64,000 bases of DNA. It comes from Candidatus Poribacteria bacterium. Lineage in GTDB: Bacteria; Poribacteria; WGA-4E; WGA-3G. The stretch lies in NCBI GenBank assembly GCA_965197475.1, contig CBDANF010000002.1:992001-1056000 (forward strand). The letters run 5' to 3'. Under the pieces are notes generated by a model. The model saw only the letters and a list, made by a program, of their open reading frames with translations. It made no database searches and was not told the DNA's origin. Shown here piece by piece: positions 1 through 64,000 of the stretch; position 1 is the first letter of the stretch; each line of letters opens with the position of its first letter. Both the position numbers and the translations under genes were made by a program.

Positions 1-19
1 ATTTATTGTAAGGAAGTTC

Positions 20-49
20 TTGACATATCAACTGCCCTTAAGGTATACT
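20..49 (+). promoter_or_regulatory. sigma70-type promoter of the nfeD-floA operon
   Basis: TTGACA (20-25), 18 nt spacer, TATACT (44-49) upstream of the ORF at 116. Confidence 0.6.
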
Positions 50-115
50 TATAGCAAAAGTTTCCTATCCACTAATCAGAAAAAACTTTTGAGGGGCATT
101 TCATATTAATCAGGA

Positions 116-1666
116 GTGAGAGAGATGAGAGTCCAAAAAAATCTGCTATATTGCGTGCTCTTCTTAATCGGGTGTCTCTTCATGAAAGATGGACTATCCG
201 CTGAGGACAGCGCATTAGTTTATGTGATTGACATCCGCACAGAAATCGGCGGCGGGGTAAGCACTTACATTAAAAAAGGCATTCAAAAGGCAGAGCAAGC
301 GAATGCAGATGCTATTATTTTTGATGTGGATACCCCAGGTGGAAAGGTTGATGCTGCAGTAAAAATTATCAGATCGATCCAAGCCACTCAAATTCCGACT
401 ATCGCTTTCGTCAATCGACAAGCTATCTCCGCAGGTGCCATGATTTCTGCTGCATGCGATCAGATTGTTATGACATCAGGGGCAACCATTGGCGATTCAG
501 CACCGGTAGACGTGCAAGGAAATGAGGCAGGTGAGAAAATCGTCTCCTATATCCGAGGGATTATTCGTTCAACAGCAGAGCGACAAGATAGAAATCCGGA
601 CATCGCCGAGGCTATGGTGGACAAAAGACTCATACTTGTACGTTTGCAAAATGGCGATATAATTAAATTGCGGCCTGAAGAGTATATTAATGAGCAAGAT
701 GCTGGTACACAGATGGAAATTCTCTGCGGAGAAGGGGAACTGCTAAACTTAACCACTCGCCAAGCTCTTGACTACGGTTTCGCAGATGCACAGGCAGAAA
801 ACTTAACGGCATTGCTCGCGCAATACCGAATCGTTGAAATTGACCAAGATTATAGAAGCGATCAAAATGATGCTGTTATAGCGGCACTGACTCAAAAAAA
901 TGTCTTAGGAAAACAGGAAAAACTCGGTGATCACCGAGTCAATATAATAAAATCTTTGGAAAACGCGCAAATTACCAAATTTATAGTGACGCTTGCAGAT
1001 CGCACAGTCTTTTTTGTTACAAGTCCCTATATCAGTGCGCTTTTGCTTTCTTTAGGTGGACTCGGTTTAATCGTTGAGATTCGTACCCCAGGTTTTGGTA
1101 TTCCTGGATTTCTTGGTTTGCTGTTTATCGGACTTTTTTTCGGTGGACACATGCTGAACCAAGTTCCAAATGCCTATGTTGTTGCATTAATCTTTGTAGT
1201 CGGGTTGGCACTAATTGTATTAGAGGTATTTGTTATACCCGGTTTTGGCATTGCTGGCATTCTTGGAATATTATGTATGTTCGGAAGTGTCTTTTACACT
1301 TTTTTTCAAAGTACGGATGATATCAATACTGCCCTACTATGGTTGTCTGTTTCAGTTATTCTTACCTCTGTGTTGGCAATTCTTGCCACAGCATTTCTAC
1401 CTAAATCGGCTCCATTTCAGCGATTCGCGCTCTCCACAGTGATGAGTACTGACCAAGGTTACCACTCTGCTGGCACCCAAGATTTTGAGAATTTTCTCGG
1501 TAAAACCGGGGTGGCGTTAACACCGTTAAGGCCTGCAGGGACAGCCAGAATCGATAATAAACGACTTGATGTTGTCACAGTTGGTGACTTCATCGCACAA
1601 AATACACTTGTTAAGGTTTTAGAAGTCGAAGGTTCAAAAATTTCGGTTGAATCTCTTGAGAAGTGA
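116..1666 (+). CDS. nfeD: NfeD family membrane-bound ClpP-class serine protease (long form, YqeZ-like)
   Basis: DTPGG and A-SAGA ClpP-like motifs, TM bundle with PGFG motifs, C-terminal LRPAG OB domain. Confidence 0.9.
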   Translation: MREMRVQKNLLYCVLFLIGCLFMKDGLSAEDSALVYVIDIRTEIGGGVSTYIKKGIQKAEQANADAIIFDVDTPGGKVDAAVKIIRSIQATQIPTIAFVNRQAISAGAMISAACDQIVMTSGATIGDSAPVDVQGNEAGEKIVSYIRGIIRSTAERQDRNPDIAEAMVDKRLILVRLQNGDIIKLRPEEYINEQDAGTQMEILCGEGELLNLTTRQALDYGFADAQAENLTALLAQYRIVEIDQDYRSDQNDAVIAALTQKNVLGKQEKLGDHRVNIIKSLENAQITKFIVTLADRTVFFVTSPYISALLLSLGGLGLIVEIRTPGFGIPGFLGLLFIGLFFGGHMLNQVPNAYVVALIFVVGLALIVLEVFVIPGFGIAGILGILCMFGSVFYTFFQSTDDINTALLWLSVSVILTSVLAILATAFLPKSAPFQRFALSTVMSTDQGYHSAGTQDFENFLGKTGVALTPLRPAGTARIDNKRLDVVTVGDFIAQNTLVKVLEVEGSKISVESLEK

Positions 1667-1705
1667 CATTATATTAAATACCTAAAATGTTTGGAGGAAA
1701 AATCC

Positions 1706-2188
1706 ATGTTATGGGTTCCAACAATTCTCATCGCGCTCGGAATACTATTAGTGTTTATTGAGATTTTGATTCTTCCGGGGTTTGGTGCAGCGGGTGTGCC
1801 AGGAATCATACTACTCATCGTCGGAATCGGGATGATTTGGGCAGAATCAGGGGTTAAGACAGCCCTTATCTATGCAAGTATAGCTCTAATTTTCGTGATA
1901 CCAATAGCCGTTATCGGTCTGTCACTCATTCGTGAAACACCTCTCGGCAAAACCTTTATCCTGAGTGCTGCAGAAAGAAGTGACGAAGGTTTTCAGGCAG
2001 CACCTCAAGGGTTAACAGCACTTGTAGGAAAATCAGGTAAAACGGTAACCCCGCTTCGCCCGGCAGGAGTTGCACTTATCAATGGCCAACGTGTTGATAT
2101 CGTTACGCAGGGAGAGTTTGTAGCACCGGAAACAGAGATTGAAGTTATTCAAGTTGAAGGAAGTCGTGTTGTCGTCCGTAGTTTGTAA
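1706..2188 (+). CDS. short NfeD family protein (TM + OB-fold)
   Basis: EILILPGFG and TPLRPAG motifs; GGAGG RBS before ATG 1706. Confidence 0.85.
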   Translation: MLWVPTILIALGILLVFIEILILPGFGAAGVPGIILLIVGIGMIWAESGVKTALIYASIALIFVIPIAVIGLSLIRETPLGKTFILSAAERSDEGFQAAPQGLTALVGKSGKTVTPLRPAGVALINGQRVDIVTQGEFVAPETEIEVIQVEGSRVVVRSL

Positions 2189-2257
2189 AATCGTCAAATT
2201 GAGAGTGTTTGTTCTATCAAATTAACGAAACCGTAATCCTAAGAAAGGAGATATGAT

Positions 2258-3175
2258 ATGCTAGAATTTTTACCCGTTGTGCCGATAGTTGCTGTCGTAG
2301 CCCTAATTGTTATCTTTATGTTCTTTTGGTTCGTCCCAGTTGGGCTCTGGATTGCCGCTGTTGCAGCTGGTGCTCCACTGCGCATTTCTGAACTTATCGG
2401 AATGCGTTTGAGACGAGTCAACCCCAATGTAATTGTCAAAGCGTTAATTAGTGGTCACAAAGCTGGGTTAACAGTTGCAACAACCGAATTAGAGGCACAC
2501 TACCTTGCAGGTGGTAACATCCTGAACGTTGTCAGTGCGCTCATTGCCGCGGATAAAGCAAAAATTGAGCTTTCATTTCAACAATCATCCGCTATTGATC
2601 TGGCGGGTAGAGATGTGTTTGAAGCTGTCCAGGTGAGTGTGAATCCGCGTGTCATTACCACGCCAAAAATCAGTGCACTCGCTTTAGATGGTGTTGAACT
2701 CATTGCTACTGTCAGAATCACCGTCCGAACCAATATTAACCGTCTCGTCGGTGGTGCTGGTGAAGAGACTATCGTCGCACGGGTTGGTGAGGGCATCATC
2801 AGTGCGATCGGTGCCTCTGAAACATACGAGGATGTGCTTGAAAATCCGGACATTATTTCCAAAACGGTACTTGATCGTGGTCTTGATGCAGGTACCGCTT
2901 TTGAAATCTTATCTATTGATATTGCAGATGTAAACGTAGGGAAAAATATAGGTGCGGAACTTCAGGCAGAACAAGCAGAAGCTGATCTTGTTGTTGCGCA
3001 GGCCAAAGCGGAAGAACGTCGTGCACTTGCGGTTGCTCGGAAACAGCAGATGACAGCAAACGTACAGGAGATGCGCGCCAAAGTTGTTGAAGCCGAAGCG
3101 ACTGTTCCTCGTGCACTCGCGACCGCCTTTCGTGAAGGAAATTTTAATATCTCAACTCCGACAGAAGGAGAATAA
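2258..3175 (+). CDS. floA: flotillin-like protein FloA (YqfA family), copy 1
   Basis: [18 protein letters not shown] and [17 protein letters not shown] signatures. Confidence 0.9.
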
Positions 3176-3177
3176 AG

Positions 3178-4209
3178 ATGGAACCAGTTATACTTGCGAT
3201 TATTGCTGTCTGTATCTTGTTATTTTTAATTGTTATTGCTTGGTTAGTTCCACTCGGTTTGTGGATTACCGCGATTGCAGCGGGTGTTAGAGTTGGTATT
3301 TTTGATCTCGTTGCGATGCGGTTGCGACGCGTTCCACCATCCGGAATTGTTGAACCCCAAATCAACGCCACAAAGGCAGGGTTAAGCCTATCACTTGACG
3401 ATCTTGAGGCGCATTTCCTTGCTGGTGGACGGGTAGGAAGCGTTGTTGCGGCACTCATCGCCGCCGATAAAGCTAACATTCAACTTGGTTTTGCGCAAGC
3501 CGCCGCTATTGATTTGGCGGGTAGAGATGTCTTGCAAGCTGTTCAAGTCAGCGTCACACCCGAGATTATTGATATTCCAAGCAGAGATGAACCCGCTAAC
3601 GGTATCACTGCAGTTGCCCGCGATGGAATCCAACTCATTGTTAAAGCACGCGTCACTGTGAGAGCAAACATTGATCGGCTTGTCGGTGGTGCAACTGAAG
3701 AAACGATACGGGCAAGAGTTGGGGAAGGGATTATCACAACGATTGGTTCTTCAGCAAACCATAAACAGGTTTTGGAAAACCCTGTGCGTATCTCTGAAAC
3801 AGTTCTTGAAAAGGGGCTTGAGGCAGGCACTGCTTTTGAAATTTTGTCTATTGATATCGCTGATATTAACGTTGGCGAGAACGTTGGCGCAAAATTACAG
3901 ACCGATCAGGCACAAGCTGAACTCAAGATAGCACGTGCAAAAGCGGAAGAGCAACGAGCACGCGCGGAAGCGGAAGAGGAAGAAAACAAGGCACTTGTAG
4001 AAGAAATGACCATCAAACTGATTGAGGCGGAAGCGGAAATTCCACTTTCCATTTCAGACTCGTTTAATTCCGAAAGGATGAGTGTTATGGATTACTACAC
4101 GCTCCGCAATATCCTTGCAGATACGGAGATGCGTCAATCTATCGCCTCTCCAGGGGGTACTCAAGACGTAGACACAACCCGATCTTCACATTCCTTGGGA
4201 CTCTCATAA
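3178..4209 (+). CDS. floA: flotillin-like protein FloA (YqfA family), copy 2
   Basis: same signatures plus C-terminal VMDYY..NI.ADT.MR motif. Confidence 0.9.
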
Positions 4210-4231
4210 ATAACTTCTAAAGGAGAAATCG

Positions 4232-4702
4232 ATGGACTTTGATCTACGGACGTTAATTCCTTTTGTTATCGCGATTCTATTTTTGATATTTGGGGGGGCA
4301 CGCCGCCGGAAACCTGCTCAGCGTTCCGCTGAAAACAGCCAACGTCCCACTGAAAACAGGACCGAGGTAGATGCACCACCCGATCGCGAAGTTGTATTCC
4401 CTCCTTTCATGGAGAATTTTGAGGAGTTTCCATCTGAGACAGAATTGGCGCAGGAAACAGTGGTAAGCACCGAAGCCAATATACCAATGGTAACGGAGCA
4501 ATCTGTACCGGTTCAGGAGCCTACACCTGAGAGAAAGCGTATAGAACTGCCACCGGTTCCTGTGGATTCTCCGACACCGCTGCCAACGAAGTCGGTGCCC
4601 GCAACCTCTCTGATTGGTCTGTCTCCTGATACGTTTCGTCAAGGTATCATTCTTGCTGAAATTCTCGGCAGACCTAAAGGACTGCAAAGTAGGAGGCGGT
4701 AA
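4232..4702 (+). CDS. YqfB-like single-TM protein
   Basis: N-terminal TM, Pro-rich linker, C-terminal RQGIILAEILGRPKG motif; follows floA. Confidence 0.65.
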   Translation: MDFDLRTLIPFVIAILFLIFGGARRRKPAQRSAENSQRPTENRTEVDAPPDREVVFPPFMENFEEFPSETELAQETVVSTEANIPMVTEQSVPVQEPTPERKRIELPPVPVDSPTPLPTKSVPATSLIGLSPDTFRQGIILAEILGRPKGLQSRRR

Positions 4703-4784
4703 CATACTACTACTTTAACGTAGACGTGTTCAGCAGTGTAATGGGTAGGGAAGTTTTCAGAGGAATTCTAATGTCCTGTGAAAA

Positions 4785-5258
4785 ATGGGGGACTGCTTCA
4801 TGGATTATATTCTCTGGTCAAGGATTATTGTCCCTTTGACAATTGCGATTTTCGTAATTTACGTTGTTATCTCAAGCAATAGTGCGTATAAGAAGATAGA
4901 ACAGAAGAAATTAGAAGCAAATAATGAGGTTGATACGTCTGTCAATAGTGAAGTTGTGCCCTCTCCTTTCATGGAGAATTTTGGGGAGTTTCCTTCTGCA
5001 GCAGAACTGGTGCAGGAAACAGTAGAGAGCACCGATGCCAATATGCTTATGGAAGGGGAACAATCTGATGTGGTTCAAGAGACAACCCCTGAGAGAAAGC
5101 GTATAGAATCGCCACCGATTCCAGTGGATTCTCCGATGCGGCTGCCAACGAAACCGATGCCTTCAACCTCTCTGCTCGATCTGACTCCAAAAACGTTTCG
5201 TCAGGGTATAGTTCTTTCTGAAATTCTCGGCAAACCTAAAGGATTGCGCCATAAGTAA
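4785..5258 (+). CDS. YqfB-like single-TM protein, paralog of 4232-4702
   Basis: C-terminal two-thirds clearly homologous to the preceding gene at DNA and protein level. Confidence 0.65.
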   Translation: MGDCFMDYILWSRIIVPLTIAIFVIYVVISSNSAYKKIEQKKLEANNEVDTSVNSEVVPSPFMENFGEFPSAAELVQETVESTDANMLMEGEQSDVVQETTPERKRIESPPIPVDSPMRLPTKPMPSTSLLDLTPKTFRQGIVLSEILGKPKGLRHK

Positions 5259-5278
5259 TAGTAACCTCTGACTCGTTT

Positions 5279-5322
5279 ATGTCCGTAGTCTTGAAATTAG
5301 TTTGAGACTACGGACATTTTTT
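5279..5322 (+). terminator. Rho-independent terminator
   Basis: ATGTCCGTAGTCT..AGACTACGGACAT hairpin followed by a T-run. Confidence 0.75.
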
Positions 5323-5364
5323 AGCACCCCGTAAACTGTTTCTCACAGAACATAGGTTTAGAAA

Positions 5365-7512
5365 ATGTCCCGTCTAATTTATCAGTTTGCCATTATTCCC
5401 CTATTCCTTTTACTTTTTTCCAACTGTGCACAACCACATCCAGAGGATCTAAAACAGACAGATGCTGTTGAGATGGAGATGCCGCCTTATGCGCGCCACC
5501 TCAAAGGCTTTAAGATATGTCTTGATCCGGGGCACGGTGGACAAGGACACATTCCAGATTACAAAAGCGGTCCAACGGGTCTTCGCGAAGCGGAAATCAA
5601 TCTAAAGGTCGCATTCTTTCTTCGAGAGTTGCTGGAGCAAGCTGAAGTCACTGTATTCATGACACGCGTTGACGATTCCTACGTAAGTCTCCCAGAACGC
5701 AGTCAAATTGCCAACGAAAATAACGCAGATTTCTTCATTTCACTGCACCATAACGGAATTGATAATAATCCAGACATAAACTATACCTCTACGTGGTATC
5801 ACGGTGATGCTGACGATTCTCGTCCAAGCCTTGACCTTGCACGGTACATTCAGCAGGAGGTTTCTGATGCGCTCCAGTTGCCAAAATCTGCATCAACAGG
5901 GCTTTATTCTGACAAGTTGGTCGTTGCCTCAGGTTTCGGTGTCTTGCGATTGACGAAATGCTCGGCAGTTGTGTGTGAAGCATCTTTCTACACCAATCCT
6001 GAAGAAGAGGCAAGACTGAAAAATGATGATTACCTTAAAAGAGAGGCTTACGGATATTTTCTCGGCATTGCCCGTTATGTTGAAGCCGGGTTTCCGAAAG
6101 GTGTTCTGATAACACCTAAACATGAATCTGTTATTCAAACCAAAACACCCTCACTTAAGATTCAGGTAAAGGATGGACTACACGAACGTGGTGCGTGGAT
6201 GCTCAAACGGCAACAGATTTTTTCCAACGCTATCCAAGTCAAAATTGATAACGTGGAAGTGCCGTTTAAATACGACCGCGATACGGATATAATTACTGTA
6301 AACATCAAAGAACCGTTGTCAAACGGTATGCATTTTGTCCAAACAGAGTTGGTAAATTATTACGGGAATCATAGTCTACCGAAGCCACAGCAGTTTAAGG
6401 TGGCACCGCCTGCAGATGCACTGCAGTTGAGCGCGTGGACAGATATCCTACCCTATGACGCTAAAAGTTACGTAGGCATCACTGTAACCGTTCTCGACGC
6501 TAACGGAATGCCAATTGCAGATGACGAACTGATCAAAGCAAAAACTACCAGCGGAACCCTCACAGACACCGAGGATTTTTCAAAAGATGGGATTTCTCAC
6601 TTTTATCTTTACGCGCCTGATAAACCCGGGACTGCGACAGTGGAAGCAGCCTACGGTCAAACCCGCCAATCTCTAAAAATTCGTTTCGCAGACATTGCAG
6701 ATGGAATTTTACAAGGGCAGGTTTCCGATGCGAATTCAGGTGTACCTATTCCTGATGTCCAATTGCATGCTGATCCTGAGTTAACTGCTATTACAGATGT
6801 TGAAGGACACTACTTCATCAAAACTGACCCTTCATTGAAAAATCCGCTTGAAACGACACTCCACCTTTCAAAACCGGGGTTTTATCCTGATAAACATCAA
6901 ATTCTCATAGAACCGAATAAGGCAACAGTAGTCAATGCGAAACTTCACGCTATTGCAGATGGTGCGTTCGCTAAAACCGTTCTTGTCCTTGACACACAAA
7001 CGGATACCGCTAAAACACACCAACTCATCACAAAGTTGAAAGAGATATTAGAACTTGCAGGTGCAAAGGTGTACGATGTTCACACTCCTGGTCAAAAAGT
7101 TTCTTCGGAAAAACGGATTGAAAGGGTTAACAATATCAAAGATGAAGGATACTACTTACAAATTAATCACACCTCTTGGCGTAGAGGTGAATCACCAGTT
7201 ATTGCTGCACACAACCGTGGCAACCAAGGCACAGAGACTTTTCAAAAACGGATACTTGAACAATTCAACCAAAATCTGTTTGAGACACCGATTGTCACTG
7301 TTCAGGATAGAGAAACACCTATAATCCAGCAGACAAACAAAATGGCGATGACGCTTGAAATTCGATCATTAGATTATCCTGATGCAACCGCAATGCAAGA
7401 AGCATCCGCGATTTTCATCGGGTCGTGGCTTTTCCTAAAAGAGGAGACGGAGATTGATGCGGAAAAATTAGAACGTTTCATGATATACTTAAACAAGGCG
7501 CGAGGTGAATGA
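5365..7512 (+). CDS. N-acetylmuramoyl-L-alanine amidase (Amidase_3) lipoprotein with Ig-like domains and a degenerate second amidase-like domain
   Basis: LDPGHGG, E..IN, SLHHN and E zinc motifs; lipobox FSNC. Confidence 0.85.
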   Translation: MSRLIYQFAIIPLFLLLFSNCAQPHPEDLKQTDAVEMEMPPYARHLKGFKICLDPGHGGQGHIPDYKSGPTGLREAEINLKVAFFLRELLEQAEVTVFMTRVDDSYVSLPERSQIANENNADFFISLHHNGIDNNPDINYTSTWYHGDADDSRPSLDLARYIQQEVSDALQLPKSASTGLYSDKLVVASGFGVLRLTKCSAVVCEASFYTNPEEEARLKNDDYLKREAYGYFLGIARYVEAGFPKGVLITPKHESVIQTKTPSLKIQVKDGLHERGAWMLKRQQIFSNAIQVKIDNVEVPFKYDRDTDIITVNIKEPLSNGMHFVQTELVNYYGNHSLPKPQQFKVAPPADALQLSAWTDILPYDAKSYVGITVTVLDANGMPIADDELIKAKTTSGTLTDTEDFSKDGISHFYLYAPDKPGTATVEAAYGQTRQSLKIRFADIADGILQGQVSDANSGVPIPDVQLHADPELTAITDVEGHYFIKTDPSLKNPLETTLHLSKPGFYPDKHQILIEPNKATVVNAKLHAIADGAFAKTVLVLDTQTDTAKTHQLITKLKEILELAGAKVYDVHTPGQKVSSEKRIERVNNIKDEGYYLQINHTSWRRGESPVIAAHNRGNQGTETFQKRILEQFNQNLFETPIVTVQDRETPIIQQTNKMAMTLEIRSLDYPDATAMQEASAIFIGSWLFLKEETEIDAEKLERFMIYLNKARGE

Positions 7513-8522
7513 GGGTGCACATCGCTTCGAAAATCACTAAATTGCAGCTCAATCATCCGTTCAAGATTTCGCGCCGGGAAACTGATGCATATCGAGAGAT
7601 CATCTCTGTAGAAATTGATGGAGGGATAGGTGAAGCAGCCCCCGCAAAATTCTACGGTGAAAGTGTTCAGACAGTAGAAACAGCATTAGAGACTCTTTTC
7701 TCATCACATGATGGCAACCTTGATGAAATACAGGATGTGATGGCGAGGATTGAATCAACGCTTGATGGTAATTACGCTGCAAAATCTGCCATTGATATGG
7801 CACTGCACGACAGGTTGGGTAAAAAACTCGGTGTGCCGCTTTACAAACTCTGGGGTCTCAACCCACAAAAAACACCATGCACCTCTTTTACCATCGGTCT
7901 TGACGAGCCTGCAGTGATGGCGGAAAAAGCACTACAGGCAGAAGCGTATCCGATTCTCAAAGTTAAACTTGGAACATCTCGCGATATTGAGATACTTCAG
8001 ACACTTCGCAGCGTTACGGATAAACCGATCTATGTTGATGCAAACACAGCATGGACACCAAAAGAGGCGGTTCAAAAAATCCATCAGCTTATAGGGTATG
8101 GCGTTGAGTTAATTGAACAACCTACAAAACCTGACGATATAGCAGGACTTAAGTACGTTCGCGAGCATTCAGAATTGCCGATTATCGCAGACGAAAGTGT
8201 CAAGCGTGCAAGTGATATCCCCGCGCTTGCCGAATCCGTTGATGGAATCAACATTAAACTGGTCAAATGCGGAGGTATATTAGAAGCATTACGGATGATA
8301 CATGTGGCACGCGCACATGGATTGCTTGTAATGATCGGTTGTATGATTGAGAGTTCGCTCGGAATCACTGCCGCTGCTCACTTAACACCGCTCGTAGACT
8401 ATGCAGATTTAGACGGAAATCTGTTAATTTCAAATGACCCCTATACTGGTGTAAAGATTGATAATGGCAAGTTAATTTTGTCAGATCGTCCTGGTATTGG
8501 TGTTACAGCAACTAACAATTAA
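7509..8522 (+). CDS. L-Ala-D/L-Glu dipeptide epimerase (enolase superfamily)
   Basis: KVK, DAN, EQP, ADES, NIKL.K.GG, GCM.ES and DLDG motifs. Confidence 0.9.
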   Translation: MRVHIASKITKLQLNHPFKISRRETDAYREIISVEIDGGIGEAAPAKFYGESVQTVETALETLFSSHDGNLDEIQDVMARIESTLDGNYAAKSAIDMALHDRLGKKLGVPLYKLWGLNPQKTPCTSFTIGLDEPAVMAEKALQAEAYPILKVKLGTSRDIEILQTLRSVTDKPIYVDANTAWTPKEAVQKIHQLIGYGVELIEQPTKPDDIAGLKYVREHSELPIIADESVKRASDIPALAESVDGINIKLVKCGGILEALRMIHVARAHGLLVMIGCMIESSLGITAAAHLTPLVDYADLDGNLLISNDPYTGVKIDNGKLILSDRPGIGVTATNN

Positions 8523-8577
8523 TCTACTATAACCTATTTCCTCCGTATGAAGCACTTAAGAGATTGGAGAAATAAAA

Positions 8578-9291
8578 ATGACAAAACAAAATCGAAATGT
8601 CCTTATCACGGGTGGCACCGGTATATTAGGCAGTGCCGTAACCAAAACCTATCTTGCGCAAGGTGACACCGTTGCTGTCACGTATCTTTTTGACAATGAA
8701 GTTGAACGTTTCAAGCAGTACAACCCTGAACTCAGCGAAGATGTTACCTTCCTGTTTGCAAACGTTACTGAGGAGGGCGAGGTCCAGAAAACTATACAGT
8801 CTTTTTTAACACAATTCGGTCATCTGGATATATTGGTGAATATCGTTGGGGGATTTGTCGGTGGAATTCCAACCGCAGAACTTGAAGAGGACCGATGGGA
8901 TTTCATGATGAACCTCAACCTCAAATCCGTTTTCCTCTGTTGTAAAACGGTGATACCACACATGACGGAACGGGGTTATGGCAAGATTGTTAACGTCTCC
9001 GCACGTGCAGGCTTAAAAGGTGAGGCAGGATTGAGTGCTTACTGCGTCTCTAAAGGGGGTGTACGCACCTTAACAGAAGCATTAGCTGCAGAAGTGATGG
9101 ATTCTGGTATCAACGTCAATGCCATCATGCCGAGCATTATGGACACCCCCGCTAATCGAGAGGGTATGCCGGACGAAGACCATAGTCGTTGGGTAGCTCC
9201 TACCGATGTGGCAAAAGTTATCTGTTTCCTTACTTCTGACGATTCAGCAATAATCAACGGTGCAGCCATACCTGTTTACGGTAGGGCGTAG
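8578..9291 (+). CDS. SDR family oxidoreductase
   Basis: TGGTGILG Rossmann motif, YCVSK catalytic motif. Confidence 0.9.
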   Translation: MTKQNRNVLITGGTGILGSAVTKTYLAQGDTVAVTYLFDNEVERFKQYNPELSEDVTFLFANVTEEGEVQKTIQSFLTQFGHLDILVNIVGGFVGGIPTAELEEDRWDFMMNLNLKSVFLCCKTVIPHMTERGYGKIVNVSARAGLKGEAGLSAYCVSKGGVRTLTEALAAEVMDSGINVNAIMPSIMDTPANREGMPDEDHSRWVAPTDVAKVICFLTSDDSAIINGAAIPVYGRA

Positions 9292-9395
9292 AAGATAATG
9301 CGAATTATGTAACAAATTCAGCGTTTGACCCGGTGTCTAAACAACCTGAGTTGAAATTCTGTGCTGTCCGGATTGAGGTTCATGATGTGACATAG
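9291..9395 (+). pseudogene. orphan C-terminal fragment of a molybdopterin oxidoreductase (FdhA/NasA-type)
   Basis: hand translation NANYVTNSAFDPVSKQPELKFCAVRIE* matches the molydopterin dinucleotide-binding C-terminus. Confidence 0.7.
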
Positions 9396-9599
9396 AATAA
9401 CGAGTTATCGTAAGTCAAATGTATCAGCAATGTAGTGACAAGTTACTGTACCAATATGCTCGGGTATATGAAAAATCCAAATTCTGGATGTATCAAGACA
9501 CACTGATTTTTGTCATATTGGGGAGAGTTAGACCACAGGGGCTGTTACTGGAAAAGACTTATAGGTGATTCTTGAAAGGAAATTGTGATGCCCGATTCC

Positions 9600-10313
9600 T
9601 TAGGATGGACGTTGATAGTTTTCGGCCTTTACGATACTGGACTCAGTCTTATCCGGTGCCCCAACCAAAGAAATTTGGTTATTTTCATCAAGAAGAAAAA
9701 AGTAAGTTTGTAGAACTAAAGCACCAAAAGTGTTTGTGCCCCTGCAAGTCATTGTGATCTTGTGGTAGTACTTTCCATCTTTTTCTGTCTCCTCATACTC
9801 ACTTGACACGTGTTGAAAACTATCAGGATTATGCATGTGTTGTTTGAACGTGGAAATGACACGAGGGTGCGATCCATCCTCAGATATTTTGGATTTGAAA
9901 GTTGCCTGAACGCCTAACTGTTTCTGGATCCTTAGTGCTTTCGTCTTGGCTTGCTTTGACAACTGTTGAATATCAGTACCTTTGCGATTTTTCAAATACT
10001 CGTCACATTTTTCAGAGATTTCTGAAAGCACTTTAGGATCTTCAGATGACAGTTGAGCACGATACTCTTTGAGAAAAGCGCGCTTCTCACCTATCAGTCT
10101 CCTGTAAAACCATCTAACGGAAAAGTACAGAATACAGAATACTATGTAAACTGAAACAAAAAATGGTATAATAACAATCCAAGAAGCTATAATTACTCTC
10201 TCTGTAATCGCGACAATCGCCAGCATCATGACTGTAATCACCGCTGAAATTATTCCCAAGCGTTCAATAGCGATATCATTGGGACCTTTTTTGGTTTCTT
10301 TTTTCATCTGCAT
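9600..10313 (-). CDS. hypothetical membrane protein (2 TM)
   Basis: 237-aa ORF with 2 TM segments; C-terminal NPDSF..RGTNTFGA motif. Confidence 0.6.
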   Translation of the reverse strand: MQMKKETKKGPNDIAIERLGIISAVITVMMLAIVAITERVIIASWIVIIPFFVSVYIVFCILYFSVRWFYRRLIGEKRAFLKEYRAQLSSEDPKVLSEISEKCDEYLKNRKGTDIQQLSKQAKTKALRIQKQLGVQATFKSKISEDGSHPRVISTFKQHMHNPDSFQHVSSEYEETEKDGKYYHKITMTCRGTNTFGALVLQTYFFLLDENNQISLVGAPDKTESSIVKAENYQRPS

Positions 10314-10361
10314 TATCCAATCTTGACGATTTCGGCGGTTGTTTCATCATCTAAAGTCTGG

Positions 10362-11346
10362 GGCTCATGTAAAAAGTAAGTGCTTTTTTCTTTCTTTCTG
10401 CTATAGTATAACATATGGATTTTCCAATACTTTCTTTAATTGATGACGAACGCGCGGCGGAATGGTTGCTAAACCATTTCCATCCCCAGGGTTTACACTG
10501 TCCACATTGCGATGCGAGCGTGGCGGAGGCACGCTATTTTAGAACAACAAAAACAAGTCGCATAAAGGTTTACCGCTGTAAAGTATGTAAGGGTGTATAT
10601 AACCTCTATAGTGGGACAGTGTTTGCTCAAAAACAGTATCGTCCTTCACAGGTAGTTCTGCTTTTGCAAGGTGTTTGCAAAGGTTTTTCTTCCGCTCAAT
10701 TGGCACGCGAACTCAATATCAGTCGTCAAGCGGTGCTTTCCATACGGCGTGTGCTTCAGGCATCTGCCGAGATGATGCAACCTGAGGTAGCTTTGCCGGA
10801 CACTGCAACAGAAACAGATGAGATGTTTCAAAACGCAGGTGAAAAAGGAGAACCGCATAAAGACCTGAAGGATCCACCGCGTCGGCGTGGTAATAAACGC
10901 AGAGGTCATGGCACTTATGCGAATGATCGTCCACCTATAGTCGGCACGATCGGGCGCAAAAGTAAGCGTGTCCGATTGCGTGTGGCACATCATACCGATA
11001 GTGCTACACTCTCATCACACGTGCATCAGTTCACGCTCCCCACTGCTACTGTATATACAGATGGATGGCGAGGCTATAATCGTATTGATCGTTCTCATGC
11101 GAGCGTGTGTCATGGTGATGGCGAATGGGCGAGGGATGACGATGCGGATGGTATTTTTGAAATCCACATCAACACGATTGAAGGTGTGTGGACAACGGTT
11201 CGTAACTTTCTCCGCCCATTTCGCGGTGTTCATAAAAAGTTCCTTTCGGGATATATCGCTATCTGTGAATTTGTTATTAATCTCAAATCTATTACTACTG
11301 AGTTTATATCACGACTCGTCCAACGCACTCACTCATAACATGAGCC
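10362..11346 (+). mobile_element. IS1595 family insertion sequence, intact
   Basis: GGCTCATGT/ACATGAGCC terminal IRs; 8-bp TSD AAGTCTGG at 10354-10361 and 11347-11354. Confidence 0.92.
10415..11338 (+). CDS. IS1595 family transposase
   Basis: CPHC..C..C zinc ribbon, HTH, ETDE / YTDGW..Y / HINTIEG catalytic motifs. Confidence 0.92.
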   Translation: MDFPILSLIDDERAAEWLLNHFHPQGLHCPHCDASVAEARYFRTTKTSRIKVYRCKVCKGVYNLYSGTVFAQKQYRPSQVVLLLQGVCKGFSSAQLARELNISRQAVLSIRRVLQASAEMMQPEVALPDTATETDEMFQNAGEKGEPHKDLKDPPRRRGNKRRGHGTYANDRPPIVGTIGRKSKRVRLRVAHHTDSATLSSHVHQFTLPTATVYTDGWRGYNRIDRSHASVCHGDGEWARDDDADGIFEIHINTIEGVWTTVRNFLRPFRGVHKKFLSGYIAICEFVINLKSITTEFISRLVQRTHS

Positions 11347-11495
11347 AAGTCTGGTTATGTGTCCCCGAAATTGCTCTTTGCGAAAAAATAAACTAATGTT
11401 TGATCTTGATCTGGCATGATTTCTCCTATTATGACTAAAACCCAAGTTGCTTATCAACAACATTCTTCAATTCTTCAGCCTTCAGATACCGCATT

Positions 11496-11681
11496 TCACT
11501 GACATTTAGGTTCATCAAGTATATCCAAAACCTCCTGTTCAACGGCACGCGATCGCATTATATCTAACATGTCCACGTCTGCAAGGTCAATGATTTCCGA
11601 AACGCGTTTCCTAACTTCCGCTGCGGTCCTTGGTTCTCATTCGTGCAATTTCGCGTCTAATTTTTCAGCCAATGCATCCAT
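11496..11681 (-). pseudogene. small antitoxin-like gene with an internal TGA at codon 15
   Basis: GGAGG RBS; MDALAEKLDAKLHE*EPRTAAEVRKRVSEIIDLAD...VEQEVLDILDEP; an overlapping short downstream ORF could be a deleted partner. Confidence 0.45.
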
Positions 11682-11841
11682 TGATTTTCCTCCACTAATT
11701 TTTGAACTTATAGCGAGTAAAAGCTAAGAACTCAAAGCAAATAGGTATCTGAAGTGGAAAGAATGGGGCATAAAGTATACCCTTTTCTTTCCCTATTTTA
11801 CCGCATCCTTATGTTTTACTCAATATGACTTCTTTTATTGG

Positions 11842-12839
11842 CAGGACTTACGCAGTCTTGAAGATTATTGAAGGATTAGAGAGTTGATGTCGTAAGTAGT
11901 CATCCAATAAACTTTGTTTAAGATCATAAATCGTTTTGCCAAGTGCGCGGGCAGCGCGCTTCATAAAGATCTATACTTGAAAACAACACGCAATATGATT
12001 TCTTTGGGCACGCAGTTTTCGACATTGACATTTGCCAATACCAGTTGTCTGTTTGATCTCACGATGAAGTTGCTCAATCTTCCAACGCACGCGACACTCT
12101 TGATCCGTCGCATCCGCATCCGATTGAGATAAATCGTTCGTCGCAATATATTCCGTGCGTCCGGTAGAGGACTCTATCCGGAACAACTTCACTTGATGAT
12201 CTTTCGGAAACTTTTTGATGTGCACGCGTTTCCCCTGTAGAGTTTCTGTCTGTGTCCAAGATAAATCTTTTACTGCTAGTGCGGTTCGACGCCGTCCGTA
12301 TCATTCACAAGACGATTTCGTTTCAGTGGCGCATAGTCCAACTTGGAGAGTTTTTCAATCGCTTTCATGACTTTCATGCAAACATACCAAGAATCTATCA
12401 GCACAGTCCGAAACGGGATCTGTTTTTTGAAGTCCGCATTGTGCAACATTTCCAGTAAATGGTCTATTTTAGTTTTACCATCATGAGCTTTATCAAAAAT
12501 ACGGTAATCAATGACCCAATACTCGTGTGTCTTTGGATTGACATAAAGACACGTGACAATACCAATACCTTTAACCACTTTTTTGTCGCTACCACTCCAC
12601 TGAGAACGGAGGGCTTCAATCGTTTTGGCGTATGTTTTAAACAGCACAACATCGTCAAAAACCAAGTAGCCTTCTTCATCAAACTCAATGTCGTCTTTGA
12701 CGGATGCCCAGAGTTCACTTGAAGGAATGCTTTCGTTGCTCAGAAAACGATTAAGTTGATCGTGGTTCCATTTGTCTGTATGATCTGCAAAATAGGTTTG
12801 TGTAAAGTTAGTGAAACTTGCTACCAAAAATTGACAATA
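11842..12839 (-). pseudogene. IS701 family (ISAba11-like) transposase, frameshifted and 5'-truncated
   Basis: fragments YCQFLVAS..TYFADH, DSWY, RWKIEQLHREIKQTTG and CQCRK.RAQRNHI in several frames; terminal IR CAGGACTTACGCA at 11842. Confidence 0.85.
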
Positions 12840-12878
12840 TGAAGTGCTACCGTTTATTCAGACCAAAATTTAGCAAAG

Positions 12879-13709
12879 TTAAGACAAGTTTTTTTGCTCA
12901 AATTCCACAGGTGTCAAATACCCTAACGCAGAGTGAGGGCGTTTGTGATTATACACTTGTGTAATAAAATGCCCAATGCGGGTTCTTGCTTCGTGGATGT
13001 CCTCATAGTCATTGAGATGAACTTCTTCTTCCTTGAGCGTGCGGATAAGTCTTTCAGCATATCCGTTCTCCCAAGGACACCCTCTCCGGGCGACTGAAAT
13101 CTCAATCCCATGATGCCTAAGCAGTGAGATGGACGCATTTGAAAGATATTGAACGCCTTGATCAGAATGATGGATCTCTGGGACACTTTGACATAATGCT
13201 GTCTCCAAGGGTTTCAACGTCAGAGATTGCGTCAAGTGTTGACTGATATGCCACCCTCTGATCATGCGAGTGAAGACATCCATGAGCAGACAAACATAGA
13301 TAAAGTGTCCTTTGAGGCGGACGTAGGTAATATCGCCCACCCAGACCTGATTACATCGGGAGACATCAAGGTTTTCAAGGCGATTGCTCCAGGGACGCAC
13401 ACCCGCAACGGATGTCGTGGTTTGACAGACACGCTTGACAGAAACCGAGAGGTTGGCGGACTTCATCAATCGGGCAACACGTTTATACCCGATGGTGTAT
13501 CCGTTACGCACCAACAACTGTGTGGGACGCCTATATCCGTATGTTGGATATAGCAAAGATAACGTCTCTATTTCATCCTGGAGGCCCGCTTCACACGGGG
13601 CCTGCTTGGAGTGATAATAGAGGTTGCTTCGGTTGAAACCGAGTGTCTCACATATCTGCCGAACCGAAAAGTCTGTCCGTAATGCCGTAACCATTTCTCG
13701 CTGCTCCAT
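12879..13709 (-). CDS. IS3 family transposase OrfB (DDE)
   Basis: YGYRR, WVGDITY, HHSDQG.QY, ENG.AER..RTLKEE, YN..RPHSAL motifs. Confidence 0.92.
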   Translation of the reverse strand: MEQREMVTALRTDFSVRQICETLGFNRSNLYYHSKQAPCEAGLQDEIETLSLLYPTYGYRRPTQLLVRNGYTIGYKRVARLMKSANLSVSVKRVCQTTTSVAGVRPWSNRLENLDVSRCNQVWVGDITYVRLKGHFIYVCLLMDVFTRMIRGWHISQHLTQSLTLKPLETALCQSVPEIHHSDQGVQYLSNASISLLRHHGIEISVARRGCPWENGYAERLIRTLKEEEVHLNDYEDIHEARTRIGHFITQVYNHKRPHSALGYLTPVEFEQKNLS

Positions 13710-13714
13710 CGAGG

Positions 13715-14005
13715 CTAACTCAAGTAAGTTGAGGCTTTTTTTTGGATGTCAAGTGCCAAGGTCAACCGCCCAACGAGTTGCTCAAGTTGGGCGATCCGCT
13801 CCGCAGAGGCATCAGACTGTTTATCAGCGGGTTCAAAGAGGGTCGCCGCTTTTTCAAGAAGCTGTCGCTTCCACTTTGAAAGTTGTTCATCGATGAGGTT
13901 ATGTCGCCGACACACTTCTGCTTGGGAACTTTCACCGCTGAGAGCCTCAAGAACAACTTCGGCTTTAAACTCGGAGGTGAAGTTTCTTCGTTTTCGTTTC
14001 GCCAT
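13715..14005 (-). CDS. IS3 family transposase OrfA (HTH), with -1 frameshift signal
   Basis: FT.EFKAEVV HTH; slippery A8G near 13735-13743 whose -1 frame runs open into OrfB. Confidence 0.88.
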   Translation of the reverse strand: MAKRKRRNFTSEFKAEVVLEALSGESSQAEVCRRHNLIDEQLSKWKRQLLEKAATLFEPADKQSDASAERIAQLEQLVGRLTLALDIQKKASTYLS

Positions 14006-14152
14006 CGGATACTCCTTTCAAGGAGATGGATATTATACCATAATCTTGTCTTAGAGAGCGGCCCGAATTTCCGGTGGCAGTACATTATTTAGTTTTCGGT
14101 TTTTCTGCTATATTTTCACATTTCTATCCAACCTACGATTCCGTTTTATCAA

Positions 14153-14923
14153 TTATGTGTCCAGAGGCACTACATCAGCATATACATAAGTCGGTGAAAT
14201 GTTACTGCTTGCATGAATTTTGTCATTTTCGTCTTTGGATGCAGAAACAATATCTCTCTGCACTATTCTGCCCGGTTTCGCAGCAACAAGCGAACTAAAC
14301 ATCGGTCCATCAACAACGCATGTATGGAACTCACCGTTTTCGCCGAGTGGGTCCACGCCATCGGGCAAATCTGCAAGGAGTTCTGCATCAAACCATCGTC
14401 CAGCAAAGTCTGCTGGAACTTTAGTAGGATTGAGAGCAGTGATAATCGCGCGCAAACCGGACGCAACCATCTTTTGCGCGAGCAGTGTAGTATCCTCTCC
14501 CCATACCGGAAAAATCGGTGTGAAACCGGTACCGCTAAGTTTCTCTTCTCGGTACGCGCGGATGTCTTCAAGAAATAGATCCTCGAATGCTAAATGTGAA
14601 GCGTTCAGATGTTCAGATAGCACTTCCACCTCAGAGAGAAACTTTCGCATCGCTGCTTCATATATTTCGTTAGAACATGGGTACGGAATCGGTATCTCAT
14701 ACAACGGCACACCGAGCCTCTCAGCTTGCTGTTCCAAAACCCATGCAGGAGTGGAATGGATAGAGACACGGTTAAACGTCTTGGTGACGGTGGTAAAGAT
14801 TCCGCGCACATCGTATTTTTCTGGTTGTTGACGTAAAGTGTGAAGGGCCCACGCAGAATCTTTTCCTGAAGACCAGGAGACAAGAACTGGCGTGGACGAT
14901 TTGTTTTTCGTTTCATTTGTCAT
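14153..14923 (-). CDS. PP-loop adenine nucleotide alpha-hydrolase (diphthine-ammonia ligase-like, MJ0570-related)
   Basis: SWSSGKDS and DP.GENGEFHT motifs. Confidence 0.85.
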   Translation of the reverse strand: MTNETKNKSSTPVLVSWSSGKDSAWALHTLRQQPEKYDVRGIFTTVTKTFNRVSIHSTPAWVLEQQAERLGVPLYEIPIPYPCSNEIYEAAMRKFLSEVEVLSEHLNASHLAFEDLFLEDIRAYREEKLSGTGFTPIFPVWGEDTTLLAQKMVASGLRAIITALNPTKVPADFAGRWFDAELLADLPDGVDPLGENGEFHTCVVDGPMFSSLVAAKPGRIVQRDIVSASKDENDKIHASSNISPTYVYADVVPLDT

Positions 14924-14978
14924 AATTGAGATTTTATCTTCTGTGGTAGATTTTATAATTAACGATACATTCTCAATC

Positions 14979-15002
14979 GGCGCGCTTACAAAGCGCGCCT
15001 AC
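14979..15002 (-). repeat. GTAG-type REP-like palindrome (second copy at ~17196-17219)
   Basis: GGCGCGCTTACAAAGCGCGCCTAC present downstream of trpG and of hisI. Confidence 0.65.
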
Positions 15003-15019
15003 CAGCAGGGACAGGTGTT

Positions 15020-15583
15020 TTATAGTGCCAAAAAGTTCCCTAATAGACTCTTTCCAGCAGCTGTCAAAATTGACTCCGGATGAAACTGAACACCCCAGAT
15101 AGGCAAGGTTTTGTGTCGTAGTCCCATGATTTCGTCCTGATCCGTCCATGCCGTGATTTCAAAGCAATCTGGCAGTGTTTCTTTTTTTACGATGAGTGAA
15201 TGATAGCGTGTCGCTTCAAAAGGATTATCCAAACCCTCGAAAAGTTCAGTGCCATTGTGCAGTATCATTGAGGTTTTGCCGTGCATCAACCGCTCCGCGC
15301 GAACAACCTCACCACCGAATGCATCACCGATGCACTGATGTCCAAGACAGACCCCTAAAATCGGCACTTTTCCGGCAAAGTGTTTTATCACATCATTGGA
15401 AATCCCCGCCTCTCGTGGCGTGCAGGGACCGGGTGAAATGACGACTCGTTCCGGTGCCAGCGTGTCTAATTCTTCTATACCTATCTTTCGACTCCGATGA
15501 ACCTCCAATTCCGCACCGAGTTCACCAAAATACTGCACGAGATTGTAAGTAAATGAGTCGTAGTTGTCAATCATCAAAACCAT
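15020..15583 (-). CDS. trpG: anthranilate synthase component II (glutamine amidotransferase)
   Basis: [26 protein letters not shown] and QFHPES motifs; follows trpE. Confidence 0.9.
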
Positions 15584-15594
15584 CTTTTTGCCTC

Positions 15595-17097
15595 CTATAA
15601 TAGTAGACCTTGTTCCGCCATTTCAATAGCACTGAGTAGTGCCCGTGCCTTATTCATGGTTTCATAATACTCATTTTCTGGCACAGAATCTGCCACAACA
15701 CCGCCACCCGCCTGTACATAGGCAACACCATCTTTGATCACCGCAGTTCGTATCGTAATTGCTGTGTCCGCGCTACCGGAAAAACTGAAATAACCGACTG
15801 TACCACCATAAGTGCCTCGACGTGTCGGTTCCAGTTCGTCAATGATCTCCATTGCACGAATTTTAGGTGCTCCAGAGAGTGTACCTGCGGGAAGGCACGC
15901 ACGGATGACATCAAATGCACTAAGATTGTCACGCAGCCTCCCAATAACATGTGAGACAATGTGCATCACATGCGAAAACCGTTCCACTATCATCAGATCG
16001 GTTACCTCAACGGTATGATATTCACACACACGCCCCAGGTCATTTCGTCCTAAATCAACAAGCATGACGTGTTCTGCGCGTTCCTTCGGATCAGCGAGAA
16101 GTTTCTGTTCCAGTTCGCGATCCTCCGCATCGGTTTTGCCACGTGGGAGCGTTCCAGCAATAGGGCGCGTCTGAACAAGTCCATCTTCCACACGCACCAT
16201 CATTTCTGGCGATGCACCGACAATGTCAAAACCACCACACTTTAAGTAATACATATAAGGCGATGGATTCACCACCCGTAATGCCCGATAAACATCAAAC
16301 GAGTCAACGGATACCGGACGACTGAACCGCTGCGAAGGCACAACCTGTATAATGTCGCCCGCTGCAATGTATTCTTTGGCGCGCCGCACCGCGTCTTTGT
16401 AAGCTGGTTTCGTGAAATTCGATTGTGGGTCGGGTAGGGATTTTTGGTGGTTTTTTGTAGAATTTTCCCTATGCTTGAATGAGGTATTTTCAGAAGCGGC
16501 CGTTAATTTTGCAACTAACGTATCAATTTTCCCAACAGCATAAGCATAAGCTGCATCCACATCTCCATCAATATGTGCATTTGCCACAACCTTAATCTGA
16601 TGATTTACATGATCGAATATCAGTATTGTTTCGGCAATCATAAAAAAGCAATCGGGCAGCTGCAGTTCGTCTTCGGTATCATCAGGTAATTCTTCCACAA
16701 AACGCACCATATCGTAGCTCATATAGCCGACTGCACCACCGTGGAACTGTGGTAATCCTTCAATGTTGACAGGTTGGTAATTCTGCATTAATTCTTCCAG
16801 AGCTTTGAACGGATCTTCGTATTCCTTAGATACCTTTTCACCCTTTGCCAAATACTCAATGGTAACCTGGTGCCCTTTACTCTGAAAAAGCACGGATGGC
16901 TGACTTCCCAAAAATGAGTAGCGTGCAACTTTTTCACCGCCTTCAACGCTCTCCAGTAAGAAAGCAAAATTATCAGGCATCAATTTGTAAAAGGCGGACA
17001 CCGGTGTCTCCATATCTGCCAAAATCGGTCGATAGACCGGTATCGTGTTACCTGTTTTCGCTTTTTCCTTAAATTCTTCCAACGTCGGATAATACAT
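15595..17097 (-). CDS. trpE: anthranilate synthase component I
   Basis: [28 protein letters not shown] and GTLSGAPK motifs. Confidence 0.93.
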
Positions 17098-17320
17098 TAC
17101 ATGACTCCCTTTCGTATACTTAACGTCAAAATCTATTCTTTAAAATACCTCTATGAATTATGGTGAACTATACAATTAACGATATCCCTTCTATAGGCGC
17201 GCTTACAAAGCGCGCCTACCAGAGGAGTCTACATATTTTTGTTTCACCATAAATAGCAGGTAAGGCAATTAGCCAATTTTCGATCTGATGCTAAGACACG
17301 AAAACTGGAAATATCAAAAC

Positions 17321-17701
17321 CTAATAAACAGCATCTGCATCGAAAATCTTTTCACCTACCACACGTGTTGAATCGCCGTCGGGGGAGACTTCTTGAAAAA
17401 AGCAGGAGCGATAGCCAGTATGACACGCTGCCACATTCTGCTCAACTTTAATGAGCAAGGCATCACCGTCACAATCAACAGCAACAGACTCAACAGTCTG
17501 TGTGTGCCCTGAAGTCTCCCCCTTTATCCACAACTTTTGACGGGAACGACTCCAGAAGCAGACACGACCGGTTGACAAGGTTTGTTTGATTGCTTCCGTG
17601 TTCATATAGCCTACCATCAGCACTTCATTATTTGCCTGATCCTGAATTACAGCGGCGACTAAACCATCCCGGTCATATTTTAGTTCCGATAATATTTTCA
17701 T
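17321..17701 (-). CDS. hisI: phosphoribosyl-AMP cyclohydrolase
   Basis: WSRSR..LW.KGETSG, DCDGD and ACHTG..SCF motifs. Confidence 0.93.
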   Translation of the reverse strand: MKILSELKYDRDGLVAAVIQDQANNEVLMVGYMNTEAIKQTLSTGRVCFWSRSRQKLWIKGETSGHTQTVESVAVDCDGDALLIKVEQNVAACHTGYRSCFFQEVSPDGDSTRVVGEKIFDADAVY

Positions 17702-17723
17702 GGGTTCTCCTTAATCCTATTAT

Positions 17724-17767
17724 AAAAACAAAAAACCTTATGCCACGGGGTTTGTGTGTGCATAAGG
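17724..17767 (-). terminator. attenuator terminator upstream of hisI
   Basis: minus strand CCTTATGC...GCATAAGG followed by TTTTTTGTTTTT. Confidence 0.75.
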
Positions 17768-17806
17768 CGGACAAGTAACATCAAAATACAATAGGCTCAA
17801 ATTTGC

Positions 17807-17902
17807 TTAGCGCGCACACTCCTCTTCTCTGGAATTGGAACGCCACCAATGCCAATAGTTAGATGTTCTATGCAAGTTGGAGTGTGAATCGGTAAATTTC
17901 AT
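17807..17902 (-). CDS. trpL: leader peptide (TrpL-like) MKFTDSHSNLHRTSNYWHWWRSNSREEECAR
   Basis: 31-aa ORF with a W-H-W-W cluster directly upstream of the terminator and the hisI-trpE-trpG genes. Confidence 0.8.
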   Translation of the reverse strand: MKFTDSHSNLHRTSNYWHWWRSNSREEECAR

Positions 17903-17996
17903 TTTCTCAATTTTCGCAGGTTATTTATGTTTAATTTGTATCAACGGACGAGTGTAAAAGTTCAATCAACCGTCCTTCTCCACCACTATTGTTAAA

Positions 17997-18026
17997 ATGA
18001 TACCATATTTAAGTTCCGAAATGCAA
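17997..18026 (-). promoter_or_regulatory. candidate sigma70 promoter for the leader
   Basis: minus strand TTGCAT-N18-TATCAT. Confidence 0.4.
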
Positions 18027-18173
18027 ATAAATTTGTTTTGCTTCAGAACCATTCAATTTTCTCAAGACACTCTTGTGGGAGGGAACCTTGTAACCCAATT
18101 TATATGGATAATAATGTTCCCTCGTTACTCAACCTATGTTCAAAACCGACACCGAAATGCCTCTGACCCTCAT

Positions 18174-18815
18174 TTAAATTTCCCCGTTCCATTCCAATGG
18201 ACGATTCTCCAAATAAGGACGCAGCAGTTCTTGAAGATGCCGATGCGCATGATGCAAGTGTGTTTTGACGGTACTTTCTGATCGATCTATGAGGACCCCA
18301 ATCTCTTTAATCTGGAGTTTCTGATCATAGCGCAATTTGAAAACGCGTCGCTGTTTCGGGGGGAGTTGATTTACTGCCTCGCTAATAATATGCCCGAGTT
18401 CCTCCATCTCAATCAGGTGAGATGGAGACGGATGCTTGCTTATTAACAGTAACTCCTCCGAATTTGCGATTAATTCGTCCAACGCAACAGTTTTCCTCCT
18501 GCTCTGTTGACGCAAAAAATCAATACAGCAATTCATAGCGATGCGGTAAAGCCAACTATAAAATGCTGATTCACGTTTAAATTTCGGTAACGCTTTATAA
18601 GCTTTCAGGAACACTTCTTGGCAGAGGTCTTTTGTAGTTTCAGCATCATGAATGTGTCTGTAAATAAGTTTAGCGATGCGGTGTTGATATTTTAGTACGA
18701 GGGTGTTAAACGCGTCTGTATCGCCATTTTGGAATCGAGTTACTAATTCATGTTCATCAATTAATTCTAATTCATCGGCAGACAACAAACCTAAGCTCCC
18801 CTTTGTATCTGACAT
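18174..18815 (-). CDS. ECF RNA polymerase sigma factor
   Basis: D..QEVFLKAY, F.SWLYRIA.N and region 4 HTH; no adjacent anti-sigma gene. Confidence 0.9.
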   Translation of the reverse strand: MSDTKGSLGLLSADELELIDEHELVTRFQNGDTDAFNTLVLKYQHRIAKLIYRHIHDAETTKDLCQEVFLKAYKALPKFKRESAFYSWLYRIAMNCCIDFLRQQSRRKTVALDELIANSEELLLISKHPSPSHLIEMEELGHIISEAVNQLPPKQRRVFKLRYDQKLQIKEIGVLIDRSESTVKTHLHHAHRHLQELLRPYLENRPLEWNGEI

Positions 18816-19005
18816 TCTAATTCTCCATTAATACAACGCTAACATTATTTTGGACTAATGCTAACGTTATTTTGAACTAATTGAGTAAATGTACAAATGT
18901 GAACAACTAATTTATACACCTTAAGTATTTAAATGTTCCCACATTCTATACAATTAGACATTTTTATCAGTTTTTGTTCAGTATTAAAGACCAAATCATT
19001 CTATT

Positions 19006-19114
19006 ATAACCCAAGTTGCCACCTATCTATAGACATAGCACCACTATAGGGTGGAGAAGAATCTGAAAAACCCTCTTGAAACGTCGAAAACTTGTTAGTA
19101 GCAACTTGGGTTAT
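19006..19114. repeat. MITE-like element, family A
   Basis: IRs ATAACCCAAGTTGCCAC / GTAGCAACTTGGGTTAT; same IRs at 30922-31084. Confidence 0.7.
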
Positions 19115-19569
19115 TATAATAAAGCTCATAATTACTGATACATTCTAAGTAAAAAAACAAAATCTAAAAACCATATTAAGTCAATATTAATTTATAATAA
19201 GGAAAAATCACTAATATGTCTCAACACAGTTAATTATACTCAACTTAACCTCATAAGTCAAATTAAATCTGTAAAAAATGTTAAATTGGCTTGAAAAAAC
19301 ACACAATTCCATGGATTTTAGTAAATTATTCGAATTTTAGGAGTCGGTCAGTTTCGCCATATTATAGTAAAGACCTCAATTACTGATATATTTTGTCCCT
19401 GTAGCGATTTCAAACACACATTGCGAATGTAAGAAAGAGGCGCAATGAATTGCGCGACTACAAACGCGTCTTTACTTAAGAAAACAATTCCATCAAAATC
19501 GGGTTTACAAAGTCCTCCCACAAGAGTGTTTCTCTACAGTTGAGTAGCTATCTACACATCCACTTCCAC

Positions 19570-19598
19570 TTGACAAGAACTATAACATCGGGTAAAGT
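19570..19598 (+). promoter_or_regulatory. sigma70-type promoter of the histidine kinase
   Basis: TTGACA-N17-TAAAGT. Confidence 0.5.
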
Positions 19599-19629
19599 GT
19601 TGACATCGCTTTAGATATAAGGAGCACCC

Positions 19630-21021
19630 ATGCGCCGCTACAGCATTCAAACTAAAATCGTTCTCCCATTTTTGCTTCTCTTTGCACTTGTTTCTGTCCT
19701 GGTGCCATTAATAACGGTTGAGCTTTTCGCCTGGAAATACAGTGAACAGTTTACGCGCGAAACACAAGGATGGTTTAATGTCATTGTAGAAACAGGGTTT
19801 ATTGAGGAAGATATTGAAAAGGTCAAGCAAGCATACAGCGTAGAAGTTATGATTTTTGGTTCAGATTACACGCTTAACGCAGGTACGCTGACGGATCTCT
19901 CTGATACTGAGCAAAAATGGGAAAACCTTGCAAAGAATATGCATCTTGAGCAAGTTAAACAAACCTTCCAAGAAGGAGGAAACACACCTGTTACACACGA
20001 TGTTACACTTGGTGGTAAGCACTACAAAGTCTTCTACCACTTACTTCCTTTTAGAAGGTTTTACTGCTTGTTGCGTCCTATGGATGAGATCGCAGAGGCA
20101 AAGCGTACGTTAACCCTATATATGTTAGGCATTGCTATCCTTGTGACGACACTTGTTGCTTTTATCAGTCACCGTATTGGGAAAAATTTAACAGAGCCAA
20201 TAAAGGATTTGGTCGGCTTTACGGCAAAGGTAGCAGAAGGAAACCTTGATGAGCAGTGTGAGATTAAGACACATGATGAAATCGGTGATTTAGCTTTGGC
20301 GTTTAATCAGATGACGCGGAACCTCCAGCGGTCAAGGGATAAACTGATTCAAGCTGAACGCTTAGCAACAGCAGGAAAAATGTCTGCCTCTTTTGCACAT
20401 GAAATCCGGAATCCGTTATCATCTATGCGGATGTTATCGCAGTTGCTAATGCAAAAACAGGAGATGGCTGCTGAGCATCGACAATCACTGCAATATATCC
20501 TTGAGGAAATCGAACGGATTGACACTATCGTCAAAGGCTTGATGGATTTCGCGCGTCCCTCAACGCTTAACTTGGCGCAACAGCCACTTGAACCTACGTT
20601 ACAAGCCGTTTTAAGCTTGATGGAAGCGAACTTAACACACCATCAGATTCAACTTGTATTAGAATCTGCACCCGACCTCCCCGATTTTCAGTTTGATTCC
20701 GATAAAATTAAACAGGCATTTATGAATGTTCTTTTGAATGCGATGGAGGCGATGCCGCAAGGTGGTACATTAACTGTGGCTACTCTTAAATTAGAAGATG
20801 GCGTATCGATTAAAGTCGCAGATATGGGAGTCGGTATACCTGAAACAGATATTGAACATCTATTTGAACCGTTTTTTAGCCGAAAAGATAAAGGGACTGG
20901 ACTTGGATTAGCAAATGTCAAGCGTATCCTTGAAGAGCATGGGGGAACGGTTGAGATTGAAAGCACCCTCGGTAAAGGCACTACGGTTTCAATGTGGTTA
21001 CCGCTGAGATTTCAGGATTGA
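19630..21021 (+). CDS. membrane sensor histidine kinase (HAMP, HisKA, HATPase)
   Basis: 2 TM, HAMP DEIG.LA..FN.M, AHEIRNPL H-box, N/G1/F/G2 boxes. Confidence 0.93.
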   Translation: MRRYSIQTKIVLPFLLLFALVSVLVPLITVELFAWKYSEQFTRETQGWFNVIVETGFIEEDIEKVKQAYSVEVMIFGSDYTLNAGTLTDLSDTEQKWENLAKNMHLEQVKQTFQEGGNTPVTHDVTLGGKHYKVFYHLLPFRRFYCLLRPMDEIAEAKRTLTLYMLGIAILVTTLVAFISHRIGKNLTEPIKDLVGFTAKVAEGNLDEQCEIKTHDEIGDLALAFNQMTRNLQRSRDKLIQAERLATAGKMSASFAHEIRNPLSSMRMLSQLLMQKQEMAAEHRQSLQYILEEIERIDTIVKGLMDFARPSTLNLAQQPLEPTLQAVLSLMEANLTHHQIQLVLESAPDLPDFQFDSDKIKQAFMNVLLNAMEAMPQGGTLTVATLKLEDGVSIKVADMGVGIPETDIEHLFEPFFSRKDKGTGLGLANVKRILEEHGGTVEIESTLGKGTTVSMWLPLRFQD

Positions 21022-21182
21022 TTAATACAAAATATTAATTGAATAAAAACAACTTATTTCATATAATACAAGGCAAATGCCATCTACACATTCGCAATTA
21101 TTTGCATAGATAGATAATATAAAACTCAGCAGCGATATACTCAATATGTAGTTAGGTTATATGCTGCGATAACAAGGACGGA

Positions 21183-23864
21183 TTGATAGTGATAAAAACA
21201 GAAACACCACGCCCAGAATATCCGAGACCCGATTTTCAACGCGGCACCTCTGAAGGAATTGACTGGATTAACCTCAACGGCGCATGGGAATTTGCTTTTG
21301 ACCCAGACGATGTCGGTAAAAAAGAGGAATGGTTTTCACCGAATGCCCCCGACTTCCCTTTGCAAATACAGGTGCCATACCCTTGGGAAAGTCTTGCTGC
21401 TTGGGGAGAAGAAGATCGTGCTGATAGCGCAACCTACCTGAGCACAAATGCTTACCTCACACCAGAAGATGTTACGTGTGACGGTCTAAGCCGAGATGGA
21501 AATTACCGTGGCGAACCACGACACACAATCGGTTGGTACCGCAGAACTCTCTCTATCCCTGAAAATTGGGGTGACAAACGTGTTATTTTGAAATTCGGTG
21601 CTGTTGATTGGGAAACAACACTCTGGGTGAACGGCAAAGTAATCGGTGGACATGAAAACGGGTATCTACCATTTGAATTTGACATCACAGATGCGCTTAC
21701 ACCCGGAGAACCTGCTACCATCGTTGTTCGCGCGTATGATGCACAGGACCACGGTGAACAACTTGCAGGAAAACAGATAGGGTGGTATACTCGTACCAGC
21801 GGCATCTGGCAGCCTGTATACCTTGAACCCAGAAACGCAACCTATATCAAGCAATGCCATATCACTCCGGATATTGACAATAGCACCGCCACTTTCGACG
21901 TAACGATTGATGGCGAAATCGCGTCAGGCACCGAAATTCACTGGGAATGTGATGATATGAGTGGTAGTACTGCTGCAGCTGATAAGACACAATTCACCGT
22001 CAATATCCCACCAGAAAAGCTGCGACTATGGGATGTTGATACACCTAATCTCTACAATGTCATACTCAAATTGGTATCTGAGGAATCTGTTATTGACAGG
22101 ATTTACACCTATTTCGGTATGCGAAAGATCTCAATTGAGAAAGCACCAGGAGGCGACTACAACTACATTTACCTCAACAACCGTCCTATATATTTGCTGG
22201 GCGCGCTAAATCAATCATTTAACCCAGAAGGTGTGTATACCTTCCTCACCGATGAGGCAATCCGAACCGATGTTGAACGCGCCAAAGAATTTGGATTCAA
22301 CTTCCTTCGCCTTCATATAAAAGTTGATGAACCGCGTCTCTACTATTGGGCAGACAAATTAGGACTGCTCTTTATGTGTGATATTCCCAACTTCGGACAT
22401 TACACGGAAAAAGCAAAAGGTAGATTTAAAGCGACACTTCGCGGAAACATAGACCGCGACTACAACCATCCATCCATCATCTCATGGTGCAACTTCAACG
22501 AAACGTGGGGACTCGGCGGTGGAGACTACAAACAGCAAACAGACCGCCAAGAATGGGTGCGAGAGATGTATCACTACGCTAAATCGGTTGATCCCACTCG
22601 GCTTATTGAGGACAACTCGCCCTGTTTATATGACCACGTTGAAACCGACATCAACTCTTGGCATTTCTATATCAACGATTACAAACACGCTAAGGATCAT
22701 ATCGCTAACGTTGTCCAACAGACGTACCCAGGCTCAAAGTTTAATTACGCTGGTGATAACGAACAAACGGATGTACCTTTAATTAACAGCGAATACGGCG
22801 GCATCGGTGCAGGAGCAGGCGACAAAGATATCGCTTGGTGTTTTAAATATCTGACAAACGAGTTGCGTATCCATCCCAAAATCTGTGGATATGTCTACAC
22901 CGAACTGCAGGACATTGAGTGGGAACACAACGGCTTCATGAACTATGATCGGTCGGTAAAGGAATTCGGATACGATTACAATGACATCAACACTCTTGAT
23001 TTTATTGCGATTGATTATCCGCCCGGCACCACGGTCGCTCCTGGTGATAGCGTAAAGGCAGACATATACGCCAGTCACTTCTCACACAAAACGATTGAAG
23101 GCACAACGTTACACTGGCAACTGGATACGGTTGATAAAAACGGTGAACTGACCTATGGGCGTGTAAGCAAAAGTGTCGGCATCCCTTTTCCACAATATCA
23201 GGTAGAACAAGTACATCAACTGGAACTCACCATCCCAGATATTAACGCCGCAGTTGGCACGTTACACGTATGGGTATCCGATGAGACAGGCGCGGTAGTC
23301 GCACGGAATTACATCAATTTCGAGATATTCTTGGAAGACACCTCGGGCCTCACTTCACTTGGTCATCTTCCAGGAGATATTGCCGCCAGTAAATGGGATT
23401 CAGCATCTGAGGTAACAGAACAACTCCTCACCGCGCAAGGTACTGGATGCGTTGAATATCAGATGTCCTTGCCGAATGATCTTAATCCTGACGATATTTC
23501 AAAGATGGAACTCGTTTTTGAGGCTTCTTCATCAAATGGCGGTTCACGGCAAACGGAGCCAGAAAAATATCCATCGGATGTCACAATCTCGGTAAACGGT
23601 GTTGAGGTTGAGACATTGACACTCCCCGATTGCCCCGCGGATGCACGCGGTGTGCTCACCTATATCCACGAAAACCTTGGAAACTACGGCTACCTGTATC
23701 ATATCCAATTAGATAAGGAAATGTGTTTGAACGGTGGTTCTGCAGATGCACTCACCGTGCGTTATGAAGTGAAAGGCAATGCTGAAAACAAAGGCGGACT
23801 TACGCTCTACGGTAACCGTCGCGGCAGGTATCCCACAGCACCTCATATTCGCATTACATCATAG
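21183..23864 (+). CDS. glycoside hydrolase family 2 protein
   Basis: PRPEYPRP, LNG.WEF, SGIWQ.V, R.HIK, NHPSII.W..FNE and SEYGG motifs. Confidence 0.88.
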   Translation: MIVIKTETPRPEYPRPDFQRGTSEGIDWINLNGAWEFAFDPDDVGKKEEWFSPNAPDFPLQIQVPYPWESLAAWGEEDRADSATYLSTNAYLTPEDVTCDGLSRDGNYRGEPRHTIGWYRRTLSIPENWGDKRVILKFGAVDWETTLWVNGKVIGGHENGYLPFEFDITDALTPGEPATIVVRAYDAQDHGEQLAGKQIGWYTRTSGIWQPVYLEPRNATYIKQCHITPDIDNSTATFDVTIDGEIASGTEIHWECDDMSGSTAAADKTQFTVNIPPEKLRLWDVDTPNLYNVILKLVSEESVIDRIYTYFGMRKISIEKAPGGDYNYIYLNNRPIYLLGALNQSFNPEGVYTFLTDEAIRTDVERAKEFGFNFLRLHIKVDEPRLYYWADKLGLLFMCDIPNFGHYTEKAKGRFKATLRGNIDRDYNHPSIISWCNFNETWGLGGGDYKQQTDRQEWVREMYHYAKSVDPTRLIEDNSPCLYDHVETDINSWHFYINDYKHAKDHIANVVQQTYPGSKFNYAGDNEQTDVPLINSEYGGIGAGAGDKDIAWCFKYLTNELRIHPKICGYVYTELQDIEWEHNGFMNYDRSVKEFGYDYNDINTLDFIAIDYPPGTTVAPGDSVKADIYASHFSHKTIEGTTLHWQLDTVDKNGELTYGRVSKSVGIPFPQYQVEQVHQLELTIPDINAAVGTLHVWVSDETGAVVARNYINFEIFLEDTSGLTSLGHLPGDIAASKWDSASEVTEQLLTAQGTGCVEYQMSLPNDLNPDDISKMELVFEASSSNGGSRQTEPEKYPSDVTISVNGVEVETLTLPDCPADARGVLTYIHENLGNYGYLYHIQLDKEMCLNGGSADALTVRYEVKGNAENKGGLTLYGNRRGRYPTAPHIRITS

Positions 23865-23877
23865 GAGGAAACGTTGA

Positions 23878-24957
23878 ATGTCAACACACCAATTTCTATT
23901 TACTCGCAACCCCGGTTTAGAGGGTTCATGGCCCTTCGTTCACGAGCAAATGGTGACACGTCTTGAAGAGTTAGGTGTAACACTCGTTCTTAACACTACC
24001 AGCAAAAACCCCATCCATGAACAGGTGGATCTGAGCGAAGTTATTGGAATCTCACATTGGGGAGGTAGTCTTACCGAGGCTTGTATAGACAATGCACCGA
24101 AACTCAAAGTGCTCGGCACAATGACAGATAACACGGGACACGGCATTCCATACACAAAACTTCAAGATCGCGGTATTCCCGTCATTGAATCCACACGCGC
24201 ATGGGCACAATCTGTGGCAGAGTGTGCTTTTGGACTTGCTTTGTCTTCGCTGCGGCGCACTGCACAGTGGCACATGAAGATGTCAAACGGTGAAAAACTG
24301 TGGGATTACAACAATCCAATATGGGGACCGAACAAACTCCCTGTCGCGCATCAATTCTGTGATGATCCAGACTTTGTAAACGGCGATCTCGGCACGAAGC
24401 AGATAGGTGTCATCGGTCTTGGGCAGATTGGACGGAAAATAGCGCAGTGGTGCAGGGTCTTCGGAGCAACCGTTATGGCATTTGATCCGTTCGTTCCCGA
24501 TGAACTACTTCAAGAATGGGACGTGGAACGCGCTGATATGGACACACTCGTTGATAGGGCAGATATTGTCTTCGTTGCTGTTCCACCGACACCTTCCGCT
24601 CGTCACCTGCTCAATCGTGAACGTATCTATCATCTGCACAAAGGCGCATTGGTTGTCATCATCACCCGTGCGCACGCCGTTGATATGGCAGCACTGCGCG
24701 AACGAATTGTTAAAGATGAACTCGCAGGCGCGTTTGATGTTTATGACAGAGAACCGGTGCCTATTGATGATGAATTGCGGAATAGGGATAACGTTGTGCA
24801 TACACCACACATCGCGGGTAGGACAAAAGATGCTAACCTGCGCGTTGCGGATATGATTGTTGACGATATGGTGCGTGTGCTAAAAGGCGAAGAACCGCTT
24901 GGCGCATTGACACCAGCGGCGATTAAGGTGAGAACGTCTGAAAACCCATACGAGTGA
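23878..24957 (+). CDS. D-isomer-specific 2-hydroxyacid dehydrogenase family protein
   Basis: GVIGLGQIG, DVY..EP and TPHIAG motifs. Confidence 0.88.
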   Translation: MSTHQFLFTRNPGLEGSWPFVHEQMVTRLEELGVTLVLNTTSKNPIHEQVDLSEVIGISHWGGSLTEACIDNAPKLKVLGTMTDNTGHGIPYTKLQDRGIPVIESTRAWAQSVAECAFGLALSSLRRTAQWHMKMSNGEKLWDYNNPIWGPNKLPVAHQFCDDPDFVNGDLGTKQIGVIGLGQIGRKIAQWCRVFGATVMAFDPFVPDELLQEWDVERADMDTLVDRADIVFVAVPPTPSARHLLNRERIYHLHKGALVVIITRAHAVDMAALRERIVKDELAGAFDVYDREPVPIDDELRNRDNVVHTPHIAGRTKDANLRVADMIVDDMVRVLKGEEPLGALTPAAIKVRTSENPYE

Positions 24958-25051
24958 GGCAATCTATTCGCCGCGTAGTGCACACTTATTGAAAGTCACG
25001 TCTATCTGTTTATCGTTAATTTTACTGTTATGATTTGGAAATGCCCCAGAT

Positions 25052-25083
25052 CGTGCAGTTTCAAACAGAAATTGCACGTTTTT
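25052..25083 (+). terminator. hairpin plus T-run (terminator, or an enhancer-type palindrome)
   Basis: CGTGCAGTTTC-AAACA-GAAATTGCACG-TTTTT. Confidence 0.5.
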
Positions 25084-25136
25084 GTGCGAGTTATCGGTTG
25101 ATACTGGAAAATCGGAATATTAAAGGGTTTGAATGT

Positions 25137-25152
25137 TGGCATACAATTTGCT
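25137..25152 (+). promoter_or_regulatory. candidate sigma54 (-24/-12) promoter
   Basis: TGGCATACAATTTGCT has exact GG-N10-GC spacing. Confidence 0.45.
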
Positions 25153-25181
25153 TACTCTATAACGTGAGTTTGACTAAACCT

Positions 25182-25340
25182 CGTATGTTGGGTTGAGTGC
25201 CGTGAAAACCAATACGCTTCATGTCCACGCAGGTAATTGTTGGGTTTCGCTATACCTATCTATACAAATGGGATGCTGAACGCATAACTCCTGCGAAAAC
25301 TTGGTAGCAGATAGTTTTCTACCGCTCTACCCAACCTACG
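25182..25340. repeat. REP/BIME-like inverted-repeat element, family B
   Basis: GTATGTTGGGT...CTCTACCCAACCTACG; related copy at 59274-59512. Confidence 0.65.
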
Positions 25341-25347
25341 GACACAC

Positions 25348-25465
25348 TGCGGGTCGCTGATATGATTGTTGACGATATGGTGCGTGTGCTTAAAGGCGAA
25401 GAATCGCTTGGCGCATTGATGTCACGGCGATTAAGGTGTGAACGTCTGAAAACCCATACGAGTAG
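25348..25465 (+). pseudogene. duplicated 3' end of the dehydrogenase gene
   Basis: near-identical to 24838-24957 with substitutions and small indels. Confidence 0.85.
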
Positions 25466-25539
25466 GTTGAGTGGATCCCCAACCCATAGGTGTCAATTTA
25501 ACGTGTATCATATCCGCCCTTATTTTACTTCGCATTAAC

Positions 25540-26259
25540 ATGCACATAGAACATCTCAATTACCCTTTAACCCAAATTCCTGCCGGTCCATTTACGATGG
25601 GAACTTACCCTACCGGATTGCGGAAGACCGATCCGGAGGAACCACAACGTAGCGTTACATTGGATGCTTATGCCTTTGGCATCTATCACGTCACAAATGC
25701 ACAGTACGCACTATTTGTTGAGAACACAAATTATCGAACCCCTTTATACTGGGGTGACGAACGCTTCAATAGCGAAGATTATCCTGTTGTCGGTGTAAGT
25801 TGGCACGATGCGACCAATTTTTTAGAGTGGCTTAGCAATCTAACAGGTGAGACATATCGCTTACCAACAGAAGCTGAATGGGAAAAAGCTGCTCGAGGCA
25901 CTGATGGCAGAGAGTATCCCTGGGGAAATGTGTGGGACGCAAGTAAGACAAACACATCAGAATCTCAAATAAAACGGTTGACACCGGTTGGCAGTTATTC
26001 TGAAGGTATCAGTCCTTTCGGATGCTACGATATGGCAGGAAATGCTTACGATTGGTGCAGCGATTGGTTTCACATTGACACATATAAATATTCCCCTGCG
26101 GATAACCCGATGGGAGCGGTTGAGGGGAGACGCAAGGTGATTCGGGGCGGTTCGTGGCAGCCTCGCGGCGAGTATGCTGCGCGTTGTGCGAATCGTGCTG
26201 CGTCTGAACCGACCCGTGCTAATCATAACGTTGGGTTTCGCATTGCGATAGACCTATAA
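25540..26259 (+). CDS. formylglycine-generating enzyme (FGE-sulfatase) domain protein
   Basis: F.MG, PV..VSW.DA, RLPTEAEWEKAARG, DMAGN..DW, RGGSW and GFR motifs. Confidence 0.88.
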   Translation: MHIEHLNYPLTQIPAGPFTMGTYPTGLRKTDPEEPQRSVTLDAYAFGIYHVTNAQYALFVENTNYRTPLYWGDERFNSEDYPVVGVSWHDATNFLEWLSNLTGETYRLPTEAEWEKAARGTDGREYPWGNVWDASKTNTSESQIKRLTPVGSYSEGISPFGCYDMAGNAYDWCSDWFHIDTYKYSPADNPMGAVEGRRKVIRGGSWQPRGEYAARCANRAASEPTRANHNVGFRIAIDL

Positions 26260-26299
26260 TTAAAATGTCCGTTGTTAGGCAGGGTAAAAAATCGTAAAA

Positions 26300-27382
26300 A
26301 TGCAGAAAAAACATATTACTGAATCCCAACAAGAATTCCGTGATGCATTGTTGACTTGGTTCAAAAAGTTTCAACGAAAAATGCCGTGGCGGGGGATTGG
26401 CGATCCATACCGTATTTGGGTTTCTGAGGTGATGCTACAACAGACACAGGTCAAAAAGGTTGTTGAGTATTATGAAAAATTTATAGTACGGTTTCCAGAT
26501 GTCCAGCATCTTGCAGCTGCACCGCTACAAGATGTGCTGAAGGTGTGGGAAGGATTGGGATATTACGCGAGGGCGCGAAATCTACATAAAGCCGCAAAGA
26601 TCGTTGTGGAAGAGTTTGATGGAAAAATACCAAGAGACTATGCAACCTTTCGGAAATTGCCAGGTGTGGGGGATTACAGTGCCGCGGCAGTGCAAAGCAT
26701 CGCCTTTAATGCAGCACACGCTGCGGTTGACGGTAACATCAAACGTGCGTTGGCGCGACTTTTCTTGATGGATGCACCTATCAACGATGCCTCGTCAGCG
26801 AAACACTTTCAGCAAAAAGCGGATGACCTTTTGGATCAGGAAAAGCCAGGACTTTACAATCAAGCGATGATGGAATTGGGGGCAACTGTCTGTCGTCCCC
26901 AATCCCCTACCTGTCTTGTTTGTCCTGTAAATATGTTTTGCGAAGCATTCCACGCAGCCTGTCAAGATGAATTTCCGTATCGACGTAAAACGAAACCGGT
27001 TCCTGAACACTACATTGCCGCGGGTGTGATCCACAAAGCCTCCGAGCTCTTAATCATCCAACGACCACTTGACGGTTTGCTTGGTGGACTCTGGGAATTT
27101 CCCAACGGACAGATCACCGAAGACGAAACTCCCGAACAAGCGTGCATTCGCCACATCGCCGATGTTGTCAATCTTTCTGTCACCAATCTGAAATATCTCA
27201 CCAGTGTCAAGCACGCATTCACCCATTTCAAAATAGTTGTGGATGTATTTCAATGCGATTATGAATCGGGTGTGGTAGTTCTAAACGGACCAACAGACGC
27301 GAAGTGGGTAAAACTTGATGCACTGCGGGATTATCCGCTTCCGCGTGCGACTCACAAATTTCTGGATAAATTAATTCTTTGA
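26300..27382 (+). CDS. mutY: A/G-specific adenine DNA glycosylase
   Basis: WVSEVMLQQTQV, W.GLGYYARARNL, LPGVG.Y, VDGN, 4Fe-4S cysteines, NUDIX-like tail. Confidence 0.95.
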   Translation: MQKKHITESQQEFRDALLTWFKKFQRKMPWRGIGDPYRIWVSEVMLQQTQVKKVVEYYEKFIVRFPDVQHLAAAPLQDVLKVWEGLGYYARARNLHKAAKIVVEEFDGKIPRDYATFRKLPGVGDYSAAAVQSIAFNAAHAAVDGNIKRALARLFLMDAPINDASSAKHFQQKADDLLDQEKPGLYNQAMMELGATVCRPQSPTCLVCPVNMFCEAFHAACQDEFPYRRKTKPVPEHYIAAGVIHKASELLIIQRPLDGLLGGLWEFPNGQITEDETPEQACIRHIADVVNLSVTNLKYLTSVKHAFTHFKIVVDVFQCDYESGVVVLNGPTDAKWVKLDALRDYPLPRATHKFLDKLIL

Positions 27383-28321
27383 ACCGAACTTTGCTTCGTA
27401 TTTTTCCCACACTTCATCCGGTAACGGTGTGCTGGCGGCACGAACATTTGCCTCTAATTGTTCAACATTGAGGCTGCCGATGTTATTGCCTTGAATCCGC
27501 TCTTCGCGCAGACAGAACTGAATGGCAAGTTGTAGAATGCTGATATCCTCTTCAAGACACCATTTCCAGATAGGATACGCTGCCGCGACATCACCTTCCT
27601 TTTTCCAACGTCCCCGCTCAATTTCTGCATCAATATCAACATCAGTGAGGATACCGCGCAGGATAGACCATCCGTTCATCACACCGATATCTGCTTCAGC
27701 AGCAGCAGGAAGGATAGTGTCCTTAACAGATTGCCGGACGAGGTTGTAATCGTTGAAGCACAACAGAAGGTCAACATCACCTGTCGCAATCGCTTTGAGA
27801 TGGAAATCGTGGGGATTCATCCCATAACCGACGTGCCGGACAAGACCGCGTGATTTGCATTTGAGTAAACCTTCAAGTGTTCCACCTTTTTCAAGTGTTG
27901 GGTCAATTTCACCGGGATCGTGGATCAGCATTCCGTCCAGATAATCAACATTGAGCAGCTCAAGTTGATCTTCCAGATCGGCGATTGCACGTTCTCCGGA
28001 ATAGTTGGGTCTTCCCTGTCCATATCCGCCCCAATCCGCTCCAGAATGACAGCAAAGTCTGGCAGTAATAATAACATCCTCGCGCGGAATTTCCTTCATA
28101 GCCAACCCAAGTTTCCGCATGGAATCGCCATAACAACGTGCGCAATCAAAATGATTCACACCGATAGAAATCGAGTGTTTAATCAATGCCACTGCATCCT
28201 CATCTGATACAAAGCCAAAATTATTGCCGAAGCCTTGTGTCCCGTACGGAATGACTGGGATACTTAATTCTGTTCTGCCCAACCGCCGCCGAGGCACTGT
28301 TGGTAAAGGTTGATTTGCCAT
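27371..28321 (-). CDS. aldo/keto reductase family protein
   Basis: RRLGRT.L, G.N.FD.AR.YG and D...IHDP motifs; AGGAG RBS before ATG 28321. Confidence 0.85.
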   Translation of the reverse strand: MANQPLPTVPRRRLGRTELSIPVIPYGTQGFGNNFGFVSDEDAVALIKHSISIGVNHFDCARCYGDSMRKLGLAMKEIPREDVIITARLCCHSGADWGGYGQGRPNYSGERAIADLEDQLELLNVDYLDGMLIHDPGEIDPTLEKGGTLEGLLKCKSRGLVRHVGYGMNPHDFHLKAIATGDVDLLLCFNDYNLVRQSVKDTILPAAAEADIGVMNGWSILRGILTDVDIDAEIERGRWKKEGDVAAAYPIWKWCLEEDISILQLAIQFCLREERIQGNNIGSLNVEQLEANVRAASTPLPDEVWEKYEAKFGSKN

Positions 28322-28440
28322 AAGATCTCTCCTGATTGATATCGTGGATAGGTTCAAGAAGTGAAGAAATATAGTAAGGACGCAATGAATTGCGTCCTTA
28401 CGAATCGCAACACATTGCGCAACGGTGTGCCTAAAAAGTT

Positions 28441-29067
28441 TTAGTATTGATCCGAGCCTTCAAGAGGCAGCGGAACCGCCCAGATGTTGCGGAACTTAAG
28501 ATGGTTGCCGTGGTCTTGGAGAAGTAGCGGACCGGGTTCTCCAACGGATGAATCGATATTTGCTCCCGTTGTTCCGGGGAGTATCACGTTGTTAAGGATG
28601 ACAAGTCCGTTTTGAATCACGGTTACCCTGACGTTTTCTTCTAACTCGCTTGCATCGTTGAGACGCGGTGCGCGGAAGATAACATCATACGTTTGCCATT
28701 CAAGTGCAGGTTTACAAGCGTTAACAAGCGGTGCAAATTGGTTGTAGATTGCGCCACAGTCACCTTTACCGGGGACTTCAATCCCGTAGGAATCCAGCAC
28801 CTGGACTTCATACCGTCCCTGAAGGAACACGCCGCTGTTTCCTTTTCCTTGTCCTGTTGCTTCGGGCATATCAGGACACATGAATTCAACGTGTAGGAAA
28901 TGGTCGGTAAACCGTTCTTTCGTCATAATGTCACCTGTACGAGGGACAACGGTCATAACGCCATCTTCAACATCCCAACCGGCTTCGTCTCCGTTTCGGG
29001 TGGTCCAGTTGTTCAGGTCTTTTCCATTAAAGAGAATCACAGCGGATTCTGGAGGTGTTTGTAACAT
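28441..29067 (-). CDS. DUF1080 / 3-keto-disaccharide hydrolase family protein
   Basis: LFNGKDL..W, GNSGVF...YEVQVLD, LLLQDHG..FRNIW motifs. Confidence 0.88.
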   Translation of the reverse strand: MLQTPPESAVILFNGKDLNNWTTRNGDEAGWDVEDGVMTVVPRTGDIMTKERFTDHFLHVEFMCPDMPEATGQGKGNSGVFLQGRYEVQVLDSYGIEVPGKGDCGAIYNQFAPLVNACKPALEWQTYDVIFRAPRLNDASELEENVRVTVIQNGLVILNNVILPGTTGANIDSSVGEPGPLLLQDHGNHLKFRNIWAVPLPLEGSDQY

Positions 29068-29403
29068 AAGTTTTCCTTTCTAATGCTATACATTTATAAA
29101 TTGCCCCTCTGTATTAGGGCTTGAGGATTTCCCGCAATTTTAACGGGGTTCGTCTTTTTTGTCAAGGGACAAGAAGGTGAAGGGTATGTAAAGTTTTTTG
29201 CATGAGGAGCATAAATGGGACTTAACGTAGCGATCCTCAATCCCTCACTTATGAAAATAAATGAAAATTAATAAGTGGAAAAAAGGTAATGCGCCTTGTC
29301 GGGACAAGGTTTTCTGGATTTTTCTAAACTGATGCGCTGTGAATTTCAAAAAGTGTATAAATGTGCTGACAATTCACTTCAAATCATACTTTCGCGAAAA
29401 ACT

Positions 29404-29838
29404 TTACACACCCTCACGTAAGCCTGCGATCATGTCTTCAGATTCAGCAAACGCACAGACTCTCTCCGTTTGTTGCCAATCAAGTCCAGTGACTTGTCCC
29501 CTTCCCCGATCTCTGCCATCGCGGCGAATTCCTGCTAATGTACGAGTGGTGATCGGTAAATCAGAATCCTTGTTTTCATTGCGAAGTTGCCACCGCGCCG
29601 CAGCCACTACAATCGATATTGACGAAGGAGCTCGTCCTTGTCCGTGTAAATATGTGATATAAGCAGCTAAAGCATTATCCGAAAACTCTATGCTATGATC
29701 TGAAAGGTATGACTGAATTCCAGTCAACGCATGCCGATACGCTTTCATTGTGTTCGGCGCGATACTTGCACGTATCAGATTCTCCGTATCTTCTCTTGTT
29801 GCAAGCGTGTTGTCTCGCTTTTGTGTCAACTCGTTCAT
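29404..29838 (-). pseudogene. truncated tyrosine recombinase (Cre-like N-terminal binding domain only)
   Basis: NT..AY, L.AY...L, GIRR.G.RGRGQ motifs; ORF stops at 'AGLR', before the catalytic RHR-Y residues. Confidence 0.7.
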
Positions 29839-29864
29839 GTCTCACCTCTGTGTTAGTGGGTTCT

Positions 29865-30760
29865 CTATCTATCAAAAGTTTTTATTATACCCTTGCCCTC
29901 CTTCGTTGTTTCAATGGTAACAACGGTTTTCTCATCTCTGTTATAGATATTAAGTTGACCGCCTTTTTCATTTGTCTGTATGAAAGCAACATTTTTACCT
30001 TTGTCACTACGGATGCTCAGTGCGCCACCCTGGAAGAATGCGCTCATGTGGGCAATGCGTTTTCCTTCGTTGTTTCGGATTCCCAGATAGCCTCCATAAA
30101 CACGCGTCCCTTCCATGTCAACAACGGGTTTTCCTGTCCAGTTTCTTATACTCAGTGCCCCACAGCCATTTTGAGCTGCATTTATGGAAGTTACACTGTT
30201 TTCTGCGTTGTTAAAGATGTTCAGCATGCCACCGTGAATGGATGCGCTCATATAAGCAATACGAGTCCCCGCGTTGTTGTAGAGGTCCAAAATACCACCA
30301 TTGTCCTCTGCCCCTATGCCAGCAACAGCTTGTCCTGTGTCGTTAAAGATGCCCAATACACCCCCATTTTCACTTGCCACTATACCAACAGCGGGGGACA
30401 TCTTGTTGTTGTAGATTTTCAGTTCACCTCCGTCTTCATTTCCCCATAAAGTAGCGATTGGGAATCCTTCTTTGTTTTGGATACCCAGAGAACCGCCATC
30501 TTCACCTGCTGCTATACCAACAGCTACTTTTCCCGCTTTGTTGTAGAGTCTCAGTCTGCCGTTCTCTTCCTCTGCCCCAATAATAGCAATGGTTTACCTG
30601 TGTTATTGACGATTTTTATTTCTCTACATACGATTTTATCAATCACTTGTTCATTTTGTTGCGCGTGTGTAGTATCCCCACCAAGCGATGCGATGATGTA
30701 TCCTGCAATTGTAAATAGACACCCGATAAGCATATATCCTAACTTTTGTTTGAAATTCAT
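29865..30760 (-). pseudogene. secreted/anchored beta-repeat protein (~22-aa GG.L.I.NN.G repeats), frameshifted near 30595
   Basis: N-terminal ORF 30551-30760 and repeat ORF 29865-30401 join if one A is added to GGTAAACC. Confidence 0.65.
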
Positions 30761-30921
30761 TATTGATCCTCCGATCTGTTTATCTTTTGCTTTTCCTTTC
30801 AACTATACCAAATAATATCATATAATGGTATTTGAGCGAGATGTGAGAAACTTTTGGCGTAAAAACAAAGCAGGAGTGGCTCTATTTCTACTTACGGTTG
30901 TAGTTGGATTTTACACATATA

Positions 30922-31084
30922 TTATAACCTAAGTTGCTACCTATAAGATTTTAGACAAGCAGACACCATGTTTAACCGAGAACAGTCCATTATTCGTGGA
31001 ATATCGTAGCGCAAACTGATAGTTTGCGTATTCATAGGCACAATCTAACAGATTGTGCTACATAGGTAGCAACTTGGGTTATAA
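30922..31084. repeat. MITE-like element, family A, carrying internal GTAG REP hairpins
   Basis: 23-bp IR TTATAACCTAAGTTGCTACCTAT / ATAGGTAGCAACTTGGGTTATAA. Confidence 0.75.
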
Positions 31085-31126
31085 ATAGCCCTGTGTACTA
31101 TAGAAACGGATACTCTGCCTCCAAAC

Positions 31127-32767
31127 TCAAACTTTCTCAGACACCTTCTCAGCCAACCTCATAAGTGCAGGGGACATGTCAGATTTTTCAAGTTCTGCTT
31201 CAATCAGGACAAAATGTTGCGTCTCTGCAAGTGCAGCTTTCATAGCACTGTCAAATTCACCTTCGGTACGGACAGCAAACGCGCGTCCTGCTCCTAACAT
31301 TTCCGGTAGATGAGTATAACGCCAATTTACTATATCATTAAAAGGCCCTTCAACGAGAGGACGCATGGTCCCGTAACCGTGGTTGTTGAGAACAAGAATA
31401 ATCGGGTTAAGTCCATAACGGATAGTTGTTGAGAGTTCGGTTCCTGTCATTTGAAAAGCACCATCGCCGACAATAACAAGTGGTCTTGAACCGGGTTTAG
31501 CAAGTTGCGCGCCAACTGCAGCGGGAATTGCAAACCCCATTGAGGTATAGTATGCCTGAGAAATAAATTCCGTGTGTTCCGGTAGACGTAAATCCGCAGC
31601 ACCCCAAAGGCAGTCACCCACATCGGGAATAACCGTCAGCTCATCACGCAGAAATTGATTGAGATGTTGAAATAGGCGTTTCACTGTTATAGTTTGGTCG
31701 GGGGCCATAACAAAAGACTCTGCCACTTCCAGTACCCATTCCAAATTCACTTCAGGACGTTTGTGGAGTTGCGGAGAACACAAACCCTCCATAAAATCCT
31801 CAAACGTAACATCTTCATACGTGGAGTAACAGACGGTGATTTTATCTGAGGTGGCATAGACACAACGACTTCGCGCAAGGTTTGCCGTGTAAATCCCAAG
31901 GTTAACATCGGTCATGAAAGCACCAAGAATAATAAGACAATCAGAGGTTTCAACAAGTGTTGTGATTTCTGTTCTACCCATCGCACCACCATAAATACCT
32001 AAGTAAAGTGGATGCGCCTCCGGCATCACCGATTTCCCCAACAACGTTGTTACCACTGGGATCTGTTTTTCTTCGGCAAACCGAAGTAATTTGTCTCGAA
32101 ATCGGAATCTATGCAGTTCAGCACCTGCTAAAATGACAGGATTTTCGGATTGATTTATGAACGCAATCGCATTCGATAGAGCAGCATCTAACGTTTCGGA
32201 GTCACTGTGGTGTCCACCCGTTGAAGGACGTTGGTGCACTGATCCTTGTATTCCTACCATATCGCGTGGCAGTTCAATATAGCCCGGACGCTTATGCCAA
32301 TAGACTGCATCCAACACTCTGTCTATCTCGTTAAAGGCGGTAAAAGGTTCGTCAAGTAGTGCTGATGCGACGGTTATCTCTTCATAGATACGTTGTTGTG
32401 TAAAAAAATCTTTACCTTTATGATGTAAAAGTGCACCCTCAGTGCGCTCCTTTATCCCTGGGCTACCGCTAATGACAACAAGTGGTGATTTTTCAGCGTA
32501 GGCAGCGGTGACCGCGTTAATCATAGATAAACCACCAACTCCATAAGTCACACACGCAGCCCTCATGCCGTTTGTGCGGGCATAAGCATCTGCAGCAAAT
32601 CCCGCTGTTTCTTCTCGCGTTGTGCCGATGTGCTGAATAGGGCTCTGCTCAATCATATCAAAGAACTGCACTACATAATCGCCAGGTATGCCGAAAATGT
32701 GATCGATCTCGTAACTCTTTAGTTTTTTCAGAAGGTACTCACCGATTGTTAGTTGTTTATTTGACAT
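31127..32767 (-). CDS. thiamine-diphosphate alpha-keto acid decarboxylase (indolepyruvate/pyruvate decarboxylase family)
   Basis: FGIPGDY, TYGVGGLS, LLHH and GDGAFQMTG..NN.GY motifs. Confidence 0.9.
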   Translation of the reverse strand: MSNKQLTIGEYLLKKLKSYEIDHIFGIPGDYVVQFFDMIEQSPIQHIGTTREETAGFAADAYARTNGMRAACVTYGVGGLSMINAVTAAYAEKSPLVVISGSPGIKERTEGALLHHKGKDFFTQQRIYEEITVASALLDEPFTAFNEIDRVLDAVYWHKRPGYIELPRDMVGIQGSVHQRPSTGGHHSDSETLDAALSNAIAFINQSENPVILAGAELHRFRFRDKLLRFAEEKQIPVVTTLLGKSVMPEAHPLYLGIYGGAMGRTEITTLVETSDCLIILGAFMTDVNLGIYTANLARSRCVYATSDKITVCYSTYEDVTFEDFMEGLCSPQLHKRPEVNLEWVLEVAESFVMAPDQTITVKRLFQHLNQFLRDELTVIPDVGDCLWGAADLRLPEHTEFISQAYYTSMGFAIPAAVGAQLAKPGSRPLVIVGDGAFQMTGTELSTTIRYGLNPIILVLNNHGYGTMRPLVEGPFNDIVNWRYTHLPEMLGAGRAFAVRTEGEFDSAMKAALAETQHFVLIEAELEKSDMSPALMRLAEKVSEKV

Positions 32768-32876
32768 ATAAAGTCCTATAACTACGCGTGACCACAGATT
32801 ATAAAAGAATGATATTGACCACCTATTAATATGGTTAGTTCATTTGTTAGGCAACATCGTCCTACTAATTAAGCTG

Positions 32877-33617
32877 TTATTCATTGATGTAATCTGAACG
32901 CAACTCAAAGGTATGCTGTGACCATCTGCCTGTGCGCACATCAAGTTCAGCTTCAATTGCCTTAATATCTTCCAATTCCCCGTAAGCAGTGGAATCTTCG
33001 GAATTAGCAAACTCAAACTCAACCAGCCGGTGTGGAGATTCACCATAGTAGTTGTCGTAAGAGGCTATTGTTTTCAACTGAGACGGTCCAACTGTCGTAG
33101 CAGAAACGGATTCAACCCAATCCAGATATGCTTGTTTTCCACCAAGAGGATAATCAATCAACAAAACGCCTTTAACCGGCCAGTTCCCTTCATCGGTTTT
33201 TGCATAATCAGAACGCAGGATAAATGTGTGCACGGTTACATCGCTTGCATGGTTTGGAATGTCACTCATAATATCGGCTATCTCAGGGCGATTCAGATAT
33301 GTTGCCATATCAAGAAAACTATCAAATTCATACTCAACAAGTCGATTCGGACTCATAGTTTGGTCTTGATTGTCATAAGAGCGTATCCTACGGACCTCTT
33401 CAGGGGCTTGCAGAGTTGGAACAAGAGATCTAACCCATTCAATATAAGCATCTTTTTCACCTTCTGGATAGTCAATTAGCAAAACAAACTTCACCGGAGT
33501 CGCTTCTTCAGGTGGCATGGAATCCATTACTACGTCTTGTACACGCTGACAACCTATAAGTACAATTACCGCAACGAAAAAACATATTAAAAATAAACTA
33601 CCGAATTTTGATGTCAT
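32877..33617 (-). CDS. lipoprotein with two tandem EthD/dimeric alpha-beta barrel-like domains
   Basis: lipobox LIGC; internal duplication LLIDYP.G.K.AY..WV...SYDN...SP.RLVE.EF. Confidence 0.6.
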   Translation of the reverse strand: MTSKFGSLFLICFFVAVIVLIGCQRVQDVVMDSMPPEEATPVKFVLLIDYPEGEKDAYIEWVRSLVPTLQAPEEVRRIRSYDNQDQTMSPNRLVEYEFDSFLDMATYLNRPEIADIMSDIPNHASDVTVHTFILRSDYAKTDEGNWPVKGVLLIDYPLGGKQAYLDWVESVSATTVGPSQLKTIASYDNYYGESPHRLVEFEFANSEDSTAYGELEDIKAIEAELDVRTGRWSQHTFELRSDYINE

Positions 33618-33684
33618 AATTATCTCCTTTGAAATAGTAAAGTTTTACAGTTTTATTTTGAGGTGGGACGTTTTCCCGCCTGCG

Positions 33685-34597
33685 TTAATTATCAAACAAA
33701 GTAGGCTGCATCGCCTTCCCCGTCCACGGGTTGGTGAGCGAAGGCAACGTCAATATTGGTCTCCACTTCTCACCGTGCTTGTAGTATTCCTCAATAGAAA
33801 AACACTGGATCGACTCATAACTGCTTTCACCGATGCGTACTGGATCCAAATCGTGCCGCCACCGATGTGAAGGTTGTGTAGTCAGTGTGATAAGAATACC
33901 AATCGCTGCGCTGTGCTTACGGATAGTGTTTTGTAACCGATCATATTTAGCGTATTGCGCGCCTGTTGCACCGGTGACCTGCACGACAATGCCTTTCTTG
34001 TCCATGTTATCGGGTTTATTGAGTAGCATACCGAACCCATCTATACCGTCATCACCAACTTTCTGCGGGTTCGCAGCCAAGCCATCTATCAGCGATAACG
34101 CCCAGTCTTGAAATTTGAAATGGTCAGATTTGGCGAGTTCGGTTGCGGTTTGCATGTCAACAGGAATACCATACACCGGCATCTTCGTTACGAGTCGATG
34201 CTGGTTAATCAACCGCAACGCGAAGGGAAGAATGTCAATACCGATTGCACTACGATTGTTATTCCGAGCTGCCGCAATTGTGGTGCCACATCCGCAGAAC
34301 GGGTCCAAAACGAGGTCGTCAACGTTACTGGACGCTCTGATAATCCGTTCGTAGAGAGATACTGGTTTTTGTGTTGGGTAGCCGAGATTCTCGTTTTTAT
34401 AGTGTTTTATGGGGTAGATATCACTCCACCAATCTTCAGGAATTTTGCCTCCACTCGGATGCATTTTTCTACTATTGAATTCCATTCCACCCGAAGGCTT
34501 TCCTCCATATTTACTTCTTTCTACGGTTGATTCCGCGTATGGAATACGGATTTCGTCACAGTTAAATATAGGATTGTCCTTCCCATAAAATAATAAT
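33685..34597 (-). pseudogene. N6/N4 DNA methyltransferase (beta class) with C-terminal Mrr-like domain; 5' part lost at the IS
   Basis: GYPTQKP..L.ERII, VLDPFCGCGTT and D.GIDG motifs; DPPY/F part missing; extra frameshift near 34500. Confidence 0.8.
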
Positions 34598-35581
34598 GGC
34601 TCATGTTATGAGTGAGTGCGTTGGACGAGTCGTGATATAAACTCAGTAGTAATAGATTTGAGATTAATAACAAATTCACAGATAGCGATATATCCCGAAA
34701 GGAACTTTTTATGAACACCGCGAAATGGGCGGAGAAAGTTACGAACCGTTGTCCACACACCTTCAATCGTGTTGATGTGGATTTCAAAAATACCATCCGC
34801 ATCGTCATCCCTCGCCCATTCGCCATCACCATGACACACGCTCGCATGAGAACGATCAATACGATTATAGCCTCGCCATCCATCTGTATATACAGTAGCA
34901 GTGGGGAGCGTGAACTGATGCACGTGTGATGAGAGTGTAGCACTATCGGTATGATGTGCCACACGCAATCGGACACGCTTACTTTTGCGCCCGATCGTGC
35001 CGACTATAGGTGGACGATCATTCGCATAAGTGCCATGACCTCTGCGTTTATTACCACGCCGACGCGGTGGATCCTTCAGGTCTTTATGCGGTTCTCCTTT
35101 TTCACCTGCGTTTTGAAACATCTCATCTGTTTCTGTTGCAGTGTCCAGCAAAGCTACCTCAGGTTGCATCATCTCGGCAGATGCCGAAGCACACGCCGTA
35201 TGGAAAGCACCGCTTGACGACTGATATTGAGTTCGCGTGCCAATTGAGCGGAAGAAAAACCTTTGCAAACACCTTGCAAAAGCAGAACTACCTGTGAAGG
35301 ACGATACTGTTTTTGAGCAAACACTGTCCCACTATAGAGGTTATATACACCCTTACATACTTTACAGCGGTAAACCTTTATGCGACTTGTTTTTGTTGTT
35401 CTAAAATAGCGTGCCTCCGCCACGCTCACATCGCAATGTGGACAGTGTAAACCCTGGGGATGGAAATGGTTTAGCAACCATTCCGCCGCGCGTTCGTCAT
35501 CAATTAAAGAAAGTATTGGAAAATCCATATGCTATACTATAGCAGAAAGAAAGAAAAAAGCACTTGCTTTTTACATGAGCC
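34598..35581 (-). mobile_element. IS1595 family element, second copy, frameshifted transposase, no TSD
   Basis: near-identical to 10362-11346; 1-bp deletion (CTTCAGGC to CTTCGGC) splits the ORF; flanks ATAATAAT and GAAGTCTT differ. Confidence 0.92.
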
Positions 35582-35808
35582 GAAGTCTTTTGTCCTAAAA
35601 TCTCTACCGTACGTTGACATGTTTTACAAACATTTAACAACTTGGTTTCGTTGATGGATGATAATCTTCGTTCAGCTTGTGCCTTAAGCATTTCCTGATA
35701 TCGAGGTTTAGACAACGAAGAGGGAAGTAATTTTCCGATATATCTAAAGGTTCTTTCCTTATAGCGATCAGGAATTAGGGCTAAAGCAGTGAGTATTTCT
35801 GGGAGCAC
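35582..35808 (-). pseudogene. possible 5' gene fragment truncated by the IS
   Basis: open frame downstream of the operon that runs into the IS end. Confidence 0.35.
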
Positions 35809-35856
35809 TGGCAGTATTTTCCTATGGTATTGCTTTGAACTTAAGTTGATAATCCA

Positions 35857-36795
35857 CTAATATTCACGTTGTTCTTTGAAGGCTCGGTGCAGGAAATACA
35901 CTGTAGAGATGCCGAGACCGATGAGGATAAAAAGCAGAACAATGGCAGTACCGAGGCGACTCTTTGACTCACTGTCATCTTGGGTTTCAGGTTTGGGTGC
36001 TTCAGGCGTTGTTGTTTTTATTGGGGGTGTTGGTTTGCGAGGTGTAGGTGCAGGGATTGTTACTCTTTCTGGTTTTGATACGGTTCCTATTTTCTGGGGT
36101 GCTAAAGGGATGATGTCCGCCACGGTTACGCCAAAGGATGTTGGTAGGTCGCCAACTGTCCAACCTGTGCCAGTAGTTTCACAGTAGTAATATTTCGTGC
36201 CATTGTAGGTGACTGAGACACCATTGAAGTTACCGCTGACTCCCAGTGCTATGTGCCCGGGCATGAAGATGAGTGCTGTCTTCTCACCTAATCCTTGTAG
36301 GATGGCAGCAACTAAAATAGTGGTGTCTTCGCAATCGCCGCCGCCGTCAATCAATGTTTCAATGGCGTAACGGCGAAACTCATCGTAACCTGTGGTCACG
36401 TCATCGAGGGTATATGGCAAAGATTGGACGAAACTCAGAACAAAGTCGATACGATCCGGTTTTGACCATTCACTGTGCCGTTTGAAGATGTTCTGAAATT
36501 CGCGTGTAAGGTTTCCAATCGTTGTTCTTCCCTCTTCAACTAACTGCGGAATATCATAGCGCTCTTTACCATCGTAGGAATTATATTTTTCGATGTCGAT
36601 TGTCATTAGCGCTGTATAGGATTTTCCTTTAAAATTCCAGACGTACCGTTTCCCGATTGTCTGTCTGGTATTCGGAGGACGCTGTTGGACAATTCCGTCT
36701 ATGATTCGGACATAGTTAAGTGCATCTTGCGCATCACTATTTGGAGTTATAAGTAGGCTGCCCAGAAGTAGAGTGATAAACAGTCTAATGTACAT
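35857..36795 (-). CDS. exported transglutaminase-like (Cys-His-Glu/Asp) protein with C-terminal TM anchor
   Basis: signal peptide, FVQSLPY, GDCED, GHIALG and YY.ETT motifs, Pro-rich linker, C-terminal TM. Confidence 0.8.
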   Translation of the reverse strand: MYIRLFITLLLGSLLITPNSDAQDALNYVRIIDGIVQQRPPNTRQTIGKRYVWNFKGKSYTALMTIDIEKYNSYDGKERYDIPQLVEEGRTTIGNLTREFQNIFKRHSEWSKPDRIDFVLSFVQSLPYTLDDVTTGYDEFRRYAIETLIDGGGDCEDTTILVAAILQGLGEKTALIFMPGHIALGVSGNFNGVSVTYNGTKYYYCETTGTGWTVGDLPTSFGVTVADIIPLAPQKIGTVSKPERVTIPAPTPRKPTPPIKTTTPEAPKPETQDDSESKSRLGTAIVLLFILIGLGISTVYFLHRAFKEQREY

Positions 36796-36801
36796 AATGA
36801 A

Positions 36802-37536
36802 CTATCCTTCTGTTAGGGTCGTCTGTTCAGAGGGATAAATTAGTAGAATCTCAATGCGACGATTTTTGGCTTTTAACTGTCTGGTTTTATTGTGCGCTTT
36901 GAGTTTCTCTGGTGTATATGTGCTATCTCGAACTGAACGTTGAACAGGTTTATACTCACCGAAAGAGGTTGCTGACATCAGATGCCTTGCTGGGTCTATT
37001 CTAATCTCGTGTTGGAGAAATCTAAATACTTCAATTGCACGTAATGCTGCAAGATGTAGATTAGAACGTTCAATACCAGGAGTGTCAGGATCTGCATGTC
37101 CTTGAATTTGTATTTCGCTGAAGTTTTGCAGATTTTTTTTAATTTGACGACCTACAATCAGAAGTGTTTTCTTCCCTTCTTCGTTGAGAGCATATCTATC
37201 TGGTTTAAACAAGATGCGGTCACTAAAACTGTAACGTTGCAGCGTTGCTTCGTTTTTTATCTCAATTTTCGCGTTACCCCCATTTTCAAGTGAGATCACA
37301 AAAGTATCGGTCTCGGTCTCTTTCGGTTTCGGTTTAACATCGTACTGTTTAGCGATAGCGCGGATCATCGCCATCTGGTTTTCTTTTACTTTTGAGGGAA
37401 TAATATCTCCATTAGGATCAGGTACAGAAAAGGAAGCGATAACTGCAAACACTACAATGACTAATATCAAAACAAGTGTCAGCATCAAGTCTGAAAAGGA
37501 CGGCCAGAAATTGAAATCTAATGTATTTTCTTCCAT
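36802..37536 (-). CDS. ZorB/MotB-like OmpA-domain stator subunit
   Basis: FWPSFSDLM TM with the conserved Asp; LF, GHAD, N..L...RA and NRRIEI OmpA-C motifs. Confidence 0.88.
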   Translation of the reverse strand: MEENTLDFNFWPSFSDLMLTLVLILVIVVFAVIASFSVPDPNGDIIPSKVKENQMAMIRAIAKQYDVKPKPKETETDTFVISLENGGNAKIEIKNEATLQRYSFSDRILFKPDRYALNEEGKKTLLIVGRQIKKNLQNFSEIQIQGHADPDTPGIERSNLHLAALRAIEVFRFLQHEIRIDPARHLMSATSFGEYKPVQRSVRDSTYTPEKLKAHNKTRQLKAKNRRIEILLIYPSEQTTLTEG

Positions 37537-37610
37537 GGGTGTTCTTCGGTTTATTTTGTGGTTGATGATATCTGAAACAGATAATGGATCAAGTATTAGA
37601 ACAGACTGTG

Positions 37611-39752
37611 CTACTTTCCGTCGTTGTTAGTTTGAGATTCGGATGTGGTCTGTTCAGGAGGTTTTTTTCGCGAGAATTTATTCCAAATTTTACCTACAAT
37701 TGATCCCTTCTGCTTCCGTTTGGATCCAGATGAGCTTTCCTGCTTTCCCAGTGTATTGACAGCATTCGCTAAGGTTTTAGAATGCTGGGAAATCTCGTTT
37801 ATAGAGGTATTGAGTTTTTCTATACTTGCTGTTAGAGGGGTAACATCGGCTTTATCTACTTTTTCCACGAATTGTTGTGAGGCTGTGCCTAACGTTTTAA
37901 CATGTCCCTCAATTGTTGCGATGGACTGGCTGAGCATCCCTGAATCTGATGTAAAGGTTTTGATTGCACTATCAAGGTTGTTTATGTCGTCGGTCAGACC
38001 ACCGACACTAGTACTCAGTTCATTAACAGCATTTTGTTGATTTTTACTGCTCTCGTCTAATTGGTTTAATAAAGTTACAATCTTTTGATTTAGATCCTTG
38101 ACTCCGTTAAGTTGTTCCTCGTATTTTTCATTCTGTTCTCTTATTTCTTTCTGCAGATCTCCAACAATATTTTGCATATATCTAACTAAATCTGCAAAAG
38201 TGCCTCTCATATGTTCTGCTGCATCTTGGAGTGGTTCATCAAAGTTCTCTAAACGATTGTTTAGGGTTTCTAATTCAGCGACAAGAGTACCTAATTGGTC
38301 ATTTAGTGTTTGTTGAACATGTCCGAGTTCTGTTTTCAACTGATCTTGCATATCTGAAAACTGCTGTTTGTTAGCATTATTTATTCCTTCAAACCACTCT
38401 CGGTTCTCTGTATATATACTTGTATTTGTCTCTGTTGCCTTATTTATAAATTCTTGTAGTTCAGTACTAATTTCTTGGTGTGAATTGATATAGGTAGTCT
38501 CATAACTTTTTAGTGCATTTAAAGTATGGTCAATAACCTCAATGACATTTGAAATGTTTTGATTCTGATCATCTAACTTTTCCGTTTGTAAGTCTAATTT
38601 CTGGTTCGCTGCATCTTGAAATTGTTCGTGGAGGTTGCGAATCTCATCTTGAAAACCGGTGAGTTGGGTAACACTTGATGAAAATTCTTTTGAAAACTTA
38701 TCCAGGCTTGCCGTGAAGCCTGTATTTAACACATCAGCAGCAGTACTAATGTCCGATGCTGCTTTATTAATTTGCGTCACTGAATCTGATAGTGGTTGTG
38801 TAATAGCAATAGCCTGCGTTAGACTCTCGTTGAATTCATCTATATTGCCATGCACTTTTTGGACTGATTCACTAAACTGTGCTGCAGTCTCAAATCCTTT
38901 TTGCATCTGAGATTCGCTTTTCTGAAGCGTTTGCATGAGTTTTTGTGAAGTGGTCGGATAGAGTTGGGGTACCCAGACGGTGAGCGTCAATCGCTCCAGA
39001 GTGGATTTAACAGGGTGACATGCGGATTGCAAATAGATGCCGTAAAGAATAACGCCCAAAATAGTGAAAAAGATCCCACTAATGCTCGGTGCAAGAGCAC
39101 CTTTCATCTTTTCAAGAAGGACCCCCAACGCCTGGGTCATCTTTTCGTTATTTTCTGCGGAGTCTTTGTTTACTGCACCCCCTTCCAAATCGTTATTTTC
39201 TGTGGAGATTTCGTTTGCTGCACGCTCCTTCAAAGGTGGAAAAAGTTCTGTTATACTGTCGGCGAGTCCGAAGAGCGTCCCAAATAGTCCAATCACGATA
39301 AAAACTGCCAACATAGAACGAAAAAGGTTGTTCCATTTAAATAGGTCAGCTGTGGTGTGATTAATTAACTCACCGACTTCAAGACGGGTTTCATCGCAAC
39401 CCGCTAAGAAAATGGCTTTGAGATGTTTTGCTATCGGAGAACGTCTGTTAAGGCTGCTTTCCTTGCAAAATTCGCTAAACACATTTTCAGGATCAGCTTT
39501 TTGGTCGTCATCTTCATGTCCACGATCCTGTTCATGTCCACGATCCTGTTCATGTCGGGCAGTAACGAGCGGTTGAATATTCTTACAGTTTTCGATTTGT
39601 ATCCGTTCTGTCCGCAACCAACGCCAATATCTGATGAGTCCGATAAGCCAAACGGAAAAGAAACCTATCAAGAATGTTATAATACCTATAGCGATTGGAT
39701 TTGCAGGAAATAGGTATTCGGTAAAGAATGACGGCATAAGTGTTACATCCAC
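37611..39752 (-). CDS. ZorA-like MotA/TolQ/ExbB channel subunit with ~400-aa coiled-coil tail
   Basis: 3 TM segments with IGLFGT and A...SI.G motifs followed by a long heptad-rich tail; precedes the OmpA gene. Confidence 0.8.
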   Translation of the reverse strand: MDVTLMPSFFTEYLFPANPIAIGIITFLIGFFSVWLIGLIRYWRWLRTERIQIENCKNIQPLVTARHEQDRGHEQDRGHEDDDQKADPENVFSEFCKESSLNRRSPIAKHLKAIFLAGCDETRLEVGELINHTTADLFKWNNLFRSMLAVFIVIGLFGTLFGLADSITELFPPLKERAANEISTENNDLEGGAVNKDSAENNEKMTQALGVLLEKMKGALAPSISGIFFTILGVILYGIYLQSACHPVKSTLERLTLTVWVPQLYPTTSQKLMQTLQKSESQMQKGFETAAQFSESVQKVHGNIDEFNESLTQAIAITQPLSDSVTQINKAASDISTAADVLNTGFTASLDKFSKEFSSSVTQLTGFQDEIRNLHEQFQDAANQKLDLQTEKLDDQNQNISNVIEVIDHTLNALKSYETTYINSHQEISTELQEFINKATETNTSIYTENREWFEGINNANKQQFSDMQDQLKTELGHVQQTLNDQLGTLVAELETLNNRLENFDEPLQDAAEHMRGTFADLVRYMQNIVGDLQKEIREQNEKYEEQLNGVKDLNQKIVTLLNQLDESSKNQQNAVNELSTSVGGLTDDINNLDSAIKTFTSDSGMLSQSIATIEGHVKTLGTASQQFVEKVDKADVTPLTASIEKLNTSINEISQHSKTLANAVNTLGKQESSSGSKRKQKGSIVGKIWNKFSRKKPPEQTTSESQTNNDGK

Positions 39753-39813
39753 TGGAATTTATCTATTGTCAGTCTTCCTGTAATTGAGTTTTGTAAATTC
39801 GTTTTATTTCCAA

Positions 39814-40824
39814 CTATGTCTCCTGTAATTCTAATATTCCTTTTTCCTTAAGTTTCCATGTTTCCTTTGCATCATCTGGTTCAAAGATTGCTGGTTTAAT
39901 AAGTTCCATGATCCGATAATTGCTTCGATCATCAAAATGAGAACAATTAAACACTTCGCCAAAAGCCCCTGGAAAATAGGTGGAACGTACCACTACTAAA
40001 TCATAAACCGGAACAACTGCATATAACATTTCCACTTCAATATATAATGCCAAAAAACAACCTGCAGAGCTAGTTTTGAAAATAGGGTCAATATCCACCT
40101 GTGGCTTTAGGAAACGTTCTTCAGCGTTTACTACATCTAACTTGAAATTTTGCTGATATTTACCAATAAAAATCGTCCATTTTTGTCTATCTTTAATCCC
40201 TGCATTATAACTATCACAAAATTCTATGATTTCCTGTTCCTCTATAGTAGTTTTATTTGTTTCAGAAGTTTCTATTTTATCTGTATGTACTGTGGCACTA
40301 CTGATTGTGGAATTAGCGGTAATTGTTTTGATTTGGTTAAGAATCTTTTGAGTATTCTTTTGAATATCAAGTGTTAATGCTTGATATAAATCATCAGGAT
40401 CAAATGTATCCACAGACGGTTGCACACGTCTATCAACAGCAGACAAGTCTTGCCTTAAATTGCTGTTAACTTTAGCAAGATTTTCTATCCTATATCTTAA
40501 ATCATCCAATCTTTGAGCAAGAGTTCTATATCTGAAAAAGATCCAAATAAGAAAGAATAGCAAAATCATGAGTAAAGGCACGAAAACAACCATAATTACT
40601 GTTGTTTGATCTGCAAATTTTCTATGCTGTTCGTCTAATAAACTGGTAATATCTTGATTGGGCAACGGTACTTGGTTATTATTCTGAGCTTTATGTGTTT
40701 CCTGTGTATCGGATTCAGTATCATTCTGTTGCGCGATCGTAAAAAACGGACAAACAATCAAAACAATCACCATTGTAACGTAGCAAAATATATGATATAA
40801 AGAACTAAGTTTGGTATAACGCAT
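39814..40824 (-). CDS. membrane protein with coiled coil and C-terminal beta domain
   Basis: signal/TM segment, second TM, coiled coil, C-terminal ELIKPA..W.LKEKG.L. Confidence 0.7.
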   Translation of the reverse strand: MRYTKLSSLYHIFCYVTMVIVLIVCPFFTIAQQNDTESDTQETHKAQNNNQVPLPNQDITSLLDEQHRKFADQTTVIMVVFVPLLMILLFFLIWIFFRYRTLAQRLDDLRYRIENLAKVNSNLRQDLSAVDRRVQPSVDTFDPDDLYQALTLDIQKNTQKILNQIKTITANSTISSATVHTDKIETSETNKTTIEEQEIIEFCDSYNAGIKDRQKWTIFIGKYQQNFKLDVVNAEERFLKPQVDIDPIFKTSSAGCFLALYIEVEMLYAVVPVYDLVVVRSTYFPGAFGEVFNCSHFDDRSNYRIMELIKPAIFEPDDAKETWKLKEKGILELQET

Positions 40825-40844
40825 TATAGGTTTGCTCCATTATG

Positions 40845-50351: not shown

Positions 50352-50498
50352 AATAACGTGAGTTTCGCGTTTATAGCATAATCTGTTAGTTTGCTTCTTA
50401 TGGGACACAATCTAACAGATTATGCTACAAAAACTCTGCCGATTCTGAAATACACGCGATAAGTTTCAGATGACTTTATATTATTGTGTAAATTCTGA

Positions 50499-50813
50499 CT
50501 ATTCCAAATCGGTTTGTACTTTTATCTCCTCATCTTCTACGACAACTGGGTAAGTCCTAATCCGTAGACGCGGATCAGTATTACATTCACCCGTTTTTGT
50601 ATTATAGGCGTATCCGTGAACGGGACACACAACAGTCCCGTTTCGTATCCGTCCTCGACCAAGTGAACCCATTGCATGTGGACAAGTGTTATCCACAGCA
50701 CAGAACTTACCGTTTTCATTCAAGATAGCGATCCGCCTTCCGTTGACAGTAAAAGATTTTCCGCGTCCTTCTTTAATCGCAGAAGTTTTTGTGACCTTTG
50801 TATATTCAGACAT
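50499..50813 (-). CDS. Rieske 2Fe-2S ferredoxin
   Basis: CPH...CPVHG motif. Confidence 0.9.
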   Translation of the reverse strand: MSEYTKVTKTSAIKEGRGKSFTVNGRRIAILNENGKFCAVDNTCPHAMGSLGRGRIRNGTVVCPVHGYAYNTKTGECNTDPRLRIRTYPVVVEDEEIKVQTDLE

Positions 50814-50818
50814 TGTGT

Positions 50819-52540
50819 TTACTCCTTAACACCGCCAAGGGTAATACCTTGTACAAATTCGCGTTGCATTGCTAAAAAGAGCACTACGATCGGCAGCAGC
50901 GACAGCAGTGTTCCTGCCATTAACATCCCGTATTCTTGCCGATAGACACCAACAAGATTTGCTAAGCCGATGGGTAGGGTATATTTTGCTTCATCGCGTA
51001 AAACGATGAGCGGCCAGAGATACCCGTTCCACGAGCTCAAAAAGGAATAGATTGTCAATGCGCCAAGTGCCGGTTTGATGATAGGCAGCACAATCCGATA
51101 GTAGATTCCGAATTCGGAACAGCCGTCAATTCGTGCTGCATCAAGTAATTCTGATGGAATAGTGACAATAAATTGACGCATCAGAAATACGCCAAATGCA
51201 CTCACAGAGAATGGGATTATAATCGCTTTGTAACTATTGAGCCAACCAATATCGTACATCAATCCAAACAACGGAACGAGCAATACCTGAAACGGTATCA
51301 TCATGGAAGCAAGCAGGATACCGAACAGGATTGTCTTACCGCGAAACTGATATTTCGCAAATGCATAACCACCGAGTGAACAGAAAAACAGGGTGAGCAG
51401 CGTTGACGCAGTCGCGATGAAAACGCTGTTGACAAAATACCGATTATACGGCACTGCTTTCCATAAATTTCGATAGTTAGAGGTTAGCTTATCCCATACA
51501 ATTGATAGGTAAGATGGACGGTGGATAGTTAATTGTAGCAACAACCTGTTTTCCGTGTCTGGTAGAGGTACTTCACTCTTTAACAATTCCTGCTTTGAAA
51601 CAAATTGCTGCATCGGAATGTGTGATGATTCTAACTCACCGGGAATACCGTGTAACCGCCATATAGTATTCTCTGGTAGAGCAGTGTTCAGAACAAAAGG
51701 ATGGGTTGGTTGGTATGTAGTGCCATTCACATAAACAGTTAAAGAAAGGTGATGGAACGATGCGTCACCACGGACAGGCAGTATAATGCGGCGGATGCGA
51801 TCTCTCGGAATAGGGGACGAAATAGCAGTAGACAAACGCACATTCTTTTCGTCTTGGATGTTGTAAGATAGCGCGGTGATATGTTCTGGACCGTCAGACT
51901 CGTTCGGAATATCAAACTCGAAAACCTGTTTTAGGGTGTCGGAATCGGCATCCCATTTTACGGATTTAATTGGCATTCGGTTGAACTCTAAATCCTCTAT
52001 TTCAATAGTACCTAAGGTGACTTGGCGAAAAACGGAAGCCCAGATCGTTTCAATTGTTTCAGGAATAATAGCACTGTCGACTTGATTGACGATAGACTCT
52101 GCTGTGTTACTCCAGACTGCAGGTGATAGTGTCGCAACGTGTTGCTGCCAGACACCTTTTGTCATTTCAGTTTGTAAATCTTCAGATAGGACAGAAGTTG
52201 CAAGTTGCGGATTTCCGGCGATGTGTTCCTGCACATTTTTCCAAATTACTTTCTCTAACTCAGGTTGGAGTGCCTGCCACGTTTCTGCGTCTACTGATGT
52301 AGGCTTTTTAATTTTGGGATAGGCATCGGTGACGATGTGGGGTGAAGAAGTTATAAGCGGCGGAAGTTTGGGAAACCACTGAATCGGGGCAGCAAAGACT
52401 TCATCTGCAGTTTTGAAAGATGAACTTAATAACCATAATAACGGAACCATTGTGCAAAAAGCAGCAACAACCAGCAGCGGATACCCGATACCGATGAAAA
52501 TTTTTCTTTGATAACGTCGGTGTTTATTGCTTCGGTTCAT
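50819..52540 (-). CDS. carbohydrate ABC transporter permease (MalG-type) with large periplasmic insertion
   Basis: SSFK..EVF N-terminus, GYAFAK and ELLDAARIDG EAA motif; ~290-aa insert. Confidence 0.85.
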   Translation of the reverse strand: MNRSNKHRRYQRKIFIGIGYPLLVVAAFCTMVPLLWLLSSSFKTADEVFAAPIQWFPKLPPLITSSPHIVTDAYPKIKKPTSVDAETWQALQPELEKVIWKNVQEHIAGNPQLATSVLSEDLQTEMTKGVWQQHVATLSPAVWSNTAESIVNQVDSAIIPETIETIWASVFRQVTLGTIEIEDLEFNRMPIKSVKWDADSDTLKQVFEFDIPNESDGPEHITALSYNIQDEKNVRLSTAISSPIPRDRIRRIILPVRGDASFHHLSLTVYVNGTTYQPTHPFVLNTALPENTIWRLHGIPGELESSHIPMQQFVSKQELLKSEVPLPDTENRLLLQLTIHRPSYLSIVWDKLTSNYRNLWKAVPYNRYFVNSVFIATASTLLTLFFCSLGGYAFAKYQFRGKTILFGILLASMMIPFQVLLVPLFGLMYDIGWLNSYKAIIIPFSVSAFGVFLMRQFIVTIPSELLDAARIDGCSEFGIYYRIVLPIIKPALGALTIYSFLSSWNGYLWPLIVLRDEAKYTLPIGLANLVGVYRQEYGMLMAGTLLSLLPIVVLFLAMQREFVQGITLGGVKE

Positions 52541-53417
52541 CTGTTTCCTTATCCAACTCGCTCAGCTCAACTGCGCGGGCACGTTGAATATCATCCTGAT
52601 ATTTGAAGACACAACCCAGCGTTTCAGCAACAATATCCGCATCCAATTGTGTTTTTCCCAGTGCCAAAATCGCTAAACCCCAATCTAATGTTTCGGCAAT
52701 CCCAGGTTTTTTATAGAAGTCTCCTTCCCGCCAAAGTTGCATCATACGACATAGCTGCTGTGCAAGATGTTCATTGAGTTGTGGCAGCTTTGTCTGAACA
52801 ATCGCCAATTCTTTCTCAACAGTTGGATAGTCTATCCATTGATAGAGACAACGGCGTTTGAGAGCTTCGTGTACCTCTCGCGTGCGGTTTGACGTTAACA
52901 CAACGTAGGGGATCTGTTTTGCACGGATCGTGCCAATTTCAGGTATCGTAATTTGGAAGTCAGACAGGATTTCAAGCAAAAAAGCCTCAAATTCACTATC
53001 GCTCCGATCAACCTCATCAATAAGTAAAACAGGCGGTACATCTCCATCCTCTCGGATCGCTTCAAGCAGTGGTCGTTTTAACAAGAATTTTTCGCTGAAC
53101 AGATCCGTTCCGATCTCTTTTTTATCGCGTCCTTGTGCTTCATCAATTCGAAGTTGCAAAATTTGCCGTGTATAATTCCATTCATATAGTGCGCTGTTTA
53201 CGTCTAAACCTTCATAACACTGCAACCGAATTAATTTTGCACCAGTTGCATCTGCAAGCACTTTGGCAACCTCAGTTTTTCCGACACCCGGTTCGCCTTC
53301 CAAAAAAATCGGTTTTTTAAGATGGTGTGCAAGATAAAGCGTTGTTGCCAATCCCTTATCTGCAATATATGCCTGTTTCTCACATAAAGCCTGGACATTT
53401 TCAATTGATTCAAACAT
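52524..53417 (-). CDS. MoxR family AAA+ ATPase (CoxD-like)
   Basis: GEPGVGKT, RLQCYEGLD, LLIDEVDR and TSNRTRE..EALKRRC motifs. Confidence 0.9.
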   Translation of the reverse strand: MFESIENVQALCEKQAYIADKGLATTLYLAHHLKKPIFLEGEPGVGKTEVAKVLADATGAKLIRLQCYEGLDVNSALYEWNYTRQILQLRIDEAQGRDKKEIGTDLFSEKFLLKRPLLEAIREDGDVPPVLLIDEVDRSDSEFEAFLLEILSDFQITIPEIGTIRAKQIPYVVLTSNRTREVHEALKRRCLYQWIDYPTVEKELAIVQTKLPQLNEHLAQQLCRMMQLWREGDFYKKPGIAETLDWGLAILALGKTQLDADIVAETLGCVFKYQDDIQRARAVELSELDKETDEPKQ

Positions 53418-53441
53418 AAGGTGAGGTAAAACGAATTTTAA

Positions 53442-54083
53442 TCAGGTTTTTTTATCGGCATACCGAAGAGCGCGTTCATAATCTTTGGGTTCATCAATAT
53501 CCCGTAGTACATCATCAGTGTCCACAGTGACGTAATGAATATCGTCGCTATTGGATTTAAAAAGCGTTCGGACACCACCACTTTCCGCATCTAATTTTAA
53601 GATGTCATCGGCATACCGATGATGGAAAATGACAGGATGTCCGCGTTGATAATTATAACTCGGTAGAACAATACCTTTATCAGTTTGTGTGTAAGTATCA
53701 ATTGCCTTATCAATCAACGTAGATGTAATAAAGGGCTGATCAACCAACATGAGTGAGAATGCATCTCTTTCAGATTTATTCCTTGCGTTTGCATAGTCGC
53801 GTGAACGAATACCTGCTTGTGCAGAGGTTAACATCCCTTCACGATAGTCGGGATTATAAACGATTTTAACCGGACGTTCACCTAGTATATCTCTAATCTG
53901 CTCAGCACAGTGCCCAACAACGACTATAACCTCGCTAAACTTAGCATCAAGCATATTGTCAACCACAGTTTCAACGATTGTGCTTTTCCCAAAAGGAAGC
54001 AGCTGTTTCGGTTGCCCCATACGTGTTGAAAGTCCCGCAGCAAGCAGTATTCCTGATATAAATGGTAGCGGCGTGTCCATCAT
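53442..54083 (-). CDS. molybdenum cofactor cytidylyltransferase-like NTP transferase (MocA family)
   Basis: LLAAGLS.RMG.PKQLL, N.DY..GM..S, DQP, G.PV and DID motifs. Confidence 0.85.
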   Translation of the reverse strand: MMDTPLPFISGILLAAGLSTRMGQPKQLLPFGKSTIVETVVDNMLDAKFSEVIVVVGHCAEQIRDILGERPVKIVYNPDYREGMLTSAQAGIRSRDYANARNKSERDAFSLMLVDQPFITSTLIDKAIDTYTQTDKGIVLPSYNYQRGHPVIFHHRYADDILKLDAESGGVRTLFKSNSDDIHYVTVDTDDVLRDIDEPKDYERALRYADKKT

Positions 54084-54086
54084 ATC

Positions 54087-55043
54087 TCAATACCGGTCGA
54101 AAGATTTATATTCACCGGTGAAGGCGCGTTCCTCGATTTTTACGTCGTCTACCCTTGAAGTGGGTGGACCTTGTCGCAGTTTTTTAACCAATGCGTTTAG
54201 CTGTAGTTTGTCACCTTCCGCGACGACTTCTACCTTACCATTCGCTAAATTCTTAGCATAACCGTTAATTCCGAGCTGTTTTGCATTGTTTCGCGTGAAA
54301 TTGCGGAAATTGACTCTTTGCACCTTTCCACTGATTAACACATATAGTTGCATCTTTCGGTTAACCTCAATAATAAGTTTGACGGGAGTTCCAAGTTCTG
54401 GCAATAAATCGTCATTCTTTTTATATAAATTTTCTTCTACTGATTCAGGAAGCGGATTTTGAAAGAGCGCACTTCCATCAGTTTGCTTCAATGCGACAAT
54501 GTGGTTAGACATATACGCATGAGGTATCATTGCATCCTCGTCATCACTATCTAAGTCTGGAATTACCCTTGAACCGGAATAGATCCACGCGACAGGTGGC
54601 ATCGGCTTTTTGGTTTTGACGTTGTAAATCAATTCTTCAGCGCGCACCTTTTTCGTTTTTCCATCCTCTTCCCATTCAACAGAAAGAAGGAACGTGGTTC
54701 CGGTTGGTGGAATATCTGCACCTTTTTCGTCGTCGTAGTCTGGCGGGGTGCCGGGTTTAACGCCAAGTTTCTCCACCGCTTCGTAAACATCCTTCGCTGA
54801 TGCATCAACAGCGATGATACTTTCATATAGCTTGCCAGTAGGTCCACAAGCAAGATATTCAACTGCACCTTTCAGGTGAGAATCGTATTCACCGAGTGCT
54901 TTGGATATTTGTCCCTTTAAAACGATTTTCTTCTCTTTCTCCATAATCTGAAGATGACCGTCTGCCCAAGCAATGTTAAATATAGCGAAAATGCATAAGC
55001 CTAAGCAGACGATTATTGCGGCTATGTAACTAAGAAATTTCAT
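54087..55043 (-). CDS. exported YdjY-like domain fused to C-terminal acylphosphatase domain
   Basis: signal peptide; EYLAC...K.YES; C-terminal GKVQ.V.FR..G.NGYAKNL.NG.VE acylphosphatase motif. Confidence 0.7.
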   Translation of the reverse strand: MKFLSYIAAIIVCLGLCIFAIFNIAWADGHLQIMEKEKKIVLKGQISKALGEYDSHLKGAVEYLACGPTGKLYESIIAVDASAKDVYEAVEKLGVKPGTPPDYDDEKGADIPPTGTTFLLSVEWEEDGKTKKVRAEELIYNVKTKKPMPPVAWIYSGSRVIPDLDSDDEDAMIPHAYMSNHIVALKQTDGSALFQNPLPESVEENLYKKNDDLLPELGTPVKLIIEVNRKMQLYVLISGKVQRVNFRNFTRNNAKQLGINGYAKNLANGKVEVVAEGDKLQLNALVKKLRQGPPTSRVDDVKIEERAFTGEYKSFDRY

Positions 55044-55063
55044 AAGAGAACTCCTTTGATATT

Positions 55064-55162
55064 CAGAATTTACGCAAATTGCAGTAAGCGCGCTTCCACA
55101 AGTGGCTATTGAAAAACACGCCTACCAATAAATTGTTTATTGATAAAATTGTGTAAGTCCTA
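55064..55162. mobile_element. MITE with IS701-like ends and 5-bp TSD
   Basis: ends CAGAATTTACGCA / TGTGTAAGTCCTA resemble CAGGACTTACGCA at 11842; flanked by ATATT on both sides. Confidence 0.65.
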
Positions 55163-55179
55163 ATATTCCGGCAGTGTTT

Positions 55180-56034
55180 TTAGAAAGTATAACTTAACCC
55201 GTTAAAAATTTCCAGATCATGTTTTCGGATGCCGATTGGTGGTTCGCTATCATAGCGGAAATTCAAGCGAAATGGAAATGCCAGTTTCGTTGTCAAACGG
55301 AACAGAATGCTACCCTCAAACAAGATGCGATAATCTGTCACACGCCTCACATGCACCTGATAATACCCTGTCGCACTTGTAGATATACGTTCATCAAGTT
55401 GCGCTGTCCAATTGACATAGTTCGTTGAGCGGACAATACGGGTTGTCACTTCGCCTATCGTTTTGTCATTAATGCGTTCGTGTTCCCACATTGCACCAGT
55501 GCCTAAATAAAGGTTAAATCGTGATTTGGATGAACGTGCAGCGAAGCGGACACCTCCACCTACTAAATTTCGGTCATTAAGCAGAATTGATTCGTTGAAT
55601 TGTTTCTGGACGAAGGCTTCAATCAATATGTGATTTGTAAGATTTCGGGTAATACGTCCGTGCGCTATGCCCTTGTTAGTAAAAAACACACCGTTTTTTC
55701 TACCTTGCTGAAGACTTCCGAAAATAAATCCATGATACGTTTTTGAAAGGTAATCAGAACGGAATCGGGTTCTCAGCGTGAGCAGTTCAGTGTTTCCAGT
55801 GCGGTATGCTACATCAAGGTTGACGTTGTTATACCATCCCGGTTCCAACTGCATCTGCTTCATCGTTTCACCAGTGAAAATGTTAACTTGTGCTGCAAGT
55901 GGGAAACAGGTAAATAAGAAGATAACGAGGTATATCAGAGCAGCGCGGAATTTGAATTGAGAAATTGGACAAATTAGTTGTTTGCAGGTAAAATAGTGTT
56001 GTTTCTTTAGCATATCAAAATGGAATTTAAACAA
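55180..56034 (-). CDS. DUF481 family outer-membrane beta-barrel protein
   Basis: AQVN mature start, GNT, alternating beta strands, YDS.P motif, terminal F. Confidence 0.7.
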   Translation of the reverse strand: MFKFHFDMLKKQHYFTCKQLICPISQFKFRAALIYLVIFLFTCFPLAAQVNIFTGETMKQMQLEPGWYNNVNLDVAYRTGNTELLTLRTRFRSDYLSKTYHGFIFGSLQQGRKNGVFFTNKGIAHGRITRNLTNHILIEAFVQKQFNESILLNDRNLVGGGVRFAARSSKSRFNLYLGTGAMWEHERINDKTIGEVTTRIVRSTNYVNWTAQLDERISTSATGYYQVHVRRVTDYRILFEGSILFRLTTKLAFPFRLNFRYDSEPPIGIRKHDLEIFNGLSYTF

Positions 56035-56999
56035 TGCAACGAATCCTTATAGATACAGATCCTGGTGTAGACGACGCGCTGGCGATCCTCCTCGCGATGA
56101 AATCGCCGGAATTACGTGTGGAGGCAATAACAACCGTCAGTGGTAACGTGCACGTTGAACAAGCAACACAGAATCTATTGACGATTTTAGATCTACTTGA
56201 ATTATCTGAAGTGCCTATCATTGCAAAAGGCGAAGCACAACCGCTTATAAAACCACTTGTAATGGCAGAACACGTCCACGGTGAGGATGGGTTAGGTAAT
56301 ATCCGCAAGTTGCACAATCCCAATGGAAGTCCGCGTTATATTCCAGCAAACTGTGAAATTTCAAAGTGGTCCGGTGTTGACTTAATACTTGAGATGGTTG
56401 ATCGATATCCTGATGAGTTAGTTATAGTCGCTTTGGGACCTTTAACAAACATTTCAAGGGCAATCCAGAATGACCCCAAACGCATGCAAAAACTTCGGAG
56501 CATCGTCTTGATGGGTGGTGTCTTTAGCGAATACGGTAACGTTACAACAACTGCAGAGTTTAATATCTTTGTTGACCCACATGCTGCACATGAGGTCTTC
56601 AATTCCGGTGTCCGTGTTCACATCGCACCGTTGGATGTGACGCATCAAGTTGCCTTAACAGGTGAACGACTGGATGCAGAAATTGAAGAACGAAGCGATA
56701 AAATTTCCAGTTTTCTAAAAGAATCCACACAAGCATGCATGGAATTTTATCGTGAACACGTGGGTTTCTACGGATTGCATATCCATGATGCGTTACCCAT
56801 CGGTATGTTGACACATCCAAACTTTTTTGAGAGCGTTGAGGCGTACGTACAGGTTGAAACCGAAGGCAATTTAACAAGCGGCATGACAGTTGCTGACCTG
56901 CGGCGTGAACGTCAAAAGACAATCCCGAACGCAAGTGTCTGTATCAAAGTAGATGCGGATGCGTTTTTGGACCACTTTTTTCAGCGGGTTCTCTCATAA
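56034..56999 (+). CDS. nucleoside hydrolase (IU-NH family)
   Basis: DTDPGVDDA, HG.DG, GPLTN, AEFN..VDP and HD motifs. Confidence 0.92.
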   Translation: MQRILIDTDPGVDDALAILLAMKSPELRVEAITTVSGNVHVEQATQNLLTILDLLELSEVPIIAKGEAQPLIKPLVMAEHVHGEDGLGNIRKLHNPNGSPRYIPANCEISKWSGVDLILEMVDRYPDELVIVALGPLTNISRAIQNDPKRMQKLRSIVLMGGVFSEYGNVTTTAEFNIFVDPHAAHEVFNSGVRVHIAPLDVTHQVALTGERLDAEIEERSDKISSFLKESTQACMEFYREHVGFYGLHIHDALPIGMLTHPNFFESVEAYVQVETEGNLTSGMTVADLRRERQKTIPNASVCIKVDADAFLDHFFQRVLS

Positions 57000-57103
57000 T
57001 CAATCTAAATTCTCCAAATGCTTCCTATTTAGCCAACCTACAGCCTCGTTCTTCCCGACCTACGAAGAAACTCCAGGAACAGGAGAGGCGGAAGGTATGC
57101 AAC

Positions 57104-58982
57104 CTAATCCACATTATCAACCGTGAGATCCCACAACAACACAGTGCCGCCCCCACCTGCACTTACGATTGTTTTTCCATCTGGGCTAAACGACACGCTA
57201 TTGACCGAAAGCGTATGTCCCAATAGTGTGCGGATATGTGCGCCTGTGTTGGCGTGCCACAGACGGATGGTTCTGTCTCTACTGCCACTTACGATTGTTT
57301 TTCCATCCGGGCTAAACGATACGCCGAGCACCTCACCCGTATGCCCCGATAGTGTGCGGAGATGTGTGCCAGTGTGTGTGTGCCACAGACGGAGGGTTTC
57401 GTCCATGTCCATACTGCTACTTGCGATGATGTGTCCATCCGGGCTGAACGCGACGCTATTGACCCTATCCGTATGTCCCGATAGTGTGCGGATATGTGCG
57501 CCTGTGTCCACGTTCCACAGACGGAGGGTGCTGTCTCCACTTGCACTTACGATTATTTTTCCATCTGGGCTAAACGACACGCTTTCGACATAATCCGTAT
57601 GCCCCGATAGCGTGCGTATATGTGCGCCTGTGTCCACATCCCACAGACGGAGGGCATTGTCCACACTTCCACTTGCGATTGTTTTTCCATCTGGGCTAAA
57701 TGAGGCACTGGTGACCGAATCCGTATGTCCCGATAGCGTGTGGATATGGTCGCCTGTGTCCACGTTCCATAGACGGATGGTGTTGTCAAGACTTCCACTT
57801 GTGATTGTTTTTCCATCCGGGCTAAACGCGACGCTATAGACCCAATCCGTATGTCCCGATAGTGTGCGGATATGTTCGCCTGTGTGTGCGTTCCACAGAC
57901 GGAGGGTGCTGTCCCAACTTCCACTTGCGATTGTGGTGCCATCCGGGCTAAACGACACGCTATTGACCCCACGTATATGCTTTGATAGCGTGCGGAGATG
58001 GTCGCCTGTGTTGATGTCCCATAGACGGAGGGTGCTGTCATCACTTCCACTTGCGATTGTGGTGCCATCCGGGCTAAACGACACGCTTTCTACCCAATCC
58101 GTATGCCCCGATAGTGTGCGTATATGGTCGCCTGTGTCCACATCCCACAGACGGAGGGTGCTGTCATTACTTGCACTTACGATTGTTTTTCCATCCGGGC
58201 TAAACAACACGTTTCTGACCCCATCCGTATGCCCTGATAGCGTGCGGATGTGTTCGCCTGTGTGTGTGTGCCACAGACGGAGAGTGTTGTCATCACTTGC
58301 ACTTGCGACGATGTTTCCATCCGGGCTAAACGCGACGTTACTGACCCCAGCCGTATGTCCCGATAGCGTGCGGAGATGGTCGCCTGTGTTGGCATCCCAT
58401 AGATGGAGGGTGTTGTTGTCCCAACTTCCACTTGCAATTATGCTTCCATCCGGGCTAAACGCGACGCTATAGACCCAATCCTTATGCTCCGATAGCGTGC
58501 GGAGATGTTCGCCTGTGTGTGCGCTCCACAGACAGATGGTTCTGTCATCACTGCCACTTACGATTGTTTTTCCATCCGGGCTAAACGACACGCTATTGAC
58601 CCCAGCCGTATGTCCCGATAGTGTGCGGATATGTGCGCCTGTGTGTGCGTGCCACAGACGGATGGTTCTGTCTCTACTGCCACTTACGATTGTTTTTCCA
58701 TCCGGGCTAAACGACAACGCCGAGCACCTCACCCGTATGCCCCGAGTATAGGTCAAGTTCTTCACCTGTCTGTGTATTGTAGATCCAAATACCGATTGCG
58801 CTGGCAACCGCAAGCTTGGTGCCATCGGGAGAGTAAGCTATTTCGTTTATCCCACCTTTACCGAGCCGCATTTTTACACCTTCGGGTAAACCCCATTGAA
58901 TATAACCTTGGGCGAAGGTGCTTGGTGTGATTGTAAGTGCTATGAACAGTTTCATCAAAATTGAACACAACATGTTTTTCAT
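57104..58982 (-). pseudogene. secreted WD40-repeat protein (14 repeats), frameshift near 58716
   Basis: N-terminal signal and WGLPEG..RLGKG in ORF 58707-59024; 13 GHT..V.SV.FSPDG..W repeats in ORF 57104-58825. Confidence 0.85.
57130..58745 (-). repeat. ~126-bp tandem coding repeats (WD40)
   Basis: CCATCCGGGCTAAAC and CCACAGACGGA recur with ~126-nt period. Confidence 0.9.
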
Positions 58983-59087
58983 GATTTTCTTATTCCTTCT
59001 GTTGGGCAGAAAACGGAGCTTCAAGACAAAATTATTTTTATGTTAGTTATACTCTACTATGTATTAGATTTAATGTCAATTATGTTA

Positions 59088-59258
59088 TCTGAACCAAGAT
59101 TTACAGGATTTCAGAATTGGTGTCTCTGTGGTAGACACAGCATCGCATTGCATTTACATTTTTTCTCGTGTGATACCACACTACTGCCTAATGCCTACAC
59201 AAGCAATTTGATGAGAATAATCTTGTAAATCCCGTAATCCTGTGAATCCTGGTTCAGA
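59088..59258. repeat. MITE-like element, family C
   Basis: IRs TCTGAACCAAGATTTACAGGATT / AATCCTGTGAATCCTGGTTCAGA. Confidence 0.65.
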
Positions 59259-59273
59259 CAAATGTAAGGACTT

Positions 59274-59512
59274 GTAGGTTGGGTAGAACGGATAGAACAG
59301 AGAAGCTAACACCTCAAAGATAGGTGTCTTTCAAATACGTTTTCTGCCACAGCACACCGAGTAAAACCCAACTCTTTTCCAGTGTGATTTCGGATATGTT
59401 GTGCGTTGAAGTTGGGTTTCGCTTCTGCCTTGCTAAAACGGACAGGGGTATTGTTTTGAAGTATGTTTGGGTTTCAACATAGCACTGCTCAGTCCCGCTC
59501 TACCCAACCTAC
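59274..59512. repeat. REP/BIME-like element, family B
   Basis: GTAGGTTGGGTAGAACGG ... CCGCTCTACCCAACCTAC with internal AAACCCAAC/GTTGGGTTT. Confidence 0.7.
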
Positions 59513-59647
59513 GGCGTATATCGGGCTTACAAAGCACTCCAACAAGAAGACGTAAGAGGCACCATGAATTGCGCGACTACAAACATTCATTTTCTTAAAT
59601 TGACGGCTATGTGGGTTTCGCTGCACTCTACCCAACCCACGACTTTT

Positions 59648-60169
59648 TTATTGTACCCCTATCAAGTGCCTCGGAATGCGGCGTAGGTCAGCATGTGGAT
59701 TAGGTTGTAACATCCGTGGTATCTCTAATTCAGGCATCTTGAGTTTTCCGAAGGCAACTCGTTGTTCAGGTGTTAACTCATCTGTGATTTCTCGTAGCAG
59801 TTTCTCAATTTCTTTGAGAAACATACTCCGTTGCAAAAGGAATTTTCGAGCTTTAGTTCGCATCTGGATGCGGGTTCGCTGCCGTTGCGTTGTGCCTAAT
59901 CCGCCATCGTAGCGATTAAGTTGCCTATCGCTTGCGAGGGCACGATATTCCCGCAAATCTGCCTCCAACTGCTGCTTCTCAAAATCGTAATCCTCAACAA
60001 TATCACGGATATGTTCCAGTTTAGGTTGAATTATCTGCTTCTGCTTATCGGTCAGTTGAAGTGCGGAACTGCTTTTCGGAATATCAATTAGGTTGATTCC
60101 ACCACACCCAACTATGAAACAGCAGAGGATAAAGATAGGGAAAAACTTTCGAAATGTCATACAAGTCAC
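59648..60169 (-). CDS. hypothetical helical lipoprotein (Spy/CpxP-like LT.EQ motifs)
   Basis: lipobox IVGC; LTDKQK and LTPEQR motifs. Confidence 0.55.
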   Translation of the reverse strand: MTCMTFRKFFPIFILCCFIVGCGGINLIDIPKSSSALQLTDKQKQIIQPKLEHIRDIVEDYDFEKQQLEADLREYRALASDRQLNRYDGGLGTTQRQRTRIQMRTKARKFLLQRSMFLKEIEKLLREITDELTPEQRVAFGKLKMPELEIPRMLQPNPHADLRRIPRHLIGVQ

Positions 60170-60176
60170 CTGTTTT

Positions 60177-61700
60177 TTAGTTTAGTGTATACAATTCGCC
60201 ATATTTTGTCCGTAAATAATCAATATAAGGTGCAATCGTCATAGGTTTTTCTGTTGTCCGTTCAATAAGTTCAGGGGCTGTATACTTCGACCCGTGCTGA
60301 TAAACATTGCTTTTCAACCAATCGTGTAAAGTGTTGAATTCACCTTTTTCAATTTCTGATAGAATTTCAGAGTGTGCTTCAAGAGCTGTTGAGAAGAATT
60401 GCGCTCCTAAAATATTGCCTAATGTATATCCTTGGAATGAACCACCGATTAATCCAAAATACCAATGGACATCTTGTAAGACACCATCTTTGTCATCCGG
60501 CGGAACGATGCCGAAATCGGTTTCAAATCTTTCACGCCAAGCGTTAGGTAAATCACGGATTTCCATTTCACCTTCCAGCAATGCTAACTCAAAATCAAAA
60601 CGCAACATTACGTGTAGATTATAGGTAACCTCATCTGCTTCAGTGCGGATAAGCGAACGTTCTACCTTATTAATCGCACGATGGAATGTATCAAGGGGCA
60701 CAGAACCAAGCTGCTCAGGAAAGATGTTTTGCAGCTGTGGATAGAAACATTTCCAGAATCCTTTGCTTCTACCGACAATATTTTCCCAGAGACGCGATTG
60801 GCTTTCATGCACACCAGCAGAGGTGCCGCGGGCAAGTGGTGTGCCTTCATATTCCATGCAGATCCCCTGTTCATAGAGCGCATGACCGGTTTCATGCATT
60901 GTGCAAAACAACGCTTCACCGAGGCTATCTTCTTTTGAACGGGTTGTTATCCGCACATCACCGAGTGAGAATTTTGTCATAAATGGATGGTGCGTTTTAT
61001 CTTGCCTTCCACGATTGAGGTCATAACCAAATTTCTTAGCGACCTCCATACCAAACGCCAACTGTTGTGCTTCTGGATAGTGTTTATGTAAACAGGAATC
61101 GTCAGCAAGGGTTTGAGATGTTATAGCAGAGGCGATAGGGACAAGTTCTTTGCGGAGTTCACCAAAGACATGACTAACATCCGCTGCTTTAATACCATAA
61201 TCTCTCGGTTCTATCAACGGATCTGCGATATGATCATATCCGGGGAAGAAATTAGCGCATTGACGGCTATATTCAAGCGTCTTTTCAAGGTAAGGACGCA
61301 CCCTCTCAAAATCATTCGCTGGACGTGCCTCTGTCCAAACTTGATACGATTCTGAGGTGTGGGTCGCTATCTCTGCCATGAATTTTGCGGGTATTTTAAT
61401 GGCACGTTCATACTTTCTGCGGGTGACGCGAAGCAAACTTGCTTCGTCAGAATCGTAGCCAAGGCATTCTCCATAAGGTGTTAGCACATCAAGTAGTTTT
61501 CCGATAGCAGGGTCAGTAAACTTTTCGTGTGCTAAACGGCTAAGTGTCGCAGTTTGGCGAGCACGTGCGGCAGCACCTCCTGGCGGCATATAGGTGGATT
61601 GATCCCAGTGCAGAAGTCCTGAAGCTGCCTGTATATCATTTACCTCAATTAGACGGGTTTTGAGTTCTTGAAATTTGGCTTGCAATGTAATTCTCCTCAA
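60177..61700 (-). CDS. carboxypeptidase M32 (Taq) family
   Basis: HPF, DVRITTR, HETGH, HESQS, IR..ADE and G.LQDVHW motifs. Confidence 0.93.
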   Translation of the reverse strand: MRRITLQAKFQELKTRLIEVNDIQAASGLLHWDQSTYMPPGGAAARARQTATLSRLAHEKFTDPAIGKLLDVLTPYGECLGYDSDEASLLRVTRRKYERAIKIPAKFMAEIATHTSESYQVWTEARPANDFERVRPYLEKTLEYSRQCANFFPGYDHIADPLIEPRDYGIKAADVSHVFGELRKELVPIASAITSQTLADDSCLHKHYPEAQQLAFGMEVAKKFGYDLNRGRQDKTHHPFMTKFSLGDVRITTRSKEDSLGEALFCTMHETGHALYEQGICMEYEGTPLARGTSAGVHESQSRLWENIVGRSKGFWKCFYPQLQNIFPEQLGSVPLDTFHRAINKVERSLIRTEADEVTYNLHVMLRFDFELALLEGEMEIRDLPNAWRERFETDFGIVPPDDKDGVLQDVHWYFGLIGGSFQGYTLGNILGAQFFSTALEAHSEILSEIEKGEFNTLHDWLKSNVYQHGSKYTAPELIERTTEKPMTIAPYIDYLRTKYGELYTLN

Positions 61701-61851
61701 AATAAGGCATAGAATAATATGCTTTTAACCTACATTTTATCATAATCTGATTAGGTATTCAAACCAAATTTAGAATTGAAGAGACATTAAGTTTCCAGTT
61801 ATGGAATTCGCTTATAGTAAAATGTGGCAGTGGAAAATCTGTTTTTTGGTA

Positions 61852-62355
61852 CTACTTACGCGTTCGGGAGGGTGTTAGGAACTGGATCGTGGCAAGCCGA
61901 AGGGGTATCCGCAGCTTCCCTTTTTTGAGTATCACCTGTTTCGGTTGGATATCGGCGACAACAGTGTCCTTACCAAGTTTTGTACCGATGGAAACAATAC
62001 GGATAGTTTCCCCTCCTGTAGTTTCTTGTAAAATAGCAGTTGCTTCAATTTCTTTACCTACCGGAATATGGGTGCCAATGAGGCGATAGATAGGTGTAGA
62101 CTTTTTCGGTTTCCATCCGAGGGGCGCGAAAAGATTATTTTCAATAATTGTCTGAAAGAAGAGTGCCTCATGGTCAACAGGTTTCGGTTTAAGGTGTGCG
62201 TACAGTTTTTCATTTTTCTTTACAGATTTTTTATGTTCAATTTTGGGTGCCACGTATACCTTTTTAGGAGTGTGCTTCTGAAATCGTCGCAGCGTGGCGT
62301 GTGCAAGTGCAAGGCAGCAGAGGAGTGCAGTACCAAAGATACAGACGCGTTTCAA
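61852..62355 (-). CDS. GspC/PilP-like (type II secretion C, N-terminal) protein
   Basis: N-terminal TM, NLF.PLG, Y.LIGT, then A....G..L..I.P..V.L pattern. Confidence 0.5.
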   Translation of the reverse strand: MKRVCIFGTALLCCLALAHATLRRFQKHTPKKVYVAPKIEHKKSVKKNEKLYAHLKPKPVDHEALFFQTIIENNLFAPLGWKPKKSTPIYRLIGTHIPVGKEIEATAILQETTGGETIRIVSIGTKLGKDTVVADIQPKQVILKKGKLRIPLRLATIQFLTPSRTRK

Positions 62356-64000
62356 AATGCGTATAATTCTTCTTTTTCTTTCTTTTTTGGGGATTTTGCA
62401 AGATATTTCGGATTCTCTTCTGTATCAGGAGGATAGTGAATCTCCCAGATTTTGACTTTAGCGGAGGTTTCCGTTCCCTCTTCTGGATAGACAGGAACGA
62501 ATGCCTCGCTATGTTCATCTCGAAAAAATAATTTGACAGCGAGACTATTCCAACTGCGCGGAGAGAGGTAATAAATGGCTTCCTGTTGTGTTTTTGAATC
62601 AAATAGGTGGAGGATACCACCATTCTCGTTGTTGGATTCTTCCGCGTGGACATCGGTTTCCGCATGATCGTCATGGGTATGTCCATTAGTTTTGCCAAAG
62701 TGCTTAATATATGGGAGTTTAGCTGTTTTTCCGTTTTTGAGACGTGTGACGACTGTAGCAGGATCGTGATGAAAGTCAATCTCAACAAAGTTGATAGGTG
62801 CATTTTTGTGTGCTGGTACCATGCGGTAGTGAGGGCTCCCAATGGGCGCACGAGGGATCAAAGGCACCATATAAAGCGGATGTTCGGGTTGTTCATCGGG
62901 GCCCATATTTTTTGATGCAATATACCGCACATCCTCTTCGGTGAGAAGCAGATGGGTCACGTGGTGTGTTTTAAGAAATTCAAGTGCTTCGTGTTCAGAT
63001 GCTGCAGCAGAAACATGTTCTTCATATAGGTCTATCCAGTGCACAATGAAATGATCGGGGTCAATGACGGTTTTGACACCGCCAAGAACGTTAAACATGT
63101 GACCATAACTCCAAGGTGCCGCAACGACTTTGCCTGCTGAAAGATGTTCACTAACCCATTGACATGCGTTTGCCATAGGAGTATCTTTGCCGGGGAATAC
63201 ATGCTCGGGTGCTATTTGCGTTTCGTATCCTCTTTTTGCAAGTCCTGGAAATGGTCTGTTACTGGGTAGTTCCCAAAAAAGAATGAGAGCAAGGCAGGCA
63301 CAAGTCATGCCAACCTTTGTCCATGCATGTGTTATGCTTTGCTTCCTTCCATTCCTCCCTTCTTCTTTTTCGTCTTTTTTTATCCTTGCTATGCGTTGGC
63401 TGAACCGTGTTGTGATGAATTGGATACTGATAGCTGCAAAGCAGGCGAGCGGTACCCCAATAAAGAAATCGTATCGCTGTGCATCGCGTGCAAGCCCAAG
63501 CCAGAGGAGCAGCCAAAAAGTAAAAGCGACGTAGGTGTGCTCATGCTGGACGGGCTCAGTGCGAAGCGCGGCTACACCCAACGCAGCAATCAACGTGAAC
63601 GCTACTGCACCGTAGAAAAGGTATTCGCAGATAACTGGTGACAGAATATGGTATAGATATTGTCTTAGAAAGGTTGCAGCGATGAACAGTGAAAGTGTGA
63701 AGGCGAGGATGAGTGCTTTCTTACTCCAAAGTCTAACACAGCCCACGATGAGACATAGACTGGCAATAAGCAGCACGTGCCCATAGCGACCGTACCAGAA
63801 GATATCATGCGGCGATTTTAGTTCGCCTACAGTTTCCATCACAGAGGCACCGCTGAAAGGCACAATGCTTTGCACGAATGTTTGACGCTTGAGTCCGAGG
63901 TAAGCGATGCCGATAAGGAGGCACATCGCGCAAAAAACAAGGGATATGGCACGCGCAGATATCTGTTCCTCTATAAACTTTGAAACTGAATGATGCCCGC
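62352..64000 (-). CDS. STT3/AglB/PglB oligosaccharyltransferase-like membrane protein (5' end probably beyond the window)
   Basis: TV.EL, multiple TM, RY.FF, VVAAPWSYG (WWDYG-like), EALEFLKTH.VTH motifs. Confidence 0.6.
   Translation of the reverse strand, partial: GHHSVSKFIEEQISARAISLVFCAMCLLIGIAYLGLKRQTFVQSIVPFSGASVMETVGELKSPHDIFWYGRYGHVLLIASLCLIVGCVRLWSKKALILAFTLSLFIAATFLRQYLYHILSPVICEYLFYGAVAFTLIAALGVAALRTEPVQHEHTYVAFTFWLLLWLGLARDAQRYDFFIGVPLACFAAISIQFITTRFSQRIARIKKDEKEEGRNGRKQSITHAWTKVGMTCACLALILFWELPSNRPFPGLAKRGYETQIAPEHVFPGKDTPMANACQWVSEHLSAGKVVAAPWSYGHMFNVLGGVKTVIDPDHFIVHWIDLYEEHVSAAASEHEALEFLKTHHVTHLLLTEEDVRYIASKNMGPDEQPEHPLYMVPLIPRAPIGSPHYRMVPAHKNAPINFVEIDFHHDPATVVTRLKNGKTAKLPYIKHFGKTNGHTHDDHAETDVHAEESNNENGGILHLFDSKTQQEAIYYLSPRSWNSLAVKLFFRDEHSEAFVPVYPEEGTETSAKVKIWEIHYPPDTEENPKYLAKSPKKKEKEELYAF

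Follow-up and report, generated by a model that had tools for sequence, protein, structure and literature searches.

A ZorAB-like motor pair in an eight-gene cassette with tubulin- and actin-fold genes from Candidatus Poribacteria

The window analyzed here, a 64,000-nucleotide stretch of a Candidatus Poribacteria genome (contig CBDANF010000002.1), carries an eight-gene cassette (g1-g8) in the order vWA-like lipoprotein, small membrane protein, tubulin-like GTPase, actin-fold ATPase, membrane adaptor, motor A, motor B and a variable last gene. Genes 6 and 7 form the motor pair, with both open reading frames on the minus strand (A, 37611-39752; B, 36802-37536). An earlier note on this DNA described them as a ZorA/ZorB-like pair without Zorya effectors or flagellar genes in the operon, which gene annotation confirmed, as neither kind of gene was found in the operon using Pfam, NCBIfam and PADLOC on the window genes. 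The g1-g7 order is repeated in Poribacteria, KSB1, Acidobacteriota and Negativicutes, and an artefact was rejected given that the cassette is conserved in 19 genomes. A sigma-70-like promoter candidate (47493-47521, minus strand; TTGACA-17-TATTAT, extended TG) lies at the operon head, ~95-110 bp upstream of g1, and ties for the top score of the scan (11/12); such promoter-like sites are not enriched overall (34 versus 39 ± 6.8 in shuffles). Pieces of g1-g5 relatives were assembled in three metatranscriptome runs, as contigs that give no measure of transcription; these contigs contained pieces of g1-g5 and pieces of g6 of at most ~80 bp, and do not rank expression. Only 5-7% of sampled words were found in the RNA runs.

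The motor B subunit (g7, 244 aa) is predicted to consist of one membrane helix and a periplasmic OmpA-type peptidoglycan-binding domain. Its FWPSFSDLM motif (residues 10-18) falls within a single hydrophobic segment (residues ~9-43), and Asp16 is invariant in all 29 cassette B proteins and all 84 wider relatives. Together with a Pfam OmpA match above cut-off (E 4.6e-11), this bears out the ion-binding Asp and OmpA domain first read from the sequence. The best PDB profile match of the OmpA domain was type I ZorB (8vvn, E 2.1e-8), with MotB near (E 3.6e-8).

The motor A subunit (g6) is 713 aa long from a GTG, while the start of most homologues aligns with the ATG at 39737. It has three hydrophobic segments, predicted to be membrane helices, followed by a predicted helical tail of 449 residues after residue 265. 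The long tail previously noted is therefore present, at slightly more than the ~400 aa proposed, and ranges from 328 to 593 residues across 49 measured copies. The GLFGT motif was located as described, at residues 155-159; among homologues, 45/120 have GLFGT and 75/120 GLLGT. Thr159 and Ser223 are in register with Thr147 and Ser184 of E. coli ZorA, ion-site residues whose roles have been described for Zorya (PMC11946911). The tail tip had been called basic and amphipathic. In 48 of 76 non-redundant A proteins the final 30 residues carry a net charge of at least +3 and one or more F/W, compared to 0/76 for mid-tail windows, whereas the mean hydrophobic moment of the tip (0.62) was not above that of the mid-tail (0.63); the tip is thus basic and aromatic, and amphipathicity does not distinguish it.

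An AlphaFold 2 model of the A domain (pLDDT 78.8) aligned with ZorA (8vvn; Z 11.7, rmsd 3.7, 202 residues) in a tie with TolQ/ExbB (Z 12.6, rmsd 4.4, 205 residues; Z 12.3, rmsd 5.8, 221 residues). MotA was not among the best 50 matches of a wide fold search with the A domain, which does not exclude MotA. The A membrane domain sequence alone had no PDB match and, as a profile, found ZorA at only E 0.21 amid many coiled-coil matches.

The duplicated 18-bp unit pointed out previously is real (39513-39556; 2.4 copies, 100% match), encodes HEQDRG twice (g6 residues 67-78) and falls in a variable loop after helix 1. Among 19 aligned Poribacteria A proteins, only the window's own has it, and no tandem 6-residue duplication was found in the first 140 residues of 120 A homologues. 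The duplication is found in this genome alone and shows no sign of function; a functional role was rejected, and it is probably neutral. RNA run X8 matches the window across the duplication and may be the source sample.

The remaining genes are also on the minus strand. The first (g1, 45983-47398) encodes 471 aa from a GTG, with a likely ATG start at 47383, and has a lipobox Cys and a MIDAS-like D-x-S-x-S ... T ... TD motif, from which we take it to be vWA-like. Cys28, Asp62, Ser66, Thr129 and Asp180 (ATG numbering) are invariant in 35/35 aligned homologues; since no Pfam or PDB match was obtained, including no vWA structure with the g1 profile, the vWA label is presumptive. The small membrane protein (g2, 45497-45967, 156 aa, 3-4 hydrophobic segments) matched no Pfam, NCBIfam or PADLOC family and accompanies the tubulin gene even in loci without g4-g7. 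The tubulin/FtsZ-like GTPase (g3, 44033-45472, 479 aa) has GIGGTG at residue 7 and GGTGASG at residue 180, motifs conserved in 15 aligned copies of 476-504 aa, and matches Pfam Tubulin_2 (PF13809) above cut-off (E 9.8e-10) over residues 163-241 only. The actin/Hsp70-fold ATPase (g4, 40845-43847, 1000 aa) has DFGT (479), DIGG (681) and GGNG (817) in its C-terminal half, with these actin-fold motif residues invariant or nearly so, while the N-terminal ~450 aa are without an assigned fold. Compared to the PDB, its profile (35 homologues) matched MreB (E 3.7e-6), an actin-family protein and FtsA; a fold predicted without an alignment (pLDDT 33) was discarded. The putative membrane-anchored adaptor (g5, 39814-40824, 336 aa) has two N-terminal hydrophobic segments, a linker and a conserved ~140-aa C-terminal domain; it is the fastest-evolving cassette gene (mean pairwise identity 40% among Poribacteria) and has paralogues in three loci (L047, L053 and L107). 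Predicting a complex of the g4 ATPase half with the C-terminal domain of g5 gave a "no answer" result (score 0.00), which is evidence neither way. The last gene (g8, 35857-36795) encodes a 312-aa transglutaminase-like Cys protein, predicted to be periplasmic, with hydrophobic ends and DCEDT (154), GHIAL (180) and CETTG (205) motifs; it gave a weak NCBIfam LapG match (E 0.013, far under cut-off). It holds the last position in Poribacteria only (18/19 Poribacteria loci) and was not found in the non-Poribacteria GTDB loci. Across loci, this position is taken by a K+-channel-domain protein, vWA, staphylococcal-type nuclease, Hsp70 or transglutaminase-like protein.

The tubulin and actin-fold genes, named in the earlier note as the only cytoplasmic candidates for recruitment by the tail, proved to be constant neighbors of the pair, with g3 and g4 present in 38 of 42 long metagenome loci anchored on the B subunit (25 of 29 clusters at 90% identity). 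Likewise, 33 of the 40 GTDB loci that have g4 also have the motor, as against none of the 20 that lack g4. Recruitment itself is not supported so far. While g2-g5 co-vary tightly among 16 Poribacteria cassettes, A and B vary apart from them (Spearman -0.03 to 0.12; A versus B 0.03, over a narrow identity range with limited power), and in locus L019 a block exchange has left g2-g5 97-100% identical to the window but g6 and g7 at 66% and 75%. The tubulin-actin core also persists without the motor in 7 of the 40 GTDB loci and on two cyanobacterial plasmids, which means that the core can do its work without the motor.

Strong matches to the cassette were obtained in 20 of 151 genomes of the phylum, and its distribution is patchy even inside one genus (12/38 genomes). 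Several different insertion sites are used, some copies are broken by insertions, and plasmid copies of the tubulin-actin core were found; a plasmid search with g7 gave generic MotB/OmpA matches only, and viral contigs held no detectable relatives of g3 or g7. Rhs genes occur at two loci only, at L052 and between g2 and g3 in L047. The B-subunit profile matches 186 clusters at 50% identity (E ≤ 1e-30), and in loci L164 and L187 the same motor is tied to a vWA/PP2C/kinase triad. Genes 1-7 are also carried by a cultured bacterium, Mitsuokella jalaludinii. Judged from neighboring genes, linkage to defence islands appears weak: PADLOC matches (E ≤ 1e-12) were obtained for 7 of 58 flanking proteins, four of them pre-chosen via a Pfam flag and without a control set, and many flanking genes are housekeeping.

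Zorya I, II and III are described as ZorA5B2 plus ZorC/D, ZorE or ZorF/G (PMC11946911, PMC11890865). Canonical zorCD or zorE genes linked to the pair in close relatives, the finding that would have spoken against an effector-free pair, were sought with seven effector queries, which gave no match (E ≤ 1e-4) in all ORFs of loci L006-L104 and L143-L222; the zorC and zorD queries among them detected their genes in 10/10 and 9/10 control loci, respectively (one cut by a contig end). No PADLOC or Pfam match to zorF or zorG was observed among the window genes or the 58 flanking proteins, and a DUF3348 search of the genome was blank, as was its control. The genome at large does contain zorC, zorD and a split zorE; these belong to a complete Zorya I and a Zorya II on another contig, each beside its own zorAB. 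The pair scores far below true Zorya motors, with 21 bits to NCBIfam ZorB1 (cut-off 400) and 23 bits to ZorA_1 (cut-off 190), and PADLOC scores of 57 and 41 bits where the true ZorB and ZorA of this genome reach 268 and 176.

Three trees were produced in all, the first B tree from a quick search. The A tree left out E. coli MotA and Spirosoma ZorA2 (motif not found), had a Prevotella row cut at another motif, and had six cassette rows dropped as redundant. Zorya I/II formed a branch of their own that excludes the cassette genes in the A tree (99/99) and the B trees (97/87 and 95), all of them sparse, while nesting of the cassette genes in Zorya was not rejected by the AU test (p 0.11; trees sampling Zorya I/II). 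The phylogeny proposed in the earlier note gave no clean refutation of the pair's ZorAB-like reading: the cassette family falls outside the Zorya I/II clade and groups in the A tree with Zorya and Deinococcus deserti against Mot/Tol/Exb (95/93), but a clade of A with TolQ/ExbB was not rejected (p-AU 0.066). A clade of A with Mot gave p-AU 0.041 with a single MotA row, and g6 has three hydrophobic segments. In the B tree, Zorya lies with MotB, apart from the cassette family. A flagellar stator was rejected because the 92.7%-complete genome gave no match to Flagellin_N or FHIPEP (FlhA family), for which controls were positive; its one lone FliG_C gene sits among purine genes. Overall, the pair is, on sequence and predicted fold, of ZorAB architecture but not Zorya.

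Our preferred reading, to which we give a probability of roughly 45%, is that the pair acts as the envelope sensor motor of an eight-gene tubulin-actin-vWA anti-invader cassette that answers a breach without a nuclease. As the cassette has tubulin- and actin-like genes and no Zorya DNA-cutting enzymes, the pair would likely trigger another defence or envelope response. By analogy with Zorya (PMC11946911), five A subunits would surround two B subunits held on peptidoglycan, and ion flow past Asp16, Thr159 and Ser223 would turn A together with its tail. The lipoprotein and the variable last gene product would act outside the inner membrane, and g2 and g5 might hold the g3 and g4 NTPases at its inner face; conceivably, activation nucleates g3/g4 assembly at the breach and the invader is blocked or walled off. 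Coupling would probably be loose, through a local ion signal or a generic contact, membrane- or charge-based, made by the basic tip, and not through a lock-and-key tail-effector interface. This reading draws on the ZorAB architecture (A fold, long tail, OmpA domain of B and A-tree grouping), on the constancy of g3 and g4 in metagenome and GTDB loci, and on conflict-like evolution, with patchy occurrence at several insertion sites, fast divergence, block exchange and plasmid copies. The swappable last gene, the Rhs genes, the motor re-wiring and the published proposal of tubulin and Hsp70 homologues as parts of other conflict systems (PMC7159879) also speak for it. Against it count the weak defence-island linkage, the B-tree placement of Zorya, the lack of co-variation of A and B with g2-g5, the motor-free cores, and the fact that no recognizable toxic effector is constant in the cassette.

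A possible but less probable reading is a housekeeping-like envelope machine, in which tubulin/actin polymers work with an ion motor to reshape the inner membrane or to place an adhesin on the cell surface. The adhesin could be the g1 vWA lipoprotein, processed by LapG-like g8, and the machine would serve adhesion, vesicle formation or surface movement. Every constant part is indeed envelope or cytoskeletal, with no nuclease or toxin, and the weak defence-island linkage and the metatranscriptome contigs with g1-g5 pieces fit such a role, as does the "membrane remodelling" that Makarova and Koonin (2010, PMC2875224) proposed for FtsZl1-vWA-OmpA operons without settling on a function. However, a cassette that is mobile, mosaic and present in 12 of 38 genomes of one genus does not look like core machinery for shape or motility; the host genome also has two FtsZ_C matches elsewhere, and the long tail is a Zorya trait. 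Rather unlikely is a Ton/Tol-like energizer of export or contact-dependent delivery, with the motor moving Rhs or other toxins or the lipoprotein and the NTPases loading cargo. The A-fold tie between TolQ, ExbB and ZorA, the AU result for TolQ/ExbB and the Rhs genes at L047 and L052 are compatible with it, but Rhs was seen only at those two loci, the cassette has no conserved gene for a TonB/TolA-like protein or an outer-membrane channel, and g7 is OmpA-type, unlike the 141-142-aa E. coli ExbD/TolR. An orphan Zorya sensor borrowing ZorC/D or ZorE in trans, with incidental tubulin/actin linkage, has a supply of effectors in the genome's two Zorya systems but is largely refuted by their own zorAB genes, the cross-phylum g3/g4 linkage, the low PADLOC scores and the frequency of the ZorC domain (6/20 cassette-bearing genomes versus 16/80 others of the family), leaving it very improbable.

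Beyond the anti-invader reading, we speculate, with considerable doubt, that this family could stand next to Zorya and the flagellar stator as a third branch of ZorAB-type rotary sensors, a plug-in module that would answer an envelope breach with nuclease-free cytoskeletal immunity, having g3 and g4 assemble at the membrane against the invader, and could be re-plugged into kinase/phosphatase triads. If true, the literature searched has no earlier example of an ion motor that is coupled to a tubulin homologue as well as to an actin homologue. Zorya uses a flagellar-type motor able to sense phage entry, and the cassette offers a large natural test of whether Zorya-like motors drive things other than nucleases; module swapping cautions against assuming that what holds for tail and effectors in Zorya also holds here. 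In several phyla the family goes together with tubulin- and actin-fold genes, and the cultured carrier makes direct testing possible.

Compared to known systems, the pair resembles Zorya in its three-helix A subunit with Thr/Ser ion-site residues in register and a long cytoplasmic tail, in the conserved Asp and OmpA-type peptidoglycan-binding domain of B, and in A-then-B gene order and patchy distribution. It differs in having no linked zorC/D/E homologue and in being preceded by genes for a vWA-like lipoprotein, a tubulin-like and an actin-fold protein. With MotAB and TolQR/ExbBD it shares the core residues of a 5:2 ion motor, g7 resembling MotB and g6 the TolQ/ExbB fold, whereas the long tail and the combination of three-helix A with OmpA-type B match neither family; ExbD and TolR are of another type than an OmpA-domain B subunit. 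GTPase-centred conflict systems, proposed to counter invaders by multimeric assembly (Kaur et al. 2020, PMC7159879), likewise form mobile tubulin, vWA and Hsp70-fold neighborhoods, sometimes with a kinase/PP2C/vWA triad, and tubulin and Hsp70 homologues were proposed there as parts of other conflict systems. In contrast, the cassette showed no TRAFAC GTPase and no FNIII component, and MotA, MotB and Zorya do not occur in the main text of that paper. In a search of mostly open papers, whose supplements could list it, no published description of an actin-bearing tubulin and motor cassette was found. The neighborhood of tubulin, MotA-like and OmpA genes was, however, catalogued as early as 2010 among FtsZl1 (Tubulin_2) operons such as Deinococcus DR_0540-0536 and cyanobacterial vWA-FtsZl1-B7-COG1360 (PMC2875224), where the OmpA genes were taken for beta-barrel-type proteins and, in the parts covered here, a motor is not discussed. 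As in those operons, a tubulin-like gene accompanies MotA/TolQ/ExbB-like and OmpA/MotB genes with vWA or membrane genes upstream, the vWA of the cassette being recognized by MIDAS-like residues alone. Cassette profiles detect the A (E 2.9e-8) and B (E 8e-11) proteins of D. deserti, which lie near the cassette family in the trees on long branches, while hhalign of g3 with D. deserti FtsZl1 gave 6% probability over 88 columns. FtsZl1 proteins are of ~900-1200 aa (~1070 aa in Deinococcus) with an extended coiled coil and a helical C-terminal domain (PMC2875224), an architecture that g3 (479 aa) does not have, lacking the ~600-aa coiled-coil extension. The constant actin-fold ATPase and g5 adaptor further set the cassette apart from the Deinococcus and cyanobacterial neighborhoods of that study, and the cassette also provides a handle on Tubulin_2/FtsZl1 operons.

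Eight genes run in one direction from 47398 to 35857, and the motor pair takes the sixth and seventh places among them. GC content is lower here (0.36-0.39 over 38-48 kb, against 0.42-0.48 across most of the window), and the window itself is assigned to Candidatus Poribacteria by its named homologues. Both open reading frames, motor A (g6, 37611-39752, 713 aa) and motor B (g7, 36802-37536, 244 aa), were found on the minus strand, confirming the stator pair described in the earlier note. The cassette opens with a lipoprotein (g1) whose invariant MIDAS-like residue set leads us to infer a vWA-like protein, followed by a small membrane protein (g2), a 479-aa Tubulin_2 GTPase (g3), a 1000-aa protein whose profile matches MreB, actin and FtsA (g4) and a membrane-anchored adaptor (g5); the last gene, g8, encodes a weakly matching transglutaminase-like protein. 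An unlinked g8 paralogue in a ~960-codon frame lies elsewhere in the same genome (L120, G000:C2:495995-498889; G000 is that genome, C2 and C3 its contigs), as do two FtsZ_C matches (G000:C2:688198-688488 and C3:2028417-2028707), one within a 1435-aa open frame. Just upstream of the cassette (48059-50351, plus strand) are a 204-aa gene and a gene for a 627-aa protein resembling the large subunit of phage terminase, with other phage genes not seen nearby; at the related locus L020 a terminase-like gene, 53% identical, borders the cassette on the opposite side. Directly downstream (33685-35808) lie an IS1595/ISXO2 transposase, which is split, and an incomplete DNA methylase that carries an inactive-REase-like domain.

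Motor B combines a single hydrophobic helix holding FWPSFSDLM with an OmpA domain that exceeds the Pfam cut-off. Its proposed ion-binding residue, Asp16, was invariant in 84/84 aligned relatives and, by sequence comparison, in register with E. coli ZorB Asp26, whose role is described in PMC11946911. Motor A has three hydrophobic segments, and its Thr159 (in the previously noted GLFGT) and Ser223 (APS), which we place in the motif register of ZorA Thr147 and Ser184, were invariant in all 37 cassette A proteins. The tail, described earlier as ~400 aa with a basic amphipathic tip, is indeed long (449 residues). In 48 of 76 copies its tip is basic and aromatic, yet amphipathicity there did not rise above that of the mid-tail. 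The reported 18-bp duplication in g6 was located at 39513-39556; it was absent from 18/18 other aligned A copies and from 120/120 homologues, and we read it as neutral slippage within a variable loop. In some Poribacteria a predicted ~200-aa lipoprotein gene lies between A and B (L008:10928-11524, L012:11173-11802, L017:8055-8426, L025:15352-15969), and genes of this kind come after g8 in L014 and L021.

Of the 151 genomes of the phylum, 21 gave a match to the membrane domain of A (20 of them strong), all in one family, and g1-g8 order was kept in 19/19 Poribacteria loci (18 complete, one cut by a contig end), which occupy several different insertion sites and include some split genes. A GTDB scan anchored on the tubulin, whose Poribacteria loci overlap those of this separate set, confirmed 137 relatives, of which 80 were kept. 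Among the 60 loci with enough downstream DNA, g4 was present in 40; the motor was found in 33 of these and in 0/20 loci without g4. Outside Poribacteria, g4 occurred in 22/42 loci and the motor in 15 of these 22, its carriers being KSB1, Acidobacteriota, a Clostridia MAG and Mitsuokella jalaludinii. The reverse metagenome scan, anchored on B (80 of 102 loci kept), recovered g3 and g4 in 38 of the 42 loci having at least 9 kb upstream (25/29 after 90% clustering). In the four exceptions, whose B proteins group inside the cassette B family in the B tree, A and B stood beside vWA, PP2C and kinase genes (two loci) or in another neighbourhood (two loci). Searched against 1.84 billion representatives, the B profile reached 186 clusters at E <= 1e-30. 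At L164:10691-18746, L187:10708-19986 and the short locus L157, whose B clusters with the B of the other two, the place of tubulin and actin beside A and B is taken by genes for a vWA protein, a PP2C phosphatase and a Ser/Thr kinase, a set we take to be a TerY-P-like triad. The g1-g5 core without motor was found in seven Selenomonadales loci and two cyanobacterial plasmids. Many Selenomonadaceae loci (in L062-L104) carry a minimal form, g2 and g3 without g4-g7, often preceded by LytR_cpsA_psr and YrbL-like genes. Just downstream of the L011 cassette (14159-17086) lies a second Tubulin_2 protein of 975 aa, the classical FtsZl1 size.

Across 16 complete Poribacteria cassettes, which are non-independent kin spanning a narrow identity range, pairwise identities of g2, g3, g4 and g5 correlated with one another at 0.67-0.94. 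Against the g2-g5 block, the identities of g6 and g7 gave correlations of -0.03 to 0.12, and against each other 0.03. Locus L019 matches the window at 97-100% identity for g2-g5, 66% for g6 and 75% for g7. Tubulin, actin and adaptor thus behave as one unit with freely exchanged motor subunits, which argues against a specific tail-effector interface, such as the one hinted at earlier with the tubulin or actin-fold protein, and fits a system that is mobile and recombines. The final position can also be swapped: 10 loci have a K+-channel-domain protein there, 3 have vWA, at least 2 have a staphylococcal-type nuclease, L101 has Hsp70 and Poribacteria have the transglutaminase-like protein. The channel-type proteins (490-640 aa, C-terminal Ion_trans_2 domain) follow B in L047, L050, L055, L058, L059, L060, L068, L167, L190 and L196. 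Rhs-repeat genes separate g2 from g3 in L047 (4827-9959) and lie directly ahead of the cassette in L052 (718-5886). The flanks tie the cassette to known defence genes weakly (7/58 flanking proteins match, four of the seven pre-selected).

By membership the cassette is not Zorya: as the earlier note had held, seven zorC/D/E queries found no match in any cassette locus searched, with zorC and zorD controls positive. The suggested search of the remaining genome revealed, on another contig, a full Zorya I (G000:C3:4131806-4139405, L115:3807-11406; zorA 673 aa, zorB 262, zorC 477, zorD 1135) and a Zorya II (L116:3642-6705, G000:C3) with intact zorA/zorB and zorE split into two ORFs. This Zorya I adjoins IS elements, and its ZorB scores 268 bits on a type II model and 198 on type I models. 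A flagellar stator was rejected; flagellin and FlhA-family genes were not found in the 92.7%-complete genome, in line with the earlier note. A lone FliG_C-domain gene (L117:7195-7995, G000:C2) directly follows purine biosynthesis genes.

From architecture and evolutionary pattern, we favor, at a probability of roughly 0.45, an envelope-triggered, nuclease-free conflict system. By analogy with Zorya, A and B would form a 5:2 ion motor, which would sense an envelope trigger and switch on g3/g4, with an anti-invader outcome. An envelope-remodelling or adhesion machine is a less probable reading; Makarova and Koonin (PMC2875224) proposed membrane remodelling for FtsZl1 operons. An export energiser is doubtful. 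The predicted A domain model (pLDDT 78.8) gave tied structural matches to TolQ (Z 12.6), ExbB (12.3) and ZorA (11.7), and in trees with sparse sampling, long branches and no Zorya type III, the Zorya I/II branch excluded cassette genes (A tree 99/99; B trees 95 and 97/87), the A tree grouped cassette, Zorya and Deinococcus deserti together against Mot/Tol/Exb (95/93) and the second B tree grouped Zorya with MotB. The phylogeny called for earlier suggests that the motor forms a lineage separate from that of Zorya I/II; AU tests rejected neither a TolQ/ExbB sister (p 0.066) nor nesting in Zorya (p 0.11). An orphan Zorya sensor is very improbable, since the genome's Zorya I and II each have their own zorAB, only 6/20 cassette-bearing genomes have a ZorC domain, and PADLOC models gave g6 and g7 41 and 57 bits against 176-270 for the true Zorya motors.

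Overall, the cassette is a real, conserved variant of an operon kind already catalogued, its function being a prediction; our literature search found no description of a tubulin, actin-fold and motor cassette. PMC2875224 lists FtsZl1 genes in two settings: in Deinococcus a MotA/TolQ/ExbB gene and an OmpA gene come next, and in cyanobacteria B7 and COG1360 genes do. Compared with these, the cassette has gained an actin-fold gene and an adaptor gene, and its tubulin is half the size of D. deserti FtsZl1 and barely aligns to it. Kaur et al. (PMC7159879) describe tubulin/vWA/HSP70 conflict neighbourhoods, and their main text names neither Mot nor Zorya genes. The likeness to Zorya lies in the combination of a three-helix A, a long tail and an OmpA-type B.
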